This document shows, one piece after another, positions 1 to 64,000 of a stretch of DNA of 64,000 nt. The stretch spans positions 1 through 64,000 of the forward strand of contig JAWLHR010000005.1 in NCBI GenBank assembly GCA_041690295.1. Reading direction: 5' to 3'. The stretch is from Bdellovibrionales bacterium (GTDB lineage: Bacteria; Bdellovibrionota; Bdellovibrionia; Bdellovibrionales; UBA1609). The notes beneath the pieces are model-generated. The model was given only the letters and a program-made list of their open reading frames with translations. It was not told the origin of the DNA and did not search any database. The position numbers and the translations under genes were made by a program. How positions within the stretch are numbered: the stretch's first letter is position 1; each line of letters begins with the position of its first letter.

Positions 1-98
1 AGTTTGAAGTAGAAAACGAAGAAAAAAAGAAAAACGGAAAGCCCCGGCCGATTGTCAAACTCTAGGCAACTTCTGTCCAGTCAAACAACCGCACTCCA

Positions 99-386
99 AT
101 AAATCCAAAAGGAATGATGCCAAGGCGAACTAAGGTTCAATTTGGTGATCGAGTGTATTTACAAACTTGGGAATGGTCCGAGGATGCCAAGTTTTACGAT
201 ATGAATCTTTTTGTTCTAAAGAACACGGGAGAAGACTGGAGAGCCAAGCCGATCACCACTCGAATGAGGGTGTACAAACGGGCAGAAGTTATCAAAGCAT
301 TGCAAGAGGCCGGTTTACGCGATGTAGAGTGGTATTTGCCCAATGACTTCGGTTATTATCAATCCATTGTGAATGCAAAAGGTTAG
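99..386 (+). pseudogene. C-terminal fragment of a class I SAM-dependent methyltransferase (5' part missing)
   Basis: Translation (PKGMMPRR...RVYLQTWEWS...EAGLRDVEW...YYQSIV) resembles methyltransferase C-termini; in-frame TAG at 63-65 and no SAM-binding N-terminus upstream. Confidence 0.5.
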
Positions 387-404
387 GTTGGAGTTGATTT
401 TAAG

Positions 405-1275
405 ATGACCAATTCAACAAACGTCAGATTGAAAGTTTATGATGATCCGAAAGAATTTTGGGATGAAGTATCACCTTCTTTAAAAGCGGAAGAAGCAAAG
501 AACAGCCTTTGTTTGGGCCGTGCTTACGTCTTTCGGTCGAATCCTGAGGGCTGTCTTTACCAAAGTGCCATTTTTGACGGTGACAATTTATTGGGAGCCA
601 TCGTTGTTAGCCGCTACCGAACAAATGCCAATTTTCTGCCCGCGCCAGTTACGAATCCAGAACATGCGCGAAAATTATTCGAAAGCTTTCAGAAATCCCG
701 TATCGCAATTACTGGCATTGTCGGTGATCTGGAGACCGCGAAAACGTACCAAAAACTTCTGGAAGAACATGGTTTTAGAACAAAGGTTCACATGAGGCAG
801 GGCATATAGTTGCCGACGAGTCATCCACCCCAAGGTGCCCGCGAATATTCACTTTCGAAAAGCAGAGCTACGTGATGTACCGACAATCGGCGAATGGATC
901 GAAGCCTTTCATGAGGAGGCCACGCCCCATGATCCACCGGTTAACGGAATCGAGCTGGCCGAAGCCAAAATTAAAAATAATATGGTTTTCGTGCTTGAAC
1001 GGAATGGGGTTCTTGTTTCAATGAGCTGCTGGACCAGGGACATTGAGACGAGTTGCTGCGTTAACCTGGTTTATACGCCAAAGGCTTTACGAAAACAGGG
1101 CTTTGCAAGCATAGCGACGGCGAAATTGACCCAACTCCTTCTCGATAGCGGCAAAAGCGAAACGAATCTATACACCGATATGGCGAATCCGACTTCCAAT
1201 AAAATTTATCAGGAAATCGGGTATGAATTCGTCTGCGATTCAATCCACTGCGGAGTCAACGGGCCTAGTCATTAG
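405..1275 (+). pseudogene. GNAT-family N-acetyltransferase split by a frameshift at about 804-810
   Basis: ORFs 405-809 and 835-1275 are two halves in different frames; the second frame is open across the junction (AGT TGC CGA... from 808); acetyl-CoA motif VYTPKALRKQGFA and NPTSNKIYQEIGY in the second half. Confidence 0.75.
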
Positions 1276-1324
1276 TCCAGAGCCGTCTACACACGTGAAT
1301 TAAGACAATGTTACCTTTTTTAAA

Positions 1325-1957
1325 GTGCTTAAGCTGACGACGGCCAATTCCTTGTTCCTGTTCAAAGTTGCTATAGCGATTGTTCTGATGACGTTCGTCG
1401 GACTCCCGCGGGCGCTACATGCCAAATCAGGACCCTTTTATGCCGACTTTTCCGCGGGAACGGGTTTTGTCAGTGACTCAACGACATCGGACCTTGCCGT
1501 CGAAGACAAACCCTCTCTCTTTCAACATTCGATCGGGGCGAGTTTCGGGTTGCGACTGACAAAAAATATCTTCGCCGGCGTGACCACGGATTTCCGGTGG
1601 ATCAATCAAACCAGTGATGTCAAAGAGGGAATCGGTAACCGTTCAGGAAGTCGGTTCAATTACGCATCACTTTTGCTGGGATTGGACGTTTCTCCGATCA
1701 TTTTCAAACTCGACATACAGTTTGTTGGCGACTACATCTACAAGAAGAGAACGGTATATGGGGAGGAAGTTAAATACACCGCCCATAATGGCGTTAGATT
1801 ATCAGCTCTTTATAAAATTTGGGGCCGAATGCATGGCGGTGTGTGGTTTGAGACCATGCTCTTTAGCAAAGAAGAAATCGGTGAGGCTCCCGCGCGCGAA
1901 TTAGATCCGAAAAGAGAACTTGAAACCATAGGATTAATGATCAGCTATGTCCTTTAA
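1325..1957 (+). CDS. Putative outer-membrane beta-barrel protein
   Basis: Signal peptide, alternating amphipathic strands, C-terminal GLMISYVL; start codon uncertain. Confidence 0.55.
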   Translation: MLKLTTANSLFLFKVAIAIVLMTFVGLPRALHAKSGPFYADFSAGTGFVSDSTTSDLAVEDKPSLFQHSIGASFGLRLTKNIFAGVTTDFRWINQTSDVKEGIGNRSGSRFNYASLLLGLDVSPIIFKLDIQFVGDYIYKKRTVYGEEVKYTAHNGVRLSALYKIWGRMHGGVWFETMLFSKEEIGEAPARELDPKRELETIGLMISYVL

Positions 1958-3017
1958 ATACAATCTGAAAATTAAGTGCTCACTTTTTCTTTTATCCCTG
2001 ATTGTTGCCGGATGTGCGAAAAAGGACGGTGAGGCTTATCCGGTATGCCAGAAGGATGAGACGAAGGCCGCAAGAGGCTTTTCTCTTTCACCCTTTGGCT
2101 TTCCCCTGGATTTCTCAAAGATTTACGAATTCTTTAGTGAGGCTTCAACATTTCAAAACGGCGCCGTGATGTGGAACGGAAACTGGCGCGACAGTCTGGC
2201 AGAGAGCGGTGAAATTCCAGCCGCCGCGGCGGCCATAGAATCCGTCAAGAACTATTGTTTTACACCTTATGCCGTCTTCGGATGGAAGAGCGGAACCACA
2301 CTGTTCTTGGACCATCCCGATAATGCCACCAATAATTGGACAAACATCAATACACGCGCGGCCATGAAGAATATGTTGGTGGCCTATGTAACCACCTATA
2401 AGCCCAAGTTCATCTTTCTCGGAAATGAAACCGACTTTTTCTATGAAGCTTACCAAGCGGACTATGCCAATTGGCTGACGTTTTATAATGATGCTTACGA
2501 CGCCATCAGAGCCGCATCGCCGTCCACATTGGTGGGACCGGTTTTTAATTTCGAGCATATCGCCGGCCAAGGAACCCTAACTGGTTGGACAACCGCCTAC
2601 TGGGGCGCTTTAACAGATCATGATTTCACCCGAGTGGATGTCGTGGGTGTTACTGTGTATCCGTTCTTTGAACACGCCAATGCTGCTGACGTCCCGGTGG
2701 ATTACCTGCAACCTCTTATTGATCGAATTGCCGGAAAGCCGATCGCGATCACTGAGACAGGGTGGCCCGCCGAATCTTTAGGTGGATTCGCGCCCGGCTG
2801 GACCATGTCGGAGGCGGAGCAAGTGACATATATCTCCCGCATGTCGGCGTTCTTAAGCGGCCATGACGTTCGGATTTTGAACTGGCTTAATCTCAACCAA
2901 ATGGTCGACTATTGCAGCTCTTGTGATGCGTGGAAGATCTTTGGTAGTGTGAGCCTCAAAGACGCTGACGGTAAGGCCCGCCCGGCGCGCGCCGCATGGA
3001 AAAATCTTTCGCTCTAG
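1947..3017 (+). CDS. Lipoprotein, glycoside hydrolase-like TIM barrel (clan GH-A type)
   Basis: Lipobox IVAGC; LGNE acid/base-like motif and ITETGW nucleophile-like motif. Confidence 0.7.
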   Translation: MSFKYNLKIKCSLFLLSLIVAGCAKKDGEAYPVCQKDETKAARGFSLSPFGFPLDFSKIYEFFSEASTFQNGAVMWNGNWRDSLAESGEIPAAAAAIESVKNYCFTPYAVFGWKSGTTLFLDHPDNATNNWTNINTRAAMKNMLVAYVTTYKPKFIFLGNETDFFYEAYQADYANWLTFYNDAYDAIRAASPSTLVGPVFNFEHIAGQGTLTGWTTAYWGALTDHDFTRVDVVGVTVYPFFEHANAADVPVDYLQPLIDRIAGKPIAITETGWPAESLGGFAPGWTMSEAEQVTYISRMSAFLSGHDVRILNWLNLNQMVDYCSSCDAWKIFGSVSLKDADGKARPARAAWKNLSL

Positions 3018-3071
3018 AGGCCTTGACAAGAGAACAACGGGTTGTGAGAAGTTGAATTTTTGGAGTGAGAC

Positions 3072-3428
3072 ATGACCTTAAATCACGTTCATTTGGGAAC
3101 AAAAAATATCCACGCGATCAGAAAGTTTTACGAAACGTACTTTGGCTTTTCCAAAAAGTTCGATCACGGTGAAGGTGTCTTTCTGGTCGACAAAAAGGGA
3201 TTTTTAATCGCCATAGACCCGGTGAATGAACTTCCGAAGTTTCCGGAGTGGTACCATCTGGGATTTTGCCTAGATAGTGCCAAAGAGGTTTTCGAGATTT
3301 ATGAAAAGATGAAGGCGAACAATGAGAATATCGTTCGTGACATGTTAACCTCAGAGAATGAGTTTGCCTCCTTCTTTGTAAAAGACCCTGACGGAAATAA
3401 GATCGAAGTCAGTTGGCATAACGAATAA
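3072..3428 (+). CDS. VOC/glyoxalase family protein
   Basis: LNHVHL, FYETYFGF, HLGF, FFVKDPDGNKIEV motifs; GGAG RBS. Confidence 0.9.
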   Translation: MTLNHVHLGTKNIHAIRKFYETYFGFSKKFDHGEGVFLVDKKGFLIAIDPVNELPKFPEWYHLGFCLDSAKEVFEIYEKMKANNENIVRDMLTSENEFASFFVKDPDGNKIEVSWHNE

Positions 3429-3682
3429 GCCCGAGTTACTCGCCTATATCCAACCAGTATCGGCGGATAAGAATCTTCTGTTCAGGGTCGAAAGGCTTTG
3501 ATTCCAACACACCACCGAATTTTATCATCGAGCACCATTAATTTCCCGACCGTGCCCGGGCACGGTTATGGGGCGACTTGTAAGGCCCGCATGGATTCGT
3601 TGCTTGGCTGGGTGACAGAAAACTGGATTCGTGTGAAAAGAGCAAGAGAGCGTTTTGATAAAAAGAAGCAGGGGGGAAGGGA

Positions 3683-3946
3683 ATGAAGCTCAATCCGTTT
3701 GAAATTGGAAAAGTGGTCAGCAAAGCCATTAGGAACAAGGATCACTATAAGGCTCGATTTGAGGAGATCAAGGCGAGTCCACTTAAAGGACGGGCGGGTT
3801 CGGCCGTCGCTATATACGACATTGAAAAAAATAGAATTGCCCGGATCGAAGCCCCGGATGTACCCGCGGATATCCTTGACCAAATTAAAGACGCGGTGAA
3901 CGATGCGTTCGATCAGGCCGATAGGGTCTGGGCCGAGTGTGAATAA
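3683..3946 (+). CDS. Hypothetical protein
   Basis: 87-aa ORF with purine-rich RBS, co-oriented with neighbours. Confidence 0.55.
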   Translation: MKLNPFEIGKVVSKAIRNKDHYKARFEEIKASPLKGRAGSAVAIYDIEKNRIARIEAPDVPADILDQIKDAVNDAFDQADRVWAECE

Positions 3947-3955
3947 GAGATTTTG

Positions 3956-4174
3956 ATGCAGGTAAGGCGCGCCGACACCTTTCAAGATTTATATCGCCGG
4001 ATGTTTCAGGCCGTGCAAGCGGGCGAAAGGGCGCTTGCGGATCAGTTGCGCGAGCGAATGGAACGGCTACGTCTGGCGACGCACAATGTGCCGTCAGAAG
4101 TCTGGGGAGGATTTTTTTATGGCAAGATATGTCGATGGGTTTTTGATTCCAATCAAAAAGAAGAATGTGAGTAA
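3956..4174 (+). CDS. Small hypothetical protein with possible UVR-like helical motif
   Basis: LYRRMFQAVQAGERALADQLRERMERL resembles the UvrB/UvrC coiled-coil motif; 3' end overlaps the next gene. Confidence 0.3.
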   Translation: MQVRRADTFQDLYRRMFQAVQAGERALADQLRERMERLRLATHNVPSEVWGGFFYGKICRWVFDSNQKEECE

Positions 4175-4478
4175 GTACAAAAAACTGGCTGAGTGGGGAC
4201 GTCGATTGTGGATGAAGCACGGGGCTCTTCATTATTACGAATGCTTCATCGATGAATTCACCAATCATGGTTTAGGATTCAAAAAATTGTGCAAATTGAA
4301 GCGCGATGAAACCGCGATCTTCGCCTTTATAGTTTATAAATCAAAGGCCCATCGCAACCGTGTGAACAAAAAAGTCATAAGTGAAATGGATAAAGACGCG
4401 GGTAAGATTATTAAGATGCCCTTTGAAATGAAACGCTTCTCAATGGCGGGGTGTAAGGTTCTTGTAAGCTCGAAGTAA
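4119..4478 (+). CDS. DUF1428 (YbaA-like) protein
   Basis: MARYVDGFLIPI...WMKHGAL...F+VYKSKAHR..VN...MPFEMKR; GGAGG RBS at 4106-4110. Confidence 0.88.
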   Translation: MARYVDGFLIPIKKKNVSKYKKLAEWGRRLWMKHGALHYYECFIDEFTNHGLGFKKLCKLKRDETAIFAFIVYKSKAHRNRVNKKVISEMDKDAGKIIKMPFEMKRFSMAGCKVLVSSK

Positions 4479-4508
4479 ACGATTTTACCCTGGTTCAGGG
4501 AGGCTCAC

Positions 4509-4889
4509 GTGAAATTAGATATCCTTGTTGTGGGATGTAGCGGTTTTGTTGGGTCGATTTGCCGTTACTTGGTTTATGTGGGGTTTGGATCTCGAAATCT
4601 GACGACCTTTCCGTGGGCCACATTTGTCGTCAATGTGGTTGGCTGTTTTTTAATTGGCATCGTTGGAACTCTTCTTGAACGCTCAGTTCCGCACGGCCGT
4701 CATCTTTATTTGATAGGCTCTGTTGGATTTTTAGGTGCGTTTACGACCTTTTCAGCATTTGGATTTGAGACAATAACGTTGATGCGGAATCAACAAATGA
4801 GCTTGGCCTTGTTAAACGTTGGTGCAAATGTTGCCGCCGGACTTGCGGCGGTAGTAATAGGGCGTTATCTCGTCATTTCAATTTGGTAG
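4509..4889 (+). CDS. crcB: Fluoride efflux channel CrcB/Fluc
   Basis: FPWATFVVNVVGCFLIG and GFLGAFTTFSAF signature motifs; four TM helices. Confidence 0.95.
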   Translation: MKLDILVVGCSGFVGSICRYLVYVGFGSRNLTTFPWATFVVNVVGCFLIGIVGTLLERSVPHGRHLYLIGSVGFLGAFTTFSAFGFETITLMRNQQMSLALLNVGANVAAGLAAVVIGRYLVISIW

Positions 4890-4905
4890 CCAAATTGGAG
4901 CAGTC

Positions 4906-5373
4906 ATGAAAGAGATTCGTTTGATACCCATCGGCCAAGTGAAGTCGACGCGGAAAGAAGTTGAAGATGATAACTGGGACAAGGAATCGGTTCGCATTGA
5001 ATTGGACGCTGACCAATTCAATGATGAAGCGTTGGCCGGCCTGGCTGACTTTTCCCATGTGGAAGTTTTGTTTTTCATGGATAAGGTGGATCCGGGAAAA
5101 GTCGAAAAGGCAGCGCGGCATCCGCGCAATAATCCCGAGTGGCCCAAGGTGGGGATCTTCGCCCAGCGGGGAAAGAACAGACCCAATCAGATCGGAAGTA
5201 CGATTTGCAAAATCAAAGAGGTTAACGGAACTCATCTGCACGTTGAAGGATTGGATGCGGTCGATGGGACACCGGTGCTGGATATTAAGCCTTGGGTTAA
5301 AGAGTTCGGTCCCAGGGGGGAAATCAAACAACCCACCTGGATCACTGAGCTAATGCACGGCTATTGGGGCTAA
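4906..5373 (+). CDS. TsaA/TrmO-like (YaeB N-terminal) SAM-binding protein
   Basis: PIGQV, GIFAQRGKNRPNQIG, GLDAVDGTPVLDIKPW motifs; short single-domain form. Confidence 0.85.
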   Translation: MKEIRLIPIGQVKSTRKEVEDDNWDKESVRIELDADQFNDEALAGLADFSHVEVLFFMDKVDPGKVEKAARHPRNNPEWPKVGIFAQRGKNRPNQIGSTICKIKEVNGTHLHVEGLDAVDGTPVLDIKPWVKEFGPRGEIKQPTWITELMHGYWG

Positions 5374-5382
5374 CGCTCGCCC

Positions 5383-5799
5383 TCAGCTTTTAAACCACCT
5401 TTTGTGTTCAATGACGAGACAGCGATTGGAGACCACTTTTAAGCCGGCCTGTTCGGCTCTCAGTTCCGCTTCAGGATTTGAAATTCCCAACTGAAGCCAC
5501 ATCACTTCAACACCTCCAGCTTCAAGGATCTCATCCACCACTTCATTGATACGATCGGAGCGGCGAAAGACATCTATGAATTTACGGTACTCGGCCGGAA
5601 CCTCGGCGAGCGAGCCGTAGATTTGAAAACCGCCCACTTGATGCGGCTTCGGATATGTGCCGACCACTTCCCATCCGTGCTCCCGCATGTAGAGCGGCAC
5701 GTAATGGCTTGGTTTTTCAGGCTCGGGACTGAGGCCGTAAGCCGTAAACTTTTTATATTTCAGAAGTAAGTCTTTGATTTCTTCGTCTTTAACATTCAT
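5383..5799 (-). CDS. CoA-binding domain protein (YccU-like)
   Basis: GLSPEPEKPS, YGSLAEVP, DVFRRS, WLQLGI, NRCL.IEH motifs. Confidence 0.9.
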   Translation of the reverse strand: MNVKDEEIKDLLLKYKKFTAYGLSPEPEKPSHYVPLYMREHGWEVVGTYPKPHQVGGFQIYGSLAEVPAEYRKFIDVFRRSDRINEVVDEILEAGGVEVMWLQLGISNPEAELRAEQAGLKVVSNRCLVIEHKRWFKS

Positions 5800-5826
5800 T
5801 TTTAACTCCGAAACCGGAGCCCTAAT

Positions 5827-6177
5827 ATGAGCCAGTGGATCATCTATCACAACCCGCACTGCTCGAAGTCGCGTGAAGCTTTATCCATATTAAAAGAAAA
5901 AGGTATCGTACCCCGGGTCATCGAATACCTTAAAGAACCACCTGGTGAAGAGGACTTGCGATCCCTTATAGCGATGCTTTCGTCGGACCCGTCGACGTTA
6001 GTACGGGTGAAAGAAGACGCCTTCAAAGAAGCTCCCTTTGATCTGAAGTCGATTGACGCGATTGTTCGCAATCTGGCGCGAAACCCCAAACTGATCGAGC
6101 GCCCTATAGTTATTAAGGGAAAGACGGCGGTTGTCGCTCGGCCGGTTGAGCGGCTACAGGATCTTTTGAAGCAATAA
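5827..6177 (+). CDS. arsC: ArsC/Spx-family arsenate reductase (glutaredoxin type)
   Basis: IYHNPHCSKSR, EYLK, PKLIERPIV, ARP motifs. Confidence 0.85.
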   Translation: MSQWIIYHNPHCSKSREALSILKEKGIVPRVIEYLKEPPGEEDLRSLIAMLSSDPSTLVRVKEDAFKEAPFDLKSIDAIVRNLARNPKLIERPIVIKGKTAVVARPVERLQDLLKQ

Positions 6178-6287
6178 CCAAGACATATCGATTTTGAAGC
6201 AGTCTAAATCTTGATAAATTTCTGTCTGGAATTTCAGACGCCGTCACCGTAAAAGCCCGCTATTTTCGATTTGAGCCCGCCTAAAAT

Positions 6288-6303
6288 TGGCAGATTTCAT
6301 GCT
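6288..6303 (+). promoter_or_regulatory. Sigma-54 -24/-12 promoter of the peptide-modification cluster
   Basis: TGGCAGATTTCATGCT: GG-N10-GC; predicted +1 about 6314, upstream of RBS AAGGAG (6322-6327). Confidence 0.7.
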
Positions 6304-6333
6304 GTTGTGTCCGGAAAGGGAAAGGAGCAAAGC

Positions 6334-6456
6334 ATGAAAGCAAGTAAACGTCCTTTGGGTCGTACATCTTCCAACAACATGATTATTAAGCCTACGCGTA
6401 ATCCCATGCCTGTTGGAATGGAATTGCAACTTCAAAAGGTGTTGCAGGTTAACTAA
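6334..6456 (+). CDS. 40-aa small peptide, candidate RiPP precursor (MKASKRPLGRTSSNNMIIKPTRNPMPVGMELQLQKVLQVN)
   Basis: Strong RBS 6 nt before the ATG, sigma-54 motif upstream, hairpin just after the stop, tailoring enzymes downstream. Confidence 0.7.
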   Translation: MKASKRPLGRTSSNNMIIKPTRNPMPVGMELQLQKVLQVN

Positions 6457-6462
6457 TCCAAA

Positions 6463-6496
6463 CGGCCCCGCGGCCCTTCGCGGGGCCGATTCTTTC
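6463..6496 (+). terminator. GC-rich hairpin (leaky terminator or mRNA stabiliser) between peptide ORF and enzymes
   Basis: Perfect 10-bp stem CGGCCCCGCG (6463-6472) / CGCGGGGCCG (6479-6488), 6-nt loop, imperfect U-tract ATTCTTTC. Confidence 0.75.
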
Positions 6497-7666
6497 ATGA
6501 GTTTGGCTATGTATTACTCAAAGGCACCTTTTGAATATATAGGTAAAGATAGTCATATCGTGGGCGATCGTGTCTTCTGCGGTCAGTATTGGGATGACCT
6601 GTCCGTGGCTGGGTTGTTGTGCCCGTCCGGGGGCTCGATTCTGATGCTGGGTTTGGGGCGTGGCGCCGCGATTCGGTCGATACTGGCTGTGAACCCAAGT
6701 GCGAATGTGACCGCAGTTGATAGTTCCAGCGAAAGCATTTCGGCGACCAATCAAATTTTCCAGACGCACTTTCCAAGACTTAATTTTGAAACCGTTCGTG
6801 CGGATGCCCTTTCGTACTTGCAATCCGTAAGTCAAAAATTCGACGTCATTTTGGTCGATCTTTTTACCGAAACCGGCTACGTGGCCCTTGCGGCCGACAA
6901 TCTCTTCTTAAGATCGTTGTCTAACTCGGTGAATCCTGATGGCGTTGTGCTTTTTAACTCCTATGGATGTCCCGCCCACCTTGTTGATCGGTCGGAAACC
7001 AGTTTTGAAAACTACCTTGCCGCTCAAATCCAACGCCGTTTTGATTACTTGTTCGAGCTGCCGCACCGTAAAAATCGCACGTTATTGGCCTCTAATCGAA
7101 ATCCAATCCGTCAATTCACTCATATCGACAGTGAATTCCTTAACGAAGAAGACAAAATTTTCGCGAGGACAATCTCGTTCAGATTGCGGTACGTAAGCCA
7201 AGTTGAGCAGGCCAATTCAAAAATCCCAAGCGAACTGGATTTTCAATCGATGAACCGGTCGACAATGCGAAAGTGGGAAGACTTTTATCACAATGTGAAT
7301 GCCGTTCTACAGGATCTAGGGGAGCCCGGGCTGAACAAGCTCGGTGAGTTATTCGACCTGGTCCAAAATGAAGCTTTATCGCGTAAGCTTTTGTGCGAAA
7401 CTTTGAAATACGCGAATAATCCCATTGCCATTTTTTATCCCACGTTCATCGCCGCGGAATCGAACAATCATGATTTGAAGGTGGATTGGTTTATTCAGTG
7501 GTTCTTCGAGAATTCAGATCATCTGCGTTCACATCATTTTCGTCTTTATACCCATCACTTTCTTCCCCAGATCCTGGCCATGGTTCTTCAGCCAAGTGGT
7601 CGGTTCCGAAATGAAGACAATTTGAAAAACTTGGAGAGACTCAATGAAAAACATTGTCATTATTGA
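6497..7666 (+). CDS. Spermidine-synthase-like class I SAM-dependent transferase with a C-terminal domain of unknown function
   Basis: ILMLGLGRG motif I, VTAVD, ADALSYL, KFDVILVDLF, NPDGVVLFN; unexplained C-terminal half; start placed after the hairpin (6497 or 6509). Confidence 0.8.
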   Translation: MSLAMYYSKAPFEYIGKDSHIVGDRVFCGQYWDDLSVAGLLCPSGGSILMLGLGRGAAIRSILAVNPSANVTAVDSSSESISATNQIFQTHFPRLNFETVRADALSYLQSVSQKFDVILVDLFTETGYVALAADNLFLRSLSNSVNPDGVVLFNSYGCPAHLVDRSETSFENYLAAQIQRRFDYLFELPHRKNRTLLASNRNPIRQFTHIDSEFLNEEDKIFARTISFRLRYVSQVEQANSKIPSELDFQSMNRSTMRKWEDFYHNVNAVLQDLGEPGLNKLGELFDLVQNEALSRKLLCETLKYANNPIAIFYPTFIAAESNNHDLKVDWFIQWFFENSDHLRSHHFRLYTHHFLPQILAMVLQPSGRFRNEDNLKNLERLNEKHCHY

Positions 7667-8252
7667 TCAGTTTTATTCCGACCCACATGCCGTGCGTGAG
7701 TTGGCATTGAGCTGCGAATGGATCGATAGAAGCAATCTGCCGGATCGCTTTCCGGGAACCGAGTCGGAGCACTCGTTCTTTACTGATGCCGTGGTTCAGA
7801 AGATTGAGAAAGCCGTAGGGAAAAAGATTGAAGTGGATCCGGAGACCACAAGTTTCGGCGTTTTCGCGAGAGCTTCTGACGCTGATGCCGGCAAGAATCC
7901 GGTACACATCGACCATACGGAATGGGCGGGCGTGCTTTACCTCTCAAAGAACGAGCAAGGCGGTACGAATTTTTATTGCCATAAGCGCACCGGCCACCGC
8001 GAGGTGCCTGGCCTCGAAGAGCTTCATCGTTTGGACTTCAAGGACCGGGAAGATTATCGCCAAAAGGTTGTTGTGCCGGACCAGTACAACCCCGAGGCGT
8101 GGGAACTCGACGTCAAGGTGGGGATGAAATTCAACCGGATGGTCTTGTTTCGGGCGGGCCATTTGTTTCATGCGGCCGCCAACTATTATGGGCGCGACGA
8201 GGAAACCGAGCGCCTACTTCAGTTATTCTTTTTTAACACGCGGGAGAATTAA
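7644..8252 (+). CDS. 2OG-Fe(II) oxygenase-like protein, DUF6445 type (copy 1)
   Basis: IIDQFYSDPHAVRELAL, FPG, HID (HxD), W.GVLYL, GGTNFY.HK.TG, MKFNR, FH, RLLQLFFF. Confidence 0.8.
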   Translation: MKNIVIIDQFYSDPHAVRELALSCEWIDRSNLPDRFPGTESEHSFFTDAVVQKIEKAVGKKIEVDPETTSFGVFARASDADAGKNPVHIDHTEWAGVLYLSKNEQGGTNFYCHKRTGHREVPGLEELHRLDFKDREDYRQKVVVPDQYNPEAWELDVKVGMKFNRMVLFRAGHLFHAAANYYGRDEETERLLQLFFFNTREN

Positions 8253-8254
8253 AA

Positions 8255-8872
8255 ATGGAAAGTCTTATTGTCTATGACGGATTTTACAAGGACCCGGAAG
8301 CGGTTCGTGAGCTGGCCTTGAGTTTGGAATACGAAAATGTCATTGCGCGGAACTATCCCGGATTTCAATCTCGCTACTGCGTGACGAACGAGCAAGTGCA
8401 AAAGAAATTCGAAGAGATCATGAATCGGAAGCTTCATATTGTTCCCGAGGAAATGACGTTTGGAAACTTCCGGATTATGCTCAAAGACACAGGTTCGCGA
8501 ATTAAAGTTCACGTGGATGGCGGGCCGACATGGACCGCGCTCATCTATTTGAATCCCGACGATCAGTGTCAGGGCGGAACGGGTTTCTTTAGACATAAGA
8601 AAACGGGACGCATCGCGCTGCCTTCGGATGAGGAAGCTCGGGAGCTTGGATACGAGGACAGTGAAGATTATGAGAACAAAGTCATTGTTCCTGATAGCCT
8701 TGATGATAGTGCTTGGGAGATGATTGATTTCGTGTCCATGAAGTTTAACCGTTTCGTGGCTTTCAGGGGCGGTGAGTTCTTTCATGCTCACACTTGCTCG
8801 TTCGGCTCTGATTTTAAAACGGGCCGGTTGACGCAAAACTTTTTCTTTTGGAACGCGGATGACGTCAACTAA
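8255..8872 (+). CDS. 2OG-Fe(II) oxygenase-like protein, DUF6445 type (copy 2)
   Basis: VYDGFYKDPEAVRELAL, YPG, HVD (HxD), WTALIYL, GGTGFFRHKKTG, MKFNR, FH, RLTQNFFF. Confidence 0.8.
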   Translation: MESLIVYDGFYKDPEAVRELALSLEYENVIARNYPGFQSRYCVTNEQVQKKFEEIMNRKLHIVPEEMTFGNFRIMLKDTGSRIKVHVDGGPTWTALIYLNPDDQCQGGTGFFRHKKTGRIALPSDEEARELGYEDSEDYENKVIVPDSLDDSAWEMIDFVSMKFNRFVAFRGGEFFHAHTCSFGSDFKTGRLTQNFFFWNADDVN

Positions 8873-10034
8873 GAACCTGAATCGCATACTTTGCGCCGTG
8901 ACCGTATCGACGTTCGGCAACTGGCTGACGTTTATCGCCATTGCTTTATTGATCGGTGAGCGATTTGGCGCGGCTAAAGTCGCGTATGCTTTTCTGGTTC
9001 AAGGTTTACCACCGCTTCTTTTCTCACATAAAGTCAGTCAGTGGACGAACCGGTTTCATCGCGGCCGTCTTTACGCCGGGCTTGAGATTTTGGGAGCACT
9101 CAATGTATTGAGCCTTCTTTTTTCTCAATCCATCATTCACATTTATATTTATCTGTTTATCGCCGCGACGATTCGGACCATCACGAATCCGTTGTTCAAC
9201 TCTTTTGTTAAGGATTGGATCGAGCCCGAGCACATGACCTCTGCTTTCAGGCAGGTGGGTGCCGTCAGCTCATTCACCTTGGCCGCGGGTCCCGCATTGG
9301 GTGGAACCATTTCGGCCTATTTCGGATATGAGATGTTGTTTGTCACTGATGCCGTGTTGTTGGTGCTCGCGGTGTCATTTGTTTTTCCTTTACTCAAGGG
9401 CACGAGTCCGGCCTCGCCCCAAGTGGCGACTCCCACGAGATTTCAGGTGCTTCCAAGTTTTGAGCCGAACCTCAATCAGGTGATCTGGATCTGGTTCGCG
9501 CTCATTTTGGTCGGCGCGTGGCTGAACGGAATTGAATTTCCAGTTCTATTCGCCGCGGGATTCGACAAAGTGCAAATCGGAACGGTTTTAAGTTCATGGG
9601 GATTGGGTTCGTTGGCCTCGATCGTGGTGACTCGGCGGGGAATACAGTTATCAGCGCCGGTTTTGATTGCCACCATGACCCTAGGTTTGGCGGGATTCGT
9701 GGTTTCGAGGGATCTGATCGTGACTTGCTTGAGTTTTGTGATCGGCGGATGTGCTTATGTGCTGTTTTCTGGTGCACTGAAGGCGCGGATCCAAAATGAA
9801 ATCAGTGAAAATGAGGATTCGGTGAAAGTTTGGTCCTACGTGAATCAAGGGGTCAACCTCATTAACGTTTTAACTTATTACGGGCTAGGTTTGCTTATTG
9901 AGAAAACCCCATTGGGGTGGCTGGGATTTGGTTTGATACTGTTGTCGGTATTCCTATTGGGTATAAGCGTGCGGTATTTGGGTGGTCCGAGCGCTGAATT
10001 TAAGAAGGAGAGTAAGTATGAGGTTCGTTCTTAG
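8859..10034 (+). CDS. MFS transporter (efflux type)
   Basis: About 12 hydrophobic segments; VSTFGNWLT, GPALGG; overlaps the oxygenase stop. Confidence 0.85.
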   Translation: MTSTKNLNRILCAVTVSTFGNWLTFIAIALLIGERFGAAKVAYAFLVQGLPPLLFSHKVSQWTNRFHRGRLYAGLEILGALNVLSLLFSQSIIHIYIYLFIAATIRTITNPLFNSFVKDWIEPEHMTSAFRQVGAVSSFTLAAGPALGGTISAYFGYEMLFVTDAVLLVLAVSFVFPLLKGTSPASPQVATPTRFQVLPSFEPNLNQVIWIWFALILVGAWLNGIEFPVLFAAGFDKVQIGTVLSSWGLGSLASIVVTRRGIQLSAPVLIATMTLGLAGFVVSRDLIVTCLSFVIGGCAYVLFSGALKARIQNEISENEDSVKVWSYVNQGVNLINVLTYYGLGLLIEKTPLGWLGFGLILLSVFLLGISVRYLGGPSAEFKKESKYEVRS

Positions 10035-10512
10035 TCTTTTAATTTTAGCTATGGCTCAGGCGGGATTCGCCCAAGATTTGGGTCAGTCCGTGAAGTTTAA
10101 AGTTGAAGATGGTAAGCCGGAGTTCAGTTTGTTTTATGGAGAAAATCCAAAAACGTGGTTGCTATCCGCAACCTTTAGGCCGCGTGATCTTTCAGCAAAT
10201 TCTTTTTTCTCGGTTGTTTCGTGGACTTTATTTGATTCAAAGGCGGGAGAGTTTATAACAGGTTGGCGTACGGCGTGGGATCGTCCGGCGCAGTTTCCTG
10301 GTGATATCGGGTTTTTGCTTGAGCTGACAGAGGAAGAAGCCACATTAGCGACGCGATCATTGCCGGATTTGAAAGTTGTGTTCTCCGTGAACCACGGTTC
10401 AACGCCGGCACCAACCCATTTTGTGGATTTGGGAGCGTACTGCGATACTCATCCGAATTTCTTTATTAATTTCGACGACGAAAATGCCGCCGGTTGCGTT
10501 CGTTCGAACTAA
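10018..10512 (+). CDS. Secreted hypothetical protein
   Basis: AAGGAG RBS at 10005-10010, signal peptide MRFVLSLLILAMAQAGFA, overlaps the MFS stop, two C-terminal Cys. Confidence 0.75.
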   Translation: MRFVLSLLILAMAQAGFAQDLGQSVKFKVEDGKPEFSLFYGENPKTWLLSATFRPRDLSANSFFSVVSWTLFDSKAGEFITGWRTAWDRPAQFPGDIGFLLELTEEEATLATRSLPDLKVVFSVNHGSTPAPTHFVDLGAYCDTHPNFFINFDDENAAGCVRSN

Positions 10513-10815
10513 ACTCAAAAAATTTTGAATGGCGTATAATATACGCTTAAGGTCCTGCTGCTCCTGGGCGTGGATTGTATTAGCTCTTCCAGCACGATTC
10601 CCACGAGCAATAGATCCGCCAATCCGTCAAATACTCGGGAACGGAATTCACCACGTCGTCGACGATTTTTCACGGTACTTACTTCTTTTGATTATTCTGA
10701 GGCCATAAAAAGATTCTAAAAACTCCTGAAATTTTAGCCCGACAGTTTGCATTTGAGAGTCGTTGATGTTTATTTTCTTGGGAACCTCGACAATCAAACC
10801 GTTTCAATGAGGGCA

Positions 10816-12384
10816 ATGAACGAAGTCTCGCTGCATAATGTTGATGTCGCAATTATGGCGACTTATTTCGTTATCGTTTTCTTGATCGGGTTTTACGTCT
10901 CACGTCGGACGAAATCGGACGAAGATCTTTTTCTGGCGGGCCGAAGCCTGGGATTCTTTTCAATCGGCCTTTCTCTTTTCGCCTCGAATATATCGAGTTC
11001 GTCCATGATCGGTTTGGCAGGGGCCGCGTATTCCCATGGGATTGCCGTTTCAAATTACGAGTGGATGGCTGCGGTCGTCTTGGTTTTCGTGGCTTGTTTT
11101 TACATTCCCGTCTATCTGAACGCCAGGATCACGACGATCCCTGAATTTTTGTTGAAACGCTTTGGGGGATTTTCAAATCGGTATTTTTCGGCGGTTACGA
11201 TATTCTTAAGCATTATCGTGGACACGGCGGGCGGACTTTATGCCGGTTCGCTCGTATTGATCACTCTGATCCCTCAGTTGGACTTATACACCACGTGCGT
11301 GGCACTGGCTCTGGTCACCGGAATTTATACGGCAGCGGGAGGCTTGCGGGCCGTCGTTTACACCGATGTCATACAAGCAATCGTCTTGCTTATCGGTTGC
11401 GGGCTGACGACGTTTATTCTTTTCAGTCACTACGACTTCAGTTGGACCGCGCTTCGCGCGTCGGTTCCCGCGGATCGCTTATCTCTGATTCGACCGCTGA
11501 ATGACCCTCAGCTCCCGTGGCTCGGAACGTTGACCGGAGTTCCCATATTGGGATTCTGGTATTGGGCGACCAACCAATACATTACACAGAGAATTTTGGC
11601 GGCGAAGAATATTTCTCATGCCCGATGGGGGGCGATGCTGGGTGGAGTTCTTAAGCTGACACCTCTCTTCCTAATGGTTCTTCCCGGCTCGATGGCCATT
11701 GGAATCTTTCCGGACCTTCCGAATCCGGACATGGTTTTTCCCACATTGGTGACAAAGATTTTACCGGTCGGAGTGACAGGATTAGTTTTGGCGGGACTGA
11801 TCGCCGCGATCATGTCGAGTATCGATTCAACTTTAAATTCGGCGTCAACACTCATTATTCATGATTTTGTGAAAGCGCGGAATCCTATGCTATCCGCTCG
11901 TCAAATGGCTTTTTATGGCCGAATTACCACTTTGATTCTCATGATCATTGCCGCGCTTTGGGCGCCAATGATTTCAAGATTCGGCGGACTGATTTTTTAT
12001 CTTCAACAGTCGTTCGCGATTTTGGTGCCGCCGGTAACGACCATTTTTCTCTTGGGAGTTTTCACGACATGGGGCGGGAAACGGACATGTTTAGGGACGT
12101 TAATTGCCGGACATGCCATGGGAGTTCTGTTTTTTGTACTCGGTGAAATGGGATCTATCGGAATTCATTTCACCATCATCGCTGGAATCACGACTCTTCT
12201 CAGCGCGTCCGTGTATTTTCTTTTGGCGCTTGTCTTTAAAGAAACGAATATTGGAGTCCGTGATTTCCTTGTGAGCGCGAAGACGATTTTGCCCATAAAA
12301 CGATATCCACTTTACCTCGACTATCGCGTGCACGGGTTGATTATTTTGAGTTTGGTTGGTTTGAAACTCTACGCGTTCTGGTAG
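10816..12384 (+). CDS. Sodium:solute symporter (SSS/SLC5, SGLT-like)
   Basis: FLAGRS, SLFASNI, GLAG, GGLRAVVYTDVIQ, NQYITQRILAAK, AAIMSSIDSTLNSASTL. Confidence 0.93.
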   Translation: MNEVSLHNVDVAIMATYFVIVFLIGFYVSRRTKSDEDLFLAGRSLGFFSIGLSLFASNISSSSMIGLAGAAYSHGIAVSNYEWMAAVVLVFVACFYIPVYLNARITTIPEFLLKRFGGFSNRYFSAVTIFLSIIVDTAGGLYAGSLVLITLIPQLDLYTTCVALALVTGIYTAAGGLRAVVYTDVIQAIVLLIGCGLTTFILFSHYDFSWTALRASVPADRLSLIRPLNDPQLPWLGTLTGVPILGFWYWATNQYITQRILAAKNISHARWGAMLGGVLKLTPLFLMVLPGSMAIGIFPDLPNPDMVFPTLVTKILPVGVTGLVLAGLIAAIMSSIDSTLNSASTLIIHDFVKARNPMLSARQMAFYGRITTLILMIIAALWAPMISRFGGLIFYLQQSFAILVPPVTTIFLLGVFTTWGGKRTCLGTLIAGHAMGVLFFVLGEMGSIGIHFTIIAGITTLLSASVYFLLALVFKETNIGVRDFLVSAKTILPIKRYPLYLDYRVHGLIILSLVGLKLYAFW

Positions 12385-12492
12385 AGTTGTGAATAGCCTT
12401 GCACGCTGATTGGTTCAATGTGAAATCTAGTTACTTCAGGGTTGGATAAGAGTGTAATTTCGCCTCAAAACGAGTCAACCTGGGCTAAAGTC

Positions 12493-12519
12493 TAAAGTTC
12501 GATTTCTCAAGTCCGATAG
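12493..12519 (+). promoter_or_regulatory. Sigma-28 (FliA)-type promoter
   Basis: TAAAGTTC-N11-TCCGATAG upstream of the pilin-like gene at 12569. Confidence 0.7.
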
Positions 12520-12568
12520 AGTAAGTGGGCTTAATAGAAATTGTCTGTGGAAGGATGCGGGAACTCGC

Positions 12569-13123
12569 ATGTTCGGCAGACGAGCACTATTCAGCCTGAT
12601 TCTCATTTTCGCGGCGGCCGGCCTGGCTGTCGTTCGATTCAACGCATTTGCCACCACCAGCGTCGCCAACATTACGGTTGTCGGTTACGTGCCTTCCGTT
12701 TTCAGCGTGAGGTCGATCGGGCAACAAGTCGAACTCGACCTTTCGCCGGGAATCACTGTTTCAAACCGAACCATTGGTCTTCTTTCCTTCAAGTACAACG
12801 AAAACGTGCAGAGTCTAACTTTCGCCAGCGATACGCCAAGCGGTTTGCCGGAGGATTCGGGTGGAAATCCCTATAACTTCGGCGGAAGCGGCGACTTTTT
12901 GATTTCCATCCGTCCGGGTTGCGATACGGTCGATGCCGCTTATTACGCCGCCTTTCCGCTGACGAGTACCGGCGTGGACGTGAAAAGCGCGCTTTCTTCT
13001 TCTCTCACGACCGGGATTCAAGAAGAGTGCGAAGTTTTGGCCAGCTATGTGGGGACAAGCACCACTTTGCCGATGGCCGGCCGCTTTGAGATGAACATCG
13101 TTGTGACGATGACAAGCTTCTAA
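12569..13123 (+). CDS. Chaperone-usher pilin-like subunit (paralogue of 17619-18167)
   Basis: Signal peptide; G.VP.VFS, LDL.P, NR.IG.L.FKYN, two Cys and LP.AG shared with the major subunit. Confidence 0.7.
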   Translation: MFGRRALFSLILIFAAAGLAVVRFNAFATTSVANITVVGYVPSVFSVRSIGQQVELDLSPGITVSNRTIGLLSFKYNENVQSLTFASDTPSGLPEDSGGNPYNFGGSGDFLISIRPGCDTVDAAYYAAFPLTSTGVDVKSALSSSLTTGIQEECEVLASYVGTSTTLPMAGRFEMNIVVTMTSF

Positions 13124-13129
13124 GCGCGA

Positions 13130-14056
13130 TCAGTCCGTCGTGATCGCTGTAATCGTAACAGTGTCTTTGTATTGCCCCGCCAGAGGAAAACTCGGAAGCG
13201 TGCCGATTTCAACCCGTATCGGATAACCGAGCCCGGCCAGTGGCGTCTGCCCGCTGCTGCTAAGAACCGGCGCGGCTCCGGTCAAGTCCGCTTGCGCCCC
13301 ATTCACCGTGATCGTGTAGGGAATCAAGGTGCTGCCCGCCACATGTTTCATATTCCCGTTATTGGCGGAGCTGAAAGTCACTTGGTAGCCCGCATTCGTT
13401 CGCAAACGAAGATCGAAGCGGGCGACTTTTCCCGTATGAAGGGTGCCGAAGTCGATGGATTTCGTGGTGGCCGTCGGTTGAAAAACACCGCCCGTATCCA
13501 CGAGGGCGAGATCGATCATTTCAGGAACCGTGATATTCACGTTCACGGACGTACTGGCGTCGGGTGGATCCGCGAAGTTCGTGGGATCGTTGCCCTCATA
13601 GACATTAATCACGAAAGAGTCCGTGTAAGTGCCGGCGGGCACCAGTGTGGGCGTTGTGGCTTGGGCGAATGGAATGTCGAAGTAATACATCTCCACCTGC
13701 GGGCCGCCGCCCGCGGGCATGGTCACCATGATCACGTCATTGGCGGACGTGATATCCGGCGCGGTTTTTAAAACCAACGATTTGCCGCTGTCCTTGTAGA
13801 CCTGGTAATGGATATTTCCATTTGTGCCCGCCGCCTGACGGACATAGCTGCCCGCTCCACCTTGCGTGAAGCCAAGTCCAAATGTACAGGTGCCTGGATC
13901 GGTTTTTGAAACTTGGATGGAGATGGCGAGAGAAGTCCAGTTGAGATCCCATTCCACGTTCAAGTCGCTGGCTAGAACACTGATGCCACAGGCGGCGCGG
14001 GCGAAATCAGATAAGAAAAAAACTAATACCGAGATCATGACATTGGTCATTCTCAT
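13130..14056 (-). CDS. Chaperone-usher tip adhesin or minor pilin (two spore-coat-U/Csu-like domains)
   Basis: Signal peptide, N-terminal Cys pair, PAGTYTDS and AGQYKDTVTITA pilin C-terminal motifs. Confidence 0.75.
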   Translation of the reverse strand: MRMTNVMISVLVFFLSDFARAACGISVLASDLNVEWDLNWTSLAISIQVSKTDPGTCTFGLGFTQGGAGSYVRQAAGTNGNIHYQVYKDSGKSLVLKTAPDITSANDVIMVTMPAGGGPQVEMYYFDIPFAQATTPTLVPAGTYTDSFVINVYEGNDPTNFADPPDASTSVNVNITVPEMIDLALVDTGGVFQPTATTKSIDFGTLHTGKVARFDLRLRTNAGYQVTFSSANNGNMKHVAGSTLIPYTITVNGAQADLTGAAPVLSSSGQTPLAGLGYPIRVEIGTLPSFPLAGQYKDTVTITAITTD

Positions 14057-16749
14057 CAGGGGCTCCTTGGTTTCAACTTAAGTGGCGGCATTTTGTATTC
14101 GGTGCCGGCGCTTTTCGGAATCTCGAATTCGACTGGGTCAAAACTTCCACCGTCGACAACTTCAAGACGGTACCGCGAGGGACGGAATCCTTCGGACCTC
14201 AGCAATCCCTCGCGATTGGTGAAGACCATCACAGGTTCGCGCGACGTATCGTTGAGGTCGATCGCGCGAGCACCAATCAGGCCCGCCGGAGTTCCGTCAT
14301 CCTTCAAGAGCTGAGTATCCAAGTAAACGGTGGCATCGCTTCCGATCGGGATGGCATAACCCGATTTGTATTTTGGTTTCACGAGGAAACTGTCACGCGG
14401 AACGGCCGTACCGGGTTTCAAGCTTTTGGTGTCCACTTGAATGCCTGAAATGCTGTACGACGGAATTTCCGGATAAACCGCGGATCCAAGCCAGTCGGTA
14501 TGAGCCACGTGCGCTCCGGTGGTTTGCGGGTTGATTCGCACATTCTGCCCTTTCAAACTCTCGAGCGGAACCAGAACCGCGAAACTGTCCTGCACCGGAC
14601 GGGAAATGGCGAAGTGTCCGCCGGCGAAGACCAGCGCCGTACCCAGATTCAAACGCGTGTAGTTGATGGATTTCGTGCTCGTTTCAACCGCCTGATTGGG
14701 ATCGGTTTGCTCTTCAGGCATGGACACTTGGTGAGTGGCGTTCAGGCGCACACGGTTACCGCTGTAATCGAATGCTCCACCGTAACTTTTCTCGCCGTCA
14801 TCGTCTTCGAAATTAGCTTGCGCCGCCAGGGCGCCGGCGCCCTGATGAGGTTGATACCCCCACTCGGCGCGGGATCGGCCTGAGATCGTGTCGGTGTTGG
14901 CCGTTACGTACTGCCGCTCCTCGGGCATTGAATAAATCAAATAGGCCATGAGCCCGAGGCTCTCCGCTCCGGCCGGCGTTCGTTGATGCCGGAGATTGAA
15001 CGAAGTGGAAAAACCTTTGTTCCAGCGCCGGTTCAGTCCCACCGTCAGCGCGAAGCTTCGGATCAGATCGTCCGCGGGATTCACCGGGCGATTGAATTGG
15101 TAGGTGTATTGGATGTTCAAGTTTGTCGTGGCATTCACGTTCCTTGAATGGGTGGCGAGAATTCTCGCGGCGATCGGATAGTCGCGATCGGAAGTGTTTC
15201 CGAATTCCAAGAAGTCTTCGCTATAGCCGGTGAATTCAAGCGCGAAAAAGCGGCGGCGCCTTTCTTTACCGACGTAATTCTGGAAAACATATCGCAATCG
15301 ACCAGCGTATCCCGAGCCGTAGCCGGCGGCCACGCTGTACGCGGGTTCGAGGGCGAAGAAACCGATTCCCGTGGCCAGAACGGATTCCAGTCCGTAGACG
15401 GTGTGCTCACGGTTTTGTTGAAAGTTCAAGCCGGCGGTGAACTTCTGAGTGACGCCAATTCGATGATAGGCCGAGATGATGGTGTTTTTTGAATCATATT
15501 CCCGCTCACCGCCGGTGTCTTTCGAGGGGGCGCCGACCGCGTAGGAAATCTCGTTAAGCCCTGGCTTTAAAAGAGTGTTGTTTGAAAAGTACGAGTAATC
15601 CCTGGTTTCGGTTCGTCCGGTGTCATCGGTAATTTCTAGTTTAAGATCATTCAATCCGCTCGCGAACGGAAAGTCCCGCAGATTGTGTTTGCCGGCGGGA
15701 AGGTGAAGGATTTGAATCAAGCGATCATTCAAGTAAACGGCGACTTTGGATGGTCGCGCGAGAAAAAGTTCATAACTCCCGCTGGGGTGAGTGAGCAGGG
15801 AAGGTCGTAGGCTGAATTGGCTGAAAACCGCGGCGCCTCCCATCGGCCGGAACATTTGAAATCCCGTGACCGGATAGGACAAGTCACCGGCCTGGGCGCG
15901 CAAGAGTTTGCGTTCCCAATCGTAAACCGCGCGGACATCCTCGCGAACAAAGGGCGGATTTTTACTGTCGATTTCTTTTCGTGGCTCCGTCCACCGTCCG
16001 CGCGCTTCGATCAATAATCCACCGAGGCGGGTGCCGCTATCCAAGCTGGCGGTCACTGGCTCCCGTCCGTTCTCGAGTTCGGGAGCATCGGAGCGAAAAA
16101 CCTGAGAAAAATTGGCGTTAATAAAGCTGCTGAACCAGGATGGATGATCAGTCGGATCGTAAGAGTAACTGGAGCCCGACTTGAAAAGTGAAGAGATCTT
16201 CTCCGATCGAAGCTCAGGTGGAACATGTATTCGCAATTCCAGAGCCGATTCGTCAAAATTAATTTTCACTTCCGGATCGGCGAATCGGCTGAGCGGCACC
16301 ATGCATTCGGTTTTGCCTTTGCACTCGCTACGCAAGTCGTTCAGTTTCTTGAGCCACGCTTTATCCACAACCTGGTCAAGAATGACAAACAAAGCGTTGG
16401 CATCGGCTTCCACCGTCAGCTCGGAAGGGGTTTGTGTAACCACGGTTTTGATTTTCGCCAGAGCCGTTTCCATGCGCTCGTAAAAAACCGGCATGTAGAC
16501 GACGGTGGGAGGCGCGGCGGCGGAAGATTTTTTAAAAAACTGCTGTTGAATTTCCTCGTCGCTCAGTTCGCGCCGAGTGGACGTGTCGACGCCTTTGAGG
16601 TGTTTCTCGTCGAACTCTTTGGGTTTAGGGCCCTCTTTTACGGTTCTGGTTTCCTGAGGAGCACTCGGGGGCATTTGCGCCATCACGGATGGCGCGAGAA
16701 TTGTTAAGAAGACGATAAAATTCGGAAGGCTATTTCTTAGCCACGTCAA
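14056..16749 (-). CDS. Fimbrial outer-membrane usher protein
   Basis: 897 aa with signal peptide; AGDL, V.VYLN...LPAG..NL.DFP...GLND, DDTGR, LL.PG..E.SY..G, ISRPV.DSF. Confidence 0.9.
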   Translation of the reverse strand: MTWLRNSLPNFIVFLTILAPSVMAQMPPSAPQETRTVKEGPKPKEFDEKHLKGVDTSTRRELSDEEIQQQFFKKSSAAAPPTVVYMPVFYERMETALAKIKTVVTQTPSELTVEADANALFVILDQVVDKAWLKKLNDLRSECKGKTECMVPLSRFADPEVKINFDESALELRIHVPPELRSEKISSLFKSGSSYSYDPTDHPSWFSSFINANFSQVFRSDAPELENGREPVTASLDSGTRLGGLLIEARGRWTEPRKEIDSKNPPFVREDVRAVYDWERKLLRAQAGDLSYPVTGFQMFRPMGGAAVFSQFSLRPSLLTHPSGSYELFLARPSKVAVYLNDRLIQILHLPAGKHNLRDFPFASGLNDLKLEITDDTGRTETRDYSYFSNNTLLKPGLNEISYAVGAPSKDTGGEREYDSKNTIISAYHRIGVTQKFTAGLNFQQNREHTVYGLESVLATGIGFFALEPAYSVAAGYGSGYAGRLRYVFQNYVGKERRRRFFALEFTGYSEDFLEFGNTSDRDYPIAARILATHSRNVNATTNLNIQYTYQFNRPVNPADDLIRSFALTVGLNRRWNKGFSTSFNLRHQRTPAGAESLGLMAYLIYSMPEERQYVTANTDTISGRSRAEWGYQPHQGAGALAAQANFEDDDGEKSYGGAFDYSGNRVRLNATHQVSMPEEQTDPNQAVETSTKSINYTRLNLGTALVFAGGHFAISRPVQDSFAVLVPLESLKGQNVRINPQTTGAHVAHTDWLGSAVYPEIPSYSISGIQVDTKSLKPGTAVPRDSFLVKPKYKSGYAIPIGSDATVYLDTQLLKDDGTPAGLIGARAIDLNDTSREPVMVFTNREGLLRSEGFRPSRYRLEVVDGGSFDPVEFEIPKSAGTEYKMPPLKLKPRSP

Positions 16750-17470
16750 CGGAGACCTTCACCGGTCCAGCCGGAACATTGCTCGGCCAGGGAATCACGA
16801 ACTTGCGTGATTTTCCGGCCAGGATATTGTTCGTGCCAATTTTCTTCGCCAAATCCTGTGGCATTTCGAATTCTTTGTCCTTGGCGGTGATCTTAAACTT
16901 CGGAGTTCTTAAAATCGTATGCTGCGTGCCCCGATTTTCCATAACAATCACCATTTCATTGTTTTTGCCTTCTTTCGAAAGCGAGGCCTCGATTTTTAAA
17001 TCCGGTTTGGCGCCGTTGGGAGTGACGTAAAGAGATCCCACGTATTTGGTGGCGATGGCGATGGAGGCCACGGCCTTGTTTTTAACCCGGTTCGGATCGC
17101 TCACGTTGATCGGAAACTCTTCAGCGATAATCCGGTAGGCGAGTTCTTTTTTGATTTTAGGATCTCCCACATAGGTGATGCGGATGGTTCGCTTCTCTTT
17201 GGGATTCAAGATCACTTGAGTGGGGAAGATCTGAAAGTTTTCACCGTTATCTTTATCGGTGTACTTCTCTTTGCCGTTCTCATCCGGGTCGCGCTTGTAA
17301 ATGGAGATTTGAACGGGCGTTTTGTTGTCGTCGCCGTTGGTCAGCGTGATGGCGGTCGTCGCGCCGGGTCCGCTGGGAGTCATCTTGACCACGATAGGTG
17401 ACATATCGAAAGCCGCGTGGGCCGATGCGGCCCAAAGTCCTAAGATCAAGAGTAAATGCGATCCGTGCAT
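16730..17470 (-). CDS. Periplasmic fimbrial chaperone (PapD-like N-domain)
   Basis: FPTQVILNPKEKRTIRI, ELAYRIIAEEFP, NRGTQH, ILAGKSR. Confidence 0.88.
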   Translation of the reverse strand: MHGSHLLLILGLWAASAHAAFDMSPIVVKMTPSGPGATTAITLTNGDDNKTPVQISIYKRDPDENGKEKYTDKDNGENFQIFPTQVILNPKEKRTIRITYVGDPKIKKELAYRIIAEEFPINVSDPNRVKNKAVASIAIATKYVGSLYVTPNGAKPDLKIEASLSKEGKNNEMVIVMENRGTQHTILRTPKFKITAKDKEFEMPQDLAKKIGTNNILAGKSRKFVIPWPSNVPAGPVKVSVDVAKK

Positions 17471-17539
17471 TTTTCCTCCTCGTATTACATTGATGTAGAT
17501 TAAGAAAGTGTGGAGGGGCTTGCAATGCGACCGAGGTCT

Positions 17540-17579
17540 AAAAAGACAAACGGCCCGTCTGAAGAACGGGCCCGTTGTC
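17540..17579 (-). terminator. Intrinsic terminator or attenuator after the major pilin gene
   Basis: GACAAACGGCCCGT / ACGGGCCCGTTGTC near-perfect 14-bp inverted repeat followed by TTTTT on the minus strand. Confidence 0.75.
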
Positions 17580-17618
17580 GTATTGAAGAGGGGTACAACT
17601 TCGAATCTTAGCTTGCGA

Positions 17619-18167
17619 TTACTGTGACACCATCGTCACGGTGATGGTCATCGAGTAAACACCGGCCAAAGGTAAGGAAGCCGTTGTGCCACCCCAGCTG
17701 GCGGTCAAGTGGCAATCTTCGATCACACCATTTCCACCGTTGTTGGCGAGGTCGCGGGCTTCATCCGAAGCCGCTTCAACCGGAGCCGACAGAACGACGT
17801 CAGTGATGTCGGCTTCATCGATGGAAAAGCAGTCGGGCGTAATGCTGACCGAAAAGTCAGTGCCGAAATCATAGGCGTCGCCGGCCGCGTTTTCCGGCAT
17901 ACCGGAACCTGTGCTCGATTCAAAGGTGATCGTGTCGACGTCTTGGTTGTATTTGAAGTGAAGAATTCCAATCAAACGGTTCTGGACTTCAACGTTCGGA
18001 GTGAGATCGAGGTCGCCCGGAAGACCGCGTGCGGTCAAGCTGAAAACCGTGGGCACGTTACCGCTCAGCTCGAGAGTGGCAATGGCCGTATCGATCGCGA
18101 AAACATTGGGTCCCATGGTGGCCAACATCACGGCCATCACGATTCTGAGATACTTGATTGGATTCAT
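17619..18167 (-). CDS. Chaperone-usher major pilin subunit
   Basis: First gene of the pilin-chaperone-usher-adhesin operon; GAGGAG RBS, signal peptide, LPLAGVYSMTITVTMVSQ C-terminus. Confidence 0.75.
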   Translation of the reverse strand: MNPIKYLRIVMAVMLATMGPNVFAIDTAIATLELSGNVPTVFSLTARGLPGDLDLTPNVEVQNRLIGILHFKYNQDVDTITFESSTGSGMPENAAGDAYDFGTDFSVSITPDCFSIDEADITDVVLSAPVEAASDEARDLANNGGNGVIEDCHLTASWGGTTASLPLAGVYSMTITVTMVSQ

Positions 18168-18201
18168 AGTTGTCTCCTCTGCAATTGATTGCACGATTTG
18201 C

Positions 18202-18229
18202 TTATCGTTCGAGGATTTGTGGAACTTGA
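18202..18229 (-). promoter_or_regulatory. Sigma-28-like promoter of the pilus operon
   Basis: TCAAGTTC-N12-AACGATAA on the minus strand. Confidence 0.5.
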
Positions 18230-18422
18230 ACCTCTGGTATTCGAAATCAAAATGAGCGCCGAACTTTGGTCCGGCGAAGGCGTCAAAATTTCGTGGTCTT
18301 GCGATCGATTTTCCCGATCATAGTCCTGGTTCTGACCGGTATTTCACCGCCTTTGGTCCAGAAAAGCCCGACCAAAGCACAAATTTTCTGAAGGCGCCCA
18401 CAATTTTCCGACACGCCCTCGG

Positions 18423-18450
18423 TTAAGTCCATGGTCGAGCTGGCCGAAAA
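18423..18450 (+). promoter_or_regulatory. Sigma-28-like promoter of the LysM gene
   Basis: TTAAGTCC-N12-GCCGAAAA, 7 nt before ATG 18458. Confidence 0.5.
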
Positions 18451-18457
18451 GACAGGC

Positions 18458-19141
18458 ATGAGAGCAATTAGCGCACTCATCATCGCATTTTTTATATCTC
18501 CGAACGTCGGGGCGGACCCGACGGTCGCGCGGATTTTGATCGAGAATGAACGCGGTGAGCTTATTTATGTTGTGAATGAACGTGCACCGTCGCTGTCAGC
18601 CATCGCCCGCGAGCTTTATGGTGACCGTCGCATGGCGGACCGGATCGCCGAATGGAATGGGCTTCCGCGCGAGAGCTGGTTGAAACGGGGTCAGGTATTG
18701 CGAATTAAAAAAGCGCCTCGTTTGAATCATGAGCAAGGTACCGATCTCTTGATCCGGTACTGGCATATCGGCCGCCGGCCTGATCTTGTGGAACGGCTTC
18801 GTGCTTTGCGTGGACATGCGCCGGCGGCTGAGACCCGACCAACAGTCGCCACAAAGCTTCCGCCCAAGCGGCGACTTCCGCCGGTGCAAGAGAAAGCTCG
18901 GCAGCAGGCTCGGGCTAAACCAAAAGGCGGAGTCATCGCTGAGGCTGGAGACGGTGAGGTCGACGGAAGCGGTGAGACGGTTGTTTTTAAGCGCCGGCCT
19001 TCGGCGACGGCGAAAGAGGACGATGACGCGAACAAAGAGCCCAAGAGTGACTCGTACTGGTTAGGTTCGTATGCTGAGGAGCTGATTCAACTGATTCGAT
19101 CGAAACTGGGTGGTGAGCGCCAAGGCGAAAATCGCAAGTGA
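18458..19141 (+). CDS. Secreted LysM-domain protein
   Basis: Signal peptide; SLSAIARELYGD...IAEWNGL....LKRGQVLRI LysM pattern; low-complexity tail. Confidence 0.8.
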   Translation: MRAISALIIAFFISPNVGADPTVARILIENERGELIYVVNERAPSLSAIARELYGDRRMADRIAEWNGLPRESWLKRGQVLRIKKAPRLNHEQGTDLLIRYWHIGRRPDLVERLRALRGHAPAAETRPTVATKLPPKRRLPPVQEKARQQARAKPKGGVIAEAGDGEVDGSGETVVFKRRPSATAKEDDDANKEPKSDSYWLGSYAEELIQLIRSKLGGERQGENRK

Positions 19142-20071
19142 TCATCTTTGCGCGTCCGATGGTTCGAAGCCAAAACCACCGCCGCCGATCGGAATCTCGG
19201 TTCTTGAAGCTTTCAGGTAATCATCAATTCCCGCCTTGATCGCGTCGGCCATTTTTCCGCGAAACTCATCGTTATTGATTTTTCCTTCATCGCCGTCCGG
19301 ACCGCCGTCGACGATGTTCCCAACTTCGACCAATACAGCGGGACACCGAGTCTCACGGAGAACGGCGATGTTACGATGAATGATTCCAAGTTCAGGGTTC
19401 ACATCCCGGCAGTCCGGCGTTCCGTCCGAGAAAAGACAGTCGCCGTCGCGACCGTGGTAATTGGATGGGGTTCTCTTAAGATCAGTTTTGATTCGCTTGG
19501 CGATATAAGCCGCGAGTTTGCGCGACTCGGCCGCACGGGCTGAACCGTCGTCGAGAATCAGTACACTGTATCCCACTTCATATTTATCCTTGAACGACTG
19601 TGAAAGTCGCACGCCACCAGTTTTTTTCTTACTCACCGGATCGACTTCGCACACGGGTTTGCCTTCTTGGAAATCGGCCAGAGTGGAATCGTGATGGATG
19701 GAGACAAAAAGATCGCAGTTGGAGGCATTAGCGATCGCCGCCCGCCCGTGAAGTGCCGAGGAATTTTTTAAACCGGCGAAAGCTCGGGGTGTTAAACTCT
19801 TCTTCAATACATCTTTTGACAAAGATGAAATTTCGACGGGCTGCCCGGGCTTGCGCGTGAGCACGGTTTTATAGTTACGATCTTTCGACATGGCCTTATG
19901 CAGCTCCATGGTCATCTCATCGTTATATTGCATTTCGGTTTTTCCGCAGGTACCCGTGGAGCCTTGATTCTCTGGATCGTGCCCCGAATCCAGGATCACG
20001 ATTGTTGGGGATTGGGCCGCGATTTCCGTGGACAGAACGCTAAGGCTAAGCAAGAGCGCGAGTGGCAGCAT
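19142..20071 (-). CDS. N-acetylmuramoyl-L-alanine amidase (Amidase_3)
   Basis: ILDSGH, E..YN, VLTR, FVSIHHD, AVLRET.CPAVLVEVG; signal peptide. Confidence 0.9.
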   Translation of the reverse strand: MLPLALLLSLSVLSTEIAAQSPTIVILDSGHDPENQGSTGTCGKTEMQYNDEMTMELHKAMSKDRNYKTVLTRKPGQPVEISSLSKDVLKKSLTPRAFAGLKNSSALHGRAAIANASNCDLFVSIHHDSTLADFQEGKPVCEVDPVSKKKTGGVRLSQSFKDKYEVGYSVLILDDGSARAAESRKLAAYIAKRIKTDLKRTPSNYHGRDGDCLFSDGTPDCRDVNPELGIIHRNIAVLRETRCPAVLVEVGNIVDGGPDGDEGKINNDEFRGKMADAIKAGIDDYLKASRTEIPIGGGGFGFEPSDAQR

Positions 20072-20085
20072 CGAGAGGCATTAAA

Positions 20086-20101
20086 TGCAACCAAGGTGCC
20101 G
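20086..20101 (-). promoter_or_regulatory. Sigma-54 promoter (amidase gene)
   Basis: CGGCACCTTGGTTGCA, GG-N10-GC; predicted +1 about 20075. Confidence 0.7.
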
Positions 20102-20188
20102 TGAGTTTTTGAATTTTCGGCTCACGACGCAAGGTTCGCTGCCCAGGGTGGTAGCAATTGTCTTAAATTTGAACAATTGAAAGCCCGC

Positions 20189-21001
20189 TTAATTGGCCGC
20201 GGGCTTTATAAACCGAAGGGTCATCCGGTCACTTTCGCCGATGGCGAGATACTTGGCGCGGTCTTTATCTCCCAGCCGTAACGTGGGTGGAAGCGTCCAC
20301 ACTCCGCTCGGGTGATCTTTTGTATCCTTGGGATTGGCGTTGATCTCGGATTTCGCATCCAATTTGAATCCGGCTTTGGTGGCGAGCTTAATCACTTCAT
20401 CTTCGGTCATGTATCCGGTCTTCTGGGGATCCGCCTTGGAGCCGGGCTTCGCGCGATGCTCAACCACGCCCAAAATTCCGCCTGGCTTTAGCGCTCTGTA
20501 AAACGCTTTAAAAGCGTCTTGCGCTTTGTCTTTCACCATCCAATTGTGAACATTTCGGAAGGTCAAAACCATATCCGCTGACGCCTCGGGGACTAAATCC
20601 GCGGGAGGAGCGAAAGTGGCTGTTTCCACCTTAAGATGGGGGTGCTTTTGCAACCACGAATGCACATGCTCGTTGGCTTTTTTTAAGTAATCCGATTCCG
20701 GCACCGGCAGGGCGGCGATGTATTTACCCTTACCGCTGATCAAGGGAGCCAGAATCTCCATATACCAGCCTCTTCCCGGAGTGATCTCTATGACGGTCAT
20801 TTCCGGTTTGAGTCCAAAGAAGGTGAGTGTTTCAGCCGGATGGCGATACTGATCTCGGGCGCGATTCGCCTCTGAGCGGTAATCCGTGTTGGCCACGGCT
20901 TCCCGGATCGTTGCGGGTGTTTTGCTCACATCGGTTTTGGGCTTCGTGTGGCAAGCGCTGATCATTAACGCGAAACTTAGAAAAAACAGGCGAAATTTCA
21001 T
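20189..21001 (-). CDS. Predicted periplasmic/lipoprotein SAM-dependent methyltransferase (COG4798 type)
   Basis: RDQYRHPAETLTFFG, EITPGRGWY, LTFRNVHNW, LKPGGILGVVEHR, GVWTLPP, IGESDRMTLRF. Confidence 0.9.
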   Translation of the reverse strand: MKFRLFFLSFALMISACHTKPKTDVSKTPATIREAVANTDYRSEANRARDQYRHPAETLTFFGLKPEMTVIEITPGRGWYMEILAPLISGKGKYIAALPVPESDYLKKANEHVHSWLQKHPHLKVETATFAPPADLVPEASADMVLTFRNVHNWMVKDKAQDAFKAFYRALKPGGILGVVEHRAKPGSKADPQKTGYMTEDEVIKLATKAGFKLDAKSEINANPKDTKDHPSGVWTLPPTLRLGDKDRAKYLAIGESDRMTLRFIKPAAN

Positions 21002-21016
21002 TCCGATCTCCAATGG

Positions 21017-21997
21017 TTATTTAAAAGGAATGCACCAGGCTTTCCAGTCGCGCAAACTCTGGTGCAGCGCACTTGTGGAGTTGTTAGGAATGAGACTATT
21101 GAAATTGGTATTTCGCGACTGTGCTTCAATCCACAAATAAACGCCCACATAAAACAGCGAAGCCAGCGCACCGGAACTGAAATCAATCCAGTCCGATTGG
21201 CCCAGCTTAAAATCAATCTCCTCGAAAATATTGGCCGTCAGGTTCAAGGCCACCGCCACACCCAAGCCTATATGGCGCGCTTTTGGGCAAACGCTCGATA
21301 TCGCTGAGTGCACTGACGCCATACCTAAGAGACCAAGATAAAAATTCGAACTGTGCAATTGGAAAAAATCCCCCTCAATCACGCCAAAATCGCGCAAAAG
21401 ATAGGATGCGTTCCAAAAAACGAGCACGGCTGGGGTGGAGAGCGCGGCAAGTTTCATCAGTTTCGTGTAAGCGTTTTGAATGTGCTTGATCTTGTGCGCT
21501 TGGATTGAGTCTTTGATGAGAGATTGTCTTCGTTCATTGTTCAGTTGGTTCATCGCGAGTTCAAACTGGCGGCGGTCGATGCGAATAAGTTTCTGTTCAC
21601 CGAGTCTTTCTAGATGCCGAATTTCGTCGGCGCTGGCCTCGCGCGAGTCATAAATGTCCAGGGGATCGCTCAGGTCGAACACATGAATTCGCCCTTTGCG
21701 ATCGGTGACGGTTAAAAGCGAGTATTTTCGTGAAATCTTGAGAGTCTTAAGGTCTCCGTAAACGCCTTGTAGATTCCGAGAGTGAGGCCAGCGCACGAAT
21801 CCCCTTGAAGGGATTGCGCTGTCATAGAGCGATCCGCGAACGGAAACTCGCGGCCACCTTCGCAGAATCGAATCCGCTGATTGAGTCCTCGAGGTGAGTT
21901 TCGGTAAAGACAGCCACCGCTCACAATCCATGGACCACGCCTTCTGTGGGCCTGTGAGCTGGGCGGCAACCAGGGCATACAACAACGTGCGATTCAC
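21017..21997 (-). CDS. Hypothetical exported/membrane protein
   Basis: 326-aa ORF, signal-like N-terminus, C-terminal TM segments. Confidence 0.65.
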   Translation of the reverse strand: MNRTLLYALVAAQLTGPQKAWSMDCERWLSLPKLTSRTQSADSILRRWPRVSVRGSLYDSAIPSRGFVRWPHSRNLQGVYGDLKTLKISRKYSLLTVTDRKGRIHVFDLSDPLDIYDSREASADEIRHLERLGEQKLIRIDRRQFELAMNQLNNERRQSLIKDSIQAHKIKHIQNAYTKLMKLAALSTPAVLVFWNASYLLRDFGVIEGDFFQLHSSNFYLGLLGMASVHSAISSVCPKARHIGLGVAVALNLTANIFEEIDFKLGQSDWIDFSSGALASLFYVGVYLWIEAQSRNTNFNSLIPNNSTSALHQSLRDWKAWCIPFK

Positions 21998-22009
21998 GTG
22001 AGATATCGG

Positions 22010-22025
22010 AGCAAGGAAAGTGCCA
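22010..22025 (-). promoter_or_regulatory. Sigma-54 promoter
   Basis: TGGCACTTTCCTTGCT near-consensus; predicted +1 about 21999. Confidence 0.75.
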
Positions 22026-22026
22026 G

Positions 22027-22656
22027 CTAAGTTGAGATGGAATCGAAGAATCGCTTGAGGGATTCATACAACGCATCGAAGGCCTTGGGATCTTCCAATC
22101 CTTTGAGCATTCCAAAAAAACCCTCATGGGCCATAACGATGAAATGAGCGGCCCTGCGCGTATTCACTTCAGGTTTGATATATCCGTCTTTTTTCGCCCG
22201 CCGTAAATGGCGATCTGTTTCAGTGATCCAAAGTTCAAGCGCGGCGCTCAGACGTTTTTTGAATCCCGGGTCGACTGGGGCCATTTCCTGCACGAGATTA
22301 TTCAAAGGGCATCCATACCTAAGATCCGCTGGAGAAGAATTTCCGATCAGTTCCTGCATCCGCTTGAGGATTCCTTGAAGAGGATTTTTGTATTGATCCA
22401 GCGGCTTGATCCATCGCTCGATGATCATGGGTGTGATCACCTCTTCGACCAAGGCGTAACCAAGGTCGAGTTTGGTGGGAAACTGATGATAAAAAGCGCC
22501 TTTGGTCAACGAAGTCCTGGCTACGATGTCGTCCACGCTGACACCTTGAAACCCGCGCGCGAAGATTTCTTGAAAAGCCGCGCCCAGTATCTCTTTGCGA
22601 GACAGCTCAAGATTACGGGTTTTCTTTTTGATGCGTTTATTCGCGGTTTTCATCAA
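22027..22656 (-). CDS. TetR/AcrR-family transcriptional regulator
   Basis: HTH GFQGVSVDDIV...LTKGAFYHQFPTK; GCPLNNL C-terminal motif. Confidence 0.95.
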   Translation of the reverse strand: MMKTANKRIKKKTRNLELSRKEILGAAFQEIFARGFQGVSVDDIVARTSLTKGAFYHQFPTKLDLGYALVEEVITPMIIERWIKPLDQYKNPLQGILKRMQELIGNSSPADLRYGCPLNNLVQEMAPVDPGFKKRLSAALELWITETDRHLRRAKKDGYIKPEVNTRRAAHFIVMAHEGFFGMLKGLEDPKAFDALYESLKRFFDSIST

Positions 22657-22686
22657 TTAAACAAATATTAGCAATTTCCTTTTCTA

Positions 22687-22715
22687 TAGACAACATACTA
22701 AATAGTATGTAATAT
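22687..22715 (+). promoter_or_regulatory. Sigma-70-type promoter with an embedded palindromic operator (probable TetR site)
   Basis: TAGACA-N17-TAATAT; perfect inverted repeat ACATACTA-AA-TAGTATGT at 22693-22710 between divergent tetR and SRPBCC genes. Confidence 0.8.
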
Positions 22716-22742
22716 GAGCCGTATAGGAGAGGGGAGATTGGA

Positions 22743-23282
22743 ATGCTTATTAAGATTGGGATCGGCTTAGTTTTGATCGTCGCGGTTTTTCTTGGGATTG
22801 TCGCGACCCGCGATGGGAAGTTTCACTACGAACGAAGTGGAATCATCGCCGCGGAACCTGAAGTTATTTTTCCGTACATCAGCGATTTCAAAAAAGGTGA
22901 TCAATGGTCTCCCTACGTGCAAATGGATCCCAATATGAAAACCACGTTTTCGGGGCCTGATGCGCAAATCGGTTCCGTCATGGAGTTCGAGGGGAACAGT
23001 CAGGCGGGGAGCGGCCGTCTTGAAATTATAAACCTCATTCCGAATGAACTTGTTGAGATCAAGTTGACCATGCTGAAGCCCATGAAAGCCGAGAACTTAG
23101 TTCAATATCGGCTGACAAAAGAGGAAGCCGGTACGCGCTTTTCGTGGTCGATGACCGGTGATGGCGGCTTTTTGGGTAAACTCATGAATGTTTTTATTGA
23201 TTGCGAAAAGATGGTCGCCGACCAGTTCACCAAAGGGATAAACAATTTAAAGGCGCTGATCGAAGGCCAAAGCGGAAATTGA
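22743..23282 (+). CDS. SRPBCC (polyketide cyclase-like) family protein
   Basis: N-terminal anchor, ERSGII.A.PE, WSPY..MDP, GNSQAGSG, F.KG..NLK. Confidence 0.88.
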   Translation: MLIKIGIGLVLIVAVFLGIVATRDGKFHYERSGIIAAEPEVIFPYISDFKKGDQWSPYVQMDPNMKTTFSGPDAQIGSVMEFEGNSQAGSGRLEIINLIPNELVEIKLTMLKPMKAENLVQYRLTKEEAGTRFSWSMTGDGGFLGKLMNVFIDCEKMVADQFTKGINNLKALIEGQSGN

Positions 23283-23283
23283 A

Positions 23284-24186
23284 ATGGGAGGGAGAATGCG
23301 ACGAATCGTACCTTGTCTTTGGTACACACGCGAAGCCGGCGAAGCGGCCGAGTTCTACAAACTCGCGCTTCCCGATACGCGAATAAAGAAGATCTCCCAT
23401 TTCGACGAAGTTCCGCCCGAAGCTGGAGGAATCAAATCCGGTGATGTCATGCTGGTCAAACTTATGATCGGCGACTCTGAAATTCATCTGCTCAACGGGG
23501 GCCCTTACTACGAGCACACGCCATCGGTTTCACTGATGGTGACGGTAGGCTCTAAGGAGGAATTAGACTTAATTCATCAAAAGCTCTCACCGGGCGGAAC
23601 TGCTTTGATTGAAATCGGCGAATATCCATTCAGCCCAAGATACACCTTTTTTTCGGACAAGTTCGGCGTTCATTGGCAGCTGATAATGAAAGAGGGTGAA
23701 AAACTAAAAGTTACGCCGACAGTGATCTTCGGAGGTGAAAAGCAGGGTTTGGGCCCCGAAGCGATGGAGCATTACCTCTCCATCTTCGCCGATAGTTCGG
23801 TACTTGAGGAGGAGAGATATAAGAAGAACGAAGGCGGAATAGAAAACTCGCTTAAATACTCGTGCCTAAAAATCGGTGAATCTGAATTAGTGATAATGGA
23901 TGCGGGGAACCCATCTCCGATGGTGTTGACCGGAGCGATTTCTTTTGTCGTGCCCTGTAAGGATCAAAATGAAATCGATTCGTTTTGGGAGAAGATCGGG
24001 GCCGAAGGAAAAGAAATCCACTGCGGTTGGATTGAGGACAAGTTCGGTGTTTCTTGGCAGGTCGTGCCTGAAAACCTGGATATGTTCATAAATGGTCCGG
24101 ACAAAGAAAAGGCCCGCCGGGCGATGCGGGCCATGTTGAAAATGGTCAAGCTGGATATGGATAAGATCCGTTCAGCTTACGGCTGA
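23284..24186 (+). CDS. Two-domain VOC family protein (PhnB/3-demethylubiquinone methyltransferase-like)
   Basis: IVPCLW, LNGGP, DKFGVHWQL, CGWIEDKFGVSWQVVP, AMLKM.KLD. Confidence 0.88.
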   Translation: MGGRMRRIVPCLWYTREAGEAAEFYKLALPDTRIKKISHFDEVPPEAGGIKSGDVMLVKLMIGDSEIHLLNGGPYYEHTPSVSLMVTVGSKEELDLIHQKLSPGGTALIEIGEYPFSPRYTFFSDKFGVHWQLIMKEGEKLKVTPTVIFGGEKQGLGPEAMEHYLSIFADSSVLEEERYKKNEGGIENSLKYSCLKIGESELVIMDAGNPSPMVLTGAISFVVPCKDQNEIDSFWEKIGAEGKEIHCGWIEDKFGVSWQVVPENLDMFINGPDKEKARRAMRAMLKMVKLDMDKIRSAYG

Positions 24187-24256
24187 ATGGCCGGATTGAA
24201 AACGAAGTGAATTGCTTTTGACGGCCTGCCGACACTGCTGTAATTGACTTCGAACT

Positions 24257-24928
24257 ATGGGCTACGGTTTCAAAAAGTATCAGCCTCTCAGCCTTCGTCT
24301 TTGGCACTGGCTCAACGCCTTCGCGATTTTGGCTTTGCTGGGCACTGTGTTGTTACGGAAGACGCTGTTAAGTTGGCGTACGAATTCGGCGTTGATCAGC
24401 CAAAAACTTAGTGACGCCGGTCATACGATTTCGCCTGAGCTCGCCCGGGATATCGCGGTCTCGATTCGCAACCCACTTTGGGACTGGCACATCAACCTTG
24501 GTTTATTGCTGAGTGTGTTGCTTCTCATACGTATCTGGATTGCCTGGCGGGTTGAGCGGACTCTACCGGGACTGGCGGGAGCCAAAATATTTTTGAACTG
24601 GAGTCGAACTCCGAAAAGTGATCGCCGGTCGGCGGCGCATTTCGCGTTGGTTAAAACCGGATACGCGGTTTTTTATCTAATGACGGCGTTCATGGTGATT
24701 TCCGGTTTGGCTCTGACATATCAGACTGAACTCGGTCTCACCAAGGATCTGACGACGGGAATCAAGGAAGCCCATGAAATTTCGATGTGGTTTTTCGTGA
24801 TCTTCATCACAGGGCATCTTGTTGGAGTTGTCGCCGCGGAAAACGGAAAAAGCGCGGGCATTGTTTCTGACATGATTCACGGTGGAGCACCCGTGCCAGA
24901 AGAAAAGAATACAAATTCCCCGCGCTAG
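24257..24928 (+). CDS. Cytochrome b/b6-domain protein (Ni/Fe-hydrogenase cytochrome b type)
   Basis: RLWHWLN, WDWH, EAHE, GHLVGV, VSDMIHG; four TM helices. Confidence 0.85.
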   Translation: MGYGFKKYQPLSLRLWHWLNAFAILALLGTVLLRKTLLSWRTNSALISQKLSDAGHTISPELARDIAVSIRNPLWDWHINLGLLLSVLLLIRIWIAWRVERTLPGLAGAKIFLNWSRTPKSDRRSAAHFALVKTGYAVFYLMTAFMVISGLALTYQTELGLTKDLTTGIKEAHEISMWFFVIFITGHLVGVVAAENGKSAGIVSDMIHGGAPVPEEKNTNSPR

Positions 24929-25016
24929 TCTAAATCTACTAAGTTTGAGATTTTCGTTTTGAATAGACTACGTGCGAAGCGTTCGGCCGGAAATTCGCCA
25001 GAAATATTGACGGCAA

Positions 25017-26216
25017 TTGGAATTTTATTTTAAGGAGAACCAAATCCTACGATTGGGGTTTTCTTTGAGATTCAAAGTCTCGCTAGTAAGTTTAGTCACT
25101 TTATTTCTCATCCAACCTTCCGCGCTTGCCCATTCAACTGATTGTTCCGACTTACTTCTGGGCACGACTTATTTGGAAAAAACGACGGAAAACATACCGG
25201 CACTGATATCAAGGATCAGGCCGGTTTATAGCGATCACCGGTTTAATGTTCGGATTTTATCGCAATCCGCTTCCCAGAACACATTCTCTCCATCGAAACT
25301 TTTTGAAAGAACGGTTCGCGAAGTCGGCACCTTGATGGACGCATTCAATGTTCTGGGGTTTTCGTTTACTTCCTATTTGCAGATTTTGGTTGAGGCTCAT
25401 CCGCATGCGATCCGTTTTTTGGGACTGTCGCCGGACTCCCATTTGAGCTGGAAAAACATTGAACTTGGGACTCCGTGGATCGGAAGTTCAAAAAGCATGA
25501 TCGGGATTCCCGGAGTGTTCGGCGGCAACAAAATTTTCGAGGGACGTCATGAGAAGGGAGATTTTGAGCGGGATCCGGAAATTTTCGTCATTCCCGCTTA
25601 CTCCGACACTTACCACTTCGTCACCAATCGATTCGTCTTGGCCCATGAGCTGGCCCATCAAACGGAAAATGTAAAATCGCACCGTGATTTGTTTTGGCGC
25701 GAGGCCAGGGCCGACTATTTGGCGTATTTGGCCACCGGGCAAACTGACTTCATTTTACCCGAAGCGGCGAATGTGAATCTCTCTAAACAAAACGGTGAGA
25801 CCTATCAGGTCAAGGTGAACCGGATCAGAAGCTTACGCCGCCCGGTCGTGGCTTCGCTCAATGAGGCCATGCCGGATTTGGACTTGTACCATTTCAACTC
25901 CCAACTGATCTCCTCGGCCATGTACGTTTTGGGTCAAAAACTGGGTGAAGGACGGATGATTGATTTCATCGACTGGATGGATCACCAAACGCCGCGGAAA
26001 AAACTCCGCCAGTTGGTCGATGAGAGCAAAATGTTGAAACCTTCAACATCGCCGGATCATGAGCTTGTCGACGGAAGGGATGTCAAAGCCGTCCGGCGCG
26101 CGGTCCGCAATCATCTGGTGGCCATAGGCATTCAGATTCGCGCATGGGCGGAACAGAGCCTAACGACCGCGGAATTCGCGGTCGTTGACGGCGTTTTATC
26201 AGAACGGGGAATTTAA
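25017..26216 (+). CDS. Secreted protein with zinc-metallopeptidase-like HExxH motif
   Basis: VLAHELAH followed by EARADY; signal-like segment; start uncertain. Confidence 0.6.
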   Translation: MEFYFKENQILRLGFSLRFKVSLVSLVTLFLIQPSALAHSTDCSDLLLGTTYLEKTTENIPALISRIRPVYSDHRFNVRILSQSASQNTFSPSKLFERTVREVGTLMDAFNVLGFSFTSYLQILVEAHPHAIRFLGLSPDSHLSWKNIELGTPWIGSSKSMIGIPGVFGGNKIFEGRHEKGDFERDPEIFVIPAYSDTYHFVTNRFVLAHELAHQTENVKSHRDLFWREARADYLAYLATGQTDFILPEAANVNLSKQNGETYQVKVNRIRSLRRPVVASLNEAMPDLDLYHFNSQLISSAMYVLGQKLGEGRMIDFIDWMDHQTPRKKLRQLVDESKMLKPSTSPDHELVDGRDVKAVRRAVRNHLVAIGIQIRAWAEQSLTTAEFAVVDGVLSERGI

Positions 26217-26220
26217 CAAA

Positions 26221-26847
26221 TCAGCGGTTCGCCAGCCGGTCACCGTCATTGATTTTGACCTGCGCCAGCTGTGTTCGAAGGCTTTGGATCATTTGAGTTT
26301 GATCCATGGATGTCACCGGTGATGTCTGAATCTTATGAATATTTGTGCGACCCGCGGGACTGAAAACGGATAAGAGCGCCATTCCATCACCAATCGCGCT
26401 GACCTCGGCTTTCACCTGACCGTTGAGAACAACTTCAATCGTGCCGTTCCTGGTTTCGCGAAGCTCGGAAACATTTTGCACCCGGCCCTCGCGATCATAG
26501 GCGGTGAACACGCTCCGGCGAAGCGGATCCATCGTGTGCGCCACATCGATGCGAAGGCCGTCTTTCTTGAAAGTTTCGTTTTTCGCCCGCACAAGAGGTG
26601 AATTGGTCCAAAACTCAATCGTGTTGTTGATCACGACGCCAAAAAGCATGGCCAACGGGTAGACGGGAATAATTATCATTCCGATGTAGAGAAGGATTCT
26701 CGGCACCATCTGAAATCGAAGATTCCAATTGGCGACTGAACGCACCAATCCATAGTTTCCCGCCATACAACCGGTCAATTGCGTGGTGGAAAAAATGGCG
26801 GCGGTCAGAGCCGCGGCGAAGCGCAGTGATTGTGGTGTCATATCCAA
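26221..26847 (-). CDS. DUF3332-like lipoprotein
   Basis: LTGC.G.YGL...V..WN, IIPVY, NNTIEFWT.SP. Confidence 0.7.
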   Translation of the reverse strand: MDMTPQSLRFAAALTAAIFSTTQLTGCMAGNYGLVRSVANWNLRFQMVPRILLYIGMIIIPVYPLAMLFGVVINNTIEFWTNSPLVRAKNETFKKDGLRIDVAHTMDPLRRSVFTAYDREGRVQNVSELRETRNGTIEVVLNGQVKAEVSAIGDGMALLSVFSPAGRTNIHKIQTSPVTSMDQTQMIQSLRTQLAQVKINDGDRLANR

Positions 26848-27004
26848 ATTCCTCCTTGAAAGATGTATTCCAGATTTTAGTTCTTAAAATTACGACTCGT
26901 AAACCAAATCCGCCGATCCGTGCGTTCAAACACATGATTTAAGGTTTTAACATGCGAAGGTTATCTGCTACCATTTCGAGCATAACAAGCTAGGAGGTAA
27001 CGTA

Positions 27005-27448
27005 ATGAAGGTCATGATCACCATGCTTTTTGCTTTGAGCTTTATGGCGATTGGATGTGCCCATAAACATCATCACCATGGTAAAGGGCATCATCATCAC
27101 GGGCATCATAAGCATTTTAAAAAGCATTGGGAAAAGATGGATGCCGATAAAGACGGCACTGTGACCAAAGCTGAGTTCGATCAGTTTCACGCGGAAAAAT
27201 TCAAAAAGATGGACGCGAATAATGACGGAAAGGTGACCAAGGAGGAGAGGAAAGCCTTCTTTAAATCGAAGATGAACAAGGATTGCGGCTGCGACAGCAA
27301 AGAAGATTGTAAATGCGGAGCGGCCGCCAAAACGGAAAGCTGCGGCTGTGGTGACGCAAAGGCCGAAGCTTCCGGCAAAACCGCGACTCCGGATAAGTCG
27401 GCGAAATCCGACACCGATAGAAAGACAAAAGAGAAAAAATCCAATTAA
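27005..27448 (+). CDS. Lipoprotein with His-rich tract, EF-hand pair and Cys-rich tail
   Basis: Lipobox AIGC, HKHHHHGKGHHHHGHHKH, DADKDGTVTKAE and DANNDGKVTKEE, CGC...CKC...CGC; GGAGG RBS. Confidence 0.85.
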   Translation: MKVMITMLFALSFMAIGCAHKHHHHGKGHHHHGHHKHFKKHWEKMDADKDGTVTKAEFDQFHAEKFKKMDANNDGKVTKEERKAFFKSKMNKDCGCDSKEDCKCGAAAKTESCGCGDAKAEASGKTATPDKSAKSDTDRKTKEKKSN

Positions 27449-27454
27449 GTTCTT

Positions 27455-27491
27455 ACATCAAGCCGAACCGTTCCTGGGTTCGGCTTGATGT
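27455..27491. terminator. Hairpin between convergent genes (probable bidirectional terminator)
   Basis: Perfect 15-bp stem ACATCAAGCCGAACC / GGTTCGGCTTGATGT. Confidence 0.8.
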
Positions 27492-27492
27492 C

Positions 27493-28716
27493 TCACCGAG
27501 TTTGTCTTCTTAAGGTTTCTTCGAACTGTCCCGTCAAAAAGAAGATAAAAATGCAAATCAAACCGACCGTGCTGAAACTCACGACCAGGGGAACGATTCC
27601 ATCATGAAAAAATCGGCCTAAGGAAATCCCGATGATCACCGAGATGGTGCTTTGTACAAACCCTAAAATCGCCGACCCCAAACCGGCGATATGACCAAGG
27701 GGAACCATGGCCAATGCGTTCAAATTACCAAAGAGAAAACCCACCGAGAAAAAGTTCAGCATCATGTAGGCCATAAAAAGCCAAAATGGCGGAATCCCCT
27801 GTTGAAATTGCGTCAGATAGAGAACGAAAAGGTTCGAGAGGACGGACATCCACAGAAGGGCGATCAAGATCAGCCGCCGCATTCCAAGAGCCATGACCAA
27901 ACGGGAGTTGAAGAAAGAGGCGGAACCGATGGAGAGCGCCAAAATGCCGAAATAAAGCGGGAACTGGTCGCCTTTATTGAAGAGCTTCGCGAATATCTCC
28001 TGAACGGCCCCCAGATAGCCGATGAAAATTCCGAAAACCAGGCCAGAGACGATCATGCAACTGACAGTTGTTTTTTGGGAGAAGGTTTCATAGACCCCGC
28101 TTGCGAACTGCCTTATGGTGAGGCGCTTACGTGCTTTTTTGGCGAGCGTTTCGGGTTGTCTGAGTCCGAACCAGATCCAGGTAATGACACCGACCAGGAA
28201 AAGGACGAAGAAGATCGCCCTCCAGCCTGAAAACAAAAGAACTCCTTGGCCCAGAGTCGGCGCCAGAGCCGGCACCAGAATGAAAATCGTCATGACCAAT
28301 GACGTGATCTGCGCCATCGCATTGCCCGAAAATTGATCGCGGATCAGAGCCAGTGCGATGATCCGAGGGGCCGCGCCACCGAATCCTTGTAAAAATCGCC
28401 CGAGAATAAAAACATCGTAGTTAAGTGCGGCGCCCGACATAATGGATCCCAGGATGAAAATGCCTAGACCCGCGTAAATCGGTGGTTTGCGCCCAAAGAC
28501 ATCCGAGAGCGGTCCTAAGATCAGCTGCCCGAAACCGAAACCAAAAAATTGCGCCGCCACGACAAGTTGAATTTCCGCGGGGGAAATGACTTTGAAGTCC
28601 GTGCCGATTTGTTGCATGGCGGGCAACATACTGTCGATCGATAGGGCGGGAAGTGATGTCAGCAAAGCCATTAAGGTGACGAATTCTGATTTTCTAAGAG
28701 GCTGGGCTTTGGCCAT
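27493..28716 (-). CDS. Bcr/CflA-family multidrug efflux MFS transporter
   Basis: ALSIDSMLPA, GQL..GPLSD.FGRK, GRFLQGFG, P.LAP.LG, GWRAIF, PETL. Confidence 0.93.
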   Translation of the reverse strand: MAKAQPLRKSEFVTLMALLTSLPALSIDSMLPAMQQIGTDFKVISPAEIQLVVAAQFFGFGFGQLILGPLSDVFGRKPPIYAGLGIFILGSIMSGAALNYDVFILGRFLQGFGGAAPRIIALALIRDQFSGNAMAQITSLVMTIFILVPALAPTLGQGVLLFSGWRAIFFVLFLVGVITWIWFGLRQPETLAKKARKRLTIRQFASGVYETFSQKTTVSCMIVSGLVFGIFIGYLGAVQEIFAKLFNKGDQFPLYFGILALSIGSASFFNSRLVMALGMRRLILIALLWMSVLSNLFVLYLTQFQQGIPPFWLFMAYMMLNFFSVGFLFGNLNALAMVPLGHIAGLGSAILGFVQSTISVIIGISLGRFFHDGIVPLVVSFSTVGLICIFIFFLTGQFEETLRRQTR

Positions 28717-28729
28717 GAATATTTAACGT

Positions 28730-29086
28730 TTAAGATTTTTTGACGAATTCGGACTTGAGATTGATGGCCCCGATACCATCGATCTTACAAGCGATATCGT
28801 GCCCATCGCCCGCATCGATCAGGCGAATATTTTTGACTTTCGTGCCGACTTTGACAACCGACGATGCGCCTTTAATTTTCAAATCTTTTATGACGGTCAC
28901 GGAATCGCCGTCTTTAAGAATATTTCCGTGGGCGTCGCGGATGACGTTCTCCTCTTCGGTCGGCGCGGCCTTGGCTTCTGATTCGTAGATGCTCCATTCG
29001 TGGCCGCATTCAGGGCAGATCCAGAGATTTCCGTCGGCGTAAATATTTTCGGATTGGCATTTAAGGCAGTTCGTGGCGTTTTGCAT
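28730..29086 (-). CDS. yjdM: YjdM/PhnA zinc-ribbon protein
   Basis: C..C.SE..Y.DG...[31 protein letters not shown]. Confidence 0.92.
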
Positions 29087-29129
29087 TTGGGCAGAGTAAC
29101 ACAGGTTGCAAAACGCCGTCCAGCCGACC

Positions 29130-29630
29130 TTACGATTGCCGTGTGGCTTCGTAAAGATACCAGCTTCTTTTCTCGGTTTCGTCGATCCAGACTTCAATCA
29201 TGCTGTTGGTCGCGAAATCGCGGTTTGTGTCACAGATGTCATGGACTTCGCGAAGCATTTTGGTCAGGTGCCGGTTGTCCTCTTCAAGTTCCTTGAGCAT
29301 GTCATTAGGGGACACGAACTCCGCTTCGTTATCACGAATTCTCTGGGAGCGCGCGATTTGCCCGATGGACCCAAGCGTGCGGGGGCCGATTTTGCGTACA
29401 CGTTCGGCAATGGGGTCGGTCATCGCCAGTAATTGGTCGGCCTGTTCATCCAGCATTTCATGATAATCCCGAAAATGGGGACCACTCATATGCCAGTGAA
29501 AGTTCTTGGTTTTTATATAAAGCGCGAACACATCGGCCAATAAAAGGTTCAATCCCGTGGCGATGTCCTTGGCCGCGGCGGCGCCAAGATCCGTTGGCGT
29601 GGTCAAAGCGGCTCTCGCTCTCAGTGGCAT
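29130..29630 (-). CDS. dps: Dps DNA-binding ferritin-like protein
   Basis: [41 protein letters not shown]. Confidence 0.93.
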
Positions 29631-29846
29631 AGAAACCTCCAGCTTCTCCCCGCGCCAAGAAAGTGAAGCCAACATATCACTGATCCAATGTAGGATCGAT
29701 CATCGCTCTGTCGGGGTGCATCGGGTGTAATAAGGACTTTAGTGTGACAACCCCGACGATCGTCTTTGGGCTTTTGGTTCACACGAGTCCAGTTTGGATG
29801 TATTACTCTGGGCATTATATCTGGCCCACTACATAATTAATCTGTA

Positions 29847-30764
29847 ATGAAACGGCGCGATTTTTTTCGATTTCTTTCGGCCACAGGTGCGTTCACGCTT
29901 TGTGGATGTTCGATTTGGCCGTTCGCCTATTTCAGACGCGCCCCGAAGAATTCCGACGCTGAATCCACGGTGGATGATATGGGGGAAGTGAAGGCGGTGG
30001 AATCCCAACCGGCGCCGGCTCCGAATAAATTGTCCAAGGAAATTCTGGAAGACGTGCGGACGAAAAGCGCGTACTTTTCACAGGATTTTCCCGACGACAT
30101 TTATTTCAGGGACCGGAAATTAGAGCTGGTTCGCGAGGTGGTTCAAAAACTGCGGGCCGCACAGAAATACGTGGGCCACGGCAATTTCAACTTACTTGGC
30201 ATCGACGAGTTTTTCAGGATTTCAAAGTACGGCGCCGGAATGAGTGAAGTCACCAATGAGGAAAAGCTCTTTATGGAGGAGCTTTTTTACTTTGACGCCA
30301 AGAAATACGGGTTTTTCGGCGGCAAGGTTTTTCAGAAAATGACCGATGTGGTTCACGCCAAGGATGTGGCCAAGATCCCTTATACGGGCCACTTTCTCCG
30401 TAAAGGAAAACCCATCGAGATCTATGAAAGCATTCGACGGGACGTTGGAGAATCCCTGCTTTTGACTTCCGGTGTGCGGGCGGTGGCCAAACAGTTCCAT
30501 CTGTTTCTTGAAAAGGCGCTTGAAACCAACGGTAATATGTCGAAGGCTTCGCGATCCATTGCGCCGCCGGGCTACTCGTTTCATGGTTTGGGCGACTTCG
30601 ATATTGGAAAGATCGGCTTCGGATTGAAAAACTTCACTTCCGATTTCGCGGCAACGGATGAGTTTCAGCGGTTGTTGGAACTGGGTTACGTCGAAATCCG
30701 CTACACCGAAAGAAATGAACTGGGAGTTCGTTTTGAACCTTGGCACATCAAGGTGCCGGTCTAA
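29847..30764 (+). CDS. M15-family D,D-carboxypeptidase (VanY-like) with Tat signal
   Basis: KRRDFF Tat motif; TSGVR, APPGYSFHGLGDFD, FEPWH. Confidence 0.85.
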   Translation: MKRRDFFRFLSATGAFTLCGCSIWPFAYFRRAPKNSDAESTVDDMGEVKAVESQPAPAPNKLSKEILEDVRTKSAYFSQDFPDDIYFRDRKLELVREVVQKLRAAQKYVGHGNFNLLGIDEFFRISKYGAGMSEVTNEEKLFMEELFYFDAKKYGFFGGKVFQKMTDVVHAKDVAKIPYTGHFLRKGKPIEIYESIRRDVGESLLLTSGVRAVAKQFHLFLEKALETNGNMSKASRSIAPPGYSFHGLGDFDIGKIGFGLKNFTSDFAATDEFQRLLELGYVEIRYTERNELGVRFEPWHIKVPV

Positions 30765-31185
30765 GACACCAATTCGTGCCGGCGGGTTTGCGTCCACCAT
30801 CGTAAGGCAGTGCCAATTTGTTCTTGATTAATAAGTCCCCCACATTCTGACCATCCGCCCAGACTTCAGCGAGAATGCGAAAGTATTTGTCGCGACCCAC
30901 CTGGCGTAGTTCAATGGATTTGGCGTTTTTAAGCTGGTTGGCGACAAAGCGTTGCGCGTCCCGGGCGCGTTCCTTCTCACAGGGTTTTTTGCCGGTCTTT
31001 TCCGGAGTGTCGATGCCGGTAATACGCACGCTGATATTATCGCCGATAAGGGGATGGACTCCGGGGATTTTCACCGTCACGGTGTCGCCGTCATAGTTCT
31101 TCACGTATTGAACGCAACGGAACGTTTTACTGTCGTGAGCGCAATCGGACGCGAAGGCCAAAGTGATGAGCCATGCGAAAATCAT
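30748..31185 (-). CDS. Thermonuclease (SNase) family protein
   Basis: YDGDT, VRITGIDTPE, RDKYFRILAEV, L...LA..YDGG. Confidence 0.92.
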   Translation of the reverse strand: MIFAWLITLAFASDCAHDSKTFRCVQYVKNYDGDTVTVKIPGVHPLIGDNISVRITGIDTPEKTGKKPCEKERARDAQRFVANQLKNAKSIELRQVGRDKYFRILAEVWADGQNVGDLLIKNKLALPYDGGRKPAGTNWCLRPAP

Positions 31186-31233
31186 GGCTCAAGAGTAGCG
31201 GATCAGTGTTCAAACGATGAGTCCAGTTCGCGC

Positions 31234-32175
31234 TCATGCCGCTTGGCGGCTACCACCCAAGCGATTGGAATCCAACAAGCGATTCAGCAATTCAACGATG
31301 CGAAGTTCATCATACTTGACAATGTAATCGCCCAGATTCTGCTGGGTGATATCCCTAATTAGACCTTCATTGGAAAGACTGGAGTTGAAGATGACGGGAA
31401 CATCTTTGCCATGGTCGGTACGCCGAACTTCCTGAATAAAACTGACGCCGTTTCGAATCGGCATTTCAATATCCGCGAAAATTAAATCAAATTTTTTGGG
31501 ATTTTCCATATAAGTTCTGAGTGCCGCTTCGCCGTTTTCGGCCAGTGTGACTTGAAATCCCAAGGATTCAAAAAACTTGAGCGCCTTCTTTTGAAAAAGG
31601 CGGGAATCTTCGGCGACCAGCACATTCAAACCGGTGAAGCGTTTTTCCACTGGGCTTTTTAGATTCGATTTTTCAATAAAGCCACCATTGAGCTCGGCCA
31701 AAACGTACTCGATGTCGAGCATGTAGTACATTCGGTTGTCGGATTTGATGAGACCGTTCACGAAGCCGGCGCGATTACCATTCAAAGTTCCAGGCGAGGG
31801 GAGATACTCGATCTTCTTGGGATCGAGGATTCGACCCACCCACGCGGCGACGACCCCAACATAAAACCCCTGAACGTCCAATACGATGATTTTATATCCA
31901 CTCCAGTCCCGCTCGAATGTCTCCAAGGCTTCTTCCTTGGTCCATTTTCCGTCGCTCATTAAAAATTCGAGAGAAAGAAGAGGAAGCGGCGTTCCTCTGA
32001 GATCGTAAATGCCAAAGAACGGATGGTAAACGGGCGGAAGCCGGTTAATTGAAGTGATCTCGATGACCTCTTTGATTTTCTGCACGTTGAATACAAAAGG
32101 ACAAGGGCACCCATGAGTCGGTTCAAAGGGAAGAAAAAACTCCAAATTGGCGAAGTTGTCGGTTTTTTGGGTCAT
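31234..32175 (-). CDS. cheV: CheV-like protein (CheW domain plus receiver)
   Basis: FNVQKIKEVI, GIYDLRGTPLP; REC domain VLVAEDS...ADIEMP. Confidence 0.85.
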   Translation of the reverse strand: MTQKTDNFANLEFFLPFEPTHGCPCPFVFNVQKIKEVIEITSINRLPPVYHPFFGIYDLRGTPLPLLSLEFLMSDGKWTKEEALETFERDWSGYKIIVLDVQGFYVGVVAAWVGRILDPKKIEYLPSPGTLNGNRAGFVNGLIKSDNRMYYMLDIEYVLAELNGGFIEKSNLKSPVEKRFTGLNVLVAEDSRLFQKKALKFFESLGFQVTLAENGEAALRTYMENPKKFDLIFADIEMPIRNGVSFIQEVRRTDHGKDVPVIFNSSLSNEGLIRDITQQNLGDYIVKYDELRIVELLNRLLDSNRLGGSRQAA

Positions 32176-32645
32176 GCGATCATCTCACGGATATTGCTGA
32201 AAAACTCATGGCTCAGGATTTTATGAATTTTGCCCTCGATTTCGATTTCGGAGCTTTGACCAAAGGCTTCCGGACTGATTAACCGTTTTTGGACCTTATC
32301 AGCGCAGATCGCGAACGCCCCATCGGGAACGCGGAAGACGATCATGCGCTCACTATGAATCGGTTTTCCCGTCGGTGGAACTTCACCCGATAGGAGGCAG
32401 TGGAGGCAATAAACGGGAACAACCTCTCCGCGCATGTTAATAATGCCCACGTGAGCGCCCCGGTTCTCGGGGTAGGGAATAATCACATCGGTCTCGATCA
32501 CCTCGGAGAGATACTCGAAATCACAGACAAAGCGGCGATCGTGATATTCGATCGCCAGAGCCGGCACGGTATTTTCCCTTAAAGCCGCGTCCGTAGTAGC
32601 GGACGAGGATTGCTTTTCGAAGATTTCAGCTAGCCATTGCGACAT
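32172..32645 (-). CDS. cheW: CheW scaffold protein
   Basis: EVIE...IPYP....VGIINMRGEVVPV. Confidence 0.85.
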   Translation of the reverse strand: MSQWLAEIFEKQSSSATTDAALRENTVPALAIEYHDRRFVCDFEYLSEVIETDVIIPYPENRGAHVGIINMRGEVVPVYCLHCLLSGEVPPTGKPIHSERMIVFRVPDGAFAICADKVQKRLISPEAFGQSSEIEIEGKIHKILSHEFFSNIREMIA

Positions 32646-34362
32646 GAGTGCACCTTTGCTGAATGAGTTTATTGGGTGAGAGAAGGAATATCGGGCGGCC
32701 ATCGGCCAGAATCGAAACACCCGAGACATACGGAAGCGACAACGCCAGAGGCGGAATTGGCTTAATCACCACTTCCTGATTGTGACTGATTCCGCTCACC
32801 ACCAGGCCTGAATACTTGCATGCGGAACCATCCTCGCCTGTGCGCACGACAAGGAGGGAAACTTTCCGTTCGATGATACTTAACTCCTCCCTTTCCGTCC
32901 GCGGAAATAATTTGGTCATATCGAACACCGGAATGGGTTCGCCCCGGAAGTTGTAAAAACGCTCCGGACCGTTCGGCTTAAGTTCGGATTGATCCAGGGT
33001 GTGGGCTTCGATGATATCCGTGTGCGGAATCGCGTATTCCATGCCGTTAATCGTGCAAATCAGGGAATTCAAGACGGAAACGCTCAAGGGAATGCGAATC
33101 AAGAAGGTCGACCCCACGTCCACCGAGGATTTAACTTCAATGCGGCCGGAGAGCGCTTCGATTTGCGTTTTGACCGCGTCCATACCGACGCCGCGGCCGC
33201 TGATTTCACTGACGCTTTCAGCGGTGGAGAAACCGGATTCGAAAATCAGATTGATGGCTTGCTCGTCCGAGACCTGGGCCGCGTGTGAAAGCCCGCGCTT
33301 GATCGCGGTTTGGCGCAAGACTTCGGGATCAAGTCCCTTGCCGTCGTCAATGACGGAAATCACGACTTCGGCGCCGCTGATTTCGGCTGTCAGCTGAATT
33401 TTACCCGTGGGATCTTTGCCTTTGGCTTTTCGAACATCGGGCGGCTCGATGCCGTGATCCATGGCGTTTCGGATTAAGTGGATGAGTGGATCCGCTAAAG
33501 AATCCACGATCCGTTTGTCGAGTTCGATGTTTTCGCCTCGACTTTCAAACTCAATGGATTTGCCATGGGAGTGGACGAATTGTTGAACCACGCGTGACAT
33601 TCTTTGGAAAACTCCGCTTAACGTCACCATTCGAAGATCCATCACCTGTGATTCAAGATCTCCAATCAGCCGGCGAAGCGAGGAGTCGAGTGATTCCCAC
33701 GTTCTTAAGAGGGCGGGCGCCTCCTGCAGATGGGGTCGGGACTGTTCAATCAGATAACTCATGCGGTTTCGTGCCATGAAGGCTTCCCAAATTCCCGCGA
33801 GCACGGTATCAACTTTGGCAAGGGGAACACGCACCGTGGCGGACGCTGGTTGCGGTTCGGGCACTGGCGCGGGCTTTGGTTGTTCTTTTATTTCTTCTTT
33901 GGCTTCGACTTTGACTTCTTCTTTTTCCGGTTTTTTCTCTTCCCCAAAAAATTGCTCCACCGTTAATTCCGCGATGGCGAATTCGTCTTCGAGAGAAGGT
34001 GAGGTCTCGCCCGCGGTCGGCTGCGGTGGAATTGTGATCGGGATATCTGAAGGTGTTTTGGCCTCGCGCGCCTGTTGGATTAGACCTTCAAAGCCTTGGG
34101 TGGCTTCCTGTAGCCAAAGGTAAAATTCCTTTCCATGCCGGCTTCCGTCCTGTCCGCAAAGGTTCTCCAGTTGATGGCACGCGTCCTGGGCGGATTTCAT
34201 TTCGAAAACGCCGAATCCGCCCTTTAAGGTGTGCAAAGCCCTTAACAGACGTTTGAAGGACTCTTCATCGTCCGGTTGCATGACCAAGACATCCAAAGCC
34301 CCTTGGATGGCTTGGAGATTTTCTTCCGCTTCGAGTAGAAACTCGAGAAAAAGATCATCCAT
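32626..34362 (-). CDS. cheA: Chemotaxis histidine kinase CheA
   Basis: Hpt LHTLKG; PLIHLIRNAMDHGIE, DDGKG, GFSTA.SVSEISGRGVGMD; C-terminal CheW domain. Confidence 0.96.
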   Translation of the reverse strand: MDDLFLEFLLEAEENLQAIQGALDVLVMQPDDEESFKRLLRALHTLKGGFGVFEMKSAQDACHQLENLCGQDGSRHGKEFYLWLQEATQGFEGLIQQAREAKTPSDIPITIPPQPTAGETSPSLEDEFAIAELTVEQFFGEEKKPEKEEVKVEAKEEIKEQPKPAPVPEPQPASATVRVPLAKVDTVLAGIWEAFMARNRMSYLIEQSRPHLQEAPALLRTWESLDSSLRRLIGDLESQVMDLRMVTLSGVFQRMSRVVQQFVHSHGKSIEFESRGENIELDKRIVDSLADPLIHLIRNAMDHGIEPPDVRKAKGKDPTGKIQLTAEISGAEVVISVIDDGKGLDPEVLRQTAIKRGLSHAAQVSDEQAINLIFESGFSTAESVSEISGRGVGMDAVKTQIEALSGRIEVKSSVDVGSTFLIRIPLSVSVLNSLICTINGMEYAIPHTDIIEAHTLDQSELKPNGPERFYNFRGEPIPVFDMTKLFPRTEREELSIIERKVSLLVVRTGEDGSACKYSGLVVSGISHNQEVVIKPIPPLALSLPYVSGVSILADGRPIFLLSPNKLIQQRCTHVAMAS

Positions 34363-34665
34363 CTAGGCCGCTCGCTTTGAACTTTCGGCTGTGATTCGGG
34401 CCAGGTGATCCACCGACTGTCGTAACGACTGGCATGCCAGATCCACCGCCTCGATGGATTTTTGCGAACGCTCCGCCAGTCGACCAACTTCATCGGCGAC
34501 CACGGCGAATCCTTTTCCGGCTTGGCCCGCGCGGGCGGCCTCGATGGACGCGTTCAACGCCAGCAGATCCGTTTTGTTGGCGATGTCCCGGACCACGTTC
34601 AGCATCTGTTCAATCTCGTGAACCGATTTTTTGAGTTGTTCAAAATGTTCGTTGAGTTGACTCAT
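34363..34665 (-). CDS. Stand-alone MCP signalling-tip protein (100 aa)
   Basis: [38 protein letters not shown]; no sensor or TM domain. Confidence 0.9.
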
Positions 34666-34674
34666 GACTTTCTC

Positions 34675-35409
34675 CTATGCGGCCGCGCCGACGCGCAAAG
34701 TTTCAAACCAAGACAAAAAGTTATTCACATCTTCACCCTTGAAAATGGAACCGTGTTGCGGACAGAGCAAATCGATCTCAAGTCGCGCCACCCTACGGCA
34801 CCAGTCCAGCTTCGCTTCGTTGGAAGGCATCCACCGACGATGGAACCCTTCCATGTACTGAATGTGGTTACTGAAATTTTTGACGATAATATCGTAGTTG
34901 TCAGGAACGAGGGCCGCGCCCACGTCTCCTGAGAACAGGATTTTCGCTTTGGCGTCGTACAGGTGAAAGTTCCCCGAAGAATGCAGAAAATGGGCGGGCA
35001 CAAGTTGCAGCGGATGATCGCCCAACATGATCGTGCATCCTTCATCTTTTACGGTGATGAAATTTTCATGAAATTCATAACCGAAGTGACTGACGAATCC
35101 TTTCCACAGCCAGGACATATACACCTTGGCGTGCGGCGCGAGTTCCATCCAAAGTGGAAGAGAGCTCATGATATCGGGATCCTGGTGACTGCAGAGAAAT
35201 CCTTCGATGTTGTGAACTTCCACGAACTCGGACAATTGACTTAAAACCGAGGGAAATATTTCGGTGCCACCCGGGTCCATCACAAAGGCTTTGCCTTTAT
35301 GAATGACCACGAACTGGTTCGTATCAATGACCTGTTCCGCCTTGTTGGGGTCACGACCGAAGTAAATCCATTGTGTATCTCCGTCGTCATACAACGTCTT
35401 ATGCTGCAT
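34675..35409 (-). CDS. ODP-type oxygen-binding di-iron protein (metallo-beta-lactamase fold)
   Basis: NQF, DPGG, SHQDPD, PAHFLHS.GNF, FSGD, FHRRWMPS, PQHG; no flavodoxin domain; next to MCP. Confidence 0.85.
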   Translation of the reverse strand: MQHKTLYDDGDTQWIYFGRDPNKAEQVIDTNQFVVIHKGKAFVMDPGGTEIFPSVLSQLSEFVEVHNIEGFLCSHQDPDIMSSLPLWMELAPHAKVYMSWLWKGFVSHFGYEFHENFITVKDEGCTIMLGDHPLQLVPAHFLHSSGNFHLYDAKAKILFSGDVGAALVPDNYDIIVKNFSNHIQYMEGFHRRWMPSNEAKLDWCRRVARLEIDLLCPQHGSIFKGEDVNNFLSWFETLRVGAAA

Positions 35410-36073
35410 GATAGTACTCTCCTTGGTACGATTTCAGCTCGGCGCGAATTTCTCCACAGTGCCGGATTAGTTTTCGATATTCGTTTTGTTGTTCTTTGAG
35501 TTTCTCTCCGGCGGCCGCGACGGCGTTTCCGATATTCGAGAAAAAGATTTCTTCCTCGTCGCCCGATTGAGCGGCTTCCATTCGCAGATTGATCGCCAAA
35601 GACCAGAGTCTTTCGGCCTGTTGCGCGATCTTTTCACTTAAACCTTCGGTTTTGAAACAAAGGGTTTCAATTTCATCCACGTGCTCAAAAACCGCGGCTT
35701 CCATTTTTTTGATCGTACGTTGCACGGTCGCCGTGTTCTTTCCGCAACCGAGAAGTTCGGCTTCGTAGATCTTTCTGATCTGCAGGGACCGCTTCAGGCA
35801 CTCCAAACTTAGGTTTGAGATTTGGGTGCCGATTTTTCGAATCAAGAGCGACTCCATCTCCATCACTTTGGACGAGCGCGCGATTTGTTTGGCGATTTCA
35901 TTGAACGCCCGTTTGCCGGTTTCAACGTGACTGGACGAAATGCCGGATCGTAATGAAATCTGATAAACTTCACTGATCGTTTGGTTAACGCGGCTCGTGC
36001 TTTCTCTGAGCTGATTACAGATCAAAAAAAGTTGCCGGACTTTCGCACGAAAGCTGTTCAAATTCGCCGTCAT
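35399..36073 (-). CDS. Degenerate soluble chemoreceptor-like coiled-coil protein
   Basis: Two degenerate MCP-tip-like segments (SLRSGISSSHVETGKRAFNEIA; LAINLRMEAAQSG); first gene of the ODP operon. Confidence 0.6.
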   Translation of the reverse strand: MTANLNSFRAKVRQLFLICNQLRESTSRVNQTISEVYQISLRSGISSSHVETGKRAFNEIAKQIARSSKVMEMESLLIRKIGTQISNLSLECLKRSLQIRKIYEAELLGCGKNTATVQRTIKKMEAAVFEHVDEIETLCFKTEGLSEKIAQQAERLWSLAINLRMEAAQSGDEEEIFFSNIGNAVAAAGEKLKEQQNEYRKLIRHCGEIRAELKSYQGEYYHAA

Positions 36074-36131
36074 GAAAGCCTCTCTTCCGCGTTAAGTTTT
36101 CGGAAATTAGAAATCAAGATCGAGGCCAGAT

Positions 36132-36158
36132 TTAAGTTCCATTGAACAGCGCCGATAA
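36132..36158 (+). promoter_or_regulatory. Sigma-28 (FliA) promoter of cheY
   Basis: TTAAGTTC-N11-GCCGATAA. Confidence 0.8.
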
Positions 36159-36174
36159 AAAAATGGGACACTTT

Positions 36175-36597
36175 ATGGATATTTCCGGCATTCGATTTCT
36201 AGTGGTGGATGATATGCAGCTCATGCGGAAGCTGGTTTCGCAGGAGCTCGCCCGATTGGGCGCCAAACGCATAGAACTGGCCGAGGATGGCCGCCAAGCC
36301 ATCGAAATCTTAAAAAACACCGCATTGGCCAGGGATCCGATTCAGTTCGTGGTGAGCGATTGGAACATGCCGAATATGAGTGGCCTGGAACTTCTCAAAG
36401 TCGTCAGGAAAATTTCGGTTTATAAAGACATTCCATTCCTCATGGTCACGGCGGAGGCTCTGGTCAATCAAGTTCAAGAAGCCATTGCCAGCGGTGTGGA
36501 TAACTACGTGGTTAAGCCCTTCAGTCCGGCTCAGTTCGAAGAAAAATTTAAACAAGTCTACAACAAACGCTTTGGCGCCAAGGCCAAGGCGGGTTAA
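36175..36597 (+). CDS. cheY: CheY response regulator
   Basis: LVVDD...MRK, SDWNMPNMSGLELL, PFLMVTAEA, YVVKPF. Confidence 0.92.
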   Translation: MDISGIRFLVVDDMQLMRKLVSQELARLGAKRIELAEDGRQAIEILKNTALARDPIQFVVSDWNMPNMSGLELLKVVRKISVYKDIPFLMVTAEALVNQVQEAIASGVDNYVVKPFSPAQFEEKFKQVYNKRFGAKAKAG

Positions 36598-36697
36598 TCA
36601 CCGTAACTCGCCGTCTCAAATTTCGATTTTTTCTAAACGTTACGATTGAGCATGCAAGCGAATCCGCGCTATGTAGTCCCCTTTTCTGGGAGGGGGA

Positions 36698-38035
36698 ATG
36701 GCTCGCTGGCTTGGATTGTATCTTCCTTTAATGATGGCGTCGTCCGTGGGTGTGGAAGCGCGATTGAAACCCGACGCGGTTCTTTATGGTGTTGTTCCGC
36801 CGATGTTTGGTTCACCTCCACTGAGGTCGATTCTTAACAAACTCGATGACCTTCGGGATTTGGGTGTCGATGTGATCTGGCTGCTTCCGATCAATGACAC
36901 GGACGATCCTGGTCACATCAGTTACGCGATCACTGATTACTTTAAGATTCGCCCGGACTTCGGATCGCTGGAAGATTTGCGTGAATTGACTCGTAAAGCC
37001 CATGAGCGTGGGATGATGGTGATCATGGATTTCGTGCCCAATCACACCTCCAACCAGCATCCTTATTTTCTCGATGCGACGGATCGTGGTTCCGAATCTC
37101 CTTATTACAATTTTTATGATCGCGACTCGGCGGGAAAACCCACCTATTATTTCAACTGGTACCATTTGCCGAATTTGAATTTTTCCAATCCGGATGTCAT
37201 CGGGCACATCACTTCCGCCTTTGAGTATTGGATCCGCTCCGCCGACATCGATGGATTTCGGGTGGATGTCGCGTGGGGCATACATGATCGTCGGCCCGAA
37301 TATTGGGCTGAACTTAACCAACAGTTGCGAAAATTAAAGTCGCACGCGTTCATGCTGGCCGAGGCTGGCGCTCGCGACACCTACTATTTTGAAAATGGAT
37401 TTGATGCCGCGTACGACTGGACGGATTCCTTGGGTGAATGGGCCTGGAAAGAAGCTTTTGATCATCCGGAAAAGGCTGGGATCAAACTCGCGGAAGCTTT
37501 GCGAAAGAACTCCGATCCGTCGAGAGTTGTCCGATTTCTGAACAACAACGACACGGGCGATCGCTTTCTCACCCGGTACGGGCTGGATTTCACCAAGGCC
37601 GCGGTGATCTTGCAATTTTCAGTCGCGGGTCTGCCGACTTTATTCTGCGGTGATGAAGTTGGCGCGGAGTTTTCGCCCTATGAGGATCCTCCGCCCATCG
37701 ATTGGCGGGACCCGATGAATCTGAGACCCTTTTACAAAAAATTGATTCAACTTCGAAAGCAAGAAGCCGCTCTTCATTCCGGCGAGATGGAAATTCTTTC
37801 GCATGAAGGATCTGAATCCGTAATCGCCTTCACGCGCAAATCCGATCATCACCGGCTCTTGGCGTTAATCAATTTCGGTGAGATGGCGAAAGTGAAAGTG
37901 AAGGTTCAGACAACCGCGGACCGGTTTATGGACTTGGTGAGTGGCGAAATGATCACGGCGTCCCTTGCTGAAGGAGTTCATTCGTTTTCGTTGCCCGCTA
38001 AATCCGGCTTTATCCTTAGAATACCGGAAAACTGA
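36698..38035 (+). CDS. GH13 alpha-amylase family glycosyl hydrolase
   Basis: DFVPNH, IDGFRVDVA, LAEA, LNNND; C-terminal beta domain. Confidence 0.92.
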   Translation: MARWLGLYLPLMMASSVGVEARLKPDAVLYGVVPPMFGSPPLRSILNKLDDLRDLGVDVIWLLPINDTDDPGHISYAITDYFKIRPDFGSLEDLRELTRKAHERGMMVIMDFVPNHTSNQHPYFLDATDRGSESPYYNFYDRDSAGKPTYYFNWYHLPNLNFSNPDVIGHITSAFEYWIRSADIDGFRVDVAWGIHDRRPEYWAELNQQLRKLKSHAFMLAEAGARDTYYFENGFDAAYDWTDSLGEWAWKEAFDHPEKAGIKLAEALRKNSDPSRVVRFLNNNDTGDRFLTRYGLDFTKAAVILQFSVAGLPTLFCGDEVGAEFSPYEDPPPIDWRDPMNLRPFYKKLIQLRKQEAALHSGEMEILSHEGSESVIAFTRKSDHHRLLALINFGEMAKVKVKVQTTADRFMDLVSGEMITASLAEGVHSFSLPAKSGFILRIPEN

Positions 38036-38046
38036 ACCTGATCTGA

Positions 38047-38062
38047 TGGCATGAGGAATGCA
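38047..38062 (+). promoter_or_regulatory. Sigma-54 promoter
   Basis: TGGCATGAGGAATGCA; predicted +1 about 38073, so the start codon is probably ATG 38078. Confidence 0.65.
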
Positions 38063-38077
38063 GCCCGTTTCGGGTTA

Positions 38078-39385
38078 ATGAATCTTGTGACTTTACTCAG
38101 AGAGCTTTCAGATCGGACGGGACTTCCTGCCCGCGATGCGGAATTTGCCGCCAAGCTGGCGATGCGGACAATGCTCCGCCGCGTGACTGAAGAAGCCGCC
38201 AATGAGGTGATTTCGTACCTCCCGACCGAGTGGTCCGACTTTTTTGAAGAAATGCCTTACCTGGACACGAGCGTCACTTCCGCGACTGTATTAAATAAAA
38301 TTGGAAGGGCATTGAGAATACCCACGGAACGCGCGCTCCGGCTATTGCCGGATTTGACTCTCGCCATCGCGCAGTTTGTGCCGACGGAAGTCTTATATCG
38401 TGCGTTTTCGCAGCTTCCCTATGAAATGCGCGAAAAAATCGATATCGGCGATGACCGCCTCTACGAAAAGGATATTGATATCTATACGATACGCCCGCGA
38501 CTCCCACCGAAACGAGCTTCGGATATCGAGGCCTTTTTGAACAAGAAGGTCATTGTATTAAAGCACAATGACACCTTGCGCTCGGCTTCATTGGCGATGG
38601 CGGAAAACAACGTGGGCTGTGTTTTGGTTTCAAACGCAAAAGGACGGTTTGTCGGGGTGCTGACCGACAGGGATTTGGCTTGCGCGGTGGCGGTGGTTCA
38701 AGACGGACTCAATGCCCCAATATCGGAGGCGATGACGGAGGAATTCGTTTCGGTGGACCGTGAGGCTTCATTGGAAGAAGTGGTGGATAAAATGATTTAC
38801 CATGGCATCCGCCGAATTCCCATTATTGAGCCCATCAGCACGACGCGATCGAAGTGCGTCGGCATCATCACTCTTGATGACCTCTTGGCGGCGGAAGCGA
38901 TTTCACTGGAAGAAGCGAGTCAAATCGCCATGAAACAAATCCATCCGATTCCGCACCGGCCGAGCCGGGCTGTTTACCGCTCCGTCGCACGCAAACAACA
39001 AACGGCGTTGAGATTCCGCAAGACTCTCGCGCAAAGGTTGCGACTGGATGAAGAAAAGGCCGAAGGTGTGGCGCGAATCGTGTTGCGCATGTTCGTGCGC
39101 CGGATAAATACGGACGAAGCTTCGCACTTGATTTCTCAGCTTCCCGCCCTTTGGCAAGATGAGCTATTTGATCTACCGGCAGGCCCGGACCGTAGTATTC
39201 GCGCCTCTGATATTATCCGCCGTATTTGCAGCTATCTGGATGTCTCGGAAGATGAAGCCGAAGTGGTTTTTGCCCGCGTGGTGAGCGCGCTCGGCGAGTT
39301 GATCTCGGGCGGTGAGATCTCCGATGTTCTGTCGCAGATGCCGAAGGATATCCAACGAATCGCCACCGCGGATCGGTTTTTATAA
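38078..39385 (+). CDS. DUF2267-CBS pair-DUF2267 fusion protein
   Basis: Central CBS pair (VGCVLV, GVLTDRD, GIRRIPI, GIITLDD) flanked by two helical repeats with SQLP/SQMP and ISGGE..DV motifs. Confidence 0.8.
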   Translation: MNLVTLLRELSDRTGLPARDAEFAAKLAMRTMLRRVTEEAANEVISYLPTEWSDFFEEMPYLDTSVTSATVLNKIGRALRIPTERALRLLPDLTLAIAQFVPTEVLYRAFSQLPYEMREKIDIGDDRLYEKDIDIYTIRPRLPPKRASDIEAFLNKKVIVLKHNDTLRSASLAMAENNVGCVLVSNAKGRFVGVLTDRDLACAVAVVQDGLNAPISEAMTEEFVSVDREASLEEVVDKMIYHGIRRIPIIEPISTTRSKCVGIITLDDLLAAEAISLEEASQIAMKQIHPIPHRPSRAVYRSVARKQQTALRFRKTLAQRLRLDEEKAEGVARIVLRMFVRRINTDEASHLISQLPALWQDELFDLPAGPDRSIRASDIIRRICSYLDVSEDEAEVVFARVVSALGELISGGEISDVLSQMPKDIQRIATADRFL

Positions 39386-40213
39386 GCTGCGCATTCGTTT
39401 TAGAAAATCATCCCAATCTTTGCCGTCGTGAATCGCGGCCATTTGCATTTGAATCGGATGATCTTTGGCCGACTCCTTCCAATCAAACCAAAAGAAATAA
39501 GCCATTGTGACCGGACCAAAATATTGCAGAAAATAGCCGATCGCCTGCCGGAAGCTGTAATCGCGAACTATTTGGGTTGATAACAGATTGCGAATGGGAA
39601 CGCGGGGAATATCTTGAAACACCGGCTGAAAGTTCAATCCTTTGGCGAGGTAACTGATCAAGTTCTTGGCGGCGTTTCGGACCAACGGAGACCCAAAGGG
39701 GAGCGCGGCGATCATGCCGATGACCGCGGAGTAAAACAAACCTTCTCCGGGATAACTGGCGGTATCAACTTGCGTGGCCAACATATCGGTTTGGAGTATC
39801 GAGATTCGCCGATTGCCCTCGTCCGTCAGCTTGCCTTTTTCATAAAGATCCTCGATCAGAAGTTGTAAGGCCGAAATATTAGTGATGTTCGGACCTTCAC
39901 GCATCAGCTTGTCACTCAGGGTTCGTGCGTATCTCGTGACATCGGAAGGATCCTCGAAACTTCCAGTCAGATACTTGTGAATCAGTTCTCCGAGCGGACT
40001 TTCCCAGAGAGATTCGACGACCTGTTTGAGTCGAGCGCTTCGCTCTTCCTTTTCAGCTTCCTCTTCCGGCGATGGCGCCTCTGGTCCTTCGCGTTCTTTT
40101 TCTTTGGTGACATCGGATTTTTTTTCTTCTTCGAAAGTGGTGCTGGGGCCGCATTTGACGGTCAGTGCGGGGAGTAAAAAACACAAAACAACAGCCGCCG
40201 AATTCAGCTTCAT
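39380..40213 (-). CDS. Hypothetical exported protein (possible lipoprotein)
   Basis: Hydrophobic N-terminus with Cys, acidic linker, helical body. Confidence 0.6.
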   Translation of the reverse strand: MKLNSAAVVLCFLLPALTVKCGPSTTFEEEKKSDVTKEKEREGPEAPSPEEEAEKEERSARLKQVVESLWESPLGELIHKYLTGSFEDPSDVTRYARTLSDKLMREGPNITNISALQLLIEDLYEKGKLTDEGNRRISILQTDMLATQVDTASYPGEGLFYSAVIGMIAALPFGSPLVRNAAKNLISYLAKGLNFQPVFQDIPRVPIRNLLSTQIVRDYSFRQAIGYFLQYFGPVTMAYFFWFDWKESAKDHPIQMQMAAIHDGKDWDDFLKRMRSL

Positions 40214-40364
40214 TGATGTTTCAAAAAGAGCAAATCCTATTCCACGGGTATCGGCACCGTCTCGAATTGAAACGTCAACCAAAATCACAAATCACTAGTT
40301 CGTTGGCGTCCCATTGGCCAATTCTGAAGATGAGCACTGGCATGGTTTGCATTACATGGACGGT

Positions 40365-40934
40365 ATGGGAACAAAAAAGCTATCGACATTGACCGCATTA
40401 GCCTTGGTAATCTTCCTGGTGGGCTGCGATGGAATGAGCTCCAAGAAAAGCAAATCACCCGCGCCCGCGAATCCTTCGGGTAATGCGGGCCCTGGCGCCG
40501 GCGGCGGCGGTTCAGGACAGGATATCGCTGCTTCGATCGCCTACTACAAAGGCGGTTTTGCCGCTCAGCCCGGTGAACCTAATTGGTCCCATGACATGCT
40601 GATCGATTTCAATCAAGTGGTTCAGGAAGGCGGTTATTTGGTGTCGGCCAAGCACACCGATCCGCTTTGCTTCAAAACCGGAGCGTTATCGTCAGTGAAA
40701 ACCCATGAACTTTTTGATCTCCTGGCTAAACTTTTGGTTTTACCCTCAACCGGGCCAATTACGCCCGATGACGGATTGGAATATGTTGAGATCACCCTCA
40801 CCACCGGAGAAAAACGAAAGTACCATTTGCTGAATGCCAACGTCCCGGCCGGTGAACTTTACGCCACGAATCCCGATGACGTCCGCACCTTTCTGCAAGG
40901 GGTAGAGGGCGGGCTGGCCGTGGCCTGCCAGTAG
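40365..40934 (+). CDS. Hypothetical lipoprotein
   Basis: Lipobox LVGC, Gly/Pro linker, C-terminal Cys. Confidence 0.7.
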   Translation: MGTKKLSTLTALALVIFLVGCDGMSSKKSKSPAPANPSGNAGPGAGGGGSGQDIAASIAYYKGGFAAQPGEPNWSHDMLIDFNQVVQEGGYLVSAKHTDPLCFKTGALSSVKTHELFDLLAKLLVLPSTGPITPDDGLEYVEITLTTGEKRKYHLLNANVPAGELYATNPDDVRTFLQGVEGGLAVACQ

Positions 40935-40979
40935 GCTCCGCTTTAAGAGAAGTTATTACATCCAAATTTTCGTCCCTGG

Positions 40980-40995
40980 TGGCACGACTGTCGCA
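40980..40995 (+). promoter_or_regulatory. Sigma-54 promoter
   Basis: TGGCACGACTGTCGCA, followed by GGAGG RBS and ATG 41026. Confidence 0.7.
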
Positions 40996-41025
40996 TTTCA
41001 TTCATAGGTCAATGCGGAGGACATC

Positions 41026-41445
41026 ATGATGGCGATGAACCGGCAGAATGGGGCGTTTTTTCTTTTTATGTGGTTTGTGATCGGATCGATAACGGGAACA
41101 ATCCCGCAAGCCGCCGCGCAGATTTCCAGTCAAATCGACGAGTGGGAGCCCAAGTTCCTGGATGCCTGCACGCCCGTCGCGGCCAGGTCTCCAAATTTAA
41201 GCGAGGCGGAGGCAAGGCCGTATTGTCAGTGCCTGGCCAACGCTCATCGCAATTTTCTGATTCAGCGTGCGGAGCCGGAGCAAATCGACGTTAAGAAATA
41301 CTTGGGTACGATTTTGGAATTTTATCAGTCGCCGGAGTCGGCGCGTTCGCGGACCGACGAGTTTGCTTTAAACCTGTTGGAGCTTGACCTGGAATTGTCG
41401 GAAAAATGTCAGTCCGGCGAAGTCACGGATCCTTCGGAGAAATGA
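41026..41445 (+). CDS. Secreted hypothetical protein (C...CxC...C)
   Basis: Signal peptide, FLDAC, YCQC, terminal Cys; RBS present. Confidence 0.7.
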   Translation: MMAMNRQNGAFFLFMWFVIGSITGTIPQAAAQISSQIDEWEPKFLDACTPVAARSPNLSEAEARPYCQCLANAHRNFLIQRAEPEQIDVKKYLGTILEFYQSPESARSRTDEFALNLLELDLELSEKCQSGEVTDPSEK

Positions 41446-42229
41446 CTTCGAAAATTTTTATTCGGTCGAAAGATTCCGTCAGGACAATAATCAGGTCATC
41501 GAATCTATCGATCTCACGGCGAAGGAGATCGATATCAATGGGTTCGACATGATGGACGACGGGAACATTTTTAAGAATGGTTATAGCGCGGTATATCTCG
41601 TTGGAGACTTCCACCGGAAGTTGATGTTCTCCGCGCATGTAAATGACCGTCCACTCCAGAAGAGCCATTGAGTTTTGACCCCTCTTTATCAAATCGATTT
41701 TTTGCGAGAGTGAAATCTGGGGCCTCTGTGAGAGCCTGGCCAGCGCGATGAATTCCGCCATCGCACCTTTTAATGAATGGCGGATATTCTCGTTGGGGAG
41801 TTCCTCCACTAAATGAATGTGATCTGAATCGCCATAGTGTGTACCTCTAAAGGTTGCGCTTCGAAGCACCGGGGGAAGACTGTCAAAATCATTTTGTACG
41901 GGCCACGGCATCTTTTCGCGTTCAGCATATAAACCCGAGGTTTCATTGGCCTCGAGAATTCCGATTTTATCACCGCTTTGAATGAAGCGAAGCTCGCCCA
42001 GCCATTTAATGGAAGAGATCTGGTAGTTGGTGGAAAGGAGAGAAATAATCGTGGCATGGAGACATTCGACATAAGGTCCCACCGCGAGAACTAAATCGTT
42101 CGATTCGGTTTCCATGAGGACTCCGATGCCGAGCTGAGGCGGAGAAGATCCGTTCGTCAAATGGTTTTCACAATCCGCAGGGATCGCAGTTGCACAAATG
42201 GACCACAACAACAGTAACAGCTTGAGCAC
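41423..42229 (-). CDS. Secreted hypothetical protein
   Basis: 268-aa ORF with signal peptide followed by DCENHL. Confidence 0.65.
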   Translation of the reverse strand: MLKLLLLLWSICATAIPADCENHLTNGSSPPQLGIGVLMETESNDLVLAVGPYVECLHATIISLLSTNYQISSIKWLGELRFIQSGDKIGILEANETSGLYAEREKMPWPVQNDFDSLPPVLRSATFRGTHYGDSDHIHLVEELPNENIRHSLKGAMAEFIALARLSQRPQISLSQKIDLIKRGQNSMALLEWTVIYMRGEHQLPVEVSNEIYRAITILKNVPVVHHVEPIDIDLLRREIDRFDDLIIVLTESFDRIKIFEVISPKDP

Positions 42230-42241
42230 GGCGCATAGCGA

Positions 42242-42257
42242 AGCAATTGTTGGGCCA
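42242..42257 (-). promoter_or_regulatory. Sigma-54 promoter
   Basis: TGGCCCAACAATTGCT; predicted +1 about 42231. Confidence 0.65.
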
Positions 42258-43016
42258 TCAACTCCGGATTCGGTGGAGTGAGTTGGTAAAAACCCAATCG
42301 ATGCCCCGACTCCACTCTCGTCGGTAAAGATTCGCCGTCGGTATGAATCCCACGCCGACTTTTCGCCCCCGATCTCGGAGTCGAGATATGCAACTTCCGG
42401 TCATTCCCAAGTAGTGGCCGGCCACACCGCCGATTTCGCGCTCCAGAGCGGTGTTGACCAATGATCCAAGTGGTGCGTCCCCCACTAAAATCCAGGACTC
42501 CGGGGGATAGGTGGAATCGATGTGCGCGGGGTTCAACGTCAATAAATGAAAATCCCGCACGGGTTCAAATGGGCTGAGAATTCGTTTCAGTGTGCGCCGC
42601 TGTTCCGCGTTCAGGCTCGATTTGACTTCAATCATGAAGTGCACGCCGGAAAGACCGAGCACTTCTTCGAGCGTCGGGAGAAGGGGCGCCCTGGAGCGGA
42701 TTTCCGGGAATTTCAATTCATGCACGATGCCTTCGCATTTATGGCAGCGGATTAGATCGAAGTCATGATTCACGACCGGAACGCCGTCTTTGGTAAAGCG
42801 GACATCGAATTCTATTCCCCACGCCCCCAGATTCCGGGCGCGTTCAAAGGCCCGCATGGTGTTTTCAGGATATTCCGATGTGTTCCAAGCTCCGCGATGG
42901 GCGATAAGCCGTGGCGCCGGTAAATGATCACTGGGCTTATACCTCGGTAGATCCATGATGAGGTCACTCATTTTTTCCAAGATCGGCGTGATCCGATCGC
43001 GAAGTCCGGTCGACAT
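42258..43016 (-). CDS. Glycerophosphodiester phosphodiesterase (GDPD) family protein
   Basis: IAHRG, PENT, IEFDVRFTKDGVPVVNHD, PTLEEVL, IEVK. Confidence 0.92.
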   Translation of the reverse strand: MSTGLRDRITPILEKMSDLIMDLPRYKPSDHLPAPRLIAHRGAWNTSEYPENTMRAFERARNLGAWGIEFDVRFTKDGVPVVNHDFDLIRCHKCEGIVHELKFPEIRSRAPLLPTLEEVLGLSGVHFMIEVKSSLNAEQRRTLKRILSPFEPVRDFHLLTLNPAHIDSTYPPESWILVGDAPLGSLVNTALEREIGGVAGHYLGMTGSCISRLRDRGRKVGVGFIPTANLYRREWSRGIDWVFTNSLHRIRS

Positions 43017-43050
43017 ATCCGGCGATCATTTCTGAAATGGATAGGGCCCG

Positions 43051-43437
43051 TCAAGGTCGGGGTTCGTGATAGAGAGAGCCGTTGCTTTGCTCGGAACCGG
43101 AGGGAAGTAGCAGCGGCTCCTTTAAAGAAATAACCCAAACGGTGTCGGTATGATCTTGAACGCTGATGGAGCTCACCATTCCGTTGTTTTCGCCAATGAC
43201 CAGCTCGCGCGGGTGAGCGATGGATCGGTCGGCCTCCGCCGAGTGGACCCAAAGAATGTCTTCCACCGGGTCGTAGGAAAAACCTTCAGTGGTCACCCAA
43301 TCGCTCTCGATTTGATCACCGATTTCCGGATTGGCGACTTCCACCCGCACCTGACACGCGTTGCACTGTTTGGACAATTGGCGAAGAATGGGATCCCAGA
43401 GATCTCGTCTCAAAACATTGTAGTTTGTAAACTTCAT
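43051..43437 (-). CDS. DUF5335-like protein
   Basis: W...L..LS, VEV...EIGDQIE..W....GFSYDP..D, I.HP.EL; ATGA overlap with the upstream gene. Confidence 0.75.
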   Translation of the reverse strand: MKFTNYNVLRRDLWDPILRQLSKQCNACQVRVEVANPEIGDQIESDWVTTEGFSYDPVEDILWVHSAEADRSIAHPRELVIGENNGMVSSISVQDHTDTVWVISLKEPLLLPSGSEQSNGSLYHEPRP

Positions 43438-44006
43438 GTCACTGGCCCCGAGGTCACGGTCGGGCGAAAGAAAGCCCGCCGCGCGCAAATTGAAACTTGA
43501 ATCATCGCAGCGCCCGAGAAAATGAGATCAAGTCCCAGTAGCACTCCCGGTACGAGGAACGAAGAAATCGGAAACGTCCATACAATGTAAACACCCAACA
43601 AAAGAGATGCGATGGAACTTGCCAGCATCCAGCCCCAGCCGGGATACGGGCGGAAATTAAGGGCCAAAATCCACTGAGCCGCCGCGCTCAAGAAAAAGTA
43701 AAAGGCCAAAATTAAAGTGACGCCGAGAACGCCGCTCGTTGGATACAGAAACATCAAAAATCCCGCCACGAGCGGCACGATGGCCTGGAAATAGCGCGTT
43801 CCGGCGCCCTCTTCATCGCGAAGTCGCCACGCGCGAACGGAATTCACGACACCACTGGCCAGAAGAATGATCGCGATGGCCAATGTGACCCCCATCGAAC
43901 TTGCGACGGGCATCGCGATGGCAAGGATACCGAGCAATATGAAGACAATTCCGCTGGCGAGAATCCATTTCCAGTGTGTTGAATAAGGTGCGTTTGTGAT
44001 TTTCAT
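43434..44006 (-). CDS. HdeD/DUF308 family membrane protein
   Basis: WKW.LASGI.FILLG.LAI, GWGW.LAS, G.LLGLDLIFSG; six TM helices. Confidence 0.88.
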   Translation of the reverse strand: MKITNAPYSTHWKWILASGIVFILLGILAIAMPVASSMGVTLAIAIILLASGVVNSVRAWRLRDEEGAGTRYFQAIVPLVAGFLMFLYPTSGVLGVTLILAFYFFLSAAAQWILALNFRPYPGWGWMLASSIASLLLGVYIVWTFPISSFLVPGVLLGLDLIFSGAAMIQVSICARRAFFRPTVTSGPVT

Positions 44007-44018
44007 ACGTTTAGAAAA

Positions 44019-44034
44019 TGCAACAACCACGCCA
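44019..44034 (-). promoter_or_regulatory. Sigma-54 promoter
   Basis: TGGCGTGGTTGTTGCA; predicted +1 about 44008. Confidence 0.7.
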
Positions 44035-44040
44035 TTAAAT

Positions 44041-44700
44041 TTACGGTGTTGCAATGAAGGCCTCCTCATCTGGTGAACAAATGTAGATTTTTCGATCCAC
44101 CTTTTCCTCAATCACCGTGCCGTCCGAAAGACTTGAATAAGCGGGGAGAATTCCAACATTTGAGTTGATCACGAAGCAGGGCCAATGAAGGGTTCGATCA
44201 CCTTCGCGCACTTCCACCACGGGATGTTGGTGGCCGCACCAATGAAAACATGTCTCATCCGGCGTCACGGTTGGTGGTTTATGTTGGAAGATGAATGAGC
44301 CAATTTGCCACTGATAGAGCATTTCCATCTTAGGGAACAAGGCGCCAAGCAATTTTATGGCGCCGCGGTCCTGGTCTTCGCAGATCAGCGTCACGTCGCT
44401 ATCGATGCGCAGTAGAAAATCCGAAAAATCCTGCACGATTTCTTCCGTCACGCCGTGGGGCGAATGGATGAAATCCCCCAAAATCATTAGATGCTCCACC
44501 TGAAACTTCCGACAGAGTTTCGTCAAACGAACCAGGTCTTCCCATTGGGCCTGGGAGCGGCGGGTTAATCCGCCGTAGAGAAATCTTTCCGCTTTTCCAA
44601 GCTCCAGGTCGGAAACCACAAGTAGATTTTGGTCGGGCCAATATAAAACCCGTGAGGGGTGCAGGATAAATCGCTCGTTGAGCAACCAGATTTCGCGCAC
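44041..44700 (-). CDS. PdeM-like (ligase-associated) metallophosphoesterase with altered catalytic motifs
   Basis: LYWP....LVVSDLELGK, ILGDFIH, HKP, CGHQHP, PCF, ILPAYS. Confidence 0.75.
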   Translation of the reverse strand: MREIWLLNERFILHPSRVLYWPDQNLLVVSDLELGKAERFLYGGLTRRSQAQWEDLVRLTKLCRKFQVEHLMILGDFIHSPHGVTEEIVQDFSDFLLRIDSDVTLICEDQDRGAIKLLGALFPKMEMLYQWQIGSFIFQHKPPTVTPDETCFHWCGHQHPVVEVREGDRTLHWPCFVINSNVGILPAYSSLSDGTVIEEKVDRKIYICSPDEEAFIATP

Positions 44701-44715
44701 GATATCACATATTTT

Positions 44716-45126
44716 TCAATGGCGTGTTCGGCGAGTGGTGGTCGTCCGTTTGGATTTTGTGCGGGACTTTGAACGGCCCCACCGCGCTTCTCCGCCCGCG
44801 CGACCGATTTCAGAGTAGAACTTAGGCCCATACTCTTGGGCCACCGTTTCGCCACCCAAGCGACCGATCGCTTCGTAAAACTCACGACCGTGGGTTTGCG
44901 CGGTTCTTCGCCCACCGAGTCGGCCGATCTCCGCGTAGAATTCCGGCCCGTATTCCTGAGCCACTGCTTCTCCGCCCATGCGGCCAATGTCCTCGTAGAA
45001 TTCGCGACCGTGGGTTTGAGCCGTCCGTCGACCACCGCGGCGCCCTGCCTCACTTAATGTCATACTGCCACCTCGGCTGCTTCGCTTACGGCGGCTACTC
45101 GTACTCTGCTCACTTTGGCGTCTCAT
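44716..45126 (-). CDS. GsiB/Em-like (KGG-repeat) general stress protein
   Basis: MTLSEAGRRGG plus four 20-aa repeats ..HG.EFY.EIGR.GG; AAGGAG RBS. Confidence 0.88.
   Translation of the reverse strand: MRRQSEQSTSSRRKRSSRGGSMTLSEAGRRGGRRTAQTHGREFYEDIGRMGGEAVAQEYGPEFYAEIGRLGGRRTAQTHGREFYEAIGRLGGETVAQEYGPKFYSEIGRAGGEARWGRSKSRTKSKRTTTTRRTRH
44790..45045. repeat. Coding tandem repeat, 60-bp unit with 120-bp (ABAB) period
   Basis: GRRTAQTHGREFYE alternates with GE.VAQEYGP.FY.E. Confidence 0.85.
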
Positions 45127-45161
45127 TCCACGCTCCTTTCAAAGATTGCAACTCGATGGGT

Positions 45162-45177
45162 TGCAAGGATGAAGCCA
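45162..45177 (-). promoter_or_regulatory. Sigma-54 promoter of the GsiB-like gene
   Basis: TGGCTTCATCCTTGCA; -12 box overlaps the inverted repeat TTGCAAC-N7-GTTGCAA (45146-45166). Confidence 0.65.
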
Positions 45178-45182
45178 CAAAC

Positions 45183-45461
45183 CTAGTGTTGCCAACCAAA
45201 CGCTTCGAGGTCTTCGGATTCGATTTTCACAAGTTTGTTATAAATCCCGATGAGCAAAAGGGTGGGAACCCATTCCGCCACGAAATTCGCCCAGTCTTTA
45301 TTTCGTTTGCTCAAAGCAAGGCCAAGCGAGAGAGCAATTGCTCCGCCTGCGGCGACCAGAAATGCCAGCGAAGGAATTTTCGCCGTTTGCTTTTCTATCG
45401 CACGAGTCATTCGGCCTTCATGGGGTTGGCCGGCCGTATCGGTACGTTCCGTATCTTGCAT
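45183..45461 (-). CDS. Small membrane protein typical of stress islands
   Basis: EG.MTRAIEKQTAKIPS..FL, ANFV.EW.PT.L.IG.YNKLVK; AAGGAG RBS. Confidence 0.8.
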   Translation of the reverse strand: MQDTERTDTAGQPHEGRMTRAIEKQTAKIPSLAFLVAAGGAIALSLGLALSKRNKDWANFVAEWVPTLLLIGIYNKLVKIESEDLEAFGWQH

Positions 45462-45476
45462 GGTTATCTCCTTCGG

Positions 45477-46010
45477 TTAGATCCGCGCGTCGAGATTTAT
45501 GCTTTTGAGAGCGGGCACAAATCGTTTCGGCATCAGATTGGTGATGAGTTCAAGTGTGGTTTTCATTAAACCTTCCTCTTTGATTTCGGGCTTGAGCGCC
45601 TCGAAGGCGTTTTCCATCATTTCCGCTTCTTCCGAAGTAAAGAGTTGTTGGGCCACATTGAAAACGCGACCTTCTTCCTCGTTGATGTGATGGTTCAAGG
45701 CGTCTCGCAGATCGTTGGCGGTCTTTTTCCAGTCCATGTCGATCTTGTCCTTGATCTGTAGCGTACGGAGCAGCGTCTCGGCTTGGAGGTGTTCCTTGTA
45801 CGCGGGCATGACGACGTCCTTGGCGGCATCGAGGCTTCGAAGCGAGTTATAAAAAACCGACTCTTCCGCTCGGGCGTGAGGAATCAGTTCGTCGCGGATT
45901 TGTTCGATCAGCTCACTATGGGAGTCGGCGCCTTCATCCAGCATGACGAGTTCGTTCAGAAGCTCTTTGATTTTATCGTGATCTTTTATCAGTGCTTCGT
46001 ATATGGCCAT
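45477..46010 (-). CDS. Hemerythrin/HHE cation-binding domain protein
   Basis: L.KDH, HARAEE..FY, EH, HHINEEE. Confidence 0.9.
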   Translation of the reverse strand: MAIYEALIKDHDKIKELLNELVMLDEGADSHSELIEQIRDELIPHARAEESVFYNSLRSLDAAKDVVMPAYKEHLQAETLLRTLQIKDKIDMDWKKTANDLRDALNHHINEEEGRVFNVAQQLFTSEEAEMMENAFEALKPEIKEEGLMKTTLELITNLMPKRFVPALKSINLDARI

Positions 46011-46176
46011 GGCTTCTAGTCCTTTCTTTTTCGATAGGTTTTTTGAATGCAATGGCGTGCCATTGGCGACTGAATCGCACGGCCCCCACACTGCGGGAAT
46101 TTGACCCGCGACGGGGCAAAAACGCTTGTTCCCTCTGACGCAAATGATTAAAGTTGAATGAGGTGGGAGGTAATCC

Positions 46177-46554
46177 ATGCCGGTACTTCATGTGAGAGCG
46201 CTGCCGCAGGCGGATCCCTCGCGGATAAAGCCGGCTCTTAAGAAAACTTGCATGGCCATCGCGGATATCTATCAATGCCCGGTGGAACATGTTCTGGCGA
46301 CCTGGGAGGAAATCCGGCCCGGCTGGTATGTCGAGGGAAAACGAAGTGGTTCAATCCAGCCTCTGATCAGCCATCCGCCCATCGCCGACCTCTACTGTCT
46401 AGAGGGGAAAACTCCCGTTGAAATCGAGGAAATTCTTCTGGTGGCTTCAAAGACTCTGGGTTCGGCATTGGAACTCGGTGATAACGTCCACATGACCTAT
46501 CATGAAGTGAAATCCGGCCGAGTCGTGAACGGCGGCACGATTTTGCGTAAATAG
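46177..46554 (+). CDS. Tautomerase/MIF-superfamily-like protein
   Basis: N-terminal Met-Pro, two beta-alpha-beta units; GGAGG RBS. Confidence 0.55.
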   Translation: MPVLHVRALPQADPSRIKPALKKTCMAIADIYQCPVEHVLATWEEIRPGWYVEGKRSGSIQPLISHPPIADLYCLEGKTPVEIEEILLVASKTLGSALELGDNVHMTYHEVKSGRVVNGGTILRK

Positions 46555-46555
46555 G

Positions 46556-47149
46556 TTAAAACCAGTATTTAACCATTCCGTTCAATGAAATTTGATCCGG
46601 ACTCGCTCCGCTGACGAAAAGGTACTTCGCGGCCACTCCCAGCGACACGTATTTGTTGGTGGCATCTTCCTTCAATGGAATATCGAAACCCAGCAATGGA
46701 GCGATTCCAAGGTGAGTTCCATCGTAGGGTGAATTGGTTTCGAAGATTGGACCGAGCCCGAGCCCTAAATAACTGTGGCGGATGACGGGGATGGTTCCGG
46801 CGAGATGGTACGTGGCTTTTCCAAGGAGATTCGTACGATTCAGTTTCTGGTGCTGAGGGCCGTGCATCCGGTCTGTTTGAACTCCGGAAAGTTCGACGGC
46901 GAATCCGATCGGCGTGATCGGTTGAAAACCCACGTCAATCCCGTACTCCCAAACCGACTTGAAACTGGCTTCCGGATCGGCGACTCCGGCCATTAATCCC
47001 AAATGCGGCTTCATCTTCTGCGATTCGACGTTCACCGTTCGACTGATTTTGGGAAACGTCGATTTCGCGGCGTCGCGGGCGTCCTTCGCGTACACCATCG
47101 GAACGAGACTTAAATACAAGCATAAGGTGGCGAATCGGCAAAGGTACAT
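46556..47149 (-). CDS. Small outer-membrane beta-barrel protein
   Basis: Signal peptide, amphipathic strands, C-terminal VKYWF. Confidence 0.75.
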   Translation of the reverse strand: MYLCRFATLCLYLSLVPMVYAKDARDAAKSTFPKISRTVNVESQKMKPHLGLMAGVADPEASFKSVWEYGIDVGFQPITPIGFAVELSGVQTDRMHGPQHQKLNRTNLLGKATYHLAGTIPVIRHSYLGLGLGPIFETNSPYDGTHLGIAPLLGFDIPLKEDATNKYVSLGVAAKYLFVSGASPDQISLNGMVKYWF

Positions 47150-47180
47150 AACACCTCCAGGGTTAACACGAGCTGAATTT

Positions 47181-47196
47181 TGCATAGAACATACCA
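47181..47196 (-). promoter_or_regulatory. Sigma-54 promoter
   Basis: TGGTATGTTCTATGCA, GG-N10-GC. Confidence 0.55.
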
Positions 47197-47283
47197 CGCA
47201 CCGGGATCACGTCGGTTCTCCGACTTCCCTAGTTCCAATGTGCCCCTGAGTCCCTTTTTTGCATCGAAATAAAAACAGGAGGA

Positions 47284-47544
47284 ATGAACCTCATGGAAAA
47301 TCAAAAGCGACCCGAAGACCAAAACGAAGAAGATGAATACAAAGATCAGTACAAGGACGACACCGAAGTTGACGTGAATTTTGAAGGGGGAATGGCCACC
47401 GAGTTTCTAGATGATGAACTCATCCAGGACCACGAGTTCAAAAAAGAAGACTTTGAAGAACCTCAGGATGAGGACAAGAAGTTTGAAGAACCGGTGCAGG
47501 CCGATCCCCGAAGTCCCGAGGCGGATCGACCTGATTACAGTTGA
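47284..47544 (+). CDS. Small highly acidic hypothetical protein
   Basis: AGGAGG RBS; D/E-rich; internal FEEP repeat. Confidence 0.7.
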   Translation: MNLMENQKRPEDQNEEDEYKDQYKDDTEVDVNFEGGMATEFLDDELIQDHEFKKEDFEEPQDEDKKFEEPVQADPRSPEADRPDYS

Positions 47545-47550
47545 AGTGTT

Positions 47551-48375
47551 TTAAGTGGCGGGACTTTCCCTTAAGGCGCGATCGTCCGCCATGCTCAATG
47601 GTTCCCGCAAATTGTAGTTGGCACCAAAGGCACCGCCCGCCATTCCGGCAAGACTGCCGAAGAGAATTGCCAGTGTCAGCGTCCAGCCCGCGCTTCTTAA
47701 AGTCTTGGCCATCGCCAGCGCCGCCTGAGTCATCGCCTCATTGAATCGGGCTTTGAATTGATCCAGTCGAGCCCGGGCTTCGGCCTGACTGAGGCCGGCC
47801 TGATGGGCCAAATAGCTGACGGCCGAGTCCTCGTCTCCTCGAAGAAGCCTTGAGCCAACACCTTGCACGACTTGGGGAAGGGGAGACTTGAGCTGTAAAT
47901 CGCCGATGGCGTCTTCAATCACGTCCTGACCGATTTGTGTGTTCATCGCGGATGAGCCCATGGTGATCGCGGCCGAGCTGATTCCTCCGCCGAGCGCTCC
48001 CATGAGAAGTCCCATTTGTGTGAACATTAAAGCGAAGAACAAGCTCGCGATGACAAGCCCTTGGATTCGTCCGACCCGGGTGGAGATCATCCCCGCCACT
48101 CGGCCGCTCACGTGCCCACCGAAGAAAAGCGCCACGATCGCCGCGACGATCGTCCACAAGGCCGCGCCGATACCCAATCCCGCCAGTCCATCACGGTTTT
48201 GAACAATATCGTAAAGACTGCGACCACCGAAAGCGAGTCCAAGAGACATTAAACCAACATAGACGATCATCGTCACAAAAAGCCCTGAAAAGATCGCGGG
48301 CCAACATATGGTTGATTGTCCAACCGATTGCACGCGCTCGTCGCCCGAGATGAATGAGTTTCTTCTTTCCGCCAT
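47551..48375 (-). CDS. Conserved membrane protein (YrzE/TIGR04086-like N-terminus)
   Basis: WPAIFSG, LGLAFG, ALFFGG.V.GR; C-terminal TM; GGAG RBS. Confidence 0.7.
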   Translation of the reverse strand: MAERRNSFISGDERVQSVGQSTICWPAIFSGLFVTMIVYVGLMSLGLAFGGRSLYDIVQNRDGLAGLGIGAALWTIVAAIVALFFGGHVSGRVAGMISTRVGRIQGLVIASLFFALMFTQMGLLMGALGGGISSAAITMGSSAMNTQIGQDVIEDAIGDLQLKSPLPQVVQGVGSRLLRGDEDSAVSYLAHQAGLSQAEARARLDQFKARFNEAMTQAALAMAKTLRSAGWTLTLAILFGSLAGMAGGAFGANYNLREPLSMADDRALRESPAT

Positions 48376-48408
48376 ATATTCTCCTTCTCCTGCGTTCGGC
48401 TTTTATGA

Positions 48409-48424
48409 AGCAATCTTCGGGCCT
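48409..48424 (-). promoter_or_regulatory. Sigma-54-like promoter
   Basis: AGGCCCGAAGATTGCT, GG-N10-GC. Confidence 0.5.
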
Positions 48425-48619
48425 TGGAAGACTGTACATCTAATGCGGAGTGCCCGACTGTTTAATGCCCCGACACTTAAATAATTTTTACAGATGGGAA
48501 TTCGGTCTAAAGAAACAACTCAGGTAAAAAATTTTTGTTTATTCATAAATATTATTGTGCACTACATCAAAATAGCATAAAAGCGAGTGAACATTCTATC
48601 CGATGGTGGTTGTTGTCTT

Positions 48620-50998
48620 ATGTGGATGAATTGGTCGCGGGCCTTCCTGATCTCCGCCGCAACTCTCATTTCATGTGACCTGCTTTTACGACTGTTTGAT
48701 TTGGAGGTGCAAATCAGCGTTTTGATGATCCTCCTGCTGGCTGGTGCCGCCCTTTTAGACCTTTTCAATAACTGGGTGAGAACGATTGGCTTTGCGATAC
48801 TGGCTTTGACCGGATTCGCGGGCGCTTTTTTTCTGATTAACTTCCTGTTTCCTGTTTTGGGGCGGATGGTGCCTTTCATTGGCGACCCCTCGGCGCTGCA
48901 ATTAAATCCGGTGGACGCCACGATGGTTGTGTTCCTCGCCTCGGCGTTGATCGCGAATCGCTTACGGTCGGGATTACCTAAGGATGTACCTACGTCGTAT
49001 TACCTCGTGGTCCCCGCATTGCTTGCCTGCTTGCTGGCCGCCCTTGCTGGGATTTTTAATATCAGCGATCAGTCGGACATCGGGCCTTATGTTAACTCCG
49101 GTTGGCTTAATATTTTTACGGCCGCGGCGCTCAGTGGTCATATCCTTTTCGAACCACCGCTTCAGCGTCCGATGAGTGTTTTCGCCTCCACCTATGCCAC
49201 CGTGAGCTTGTCTCGTTACTTTACGCTCCTTTCGGCGATCATTCTTCTCGGCTTCGGATACATTTTTCTTAGAGCCTTTGAGTTGGGCTATATGGAACTG
49301 CGTTCCGCGGTGGTGGGATTTCTTTTTATTTCGGTTTCCCTGATCGGCGCCATGATGGCTCGTGGGGCTTGTTGGGCGCATAACTTGAACGTGGCTCGCG
49401 ATTTGGCGGTCCGCCGTCTAGAGGAAGCTTGGAAAGGCCGCGAAAGTTATTTCCGCAGCCTCATTGAGGATTCGCCGATCATTATTTACCTCACGGATAA
49501 AAACGTTTACTCCACATTCTTGAACCGGCATTGGGCTGAATACACGGGACAGTCGATTCCTCAGGCTCTAGGGCTTGGGTGGATCGATTGTGTTCATCCG
49601 ATGGATCGGGAGCGCGTACGAAAGAATACCACGGAATCAATCCTCAGGCGTATCGAGCCGTTTTCAGGGGAATATCGTTTGCGGCGTGCGGACGGCCAGT
49701 ACCGGTGGGTGATCGCCACTGGAATCCCGCGTTTTGATGATAAGAACCGCTTCATTGGTTATATGGGCCACATCATCGATGTGCACGACCACAAGGTGAA
49801 GCAAGATCTTTTGATTAAGGACAAGAAGAACGCCGAGCTTTCCAGTCAAATTAAATCGCAGTTCCTCGCCAACATGTCTCACGAGATCAGAACTCCTCTT
49901 AATGCGATTCTCGGTTTCGCGGATCTTTGTACGGACGTGAGCTGCGGCGATTCGGAAAGACAAGAATATCTGAAACGAATCCGTTATAATGGCGACCATC
50001 TCTTGCGTTTGATTGATGATATCCTGGATCTTTCGAAGCTGGAGTCGGGCTCGGCGGTCGTGCAAAAGACGCAGTTTTCAATCGCCCGGGTCATGGAAGA
50101 AGCCATCAGTTCGTTACGGGCTTTGGCTTCACGCAAAGGTTTGTACTTGAAGTTAAATGTGGAACCTAGCATTCCGCCCGTGGTTTATTCCGACCCCCAC
50201 CGAATCAAGCAAATTGTGAATAACCTTGTGGGTAACGCGATTAAGTTCACCTCGGTCGGTGGAGTCCGCGTGACGGTCAGTTCCTGCTCCAGTCACGTGT
50301 TCATTGAAATCACCGATACCGGGATCGGGCTGACCTCGGAACAGCGGGCGAATTTGTTCAAGCCGTTCTCTCAAGGCGATGGGTCTGTCACCAGAAAGTT
50401 CGGTGGTACGGGATTGGGCCTTCACCTCTCGAAAAAGGTCGCGCAATCGATCGGCGGGGATGTGGAATTGAAATCCAGTGAAATCGGTGTGGGAAGCACC
50501 TTCATATTTACAATCGATGCCGGAAATATTCAGGAACGCGCGCCGGTGATGACTCAATTGATGAGCCGCGCTTCTGTCCCGCGCGCGGCCGCGCGCCCCC
50601 GCAGTGAGGCTCGATTCTTAGGAAAGAAAATTCTCCTGGCCGAAGATTCGGTCGATAGCAAGGAGTTGATCGACATTTACTTCCGTTCCACCGGCGCGCA
50701 GTTGATTTTCGCTGAAAACGGCGAGGAAGCGGTGGCGCTGGCGTTGAGGGAAAATCCTGATTTGATCCTGATGGACGTGCAGATGCCGGAAATGGACGGT
50801 CTGGAAGCCACTCGACAACTTCGCTCGCGCGGCTTTGACCGTCCGATCGTGGCGTTGACAGCCCATGCTCTGCAAGATGAAGTGGACCGTTCGTTTGAGG
50901 CTGGCTGTAATTTTCATCTGACCAAACCAGTCATGAAAGACATATTGCTATCGCTTGTCGCCGATTTGTTAAGTCACAAGCCGGCGATGCATGTTTAA
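48620..50998 (+). CDS. Membrane hybrid sensor histidine kinase (TM-PAS-HisKA-HATPase-REC)
   Basis: PAS (WIDCVHP.DR, YRLRRADGQYRW), FLANMSHEIRTPL, NAIKFT, DTGIG, GGTGLGL, LMDVQMP; start uncertain. Confidence 0.95.
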   Translation: MWMNWSRAFLISAATLISCDLLLRLFDLEVQISVLMILLLAGAALLDLFNNWVRTIGFAILALTGFAGAFFLINFLFPVLGRMVPFIGDPSALQLNPVDATMVVFLASALIANRLRSGLPKDVPTSYYLVVPALLACLLAALAGIFNISDQSDIGPYVNSGWLNIFTAAALSGHILFEPPLQRPMSVFASTYATVSLSRYFTLLSAIILLGFGYIFLRAFELGYMELRSAVVGFLFISVSLIGAMMARGACWAHNLNVARDLAVRRLEEAWKGRESYFRSLIEDSPIIIYLTDKNVYSTFLNRHWAEYTGQSIPQALGLGWIDCVHPMDRERVRKNTTESILRRIEPFSGEYRLRRADGQYRWVIATGIPRFDDKNRFIGYMGHIIDVHDHKVKQDLLIKDKKNAELSSQIKSQFLANMSHEIRTPLNAILGFADLCTDVSCGDSERQEYLKRIRYNGDHLLRLIDDILDLSKLESGSAVVQKTQFSIARVMEEAISSLRALASRKGLYLKLNVEPSIPPVVYSDPHRIKQIVNNLVGNAIKFTSVGGVRVTVSSCSSHVFIEITDTGIGLTSEQRANLFKPFSQGDGSVTRKFGGTGLGLHLSKKVAQSIGGDVELKSSEIGVGSTFIFTIDAGNIQERAPVMTQLMSRASVPRAAARPRSEARFLGKKILLAEDSVDSKELIDIYFRSTGAQLIFAENGEEAVALALRENPDLILMDVQMPEMDGLEATRQLRSRGFDRPIVALTAHALQDEVDRSFEAGCNFHLTKPVMKDILLSLVADLLSHKPAMHV

Positions 50999-51045
50999 TT
51001 AGAATCGCGCTGGACAGCACCGGGTACGAAACATATCTTGGCATC

Positions 51046-51669
51046 ATGAATCGGACGTGGACCGTATCCCTGATTTTATTGATTAACGTGGTGGTATTCA
51101 TCGCGTGGTTGACCCCTTCGATCGAACATTTCCGATTCATGGAACGCAATTTCACCGTTAGCTGGATTGGTTTGGCCGATGGACGATATTGGACCATTTT
51201 GACTTCGGTGTTTTCTCACAACATGCTTCTCCACCTATTAGTGAACATGTTTGTTCTGCAAAGCTTTGGATCGATTCTGGAGCGATACCTGGGCGCATGG
51301 ACTTTTCTCAAATTTTATTTGTTGGCGGGGATCGTGGGATCAACAACTCACGCTTTGCTATCGAATTTCTACCTGGGATTGCCGGAGCAGGCGGCGCTTG
51401 GAGCTTCGGGCGCCATCGCGGGATTGGTGCTTCTGTTTTCAATGTTGTTCCCACGGGAGAAAATTCTTTTATTCGCCATCATTCCAATGCCGGCGATCGT
51501 CGGGGCCATATTATTCATTGGGCTTGATATCTGGGGCTTAACCGCGCAAGCGAAAGGTGGCGGGCTTCCCATTGGACACGGCGCTCACTTGGGTGGCGCC
51601 GCCTGCGGTATTATTTATTATTTTCGTGCTCTTCGCGGCCGCCGTCGTCACGCCCGCGTTTATTATTGA
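51046..51669 (+). CDS. Rhomboid intramembrane serine protease
   Basis: TSVFSH, HLLVNM, GASGA, AHLGG. Confidence 0.93.
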   Translation: MNRTWTVSLILLINVVVFIAWLTPSIEHFRFMERNFTVSWIGLADGRYWTILTSVFSHNMLLHLLVNMFVLQSFGSILERYLGAWTFLKFYLLAGIVGSTTHALLSNFYLGLPEQAALGASGAIAGLVLLFSMLFPREKILLFAIIPMPAIVGAILFIGLDIWGLTAQAKGGGLPIGHGAHLGGAACGIIYYFRALRGRRRHARVYY

Positions 51670-51673
51670 ATAC

Positions 51674-51979
51674 CTACAGGAAGCGGATCATTTCACAGGT
51701 CACGGTGGCCTTTTTATCGAGCAGGTTCCGCTTCATTTCGTCCGTCAGGTACTGATTTTCGTTGTAGTTGTACCAAGGCAGATCTTTCGCCGTAAGGCAT
51801 TCCTCATCCGTTGACATAAAGGCGGCCAGCGTGGGTTTTTCGGAAAGCCAGGAGCAGAGAACGTAGGCATAGGAATCGGGCGCACAGGGCACGTAGCGGC
51901 ATTCACAAAGGCCACCCGCATAAATAGAACTTGAGAAAAAAACTAAGGCCAAGCTTGGCAGAAATTTTAAGATTTTCAC
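51674..51979 (-). CDS. Small secreted six-Cys protein
   Basis: Signal peptide; CEC...C...C...C...C; GGGG RBS. Confidence 0.6.
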   Translation of the reverse strand: MKILKFLPSLALVFFSSSIYAGGLCECRYVPCAPDSYAYVLCSWLSEKPTLAAFMSTDEECLTAKDLPWYNYNENQYLTDEMKRNLLDKKATVTCEMIRFL

Positions 51980-52128
51980 TGAATCCCCCGTGTGATCGGT
52001 GACTTGGCTTTAATCCAGAACCCCATGCCTGTCCAGATATGAGGTCAAAAATGTAAAATTACCCGATCCAATTTGCGGCGAACCAGCCAAGTGCTATAAC
52101 CGACATGGTTCATTTTCCGGGGGGAATC

Positions 52129-53376
52129 ATGAAACAAATACGCGTGTTTCTGGCCGGCTTGCTTGCCGGTTGGGCCTTTTCCGCTGCGTCCGCGGAGTAT
52201 TCTTGGGAAGTGGTGCCGATCGTACCTGAATGTGAGTCGGGTGTTTTTTGCGAACGAGAGGAAGTGCCCCTTCAGTTGGAAAAAGCCGGAATTGTCAAAA
52301 GAATCGAAAACATGATCGATCGGGCGGTTGAAAACAACGGCCAAATCAGTCTCGCCTTCATGTCGTTCACTGAACCCGCGCTTTATGAGGCGCTCTGCCG
52401 GGCGGGCCGTAAAGGTATTGCCATTGAAGGCTTTTTTCACGGCAAAGCCGGTCCACCGAAAGGTTTGGCTTACCGCTTGGAAACCAATTGCCAAGGTGGC
52501 CCCCGGCGGAAGAACGTGAAAATGCATTATATGGGGATGCCGGTCTCAGGCAAATCCGGTTGGCGCCTTCATCACAACAAATACTTTTTGGTTGAAACGG
52601 AAAAAGAAGTGGAAATCGGCTTTGGAAGCGCGAATCTTTCCACTCAGGGACTTTCGGTCAATTTTGAAAATTGGAATTTCGTGAGTGGACCGAAAACGAC
52701 GCCTTTTATTCAAGACTATTTGTGTAATGTGCAAGCCATGCGCAAGGCCCGTAAAGCCGGTCGGGCTGAGGATGATCCAAAGGTCTTTCGCAAAACTCTT
52801 GATAGCTGTCTGACAACCGCCGAGCTGACTCCCGAAGCCGTTGACCGGGTTTTGGAAGAAGAAGGGCTTGTGGCGCTTTTCGCGCCGGATGCCAAGGACC
52901 GCAATTTTACCGTGCTCGCGGATCAAATCCGCCGGGTGCGCGATGGCGGAAGAATCCGTATGGCGGTTTACTTTTTCATGCATAAACCGATCATCGACGA
53001 ACTGATCGCGGCCAGAAAACGCGGGGTTCAGGTGGAACTTCTCGTGGACGACGATATCTACAGCGGCGGTTCCATCCCCACCCAAAAACGAATTTGGGAC
53101 GCTCACCTTAAGCCGGAAAAATCAGGCTTTAAAGTGCGCGCCTTTGATACCAACGAAGCGCTTTTTCAACTTCAGCACAATAAATACGTGATCTTCGAGG
53201 ATGTGGATTATCCGGGTCGCGTGAGGGTTTTCGGTGGAGCCGGACAATTCACGGTCTCCGCGTTCAAGGTGAATTATGAAAATTTCTTCTTGGCGGAAAA
53301 TCCCGTGATCGTTGAGCCTTATCAGGAACTTTTCGATCGGCTTTGGTCGATGGCTTCGGACGTATCCAGCCACTAA
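52129..53376 (+). CDS. Secreted phospholipase D/nuclease superfamily protein, two HKD-like domains
   Basis: HNKYFLVE...GSANLS...NFEN and HNKYVIFE...GAGQFT...NYEN; signal peptide. Confidence 0.85.
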   Translation: MKQIRVFLAGLLAGWAFSAASAEYSWEVVPIVPECESGVFCEREEVPLQLEKAGIVKRIENMIDRAVENNGQISLAFMSFTEPALYEALCRAGRKGIAIEGFFHGKAGPPKGLAYRLETNCQGGPRRKNVKMHYMGMPVSGKSGWRLHHNKYFLVETEKEVEIGFGSANLSTQGLSVNFENWNFVSGPKTTPFIQDYLCNVQAMRKARKAGRAEDDPKVFRKTLDSCLTTAELTPEAVDRVLEEEGLVALFAPDAKDRNFTVLADQIRRVRDGGRIRMAVYFFMHKPIIDELIAARKRGVQVELLVDDDIYSGGSIPTQKRIWDAHLKPEKSGFKVRAFDTNEALFQLQHNKYVIFEDVDYPGRVRVFGGAGQFTVSAFKVNYENFFLAENPVIVEPYQELFDRLWSMASDVSSH

Positions 53377-53389
53377 CGAGGGGGATGTT

Positions 53390-54061
53390 GTGAAATTCGG
53401 TCGCTGGCTTTTTATTCCATTGGTGATCCTTGTGTTGGTCGCGGTGGCGGCATTTTTGGGGTCCGAATCAAGCGAAAAAAGCGGACACAAGATTTCAACC
53501 TCGCCTCAACCGGGATCTGAAGAACACCAAGTGGACCCATCTTCATCGAGCGACGATCGTGTGGAAACCGCCGGAACGGTTCAGGATGAACAAAAATTGG
53601 TGGATCCCGAGTTTCAGGCGTGGATCGTGAACGAAGCTAAGAGCATTGATGCCGTGAATGTCGATAGCGCCAAAAAGGAGCGGGAACTTCAGGCGAAAAT
53701 CGCCAGTCTGACTCCGCGTCAGGCGGATTTGCTTCTCCAGATCGCGCGTAATCCTCAGGCGCCCGCTCGCGAAAAAATTCTTTCAACATATATGCTCATC
53801 GGGGCGGGCGAACTCGCGCAAAGACAGCTCGCGGAACTCGCGGCCACGCCGTTGGAGGATTTCGGTCCCAGAGAACCTCATAGTGAAGCGGAGATGAAGG
53901 GCGTTCGCGATAAGTCGTTAAGGATCATGGCCATCGACGGACTCTTCGCGCGAGCCAAAATCGATCCGAAGGCACGAACGGAATTGGCGCGAGCCATCGC
54001 GCGAATTTCAGATCCGTTCCTGAAAAAATACGCTGAGGATAAACTTCGGCAACTGAATTAA
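53390..54061 (+). CDS. Membrane-anchored helical hypothetical protein
   Basis: N-terminal TM, linker, HEAT-like helices; GAGGGG RBS before GTG. Confidence 0.65.
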   Translation: MKFGRWLFIPLVILVLVAVAAFLGSESSEKSGHKISTSPQPGSEEHQVDPSSSSDDRVETAGTVQDEQKLVDPEFQAWIVNEAKSIDAVNVDSAKKERELQAKIASLTPRQADLLLQIARNPQAPAREKILSTYMLIGAGELAQRQLAELAATPLEDFGPREPHSEAEMKGVRDKSLRIMAIDGLFARAKIDPKARTELARAIARISDPFLKKYAEDKLRQLN

Positions 54062-54065
54062 CCGT

Positions 54066-54542
54066 CTACAACTTGCCCCACACAAAAATCTGCAGCCGGG
54101 GAAGCTCGCCGGTGATTTTGACCGGACGGAGTGAGATCTCTTGTCCGGGGAAAAAGCTGAGTCCCGGACCTTGGCAGCTGTAAGTGAAATCCCACCAACC
54201 CAGCACTTCATTTTGGTTGGTGATGAGAACGGAATAGAGATTATAGGGAAGGCTGACTCCATCAAACGCGGGATCGAAACGAAACGTCACCGTTAATTGT
54301 CCCTGATTGATTTCGGCCCAGACCTGGACGTTGGTCAGGAAAGCTTCGGGGCCATGCCGGCTGGACAAGTTGCGGACCAATTCATCGGAATGCAACGAGG
54401 TGGGCTGCCAAAGAATCTGCGCGGAAGTGTGGTCGGGCAAACACGAACGATCCGCGGCGTGAAGGCTCTGGGAAGATAATAATGCGACCAATGTCGCGAT
54501 CAAGATACCCACCATGGTCTGAAGATCGGGTCTTTTAGCCAA
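54066..54542 (-). CDS. Secreted hypothetical protein
   Basis: Signal-like segment, beta-rich domain with two Cys. Confidence 0.6.
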   Translation of the reverse strand: MAKRPDLQTMVGILIATLVALLSSQSLHAADRSCLPDHTSAQILWQPTSLHSDELVRNLSSRHGPEAFLTNVQVWAEINQGQLTVTFRFDPAFDGVSLPYNLYSVLITNQNEVLGWWDFTYSCQGPGLSFFPGQEISLRPVKITGELPRLQIFVWGKL

Positions 54543-54604
54543 AGCCTTAAGTCCGGTTTTGCGGAATCAAAGAGTTAATCAAATCCGCCGAATAACTCTA
54601 TGGG

Positions 54605-55513
54605 ATGAGTGCGCCAAAAATACTCCTTTATTTACACCATGTTGAGCTGGGCCAGCGATATCCGGTTTCGGAATCTGAAGTCATCATTGGTCGTAGCTCG
54701 GGCGACATTCTTTTCTCCAAAGATGAACGGCTCTCCGCCAAGCATTGTCGGATCGCTTATGACACCGAGACCAGTCAATTGATGATCCAGGATCTTGGTT
54801 CCTCGAATGGAACACTGGTTGACGGCAGAATCCTTTCGCCGCAGAAAAAGTACCCCATCCGCGACGGAACAATGATTTCCGTCGGCAACCAGGTCTTCCG
54901 CTGCGTCGAGCTCTCCAAACCGCGCGTCATCGAAATGATGAGGCAGCAGAAAAAGAAAAAGAGGAAGAAGCGGCGAAAGTCGGCTTTTCCGGATCTCACG
55001 CCGATTTTCTTTTTGATGATGGTCGCCGCCGCCGGCTGGCTCATCATGCAAGTCAAACCGGTGGCCTGGTTTGGACTTATCGAGCGGGTGAAGCCAGCCG
55101 TTCAATCGCTTTCGCTGACACCCTTAAAATCGCCGTTCGAGATGGTTTATAAAGAGGTTCAAGAAGCCAATGCCGAATACACCCGGGTGGGGAGTGACTT
55201 TCAATCCGGCAAGCTGAACGACAAGCAATTGTCAGAGGAAATCAGGAACAACCTCATCCCCAGATTCACCGCCGTGCAAACCAAGCTGAAAGTTCTTCGG
55301 CCCGGTAGCGAGCTGGAGCGACGAAGGATTGAAGCCAACTTAAAACTTGTGACTCTTTTACTGGCTCAAGTCAAAGCCATGGCGGGCTTCGCGGATACGA
55401 AGAATCCCAAGTATTCGAAGGAATTGGACGAGATCAGCAAACAATTGGAAGCGGCGAGCGCGGAAGCGCGCCGGTTGAACGAACGTCAACCGGCGGCCTC
55501 GGGTGCCAATTAG
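54605..55513 (+). CDS. FHA-domain membrane protein
   Basis: IGR, S.KH, DLGSSNGT; basic linker, TM, helical C-terminal domain. Confidence 0.88.
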   Translation: MSAPKILLYLHHVELGQRYPVSESEVIIGRSSGDILFSKDERLSAKHCRIAYDTETSQLMIQDLGSSNGTLVDGRILSPQKKYPIRDGTMISVGNQVFRCVELSKPRVIEMMRQQKKKKRKKRRKSAFPDLTPIFFLMMVAAAGWLIMQVKPVAWFGLIERVKPAVQSLSLTPLKSPFEMVYKEVQEANAEYTRVGSDFQSGKLNDKQLSEEIRNNLIPRFTAVQTKLKVLRPGSELERRRIEANLKLVTLLLAQVKAMAGFADTKNPKYSKELDEISKQLEAASAEARRLNERQPAASGAN

Positions 55514-56937
55514 AACAAGAGAGCGGAATGATCTCCGTCAAAGAACTCGACCATCTGATAAGGCGCGATCTCGTAAACCCGGCCATCCAGGCTGGTTTGC
55601 AGCGGTGTCGACGTCGAGCCCTGGATCTTGAATAACCGACCATCCGCGGTTAAGCCCACGACGGTGTCTCCCAGTTTGTGGATCCGCTTGTAGTTCTGAT
55701 CGAAGCTCACATTGCTGGGTCTCAGGAACGGACGCGTTCCCGTGCAGCCCAACTCATAAATGCGGCCCGATTGCATGACCAAGTGAATGGTTTTGGACCC
55801 CCGGTCATAACCGTTCGGATAAATCAGACTCGCGGCGATTTGTCCGCCATGATCCATTTCTGTTGTGGCGTCGGAGCGAGGATCGCAGCCGATGCGAGTG
55901 CTGCGCTTAAGGACCCGCGCCGACCACTGGGTGCCGAGATGAACATCAACCCACTCGGCTCTTTGTTGAGGCGTGGATGAATTGTATTCCGTGGAGATAT
56001 CGCCGGCTGTTTGCTGGATATCGCCTTCGTTGCGGGCGAAAACGTACTTCGATTTCAGCGTGCGATCTTCCGGATACAAAATCATATGGGATCCGCGCAT
56101 GACGATGCGGCCGAGAGCGGGCGTATTGCCGAGCTGTTCGGTTTCGATTCCGTTTTTCAAAGTGAGTGTGTGGAACTCACCTTGAGTTGTGAGCAACAAA
56201 AGTTGCGGTGTGCGGTGAATTTGCACGGGCGTATCGAAAGCTTCGTCGGCGTAAACAACCGCGTTCGCTCGTGAGTAGGCTTTCAATGCCGGATGAATAC
56301 CCTCGGCGTAGCGGGAAAGCTGGGCATAAGTTTCAACCGTCACCGCGTAGGATCCACCATCGGAAATCCGGTTGTCGCAAGCGCCCGATAATCCGGCGCG
56401 GGGACCGCGGCGGCAGGTGACGTGGGGAAATCCGTCGATGTGACGGGCTTCGTGCATCATCACGCTGGCGCGATCAAGCGCGGTGAAATCGTCCGAAAGC
56501 AGCATGGGGCAAACGTACATCGTCGTACCCCAGAAATAAACGTAAGCGCCGACACCTTTCGGGCAAGTGGCGGGAATCTGGAATTCATCGATTCGACCGA
56601 TGAAGTATTGATACCAGTCCGAAGCGAACCGGCCCGAGAAAAGTTCGTCCGCGCTTTCCGGCATGGGATTCGCGAACTGCGTTTTACGCATGAACATGAT
56701 TCCCGCGATCAAATGCGATTCGTGAGAACCATCAAAGCAGTACTCGCCTTTATTGGCTAGTTCTTGAAACTGCCTGAAATGCGTGGCGATGGTTTGCATT
56801 TCCGCCTGACTGACGCAGTTTTCGGTCACGCCAGGCTCGAAACCGGATGAAACCGGCATGAAATCGGCCAAAGCTCCTTGGCTCACAACGGCTGCCGCCA
56901 CAAAGGCGGCTGAACGCAATATTTGCTTGAAATTCAT
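55510..56937 (-). CDS. Secreted protein with HEARH zincin-like motif and beta-rich C-terminal domain
   Basis: Signal peptide; RASVMMHEARH..G.PH..C....ACD....GSY; GAGGGG RBS. Confidence 0.7.
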   Translation of the reverse strand: MNFKQILRSAAFVAAAVVSQGALADFMPVSSGFEPGVTENCVSQAEMQTIATHFRQFQELANKGEYCFDGSHESHLIAGIMFMRKTQFANPMPESADELFSGRFASDWYQYFIGRIDEFQIPATCPKGVGAYVYFWGTTMYVCPMLLSDDFTALDRASVMMHEARHIDGFPHVTCRRGPRAGLSGACDNRISDGGSYAVTVETYAQLSRYAEGIHPALKAYSRANAVVYADEAFDTPVQIHRTPQLLLLTTQGEFHTLTLKNGIETEQLGNTPALGRIVMRGSHMILYPEDRTLKSKYVFARNEGDIQQTAGDISTEYNSSTPQQRAEWVDVHLGTQWSARVLKRSTRIGCDPRSDATTEMDHGGQIAASLIYPNGYDRGSKTIHLVMQSGRIYELGCTGTRPFLRPSNVSFDQNYKRIHKLGDTVVGLTADGRLFKIQGSTSTPLQTSLDGRVYEIAPYQMVEFFDGDHSALLF

Positions 56938-57078
56938 ATGTGTCCCCCTCCATAGACCCCTAGAAAATAAAATCGCACCACGGCCTTTCCCCCGAATCCA
57001 CAAAAATCTTCTTAACTTTCCTTAAATTTTGTCTTTTTTGTGTTGGTGAGTGACCTTCATGATTCTAAATTAGCGACT

Positions 57079-57094
57079 TGGCAGGCACGTTGCC
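57079..57094 (+). promoter_or_regulatory. Sigma-54 promoter
   Basis: TGGCAGGCACGTTGCC, GG-N10-GC. Confidence 0.6.
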
Positions 57095-57134
57095 CGCTCG
57101 GTACTTACTAAATCCATCTGATTACTGAGGAAAT

Positions 57135-58010
57135 ATGAAGAAGCGGACTCTTTTTCTTGTTCTCGTCCTTGGCTTTCCGATTCTTTTGGGGGCTTCTGGC
57201 TTTAGCTCGAAATGCGAGAAATTTAAGAATTGGCCCGGTGGATATTGCATCCATACCCCCAATGCCCAACCTTCAGGTGATATTGTTTATCACTTACACG
57301 GCCGGGGGAACAATGAGTTCACTTGGGCCGACGATTGGTATTACACGGCTCAGATCCGTCGGGAGTGGGAAAAAACAGGTCTCAATCAACCGATCGTCAT
57401 TTCTGTCTCCTTTGGACCGACCTGGCTTTTGGCGGAGAAAAACTCAAGTCCGCAAAGTGGCCTTTTTGAAGTCTTCGTGAACAAAGTGATCCCTCAAATC
57501 GAGAGTCAAATCGGATCATTTAAACGCCGGATTGTGTTTGGTGAATCCATGGGCGGATTTAATTCCATTCAGTTGGCGTTAAAAACGAACTTATTCAACA
57601 AAGCGGCGATCCTCTGCTCGCCCATGATGGAAGTTTCGCTCTTCGCCCCACAGGAAGAGATACACGATCACGTCAAGAAGTCGTCGGCCTGGCACTACTA
57701 CAAGGATTTTGATCCTGAGGCTGTTTTCCGCCATGTGGATATTCTTGTGAAAGTGGCGAAAGCGTTCTATCCCACCGAGGAAAACTGGAAAACCGGCGAC
57801 CCTCTCCAACTCGCCCGCGATCGCAAAGCGCAATCGGCTCCGCAATTCTATACCGCGGTCGGTTTCCACGATCCTTACGCCGCCTACGAAGGAAACGAAA
57901 AATTCGCCGAAATCTTGAAGGCCAACGGAATTGAAGTCGAATGGCGTCCCCAATGGGGCGGCCACTGCGCCATCGACATTCCCTCGCTCGCTCGTTTCTT
58001 AGTTGAGTAG
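57135..58010 (+). CDS. Secreted alpha/beta-hydrolase (esterase)
   Basis: LHG, GESMGG nucleophile elbow, G..D, GGH. Confidence 0.88.
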   Translation: MKKRTLFLVLVLGFPILLGASGFSSKCEKFKNWPGGYCIHTPNAQPSGDIVYHLHGRGNNEFTWADDWYYTAQIRREWEKTGLNQPIVISVSFGPTWLLAEKNSSPQSGLFEVFVNKVIPQIESQIGSFKRRIVFGESMGGFNSIQLALKTNLFNKAAILCSPMMEVSLFAPQEEIHDHVKKSSAWHYYKDFDPEAVFRHVDILVKVAKAFYPTEENWKTGDPLQLARDRKAQSAPQFYTAVGFHDPYAAYEGNEKFAEILKANGIEVEWRPQWGGHCAIDIPSLARFLVE

Positions 58011-58091
58011 TCCAGTTGCTGCCAGTTCGAAGGAGCCTCGAATAAGGACGGATGTGATGTCTGTTAGAAAGAAATTTTTAGAGGAGGAAAA

Positions 58092-58796
58092 ATGGCCGCG
58101 CGAGACTTTCGCTTTCAGCTGTTCGTCATTGCGCTCTACAGTATCCTGAGTTGGGGAATCCCGGCCAATGCGGCGGCGGCGAAGGAGAGCGCTGAAGCGA
58201 CGGCGACTCCGGTCGCAATCGCGAGCGGCACCGCACCGGCAACCGCATTGCCTCGGTGTATAGACGGTCCTCATGACATTCAGAAAGTGGTCACATCGGT
58301 TAAAAACAACAGGAAGAACGACGCCAAATACAACGGGTATCGGGAGGTGCTTCGAGACGCCTCGGATAAGGAATTGATCGCGAGGCTGGCCTACGCGGAA
58401 ACCGTAGGAGCGAATTGTCCGGAGCTGAACACCAAGATCGCTCCGAGGATTGTCGCAGTTATAGCGAATCGGGTTCGAATCCGAAAGGGTGACGCGAAAA
58501 GCGTGGTATTCGAGCGTGATCAGTTTTCATCGAGTTTGAATGTTTATAAAGAATCGCGATACAGGGATTTTCTTTGTCCGAAAGACGCTGAGCTATGGGA
58601 ACTTATCATGAATGTGGTGGATGCCGAGTTGAATCAGCCGACTCATCTCGTCTCGTCCACGACCGTCAATTACTTCCTTTACAAGCATAGCCCCCGATGG
58701 ACGAGGGCGCCGTGGAGTCACAAGGAAGACACCACCAACACCACTCCGGAAATCCGAACGTGCATGAGAACGTTCAGAGTTCCCGGATGGAAGTAA
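58092..58796 (+). CDS. Cell-wall hydrolase (SleB/Hydrolase_2-like)
   Basis: ARLAYAE, VIANRV, VV...QFS; signal peptide and Ala/Thr linker. Confidence 0.75.
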   Translation: MAARDFRFQLFVIALYSILSWGIPANAAAAKESAEATATPVAIASGTAPATALPRCIDGPHDIQKVVTSVKNNRKNDAKYNGYREVLRDASDKELIARLAYAETVGANCPELNTKIAPRIVAVIANRVRIRKGDAKSVVFERDQFSSSLNVYKESRYRDFLCPKDAELWELIMNVVDAELNQPTHLVSSTTVNYFLYKHSPRWTRAPWSHKEDTTNTTPEIRTCMRTFRVPGWK

Positions 58797-58804
58797 AGGC
58801 GAAT

Positions 58805-59206
58805 TTATTGGACCTCTTTTTTACAACTCTGAATGGATTTAATCTTTGCCCGGCGCTGTAACAGCTTGAGCCGTTGAATGGCGCGGTTTTCAGCGGAGAC
58901 AAGTTTAATGATCCAGTCGGCATCACCAATCGCCGAGGAAGCGCAGATGTAGTAGGCCAGTTTCCGAGCCTTGGTGCCGATATCGGTGGACACTTCGGTT
59001 TCCGTAGTGATGTGGGTATCAATAAAGGTGCTGAGCTCATTCAAGGCGCGCATTTGTTCACTCCAAACGCCGTAGCACGCGGACCCCTTGCAATACCAAT
59101 CGTAGGCACGCCTTGCATCCTTAATGAGATGGTTGAGCCCAATTTCTGAATAGGCGAACGTCTTAGCCGATGCGAATAGCATTGAAAGCGCAAGCAGCAA
59201 CTTCAT
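58805..59206 (-). CDS. Secreted hypothetical protein
   Basis: Signal peptide, four Cys, AGGAG RBS. Confidence 0.7.
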   Translation of the reverse strand: MKLLLALSMLFASAKTFAYSEIGLNHLIKDARRAYDWYCKGSACYGVWSEQMRALNELSTFIDTHITTETEVSTDIGTKARKLAYYICASSAIGDADWIIKLVSAENRAIQRLKLLQRRAKIKSIQSCKKEVQ

Positions 59207-59329
59207 TGTTTACTCCTGTGTTTGAATTTCGGATTCCGCAGCTATGCCGGTTTCAAGGACGTGAGTCAAGGCCCGCGCACGCCGATGGCCGTGATGTAGC
59301 AGAGAGGCTGGTAAGCGCCACTCTTTAAT

Positions 59330-59968
59330 TTAAAGCACCGGCTGAAATTGATCCGAGTCCGCGAGATATTCCAAAATCTGACCGGATTCGAGGTCGAAAT
59401 AGGTGCCGATAAGATTCATTCCACGATCGCGGATCGCGTCCCGCACAAAGGGAAAAGTGCGAAGATTTTCCAATGATATTTTGATCGACTCTTGTTCGCA
59501 ATGCGTGCATTGCGTTTCAAAATCCGCCCCTTCGAATTTCGCCAGCACGCGATCCCGGGCCGCGACGGCGATTCCCATCCAGCGATCGATAAAGCTTTCA
59601 GGTGTCGCTCCGTTTCTCGTGGTCATCAAAGCCCGAATGCCGCCGCACTGGCGGTGGCCGAGAACGATAATGTGTTCCACTTTCAAACTCATCACGGCGA
59701 ATTCAATCGCCGCGCTCACCCCGTGAAGTCCACCGCCGGTTTCAAAGGGCGGAACTAAATTGGCGACATTTCGCACGACAAAGAGCTCCCCCGGTCCCGC
59801 GTCAGAAATGATCGCCGGATCCACGCGCGAATCACTGCACGCGATGACGAGCGTTTTTGGCGACTGGCCCTGACTTAACCGTTTATATACTGAAGAGTCG
59901 GGATCAAAATATTTTTCCCGAAAACGTCGAAACCCGGCGACAAGTCGAATCAATTGTTTACGTGCCAT
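59330..59968 (-). CDS. Beta-class carbonic anhydrase
   Basis: IACSDSRV, PGELFVVRNVAN, GH.QCGG. Confidence 0.95.
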   Translation of the reverse strand: MARKQLIRLVAGFRRFREKYFDPDSSVYKRLSQGQSPKTLVIACSDSRVDPAIISDAGPGELFVVRNVANLVPPFETGGGLHGVSAAIEFAVMSLKVEHIIVLGHRQCGGIRALMTTRNGATPESFIDRWMGIAVAARDRVLAKFEGADFETQCTHCEQESIKISLENLRTFPFVRDAIRDRGMNLIGTYFDLESGQILEYLADSDQFQPVL

Positions 59969-60076
59969 GCAAGATTGACGGTTATCATTATTGTGACTTG
60001 AGGCGGGCGTCAACATGGAGTAGCTGTTGGCCTTGATTTGGATCGCTCGATGTGACGAGCCCTAAAGGAGGTCATT

Positions 60077-60586
60077 ATGTGGTGGCTACTCTTCTTCATT
60101 GGACCTGTATTCGCTCAGGCGCCCAAGGCCGCGCCGGTTGTGAATCTCACTTTAAAAGGTCCGAATAATGAGACCGTGGGAACCGCACAACTTACGGGTT
60201 TGGAAAAAGGCGTGAAAATCACGCTGGATATTGAGAAACTCCCGGCCGGTCCACATGCCATTCACTTTCATGAAAACGGCAAATGTGACGGACCGAAATT
60301 TACTTCGGCCGGCGGGCATTACAATCCGCAAACCATGAAACATGGATTTGACCATGCCGAGGGATTTCATGCCGGAGACATGCCGAACATCATGGTTCAA
60401 AAGAACGGGAAAGCGCGCCTGGAATTGGTGAACACCTCGGTGACCTTGGATGATGGGCCGAGGTCTTTGCGCAAGCCTGGTGGCACGACTTTGATCATTC
60501 ACGGCGGTGTCGACGATTACAAATCGCAACCGGCTGGCAATGCGGGTGACCGCATCGCCTGCGCGGTCATCCCGCCGAACGCTTAA
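60077..60586 (+). CDS. sodC: Cu/Zn superoxide dismutase
   Basis: HAIHFHE, SAGGHYNP, H.GDMPN, IIH...DD, GNAG.RIAC. Confidence 0.93.
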   Translation: MWWLLFFIGPVFAQAPKAAPVVNLTLKGPNNETVGTAQLTGLEKGVKITLDIEKLPAGPHAIHFHENGKCDGPKFTSAGGHYNPQTMKHGFDHAEGFHAGDMPNIMVQKNGKARLELVNTSVTLDDGPRSLRKPGGTTLIIHGGVDDYKSQPAGNAGDRIACAVIPPNA

Positions 60587-62406
60587 AGCGTTTTACTGAC
60601 GGAGTCGACGCGGGGTTTGCCCTTCGCCGCCTGGCGAATCCACGCGTCGATGTTCTTCTCGAGAACATCGAGCGGTAAGGCGCCGTTCAATAGCACCTGG
60701 TCATGGAATTCCCTGATATCAAACTGCTCGCCTAAAGCATTAGAGGCTTTCTCGCGCAACTCGGCGAATTTCAACTTACCGATCTTATAAGCAAGCGCCT
60801 GACCGGGCCATGTGATGTAGCGGTTGATTTCACTTTCTATCTCGTCTTCCGCCACGGGAGTGTGTTCACGAAAATAAGCCACGGCTTTTTCTTTGCTCCA
60901 CCCTTTTGCATGCATGCCGGTATCGACGACCAAGCGGATGGCCCTCACCATTTGCCAGCTCAAATGGCCATAGTAGGAATAGGGATCTTTGAAAAATCCC
61001 ATCTCTTTGCCAAGGGTTTCGGCGTATAAACCCCAACCCTCGACGTAGGCCGTGAAACCGGCATTGCGGCGAAATTCAGGAAGGTCTTTCATCTCCTTGG
61101 CGAGAGCGATCTGCAGGTGATGGCCGGGGACCGCCTCGTGCATCACCAGCGTTTCCATTTCCCATTTTGGCCGTTTAAACACATTGTATGTGTTCGCTTC
61201 AAAATAGCCGGCTCGGCCAGTTTCGAGGCTGCCGGATATATAGTGCGCCCCTGGAGCGGTTTTGGCGTAATCCTCGGGCATTTCTCTGATTCCGTAAGGC
61301 ATTCTCGGAAGCGTTTTGAACAATTTGGTGAGTTCAGGATCTATCCGTTTCGCGATGTCCCGGTAACCGGCGATGAGATCTTCCTTGTTTTTGAAAAAGA
61401 AACGTTTGTCGGTGCGGAGATATTTATTAAACGCCTTTAAATCTCCTTTGAATTTCACTTCCTTGCGGATGTTGTCCATTTCTTTGGTCAACCGCTCCAC
61501 TTCCCGTAAACCTATTTCATGGATTTCATCGGGCGTCAGGTTCGTCGTGGTTGAGCGCTTCACAAAGTGGGCGTACCAGGCTTTCCCATCGGGCAGATCA
61601 CTCCAGGCGATGTTTTCACGTCCGCGCGGAGCATACTCCTTGTCGAAGAACGATAGGAACTCTGTCAGCGAAGGATAAATTTTTTGGCTGATGATTTCCT
61701 TCGCGAGCTTTTTCATGCGCTCTTGATCTTCAGTGGAAATCGCTGGAGGCATCTCTTTGAAAGGAGTGAAGAACGGGCTGTCTTCAACATTCTTCGGCGT
61801 GAGGGCGGTGAGCTGCTGGCGGATGAAGGGCATGAACGCCTTAACCGGCATCACTTTATGTTTGACTCCCTCACGAAGGACTTCAACCGTGTCCTTGGGA
61901 ATTTTCGCGAACTTATCCAGACGACTCAGGATGTTTTCGTAAGCTTTGACGCTGGATCTTGGCATCATGTTCAGCAATTGGATGGCTTCGATATAGAATC
62001 CCTCCAAATGATTGATCGGCATTAAATCCTCTTTGAATCGCTTACTCTCGAGGTACAAAGTCGAGCGGCGCAAGGCCAGGTCATAGTTCAAGCGTTCCTT
62101 GGCAGGGAGTTTAGCGGCCTTGATTTTTTTAAGCGCGTTGACTTCGCACTGAAGCATTTTCTTTTCCCGAGCGATACGTTTTAAAGAGTGGTCGCTCCAG
62201 CGGTCATCCTGGCCGGGATATCCCACCCATGAAGCGTATTCCGGATACTCAGTCATTAAATATTTCCATTGCACGTCGAGAAAGGTCTTGAGTTTTTGTG
62301 ATTCACTGCCCCGGCTGACCGCCTTTTCAAATATTTGGCAATCTTTGGCGGACGCGGACGCCGAGACGACAAGGACGGTGAGCGCAATCAGGCTGATGAG
62401 TTTCAT
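60583..62406 (-). CDS. DUF885 family secreted metallopeptidase-like protein
   Basis: HEAVPGHHLQ, EGWGLYAE, RLVVDTGMH, PGQALAYKIG. Confidence 0.93.
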   Translation of the reverse strand: MKLISLIALTVLVVSASASAKDCQIFEKAVSRGSESQKLKTFLDVQWKYLMTEYPEYASWVGYPGQDDRWSDHSLKRIAREKKMLQCEVNALKKIKAAKLPAKERLNYDLALRRSTLYLESKRFKEDLMPINHLEGFYIEAIQLLNMMPRSSVKAYENILSRLDKFAKIPKDTVEVLREGVKHKVMPVKAFMPFIRQQLTALTPKNVEDSPFFTPFKEMPPAISTEDQERMKKLAKEIISQKIYPSLTEFLSFFDKEYAPRGRENIAWSDLPDGKAWYAHFVKRSTTTNLTPDEIHEIGLREVERLTKEMDNIRKEVKFKGDLKAFNKYLRTDKRFFFKNKEDLIAGYRDIAKRIDPELTKLFKTLPRMPYGIREMPEDYAKTAPGAHYISGSLETGRAGYFEANTYNVFKRPKWEMETLVMHEAVPGHHLQIALAKEMKDLPEFRRNAGFTAYVEGWGLYAETLGKEMGFFKDPYSYYGHLSWQMVRAIRLVVDTGMHAKGWSKEKAVAYFREHTPVAEDEIESEINRYITWPGQALAYKIGKLKFAELREKASNALGEQFDIREFHDQVLLNGALPLDVLEKNIDAWIRQAAKGKPRVDSVSKTL

Positions 62407-62419
62407 GTTCGTACCTCTT

Positions 62420-63796
62420 TCAAAGATGTTCAAAAACGCGTTCTTTCAAAATATCTTCGCACCGCCCTTGTGAGAACTTGAACTCTGGCCGTTCCACGGA
62501 AACGACAGTGTGAAACAAATCGTTTCCGCGCCAGCCCATGGAGCGGACGGTGAAATGGAAATCGTAGCTGTCGAATTCCATAAGCACCACGTTGTGGGTG
62601 CCGGTCACGACACGGCGGCGGGGGTTGTCGGGCTTCAGATAGTAATGCCCGGGAAATCCAAAACTGTGGAGATTGCTTGAGGTGATTTCCACCGTCCTGT
62701 AACCGAAAAGTTCGGGTTCCAAATCCTGAACTTCGGAAAAATGCACATCGCCACTGATGAACGCCAAAGTGGCGTTTTTATCATCGGCGGCATGGCGCAA
62801 CTCCTCAACCCAGCGAAGAGTGAACTCCGGCCAGTTGGCTTCCAAAGAATCTTTTTGTATGGGTCCGCCGAAAAACTGTGACCCGCTGATCACGAAATTC
62901 GCGCCCGGTTGAAGCGAGTCGAGAAGAAACTGGTTTTGTTCAACTCCGAAAAGGGGGTTCAGCGGAGTGCCCCCACGAAAGCTGCGCCCGTCGAGCATGA
63001 TAAAATTTTTACCGAAGACCTTGAATCGCTTGGCGAGGCCTGGTCCATGCTCGAGAAATCCTTCGATCGCCTCATTGGCGAAGAAAACATCGAAAATCTC
63101 ACGCGATGTGGGAAGTATCGGCGTGAACATATCGGAGTTATCACCGCCGGAATCATGATCATCCCAAATGGAGATTGTGGGAACCAAATGCGACCAGAAA
63201 TAAAGCTCCACGGTGTTACGCGTGTTAACGAATTCGGTCCAAACATCGAGTCCGGTTTCAGGCGGGCGAGCCGGCCAGATTTGCGGGCGGTCGAGGTAAA
63301 CCGTGTCTCCGATCAACAAGAGCAAATCGGGCCGGTTTTCAGGCCGCGAGAGATTGCGCCATAAATAGGGGTTGTGCATGTGTCGGGCCATGCAGCTGCC
63401 CACGGCCACGCGCGCCTCAGCGCGAGTCGTGTCCAAAGCGCGAAAGTGCCGGCGGTCCATCAGCTCGTGATTGGAAGTCATCACATCGAGAACATAGGCA
63501 TCTTGCGTATTCAAACCGCTCACTTTGATCCGGTGCACGGCCCATTCGCTACCCGGAAAAGTAAATTTCTTTTGTTGGACCGGCAGATAGCTCGTGGGAA
63601 TCTGATCAAGCCGGGCGTAAAAAATCAGTTCCTCATCGGCCTTCGCCACGACCGTGAAATGAGTCACGTTTTCCGACGTGGAACCTTGCAGAATCGAATA
63701 AGGTCCTTCCGCCCAAGCCGCTGAGACAAAGAAAATCGCTATAAGTTGGAGAATTCGATACGTCACCGTTATCCCCCCGGTACGGTTACTTGTCAT
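62420..63796 (-). CDS. PhoD-like alkaline phosphatase D family protein
   Basis: VGSC, IGDTVYLD, IWDDHD, LDGRSFR, SGDVH, EITSS; start uncertain. Confidence 0.88.
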   Translation of the reverse strand: MTSNRTGGITVTYRILQLIAIFFVSAAWAEGPYSILQGSTSENVTHFTVVAKADEELIFYARLDQIPTSYLPVQQKKFTFPGSEWAVHRIKVSGLNTQDAYVLDVMTSNHELMDRRHFRALDTTRAEARVAVGSCMARHMHNPYLWRNLSRPENRPDLLLLIGDTVYLDRPQIWPARPPETGLDVWTEFVNTRNTVELYFWSHLVPTISIWDDHDSGGDNSDMFTPILPTSREIFDVFFANEAIEGFLEHGPGLAKRFKVFGKNFIMLDGRSFRGGTPLNPLFGVEQNQFLLDSLQPGANFVISGSQFFGGPIQKDSLEANWPEFTLRWVEELRHAADDKNATLAFISGDVHFSEVQDLEPELFGYRTVEITSSNLHSFGFPGHYYLKPDNPRRRVVTGTHNVVLMEFDSYDFHFTVRSMGWRGNDLFHTVVSVERPEFKFSQGRCEDILKERVFEHL

Positions 63797-63917
63797 TTCG
63801 CATGAATTCGCCGCTTAGAACAGGAACTTTCGTTTATGAAAAGATTTCTGGTGGCACGGAGCGATTCGCTTCCTCAGGCCAGTGAAACCTTGATAGCCTC
63901 TCAAGGAGAGGTGACCC

Positions 63918-64000
63918 ATGGTGCTGCGTCGCGCTAGCGAGCGAGGCCGAGCCAAATTGGATTGGCTGGAGTCTTACCATACATTTTCATTTTCGGATTA
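63918..64000 (+). CDS. Pirin family protein (YhhW-like), 5' part only
   Basis: MVLRRASERGRAKLDWLESYHTFSFSD; AAGGAG RBS; runs off the window. Confidence 0.85.
   Translation, partial: MVLRRASERGRAKLDWLESYHTFSFSD

Follow-up and report, generated by a model that had tools for sequence, protein, structure and literature searches.

We have found an operon in a Bdellovibrionales genome that is likely to be the biosynthetic cluster of an undescribed RiPP class, with a predicted product in which an Asn-Asn core is oxidised, alkylated from SAM, excised and exported. The window (the whole stretch of DNA analysed, 64,000 nt) had earlier been interpreted from its letters only. That sequence-only reading named a promoter motif, a ribosome binding site, a 40-aa ORF, a hairpin and five co-oriented genes, all of which were found again at their positions when the window was re-checked (Table 1). 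Its interpretation was borne out in part: the claim of a candidate peptide-modifying cluster outside the described classes stands, the small ORF being kept in related loci, while the proposed modification at KPTRNPMP, the +57 Da group and the membership of the secreted orphan do not.

Table 1. Features of the predicted peptide operon (coordinates in the window)
Feature	Coordinates	Strand	Remark
Sigma-54-like −24/−12 promoter motif	6288..6303	+	8 of 10 consensus letters; plausible
RBS AAGGAG	6322..6327	+	6 bases 5′ of ATG
40-aa precursor peptide ORF	6334..6456	+	short leader, central core, C-terminal follower
Core Ser12-x-Asn14-Asn15-Met16	6367..6381	+	conserved; predicted modified segment
Follower region	6403..6453	+	predicted enzyme-recognition helix; divergent in window copy
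10-bp G+C hairpin	6463..6488	+	3′ of peptide stop
SAM-dependent transferase	6497..7666	+	probable start 6509 (start of database protein)
DUF6445 2OG-Fe(II) oxygenase, lineage 1	7644..8252	+	Pfam E 1e-15
DUF6445 2OG-Fe(II) oxygenase, lineage 2	8255..8872	+	Pfam E 2e-17
MFS transporter, predicted exporter	8859..10034	+	possible self-protection role
Secreted-type orphan	10018..10512	+	signal-peptide-like start; overlaps MFS stop

A word-indexed search for homologues of the transferase returned only three proteins; it was a profile search that revealed the family, and in its exhaustive form gave 92 proteins at E <= 1e-30 (about 90 clusters at 50% identity). Cultured carriers include Brevibacillus borstelensis, Streptomyces, Lentzea, Nonomuraea and many Pseudomonas. 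A DNA-pattern scan yielded 40 loci; the pattern covers just 50 of 100 test proteins and does not pick up the transferase gene of the window itself. Five of the loci (L042, L050, L052, L066 and L072) lack the transferase and were set aside as chance hits; the remaining 35, a biased sample with many close kin, come from five phyla. An ORF with the core motif lies on the same strand in 33 of these 35 loci. By chance about one would be expected, the rate being 0.003 per kb and strand; the 75 control loci, 587 kb in all, contain 4 such ORFs and the source genome contains 15. At the 34th locus the motif ORF occurs with three oxygenases on another contig, and the 35th has no such ORF. A short gene-encoded precursor kept with its enzymes, a general feature of RiPPs, is thus seen at these loci. 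One genome, G074 (complete to 99%, in 210 contigs), encodes the transferase but gave no match to the peptide or an oxygenase. The sequence-only reading had staked its case on a small ORF being kept in homologous clusters, and this is what the loci show.

In the reciprocal direction, 8 of 401 genomes carry the transferase, and a strong match to the peptide profile was found in seven of those eight and nowhere else; the peptides concerned, or near-identical copies, were already in the profile. Three weak matches (E 0.001–0.009) were treated as chance, and the two inspected had neither motif ORF nor cluster. Of 80 metagenome loci that carry a related oxygenase, only the five closest also have the transferase. 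Judged from these genome comparisons, the small ORF, the transferase family, the MFS transporter and the 2OG oxygenases are shown to be inherited together, usually with a hairpin 3′ of the ORF.

Alignment of the homologous peptides (38–58 aa) reveals a variable leader, a fixed core and a conserved follower, that is, the recognition region plus core general to RiPP precursors. In 36 peptides, themselves picked by the motif S-x-[N/D]-N-[M/V], the counts are S 36, N/D 34/2, N 36 and M/V 23/13, V having been admitted to the motif only after it was seen. One further peptide, from Halobacillus with SVNNM, was found by profile and not by motif. An Arg upstream of the core is frequent. The follower in oxygenase-type clusters has the consensus P-L-x-x-E-E-Q-x-E-V/I-E-x-x-L, and a shorter tail takes its place in Pseudomonas. 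KPTRNPMP, around which modification had been proposed, was rejected as the core: it is mostly variable and falls in the spacer and follower, and the conserved stretch is Ser12 to Met16 instead. A rule of one oxygenase per Asn was likewise discarded, the number of oxygenases (two or three) being unrelated to the number of Asn residues across loci. Literature matches to the peptide string were unrelated, at least among the matches listed.

Codon comparisons around the core gave 316 synonymous against 12 non-synonymous pairwise differences in the 13 Pseudomonas ORFs, with all base changes at third positions, and 41 against 21 in four Streptomyces ORFs; the bias is weaker in Bdellovibrio-type ORFs (148 against 123). 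Purine-rich RBS-like sites precede most full-length homologous ORFs. By its codon pattern the small ORF is protein-coding and under purifying selection.

The two DUF6445 proteins of the window are 40% identical, with catalytic residues H88-D90-H176-R190 in the first and H86-D88-H177-R191 in the second. These four positions (the HxD...H triad and the 2OG-binding Arg) are invariant in 49 of 49 aligned homologues, in agreement with the earlier description of two paralogues with intact active sites. The oxygenase model (pLDDT 96) has the 2OG double-stranded beta-helix and its best matches are 2OG enzymes, headed by OGFOD1 (Z 12.9, rmsd 2.9, 159 aligned); the oxygenase profile, run against the sequences of solved structures, found no match. 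In a quick tree the oxygenases form two old, separate lineages that stand side by side across phyla. Both genes are intact 2OG-Fe(II) oxygenases.

The sigma-54 promoter fared unevenly. The motif is at its position and the source genome has a sigma-54 gene, but sites scoring 7–10 were located 52–77 bases 5′ of the peptide in just 4 of 18 related loci (L016, L035, L048 and L064). Sites resembling −24/−12 elements number 936 in the 5.77 Mb genome, both strands counted, and no sigma-70 promoter-like site was found 5′ of the window's peptide ORF. The window hairpin has z −2.3 and −3.2 against shuffled sequence in two runs, and z <= −2 was reached in 26 of 37 loci (Pseudomonas 13/13, others 13/24); it is predicted to act as a leaky terminator or mRNA stabiliser. 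The secreted orphan, earlier counted as a cluster member, is absent from every other transferase locus compared and was rejected as part of the conserved unit; homologues occur in 2 of 60 family genomes, and inspection of one of them showed an unrelated gene context.

Pfam and NCBIfam searches of the five genes gave matches to methyltransferase/spermidine-synthase, DUF6445 or MFS families, or none. Among these genes there is no class-defining enzyme of lanthipeptides, lasso peptides, graspetides, radical-SAM peptides, MNIO peptides or pearlins, no match to a RiPP recognition element and no protease, as the sequence-only reading had said of class-defining enzymes and proteases. Recognition elements and dedicated proteases are frequent in RiPP clusters without being universal, and the C-terminal domain of the transferase has no family assignment. 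PoyI and PoyE of polytheonamide and CinX of cinnamycin are said to be Asn/Asp hydroxylases and Asn methyltransferases. The likeness of such enzymes, and of the aKG-HExxH enzymes of PMC12636437 and PMC13060819, to those of the window lies in the expected chemistry, 2OG hydroxylation of peptide side chains plus SAM methylation; they, however, tailor the scaffold of another class-defining enzyme, whereas the window cluster has no enzymes besides its oxygenases and transferase. In the literature searched (subscription journals and bioRxiv supplements lay outside its scope), we found no paper naming DUF6445, and nothing on this cluster except one listing in PMC8719888.

That listing, a single line with no product given in the passages concerned, is a putative Pseudomonas ‘YcaO cluster’ whose gene order is the same as in our 13 Pseudomonas loci: peptide-YcaO-TfuA-unknown-(ThiS)-ThiF-MFS-transferase. 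These loci, which count as one event, keep the transferase family, the exporter and an S-N-N-N core, with YcaO, TfuA and a HExxH-type hydroxylase in place of the DUF6445 oxygenases; the window cluster has no YcaO, TfuA, ThiS or ThiF. YcaO plus TfuA is the pair of thioamitides in general (PMC9576775). The ‘unknown’ protein carries an HExxH motif; its match to TIGR04267 (aKG-HExxH peptide beta-hydroxylase) has E 1e-7 and, at 31.9 bits, falls short of the cut-off of 40. The Pseudomonas precursor has the short motif alone in common with the others (profile comparison probability 0.65%, E 0.088). In the transferase tree, which has long branches, the Pseudomonas proteins have the transferase of an oxygenase-type cluster as their sister (support 99). 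Because transferase, exporter and core are kept beside a different enzyme set, this apparent swap of partners supports the peptide as the substrate.

The following course of events would account for the operon. The hairpin would let the peptide message outnumber the enzyme message, and the enzymes would hold the peptide through its leader and acidic follower helix. Each oxygenase would perform one distinct oxidation in the core, with beta-hydroxylation of the two Asn, suggested because Asp is tolerated at the first of them, as the leading candidate at slightly under even chances, and oxidative backbone cleavage as another. With intact SAM the transferase would alkylate the core; a methyl on nitrogen or on a new hydroxyl is favoured to a fair degree, and a 3-amino-3-carboxypropyl group is a considerably weaker candidate. 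Host peptidases or oxidative cleavage would free the core, and the MFS protein would export a small polar compound, most plausibly antibacterial.

The choice of donor is where the database label has to be weighed. The transferase has a spermidine-synthase fold at residues about 10–245, followed by a conserved extra helical domain of ~170 residues. Structure matches include 3gjy (Z 18.3, rmsd 3.3, 210 aligned) and the METTL13 structure 5wcj (Z 16.4, rmsd 3.0, 173 aligned), and identity to the solved spermidine-synthase-like chains compared is 13–20%. In the ESM Atlas the whole protein falls (0.97) in a cluster of 50 members whose automatic name is ‘spermidine synthase’, and its C-terminal domain gave no lead at >= 0.9 (best 0.83). 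Taken at its word, the label would mean aminopropyl transfer proper, with decarboxylated SAM as donor and +57 Da added to the peptide or to a diamine, a transfer the sequence-only reading had also envisaged; we regard it as highly improbable. In its favour, spermidine synthases head both the sequence and the structure matches, all 73 of 73 members have the Asp after strand 4 and the glycine-rich-loop Asp that selects decarboxylated SAM is retained in most Pseudomonas members and in L079. Across the family, however, that loop Asp is found in 5 of 73 members (Arg55 in the window) and the second, putrescine-binding Asp in 16 of 73. NCBIfam scores are far under cut-off (53 vs 304 and 32 vs 250 bits), no SAM decarboxylase is among the annotated cluster genes, and the source genome holds another, shorter match of the fold elsewhere. 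According to PMC3725402, replacing the loop Asp of spermidine synthase ends its activity and confers methyltransferase activity. Loss of this residue in the window protein parallels that switch to methyl transfer. Spermidine synthase, putrescine N-methyltransferase and the METTL13 C-terminal domain all have the fold, and METTL13 is a precedent for such a domain methylating a polypeptide (PMC6109062); the window protein differs from all three in its helical C-terminal domain and its family motifs (F-x-G-x-x-x-D, N-x-x-G-x-P and R-R-N-x-T). Because the aspartate selecting decarboxylated SAM is absent, SAM itself is probably the substrate. Unprecedented reactions that could be imagined for the transferase include ring closure, aminocarboxypropyl transfer and backbone release.

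Two further explanations concern the peptide. It might be a scaffold on which one or two core residues are modified and excised, giving a metabolite of amino-acid size such as an Asn derivative with a beta-hydroxy or beta-methoxy group. Pearlins are reportedly such products, amino-acid-sized and made on a peptide, like pantocin A. The very short core between leader and follower agrees with this, as do the lack of a protease and an MFS protein instead of a peptidase-ABC exporter; 2OG-dependent HExxH enzymes, moreover, can cut the peptide backbone (PMC12636437). The pantocin A cluster paaPABC (PMC12250964) has the same layout. Its precursor is short, with a small conserved core in the middle, between leader and follower, and its four genes also include a 2OG-Fe(II) oxygenase and a single membrane exporter but no protease. 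The window cluster differs from it in having two DUF6445 oxygenases and a SAM transferase, MFS rather than EamA, a core S-x-N-N-M rather than Glu-Glu-Asn, and no ThiF gene, the ThiF-RRE enzyme PaaA thus being missing. Four of five core positions and the frequent upstream Arg are conserved, beyond the need of a single-residue product, and the cluster has no amino-acid-appending ligase. We think the scaffold explanation unlikely; it overlaps our preferred one, product size being the sole difference. Slightly less likely still is a role for the ORF in regulation, as a leader or attenuator peptide, or as an activating subunit, the enzymes then having a free polyamine, amino acid or other small molecule as substrate. 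The ORF is first in most operons with a terminator-like hairpin behind it, the nearest solved structures are of small-molecule enzymes (spermidine synthases, amino-acid halogenases/hydroxylases), and G074 has the transferase alone. But the hairpin is wholly 3′ of the stop codon, the ORF is mid-operon in L037, its conservation is at the amino-acid level with a leader-core-follower structure, and in Pseudomonas the family stands beside YcaO-TfuA and a HExxH-type peptide hydroxylase.

An undescribed RiPP class thus being preferred, a bolder form of it may be put forward tentatively. The spermidine-synthase-fold SAM enzyme would define the class, its reaction on the oxidised Ser-x-Asn-Asn core being without precedent, in a module decorated by phylum with hydroxyls, O-methyls or a thioamide; the product would be a small exported antibiotic, the pentapeptide-repeat genes would provide self-resistance, with DNA gyrase as target, and DUF6445 would have its first function, as a peptide oxygenase. 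The preferred explanation itself, if true, would add a RiPP class without a known class-defining enzyme, give DUF6445 a function and correct the ‘spermidine synthase’ label for about 90 clusters at 50% identity. The products may be small modified peptides not yet isolated, possibly with an antibiotic role. Since the pathway consists of four small proteins and a peptide and is present in cultured strains, it is directly testable. Seven Gram-positive clusters contain pentapeptide-repeat genes, whose likeness to self-resistance genes is a hint of an antibiotic.

The features that a sequence-only reading had named in the window were all found (see the table), with cluster genes that overlap or abut. 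That reading also counted the downstream secreted-type orphan as part of the cluster; we have dropped it from the unit. The segment from the peptide to the MFS gene has a G+C content of 48.5% (52.5% for the genome), which places it in the lowest 3% of 3.7-kb blocks, and the transferase was absent from all three same-genus genomes searched; together these observations fit a patchily inherited cassette.

Features of the window and of compared loci (L, loci; G, genomes)
Position	Strand	Feature	Assignment
6334-6456	+	40-aa peptide	no Pfam match
6463-6488	+	hairpin	
6497-7666	+	SAM transferase	N-terminal half: methyltransferase and spermidine-synthase domains (Pfam)
7644-8252	+	first oxygenase	DUF6445 (Pfam)
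8255-8872	+	second oxygenase	DUF6445 (Pfam)
8859-10034	+	predicted exporter	MFS_1 (Pfam)
10018-10512	+	orphan	no Pfam match
12569-18194		chaperone-usher pilus locus	spore-coat-protein-U-type subunit, usher, PapD chaperone
L043:2089-2859		Pseudomonas HExxH protein	resembles aKG-dependent peptide beta-hydroxylases (aKG-HExxH)
G074:C5:1-1138		transferase locus (L015 / L073)	full-length transferase
L105:504-8373 (= L103 region); L085:14-3771		different cluster	lineage-2 DUF6445 oxygenase, M3 peptidase
L105:6850-7005		51-aa acidic ORF	strong RBS
L037:2607-4998; L056:303-3683; L063:7384-7998		occasional extra neighbours	AMP-binding enzyme, M32 carboxypeptidase, unrelated 2OG oxygenase

A full-length transferase is present in 3 of 150 genomes of the order, and two of these three carry both oxygenases, the MFS gene, an upstream ORF with an RBS and a T-S-x-N-N-M motif, and a hairpin, in two gene orders. 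A profile search for the transferase family brought up 92 proteins (E ≤ 1e-30, representatives at 50% identity). A DNA pattern for the family yielded 40 genome loci, five of them without the transferase; the 35 left come from Bdellovibrionota, Myxococcota, Actinomycetota, Bacillota and Pseudomonadota, and are not independent events, since half of the family lies outside the reach of the pattern and many of the loci are related to one another. The small-ORF scan of homologous clusters that the first reading had suggested came out in its favour: in 33 of the 35 loci the transferase strand also has a small ORF that contains S-x-[N/D]-N-[M/V], with about one expected by chance (0.003 per kb and strand). 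In Halobacillus the contig breaks, and a profile search placed a peptide with intact motif and three oxygenases on another contig. The G074 genome gave no peptide or oxygenase match, though its transferase is full-length; that locus stops at a contig edge. In a sample of 401 genomes the transferase occurs in eight, and seven of those eight gave the only strong peptide matches. One genome (G171) has two cluster copies (L032, L033), one with an opposite-strand 588-aa ORF, recombinase-like by eye, after the first oxygenase. The L064 contig carries the label Streptomyces griseus (MAG), but both trees place it with Bdellovibrio; its label or bin is therefore probably wrong.

The small ORF encodes a three-part peptide. 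Among 36 peptides picked by motif (23 oxygenase-type, 13 Pseudomonas), the motif Ser and second Asn are invariant, the first Asn is Asp in two, and the last residue is Met in 23 and Val in 13, all Pseudomonas. The oxygenase-type peptides have a C-terminal follower, P-L-x-x-E-E-Q-x-E-V/I-E-x-x-L, and Arg at −2 in 17 of 23; in the window peptide the leader is short and basic, and the follower is divergent. KPTRNPMP, formerly proposed as the modified stretch, is not the core; the conserved motif is S-x-N-N-M. Synonymous changes exceed non-synonymous ones in Pseudomonas (316 to 12), in Streptomyces (41 to 21) and, more weakly, among the Bdellovibrio ORFs, which are more distant from one another (148 to 123). 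A hairpin follows the peptide stop in 26 of 37 loci.

The first oxygenase model (pLDDT 96) matches 2OG-Fe(II) enzymes with no standout: OGFOD1 is best (Z 12.9), and the Z values for prolyl hydroxylases and BesD-type enzymes are 11-12. All of 49 sequences compared keep the metal triad and Arg. In a quick tree of 76 sequences, three lineages stand apart: lineage 1 with 24 rows (support 85), lineage 2 with 26 rows (support 96) and a third, Gram-positive one with nine rows (support 99). Because these lineages are separate and clusters combine them, the pair is old, each member probably with its own job. In a set of 80 metagenome loci that carry a related oxygenase, the transferase is present in the five closest and absent from the other 75. 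More distant DUF6445-like genes, often two per locus, occur without it in L093, L104 (a cyanophage-like region by eye, with psbA-like and glycosyltransferase-like genes), L106, L117, L125 and L151. The L105/L085 cluster, which in L105 additionally has an O-methyltransferase and a class-III aminotransferase, is possibly a second undescribed peptide pathway.

Residues 6-245 of the transferase model (pLDDT 95.6) match spermidine synthases and the METTL13 C-terminal domain; the helical C-terminal part lies outside these matches. At the Asp column of the spermidine synthase G-G-G-D-G loop, only 5 of 73 members have Asp, and the window has Arg. In the plant enzymes described in PMC3725402, decarboxylated SAM is bound by this Asp, and an enzyme that loses it becomes a weak methyltransferase, so SAM is the likelier cofactor; the group transferred may be methyl or aminocarboxypropyl.

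The strongest argument for the peptide as the substrate comes from a partner swap. Thirteen Pseudomonas loci keep the transferase and MFS gene and carry YcaO, TfuA, ThiF and an HExxH protein (with a ThiS-like gene in the one locus annotated). Since the HExxH protein, in L043 and the 12 others, resembles a peptide hydroxylase and the DUF6445 pair is absent, an unrelated 2OG peptide hydroxylase seems to stand in for the pair. The Pseudomonas precursor has a long leader with S-N-N-N-V close to its end, and the transferase groups in the tree with that of an oxygenase-type cluster. Oxidation and SAM chemistry on S-x-N-N would then be the shared logic; the argument's weakness is that the motif is the sole feature common to the two precursor types and the swap is one evolutionary event.

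The comparisons show co-inheritance, coding selection, the folds and intact catalytic residues, and we consider it quite likely that the cluster is a RiPP biosynthetic operon. The earlier peptide-modifying, RiPP-type interpretation holds in part, with its core and orphan corrected. The layout is like that of pantocin A as outlined in PMC12250964, but the cluster falls outside pantocin membership; nor is it a thioamitide member, and other class-defining RiPP enzymes were not found among its genes. The Pseudomonas variant is recorded as a putative 'YcaO cluster' (PMC8719888), whose 'unknown domain protein' is the HExxH protein. DUF6445 is not named, nor the enzyme set described, in the literature covered, which leaves out most subscription journals and bioRxiv supplements. 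A new RiPP class is probable.

The specific chemistry (oxidation, alkylation and so on) is a tentative proposal, doubtful in its detail. The enzymes would recognize the peptide via leader and follower, each oxygenase would perform one oxidation, most likely Asn beta-hydroxylation, and the transferase a SAM-dependent alkylation; the product would be released by host peptidases or by oxidative cleavage, which has precedent (PMC12636437), and then exported. Possibly it has a role in iron binding. Seven Gram-positive clusters (L038, L049, L053, L058, L062, L063 and L068) carry pentapeptide-repeat genes, and the window's cluster is without one. Such proteins guard gyrase in other antibiotic clusters, a hint of a gyrase-directed antibiotic. 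Three of the seven (L049, L062 and L063) add a CmcI-type methyltransferase.
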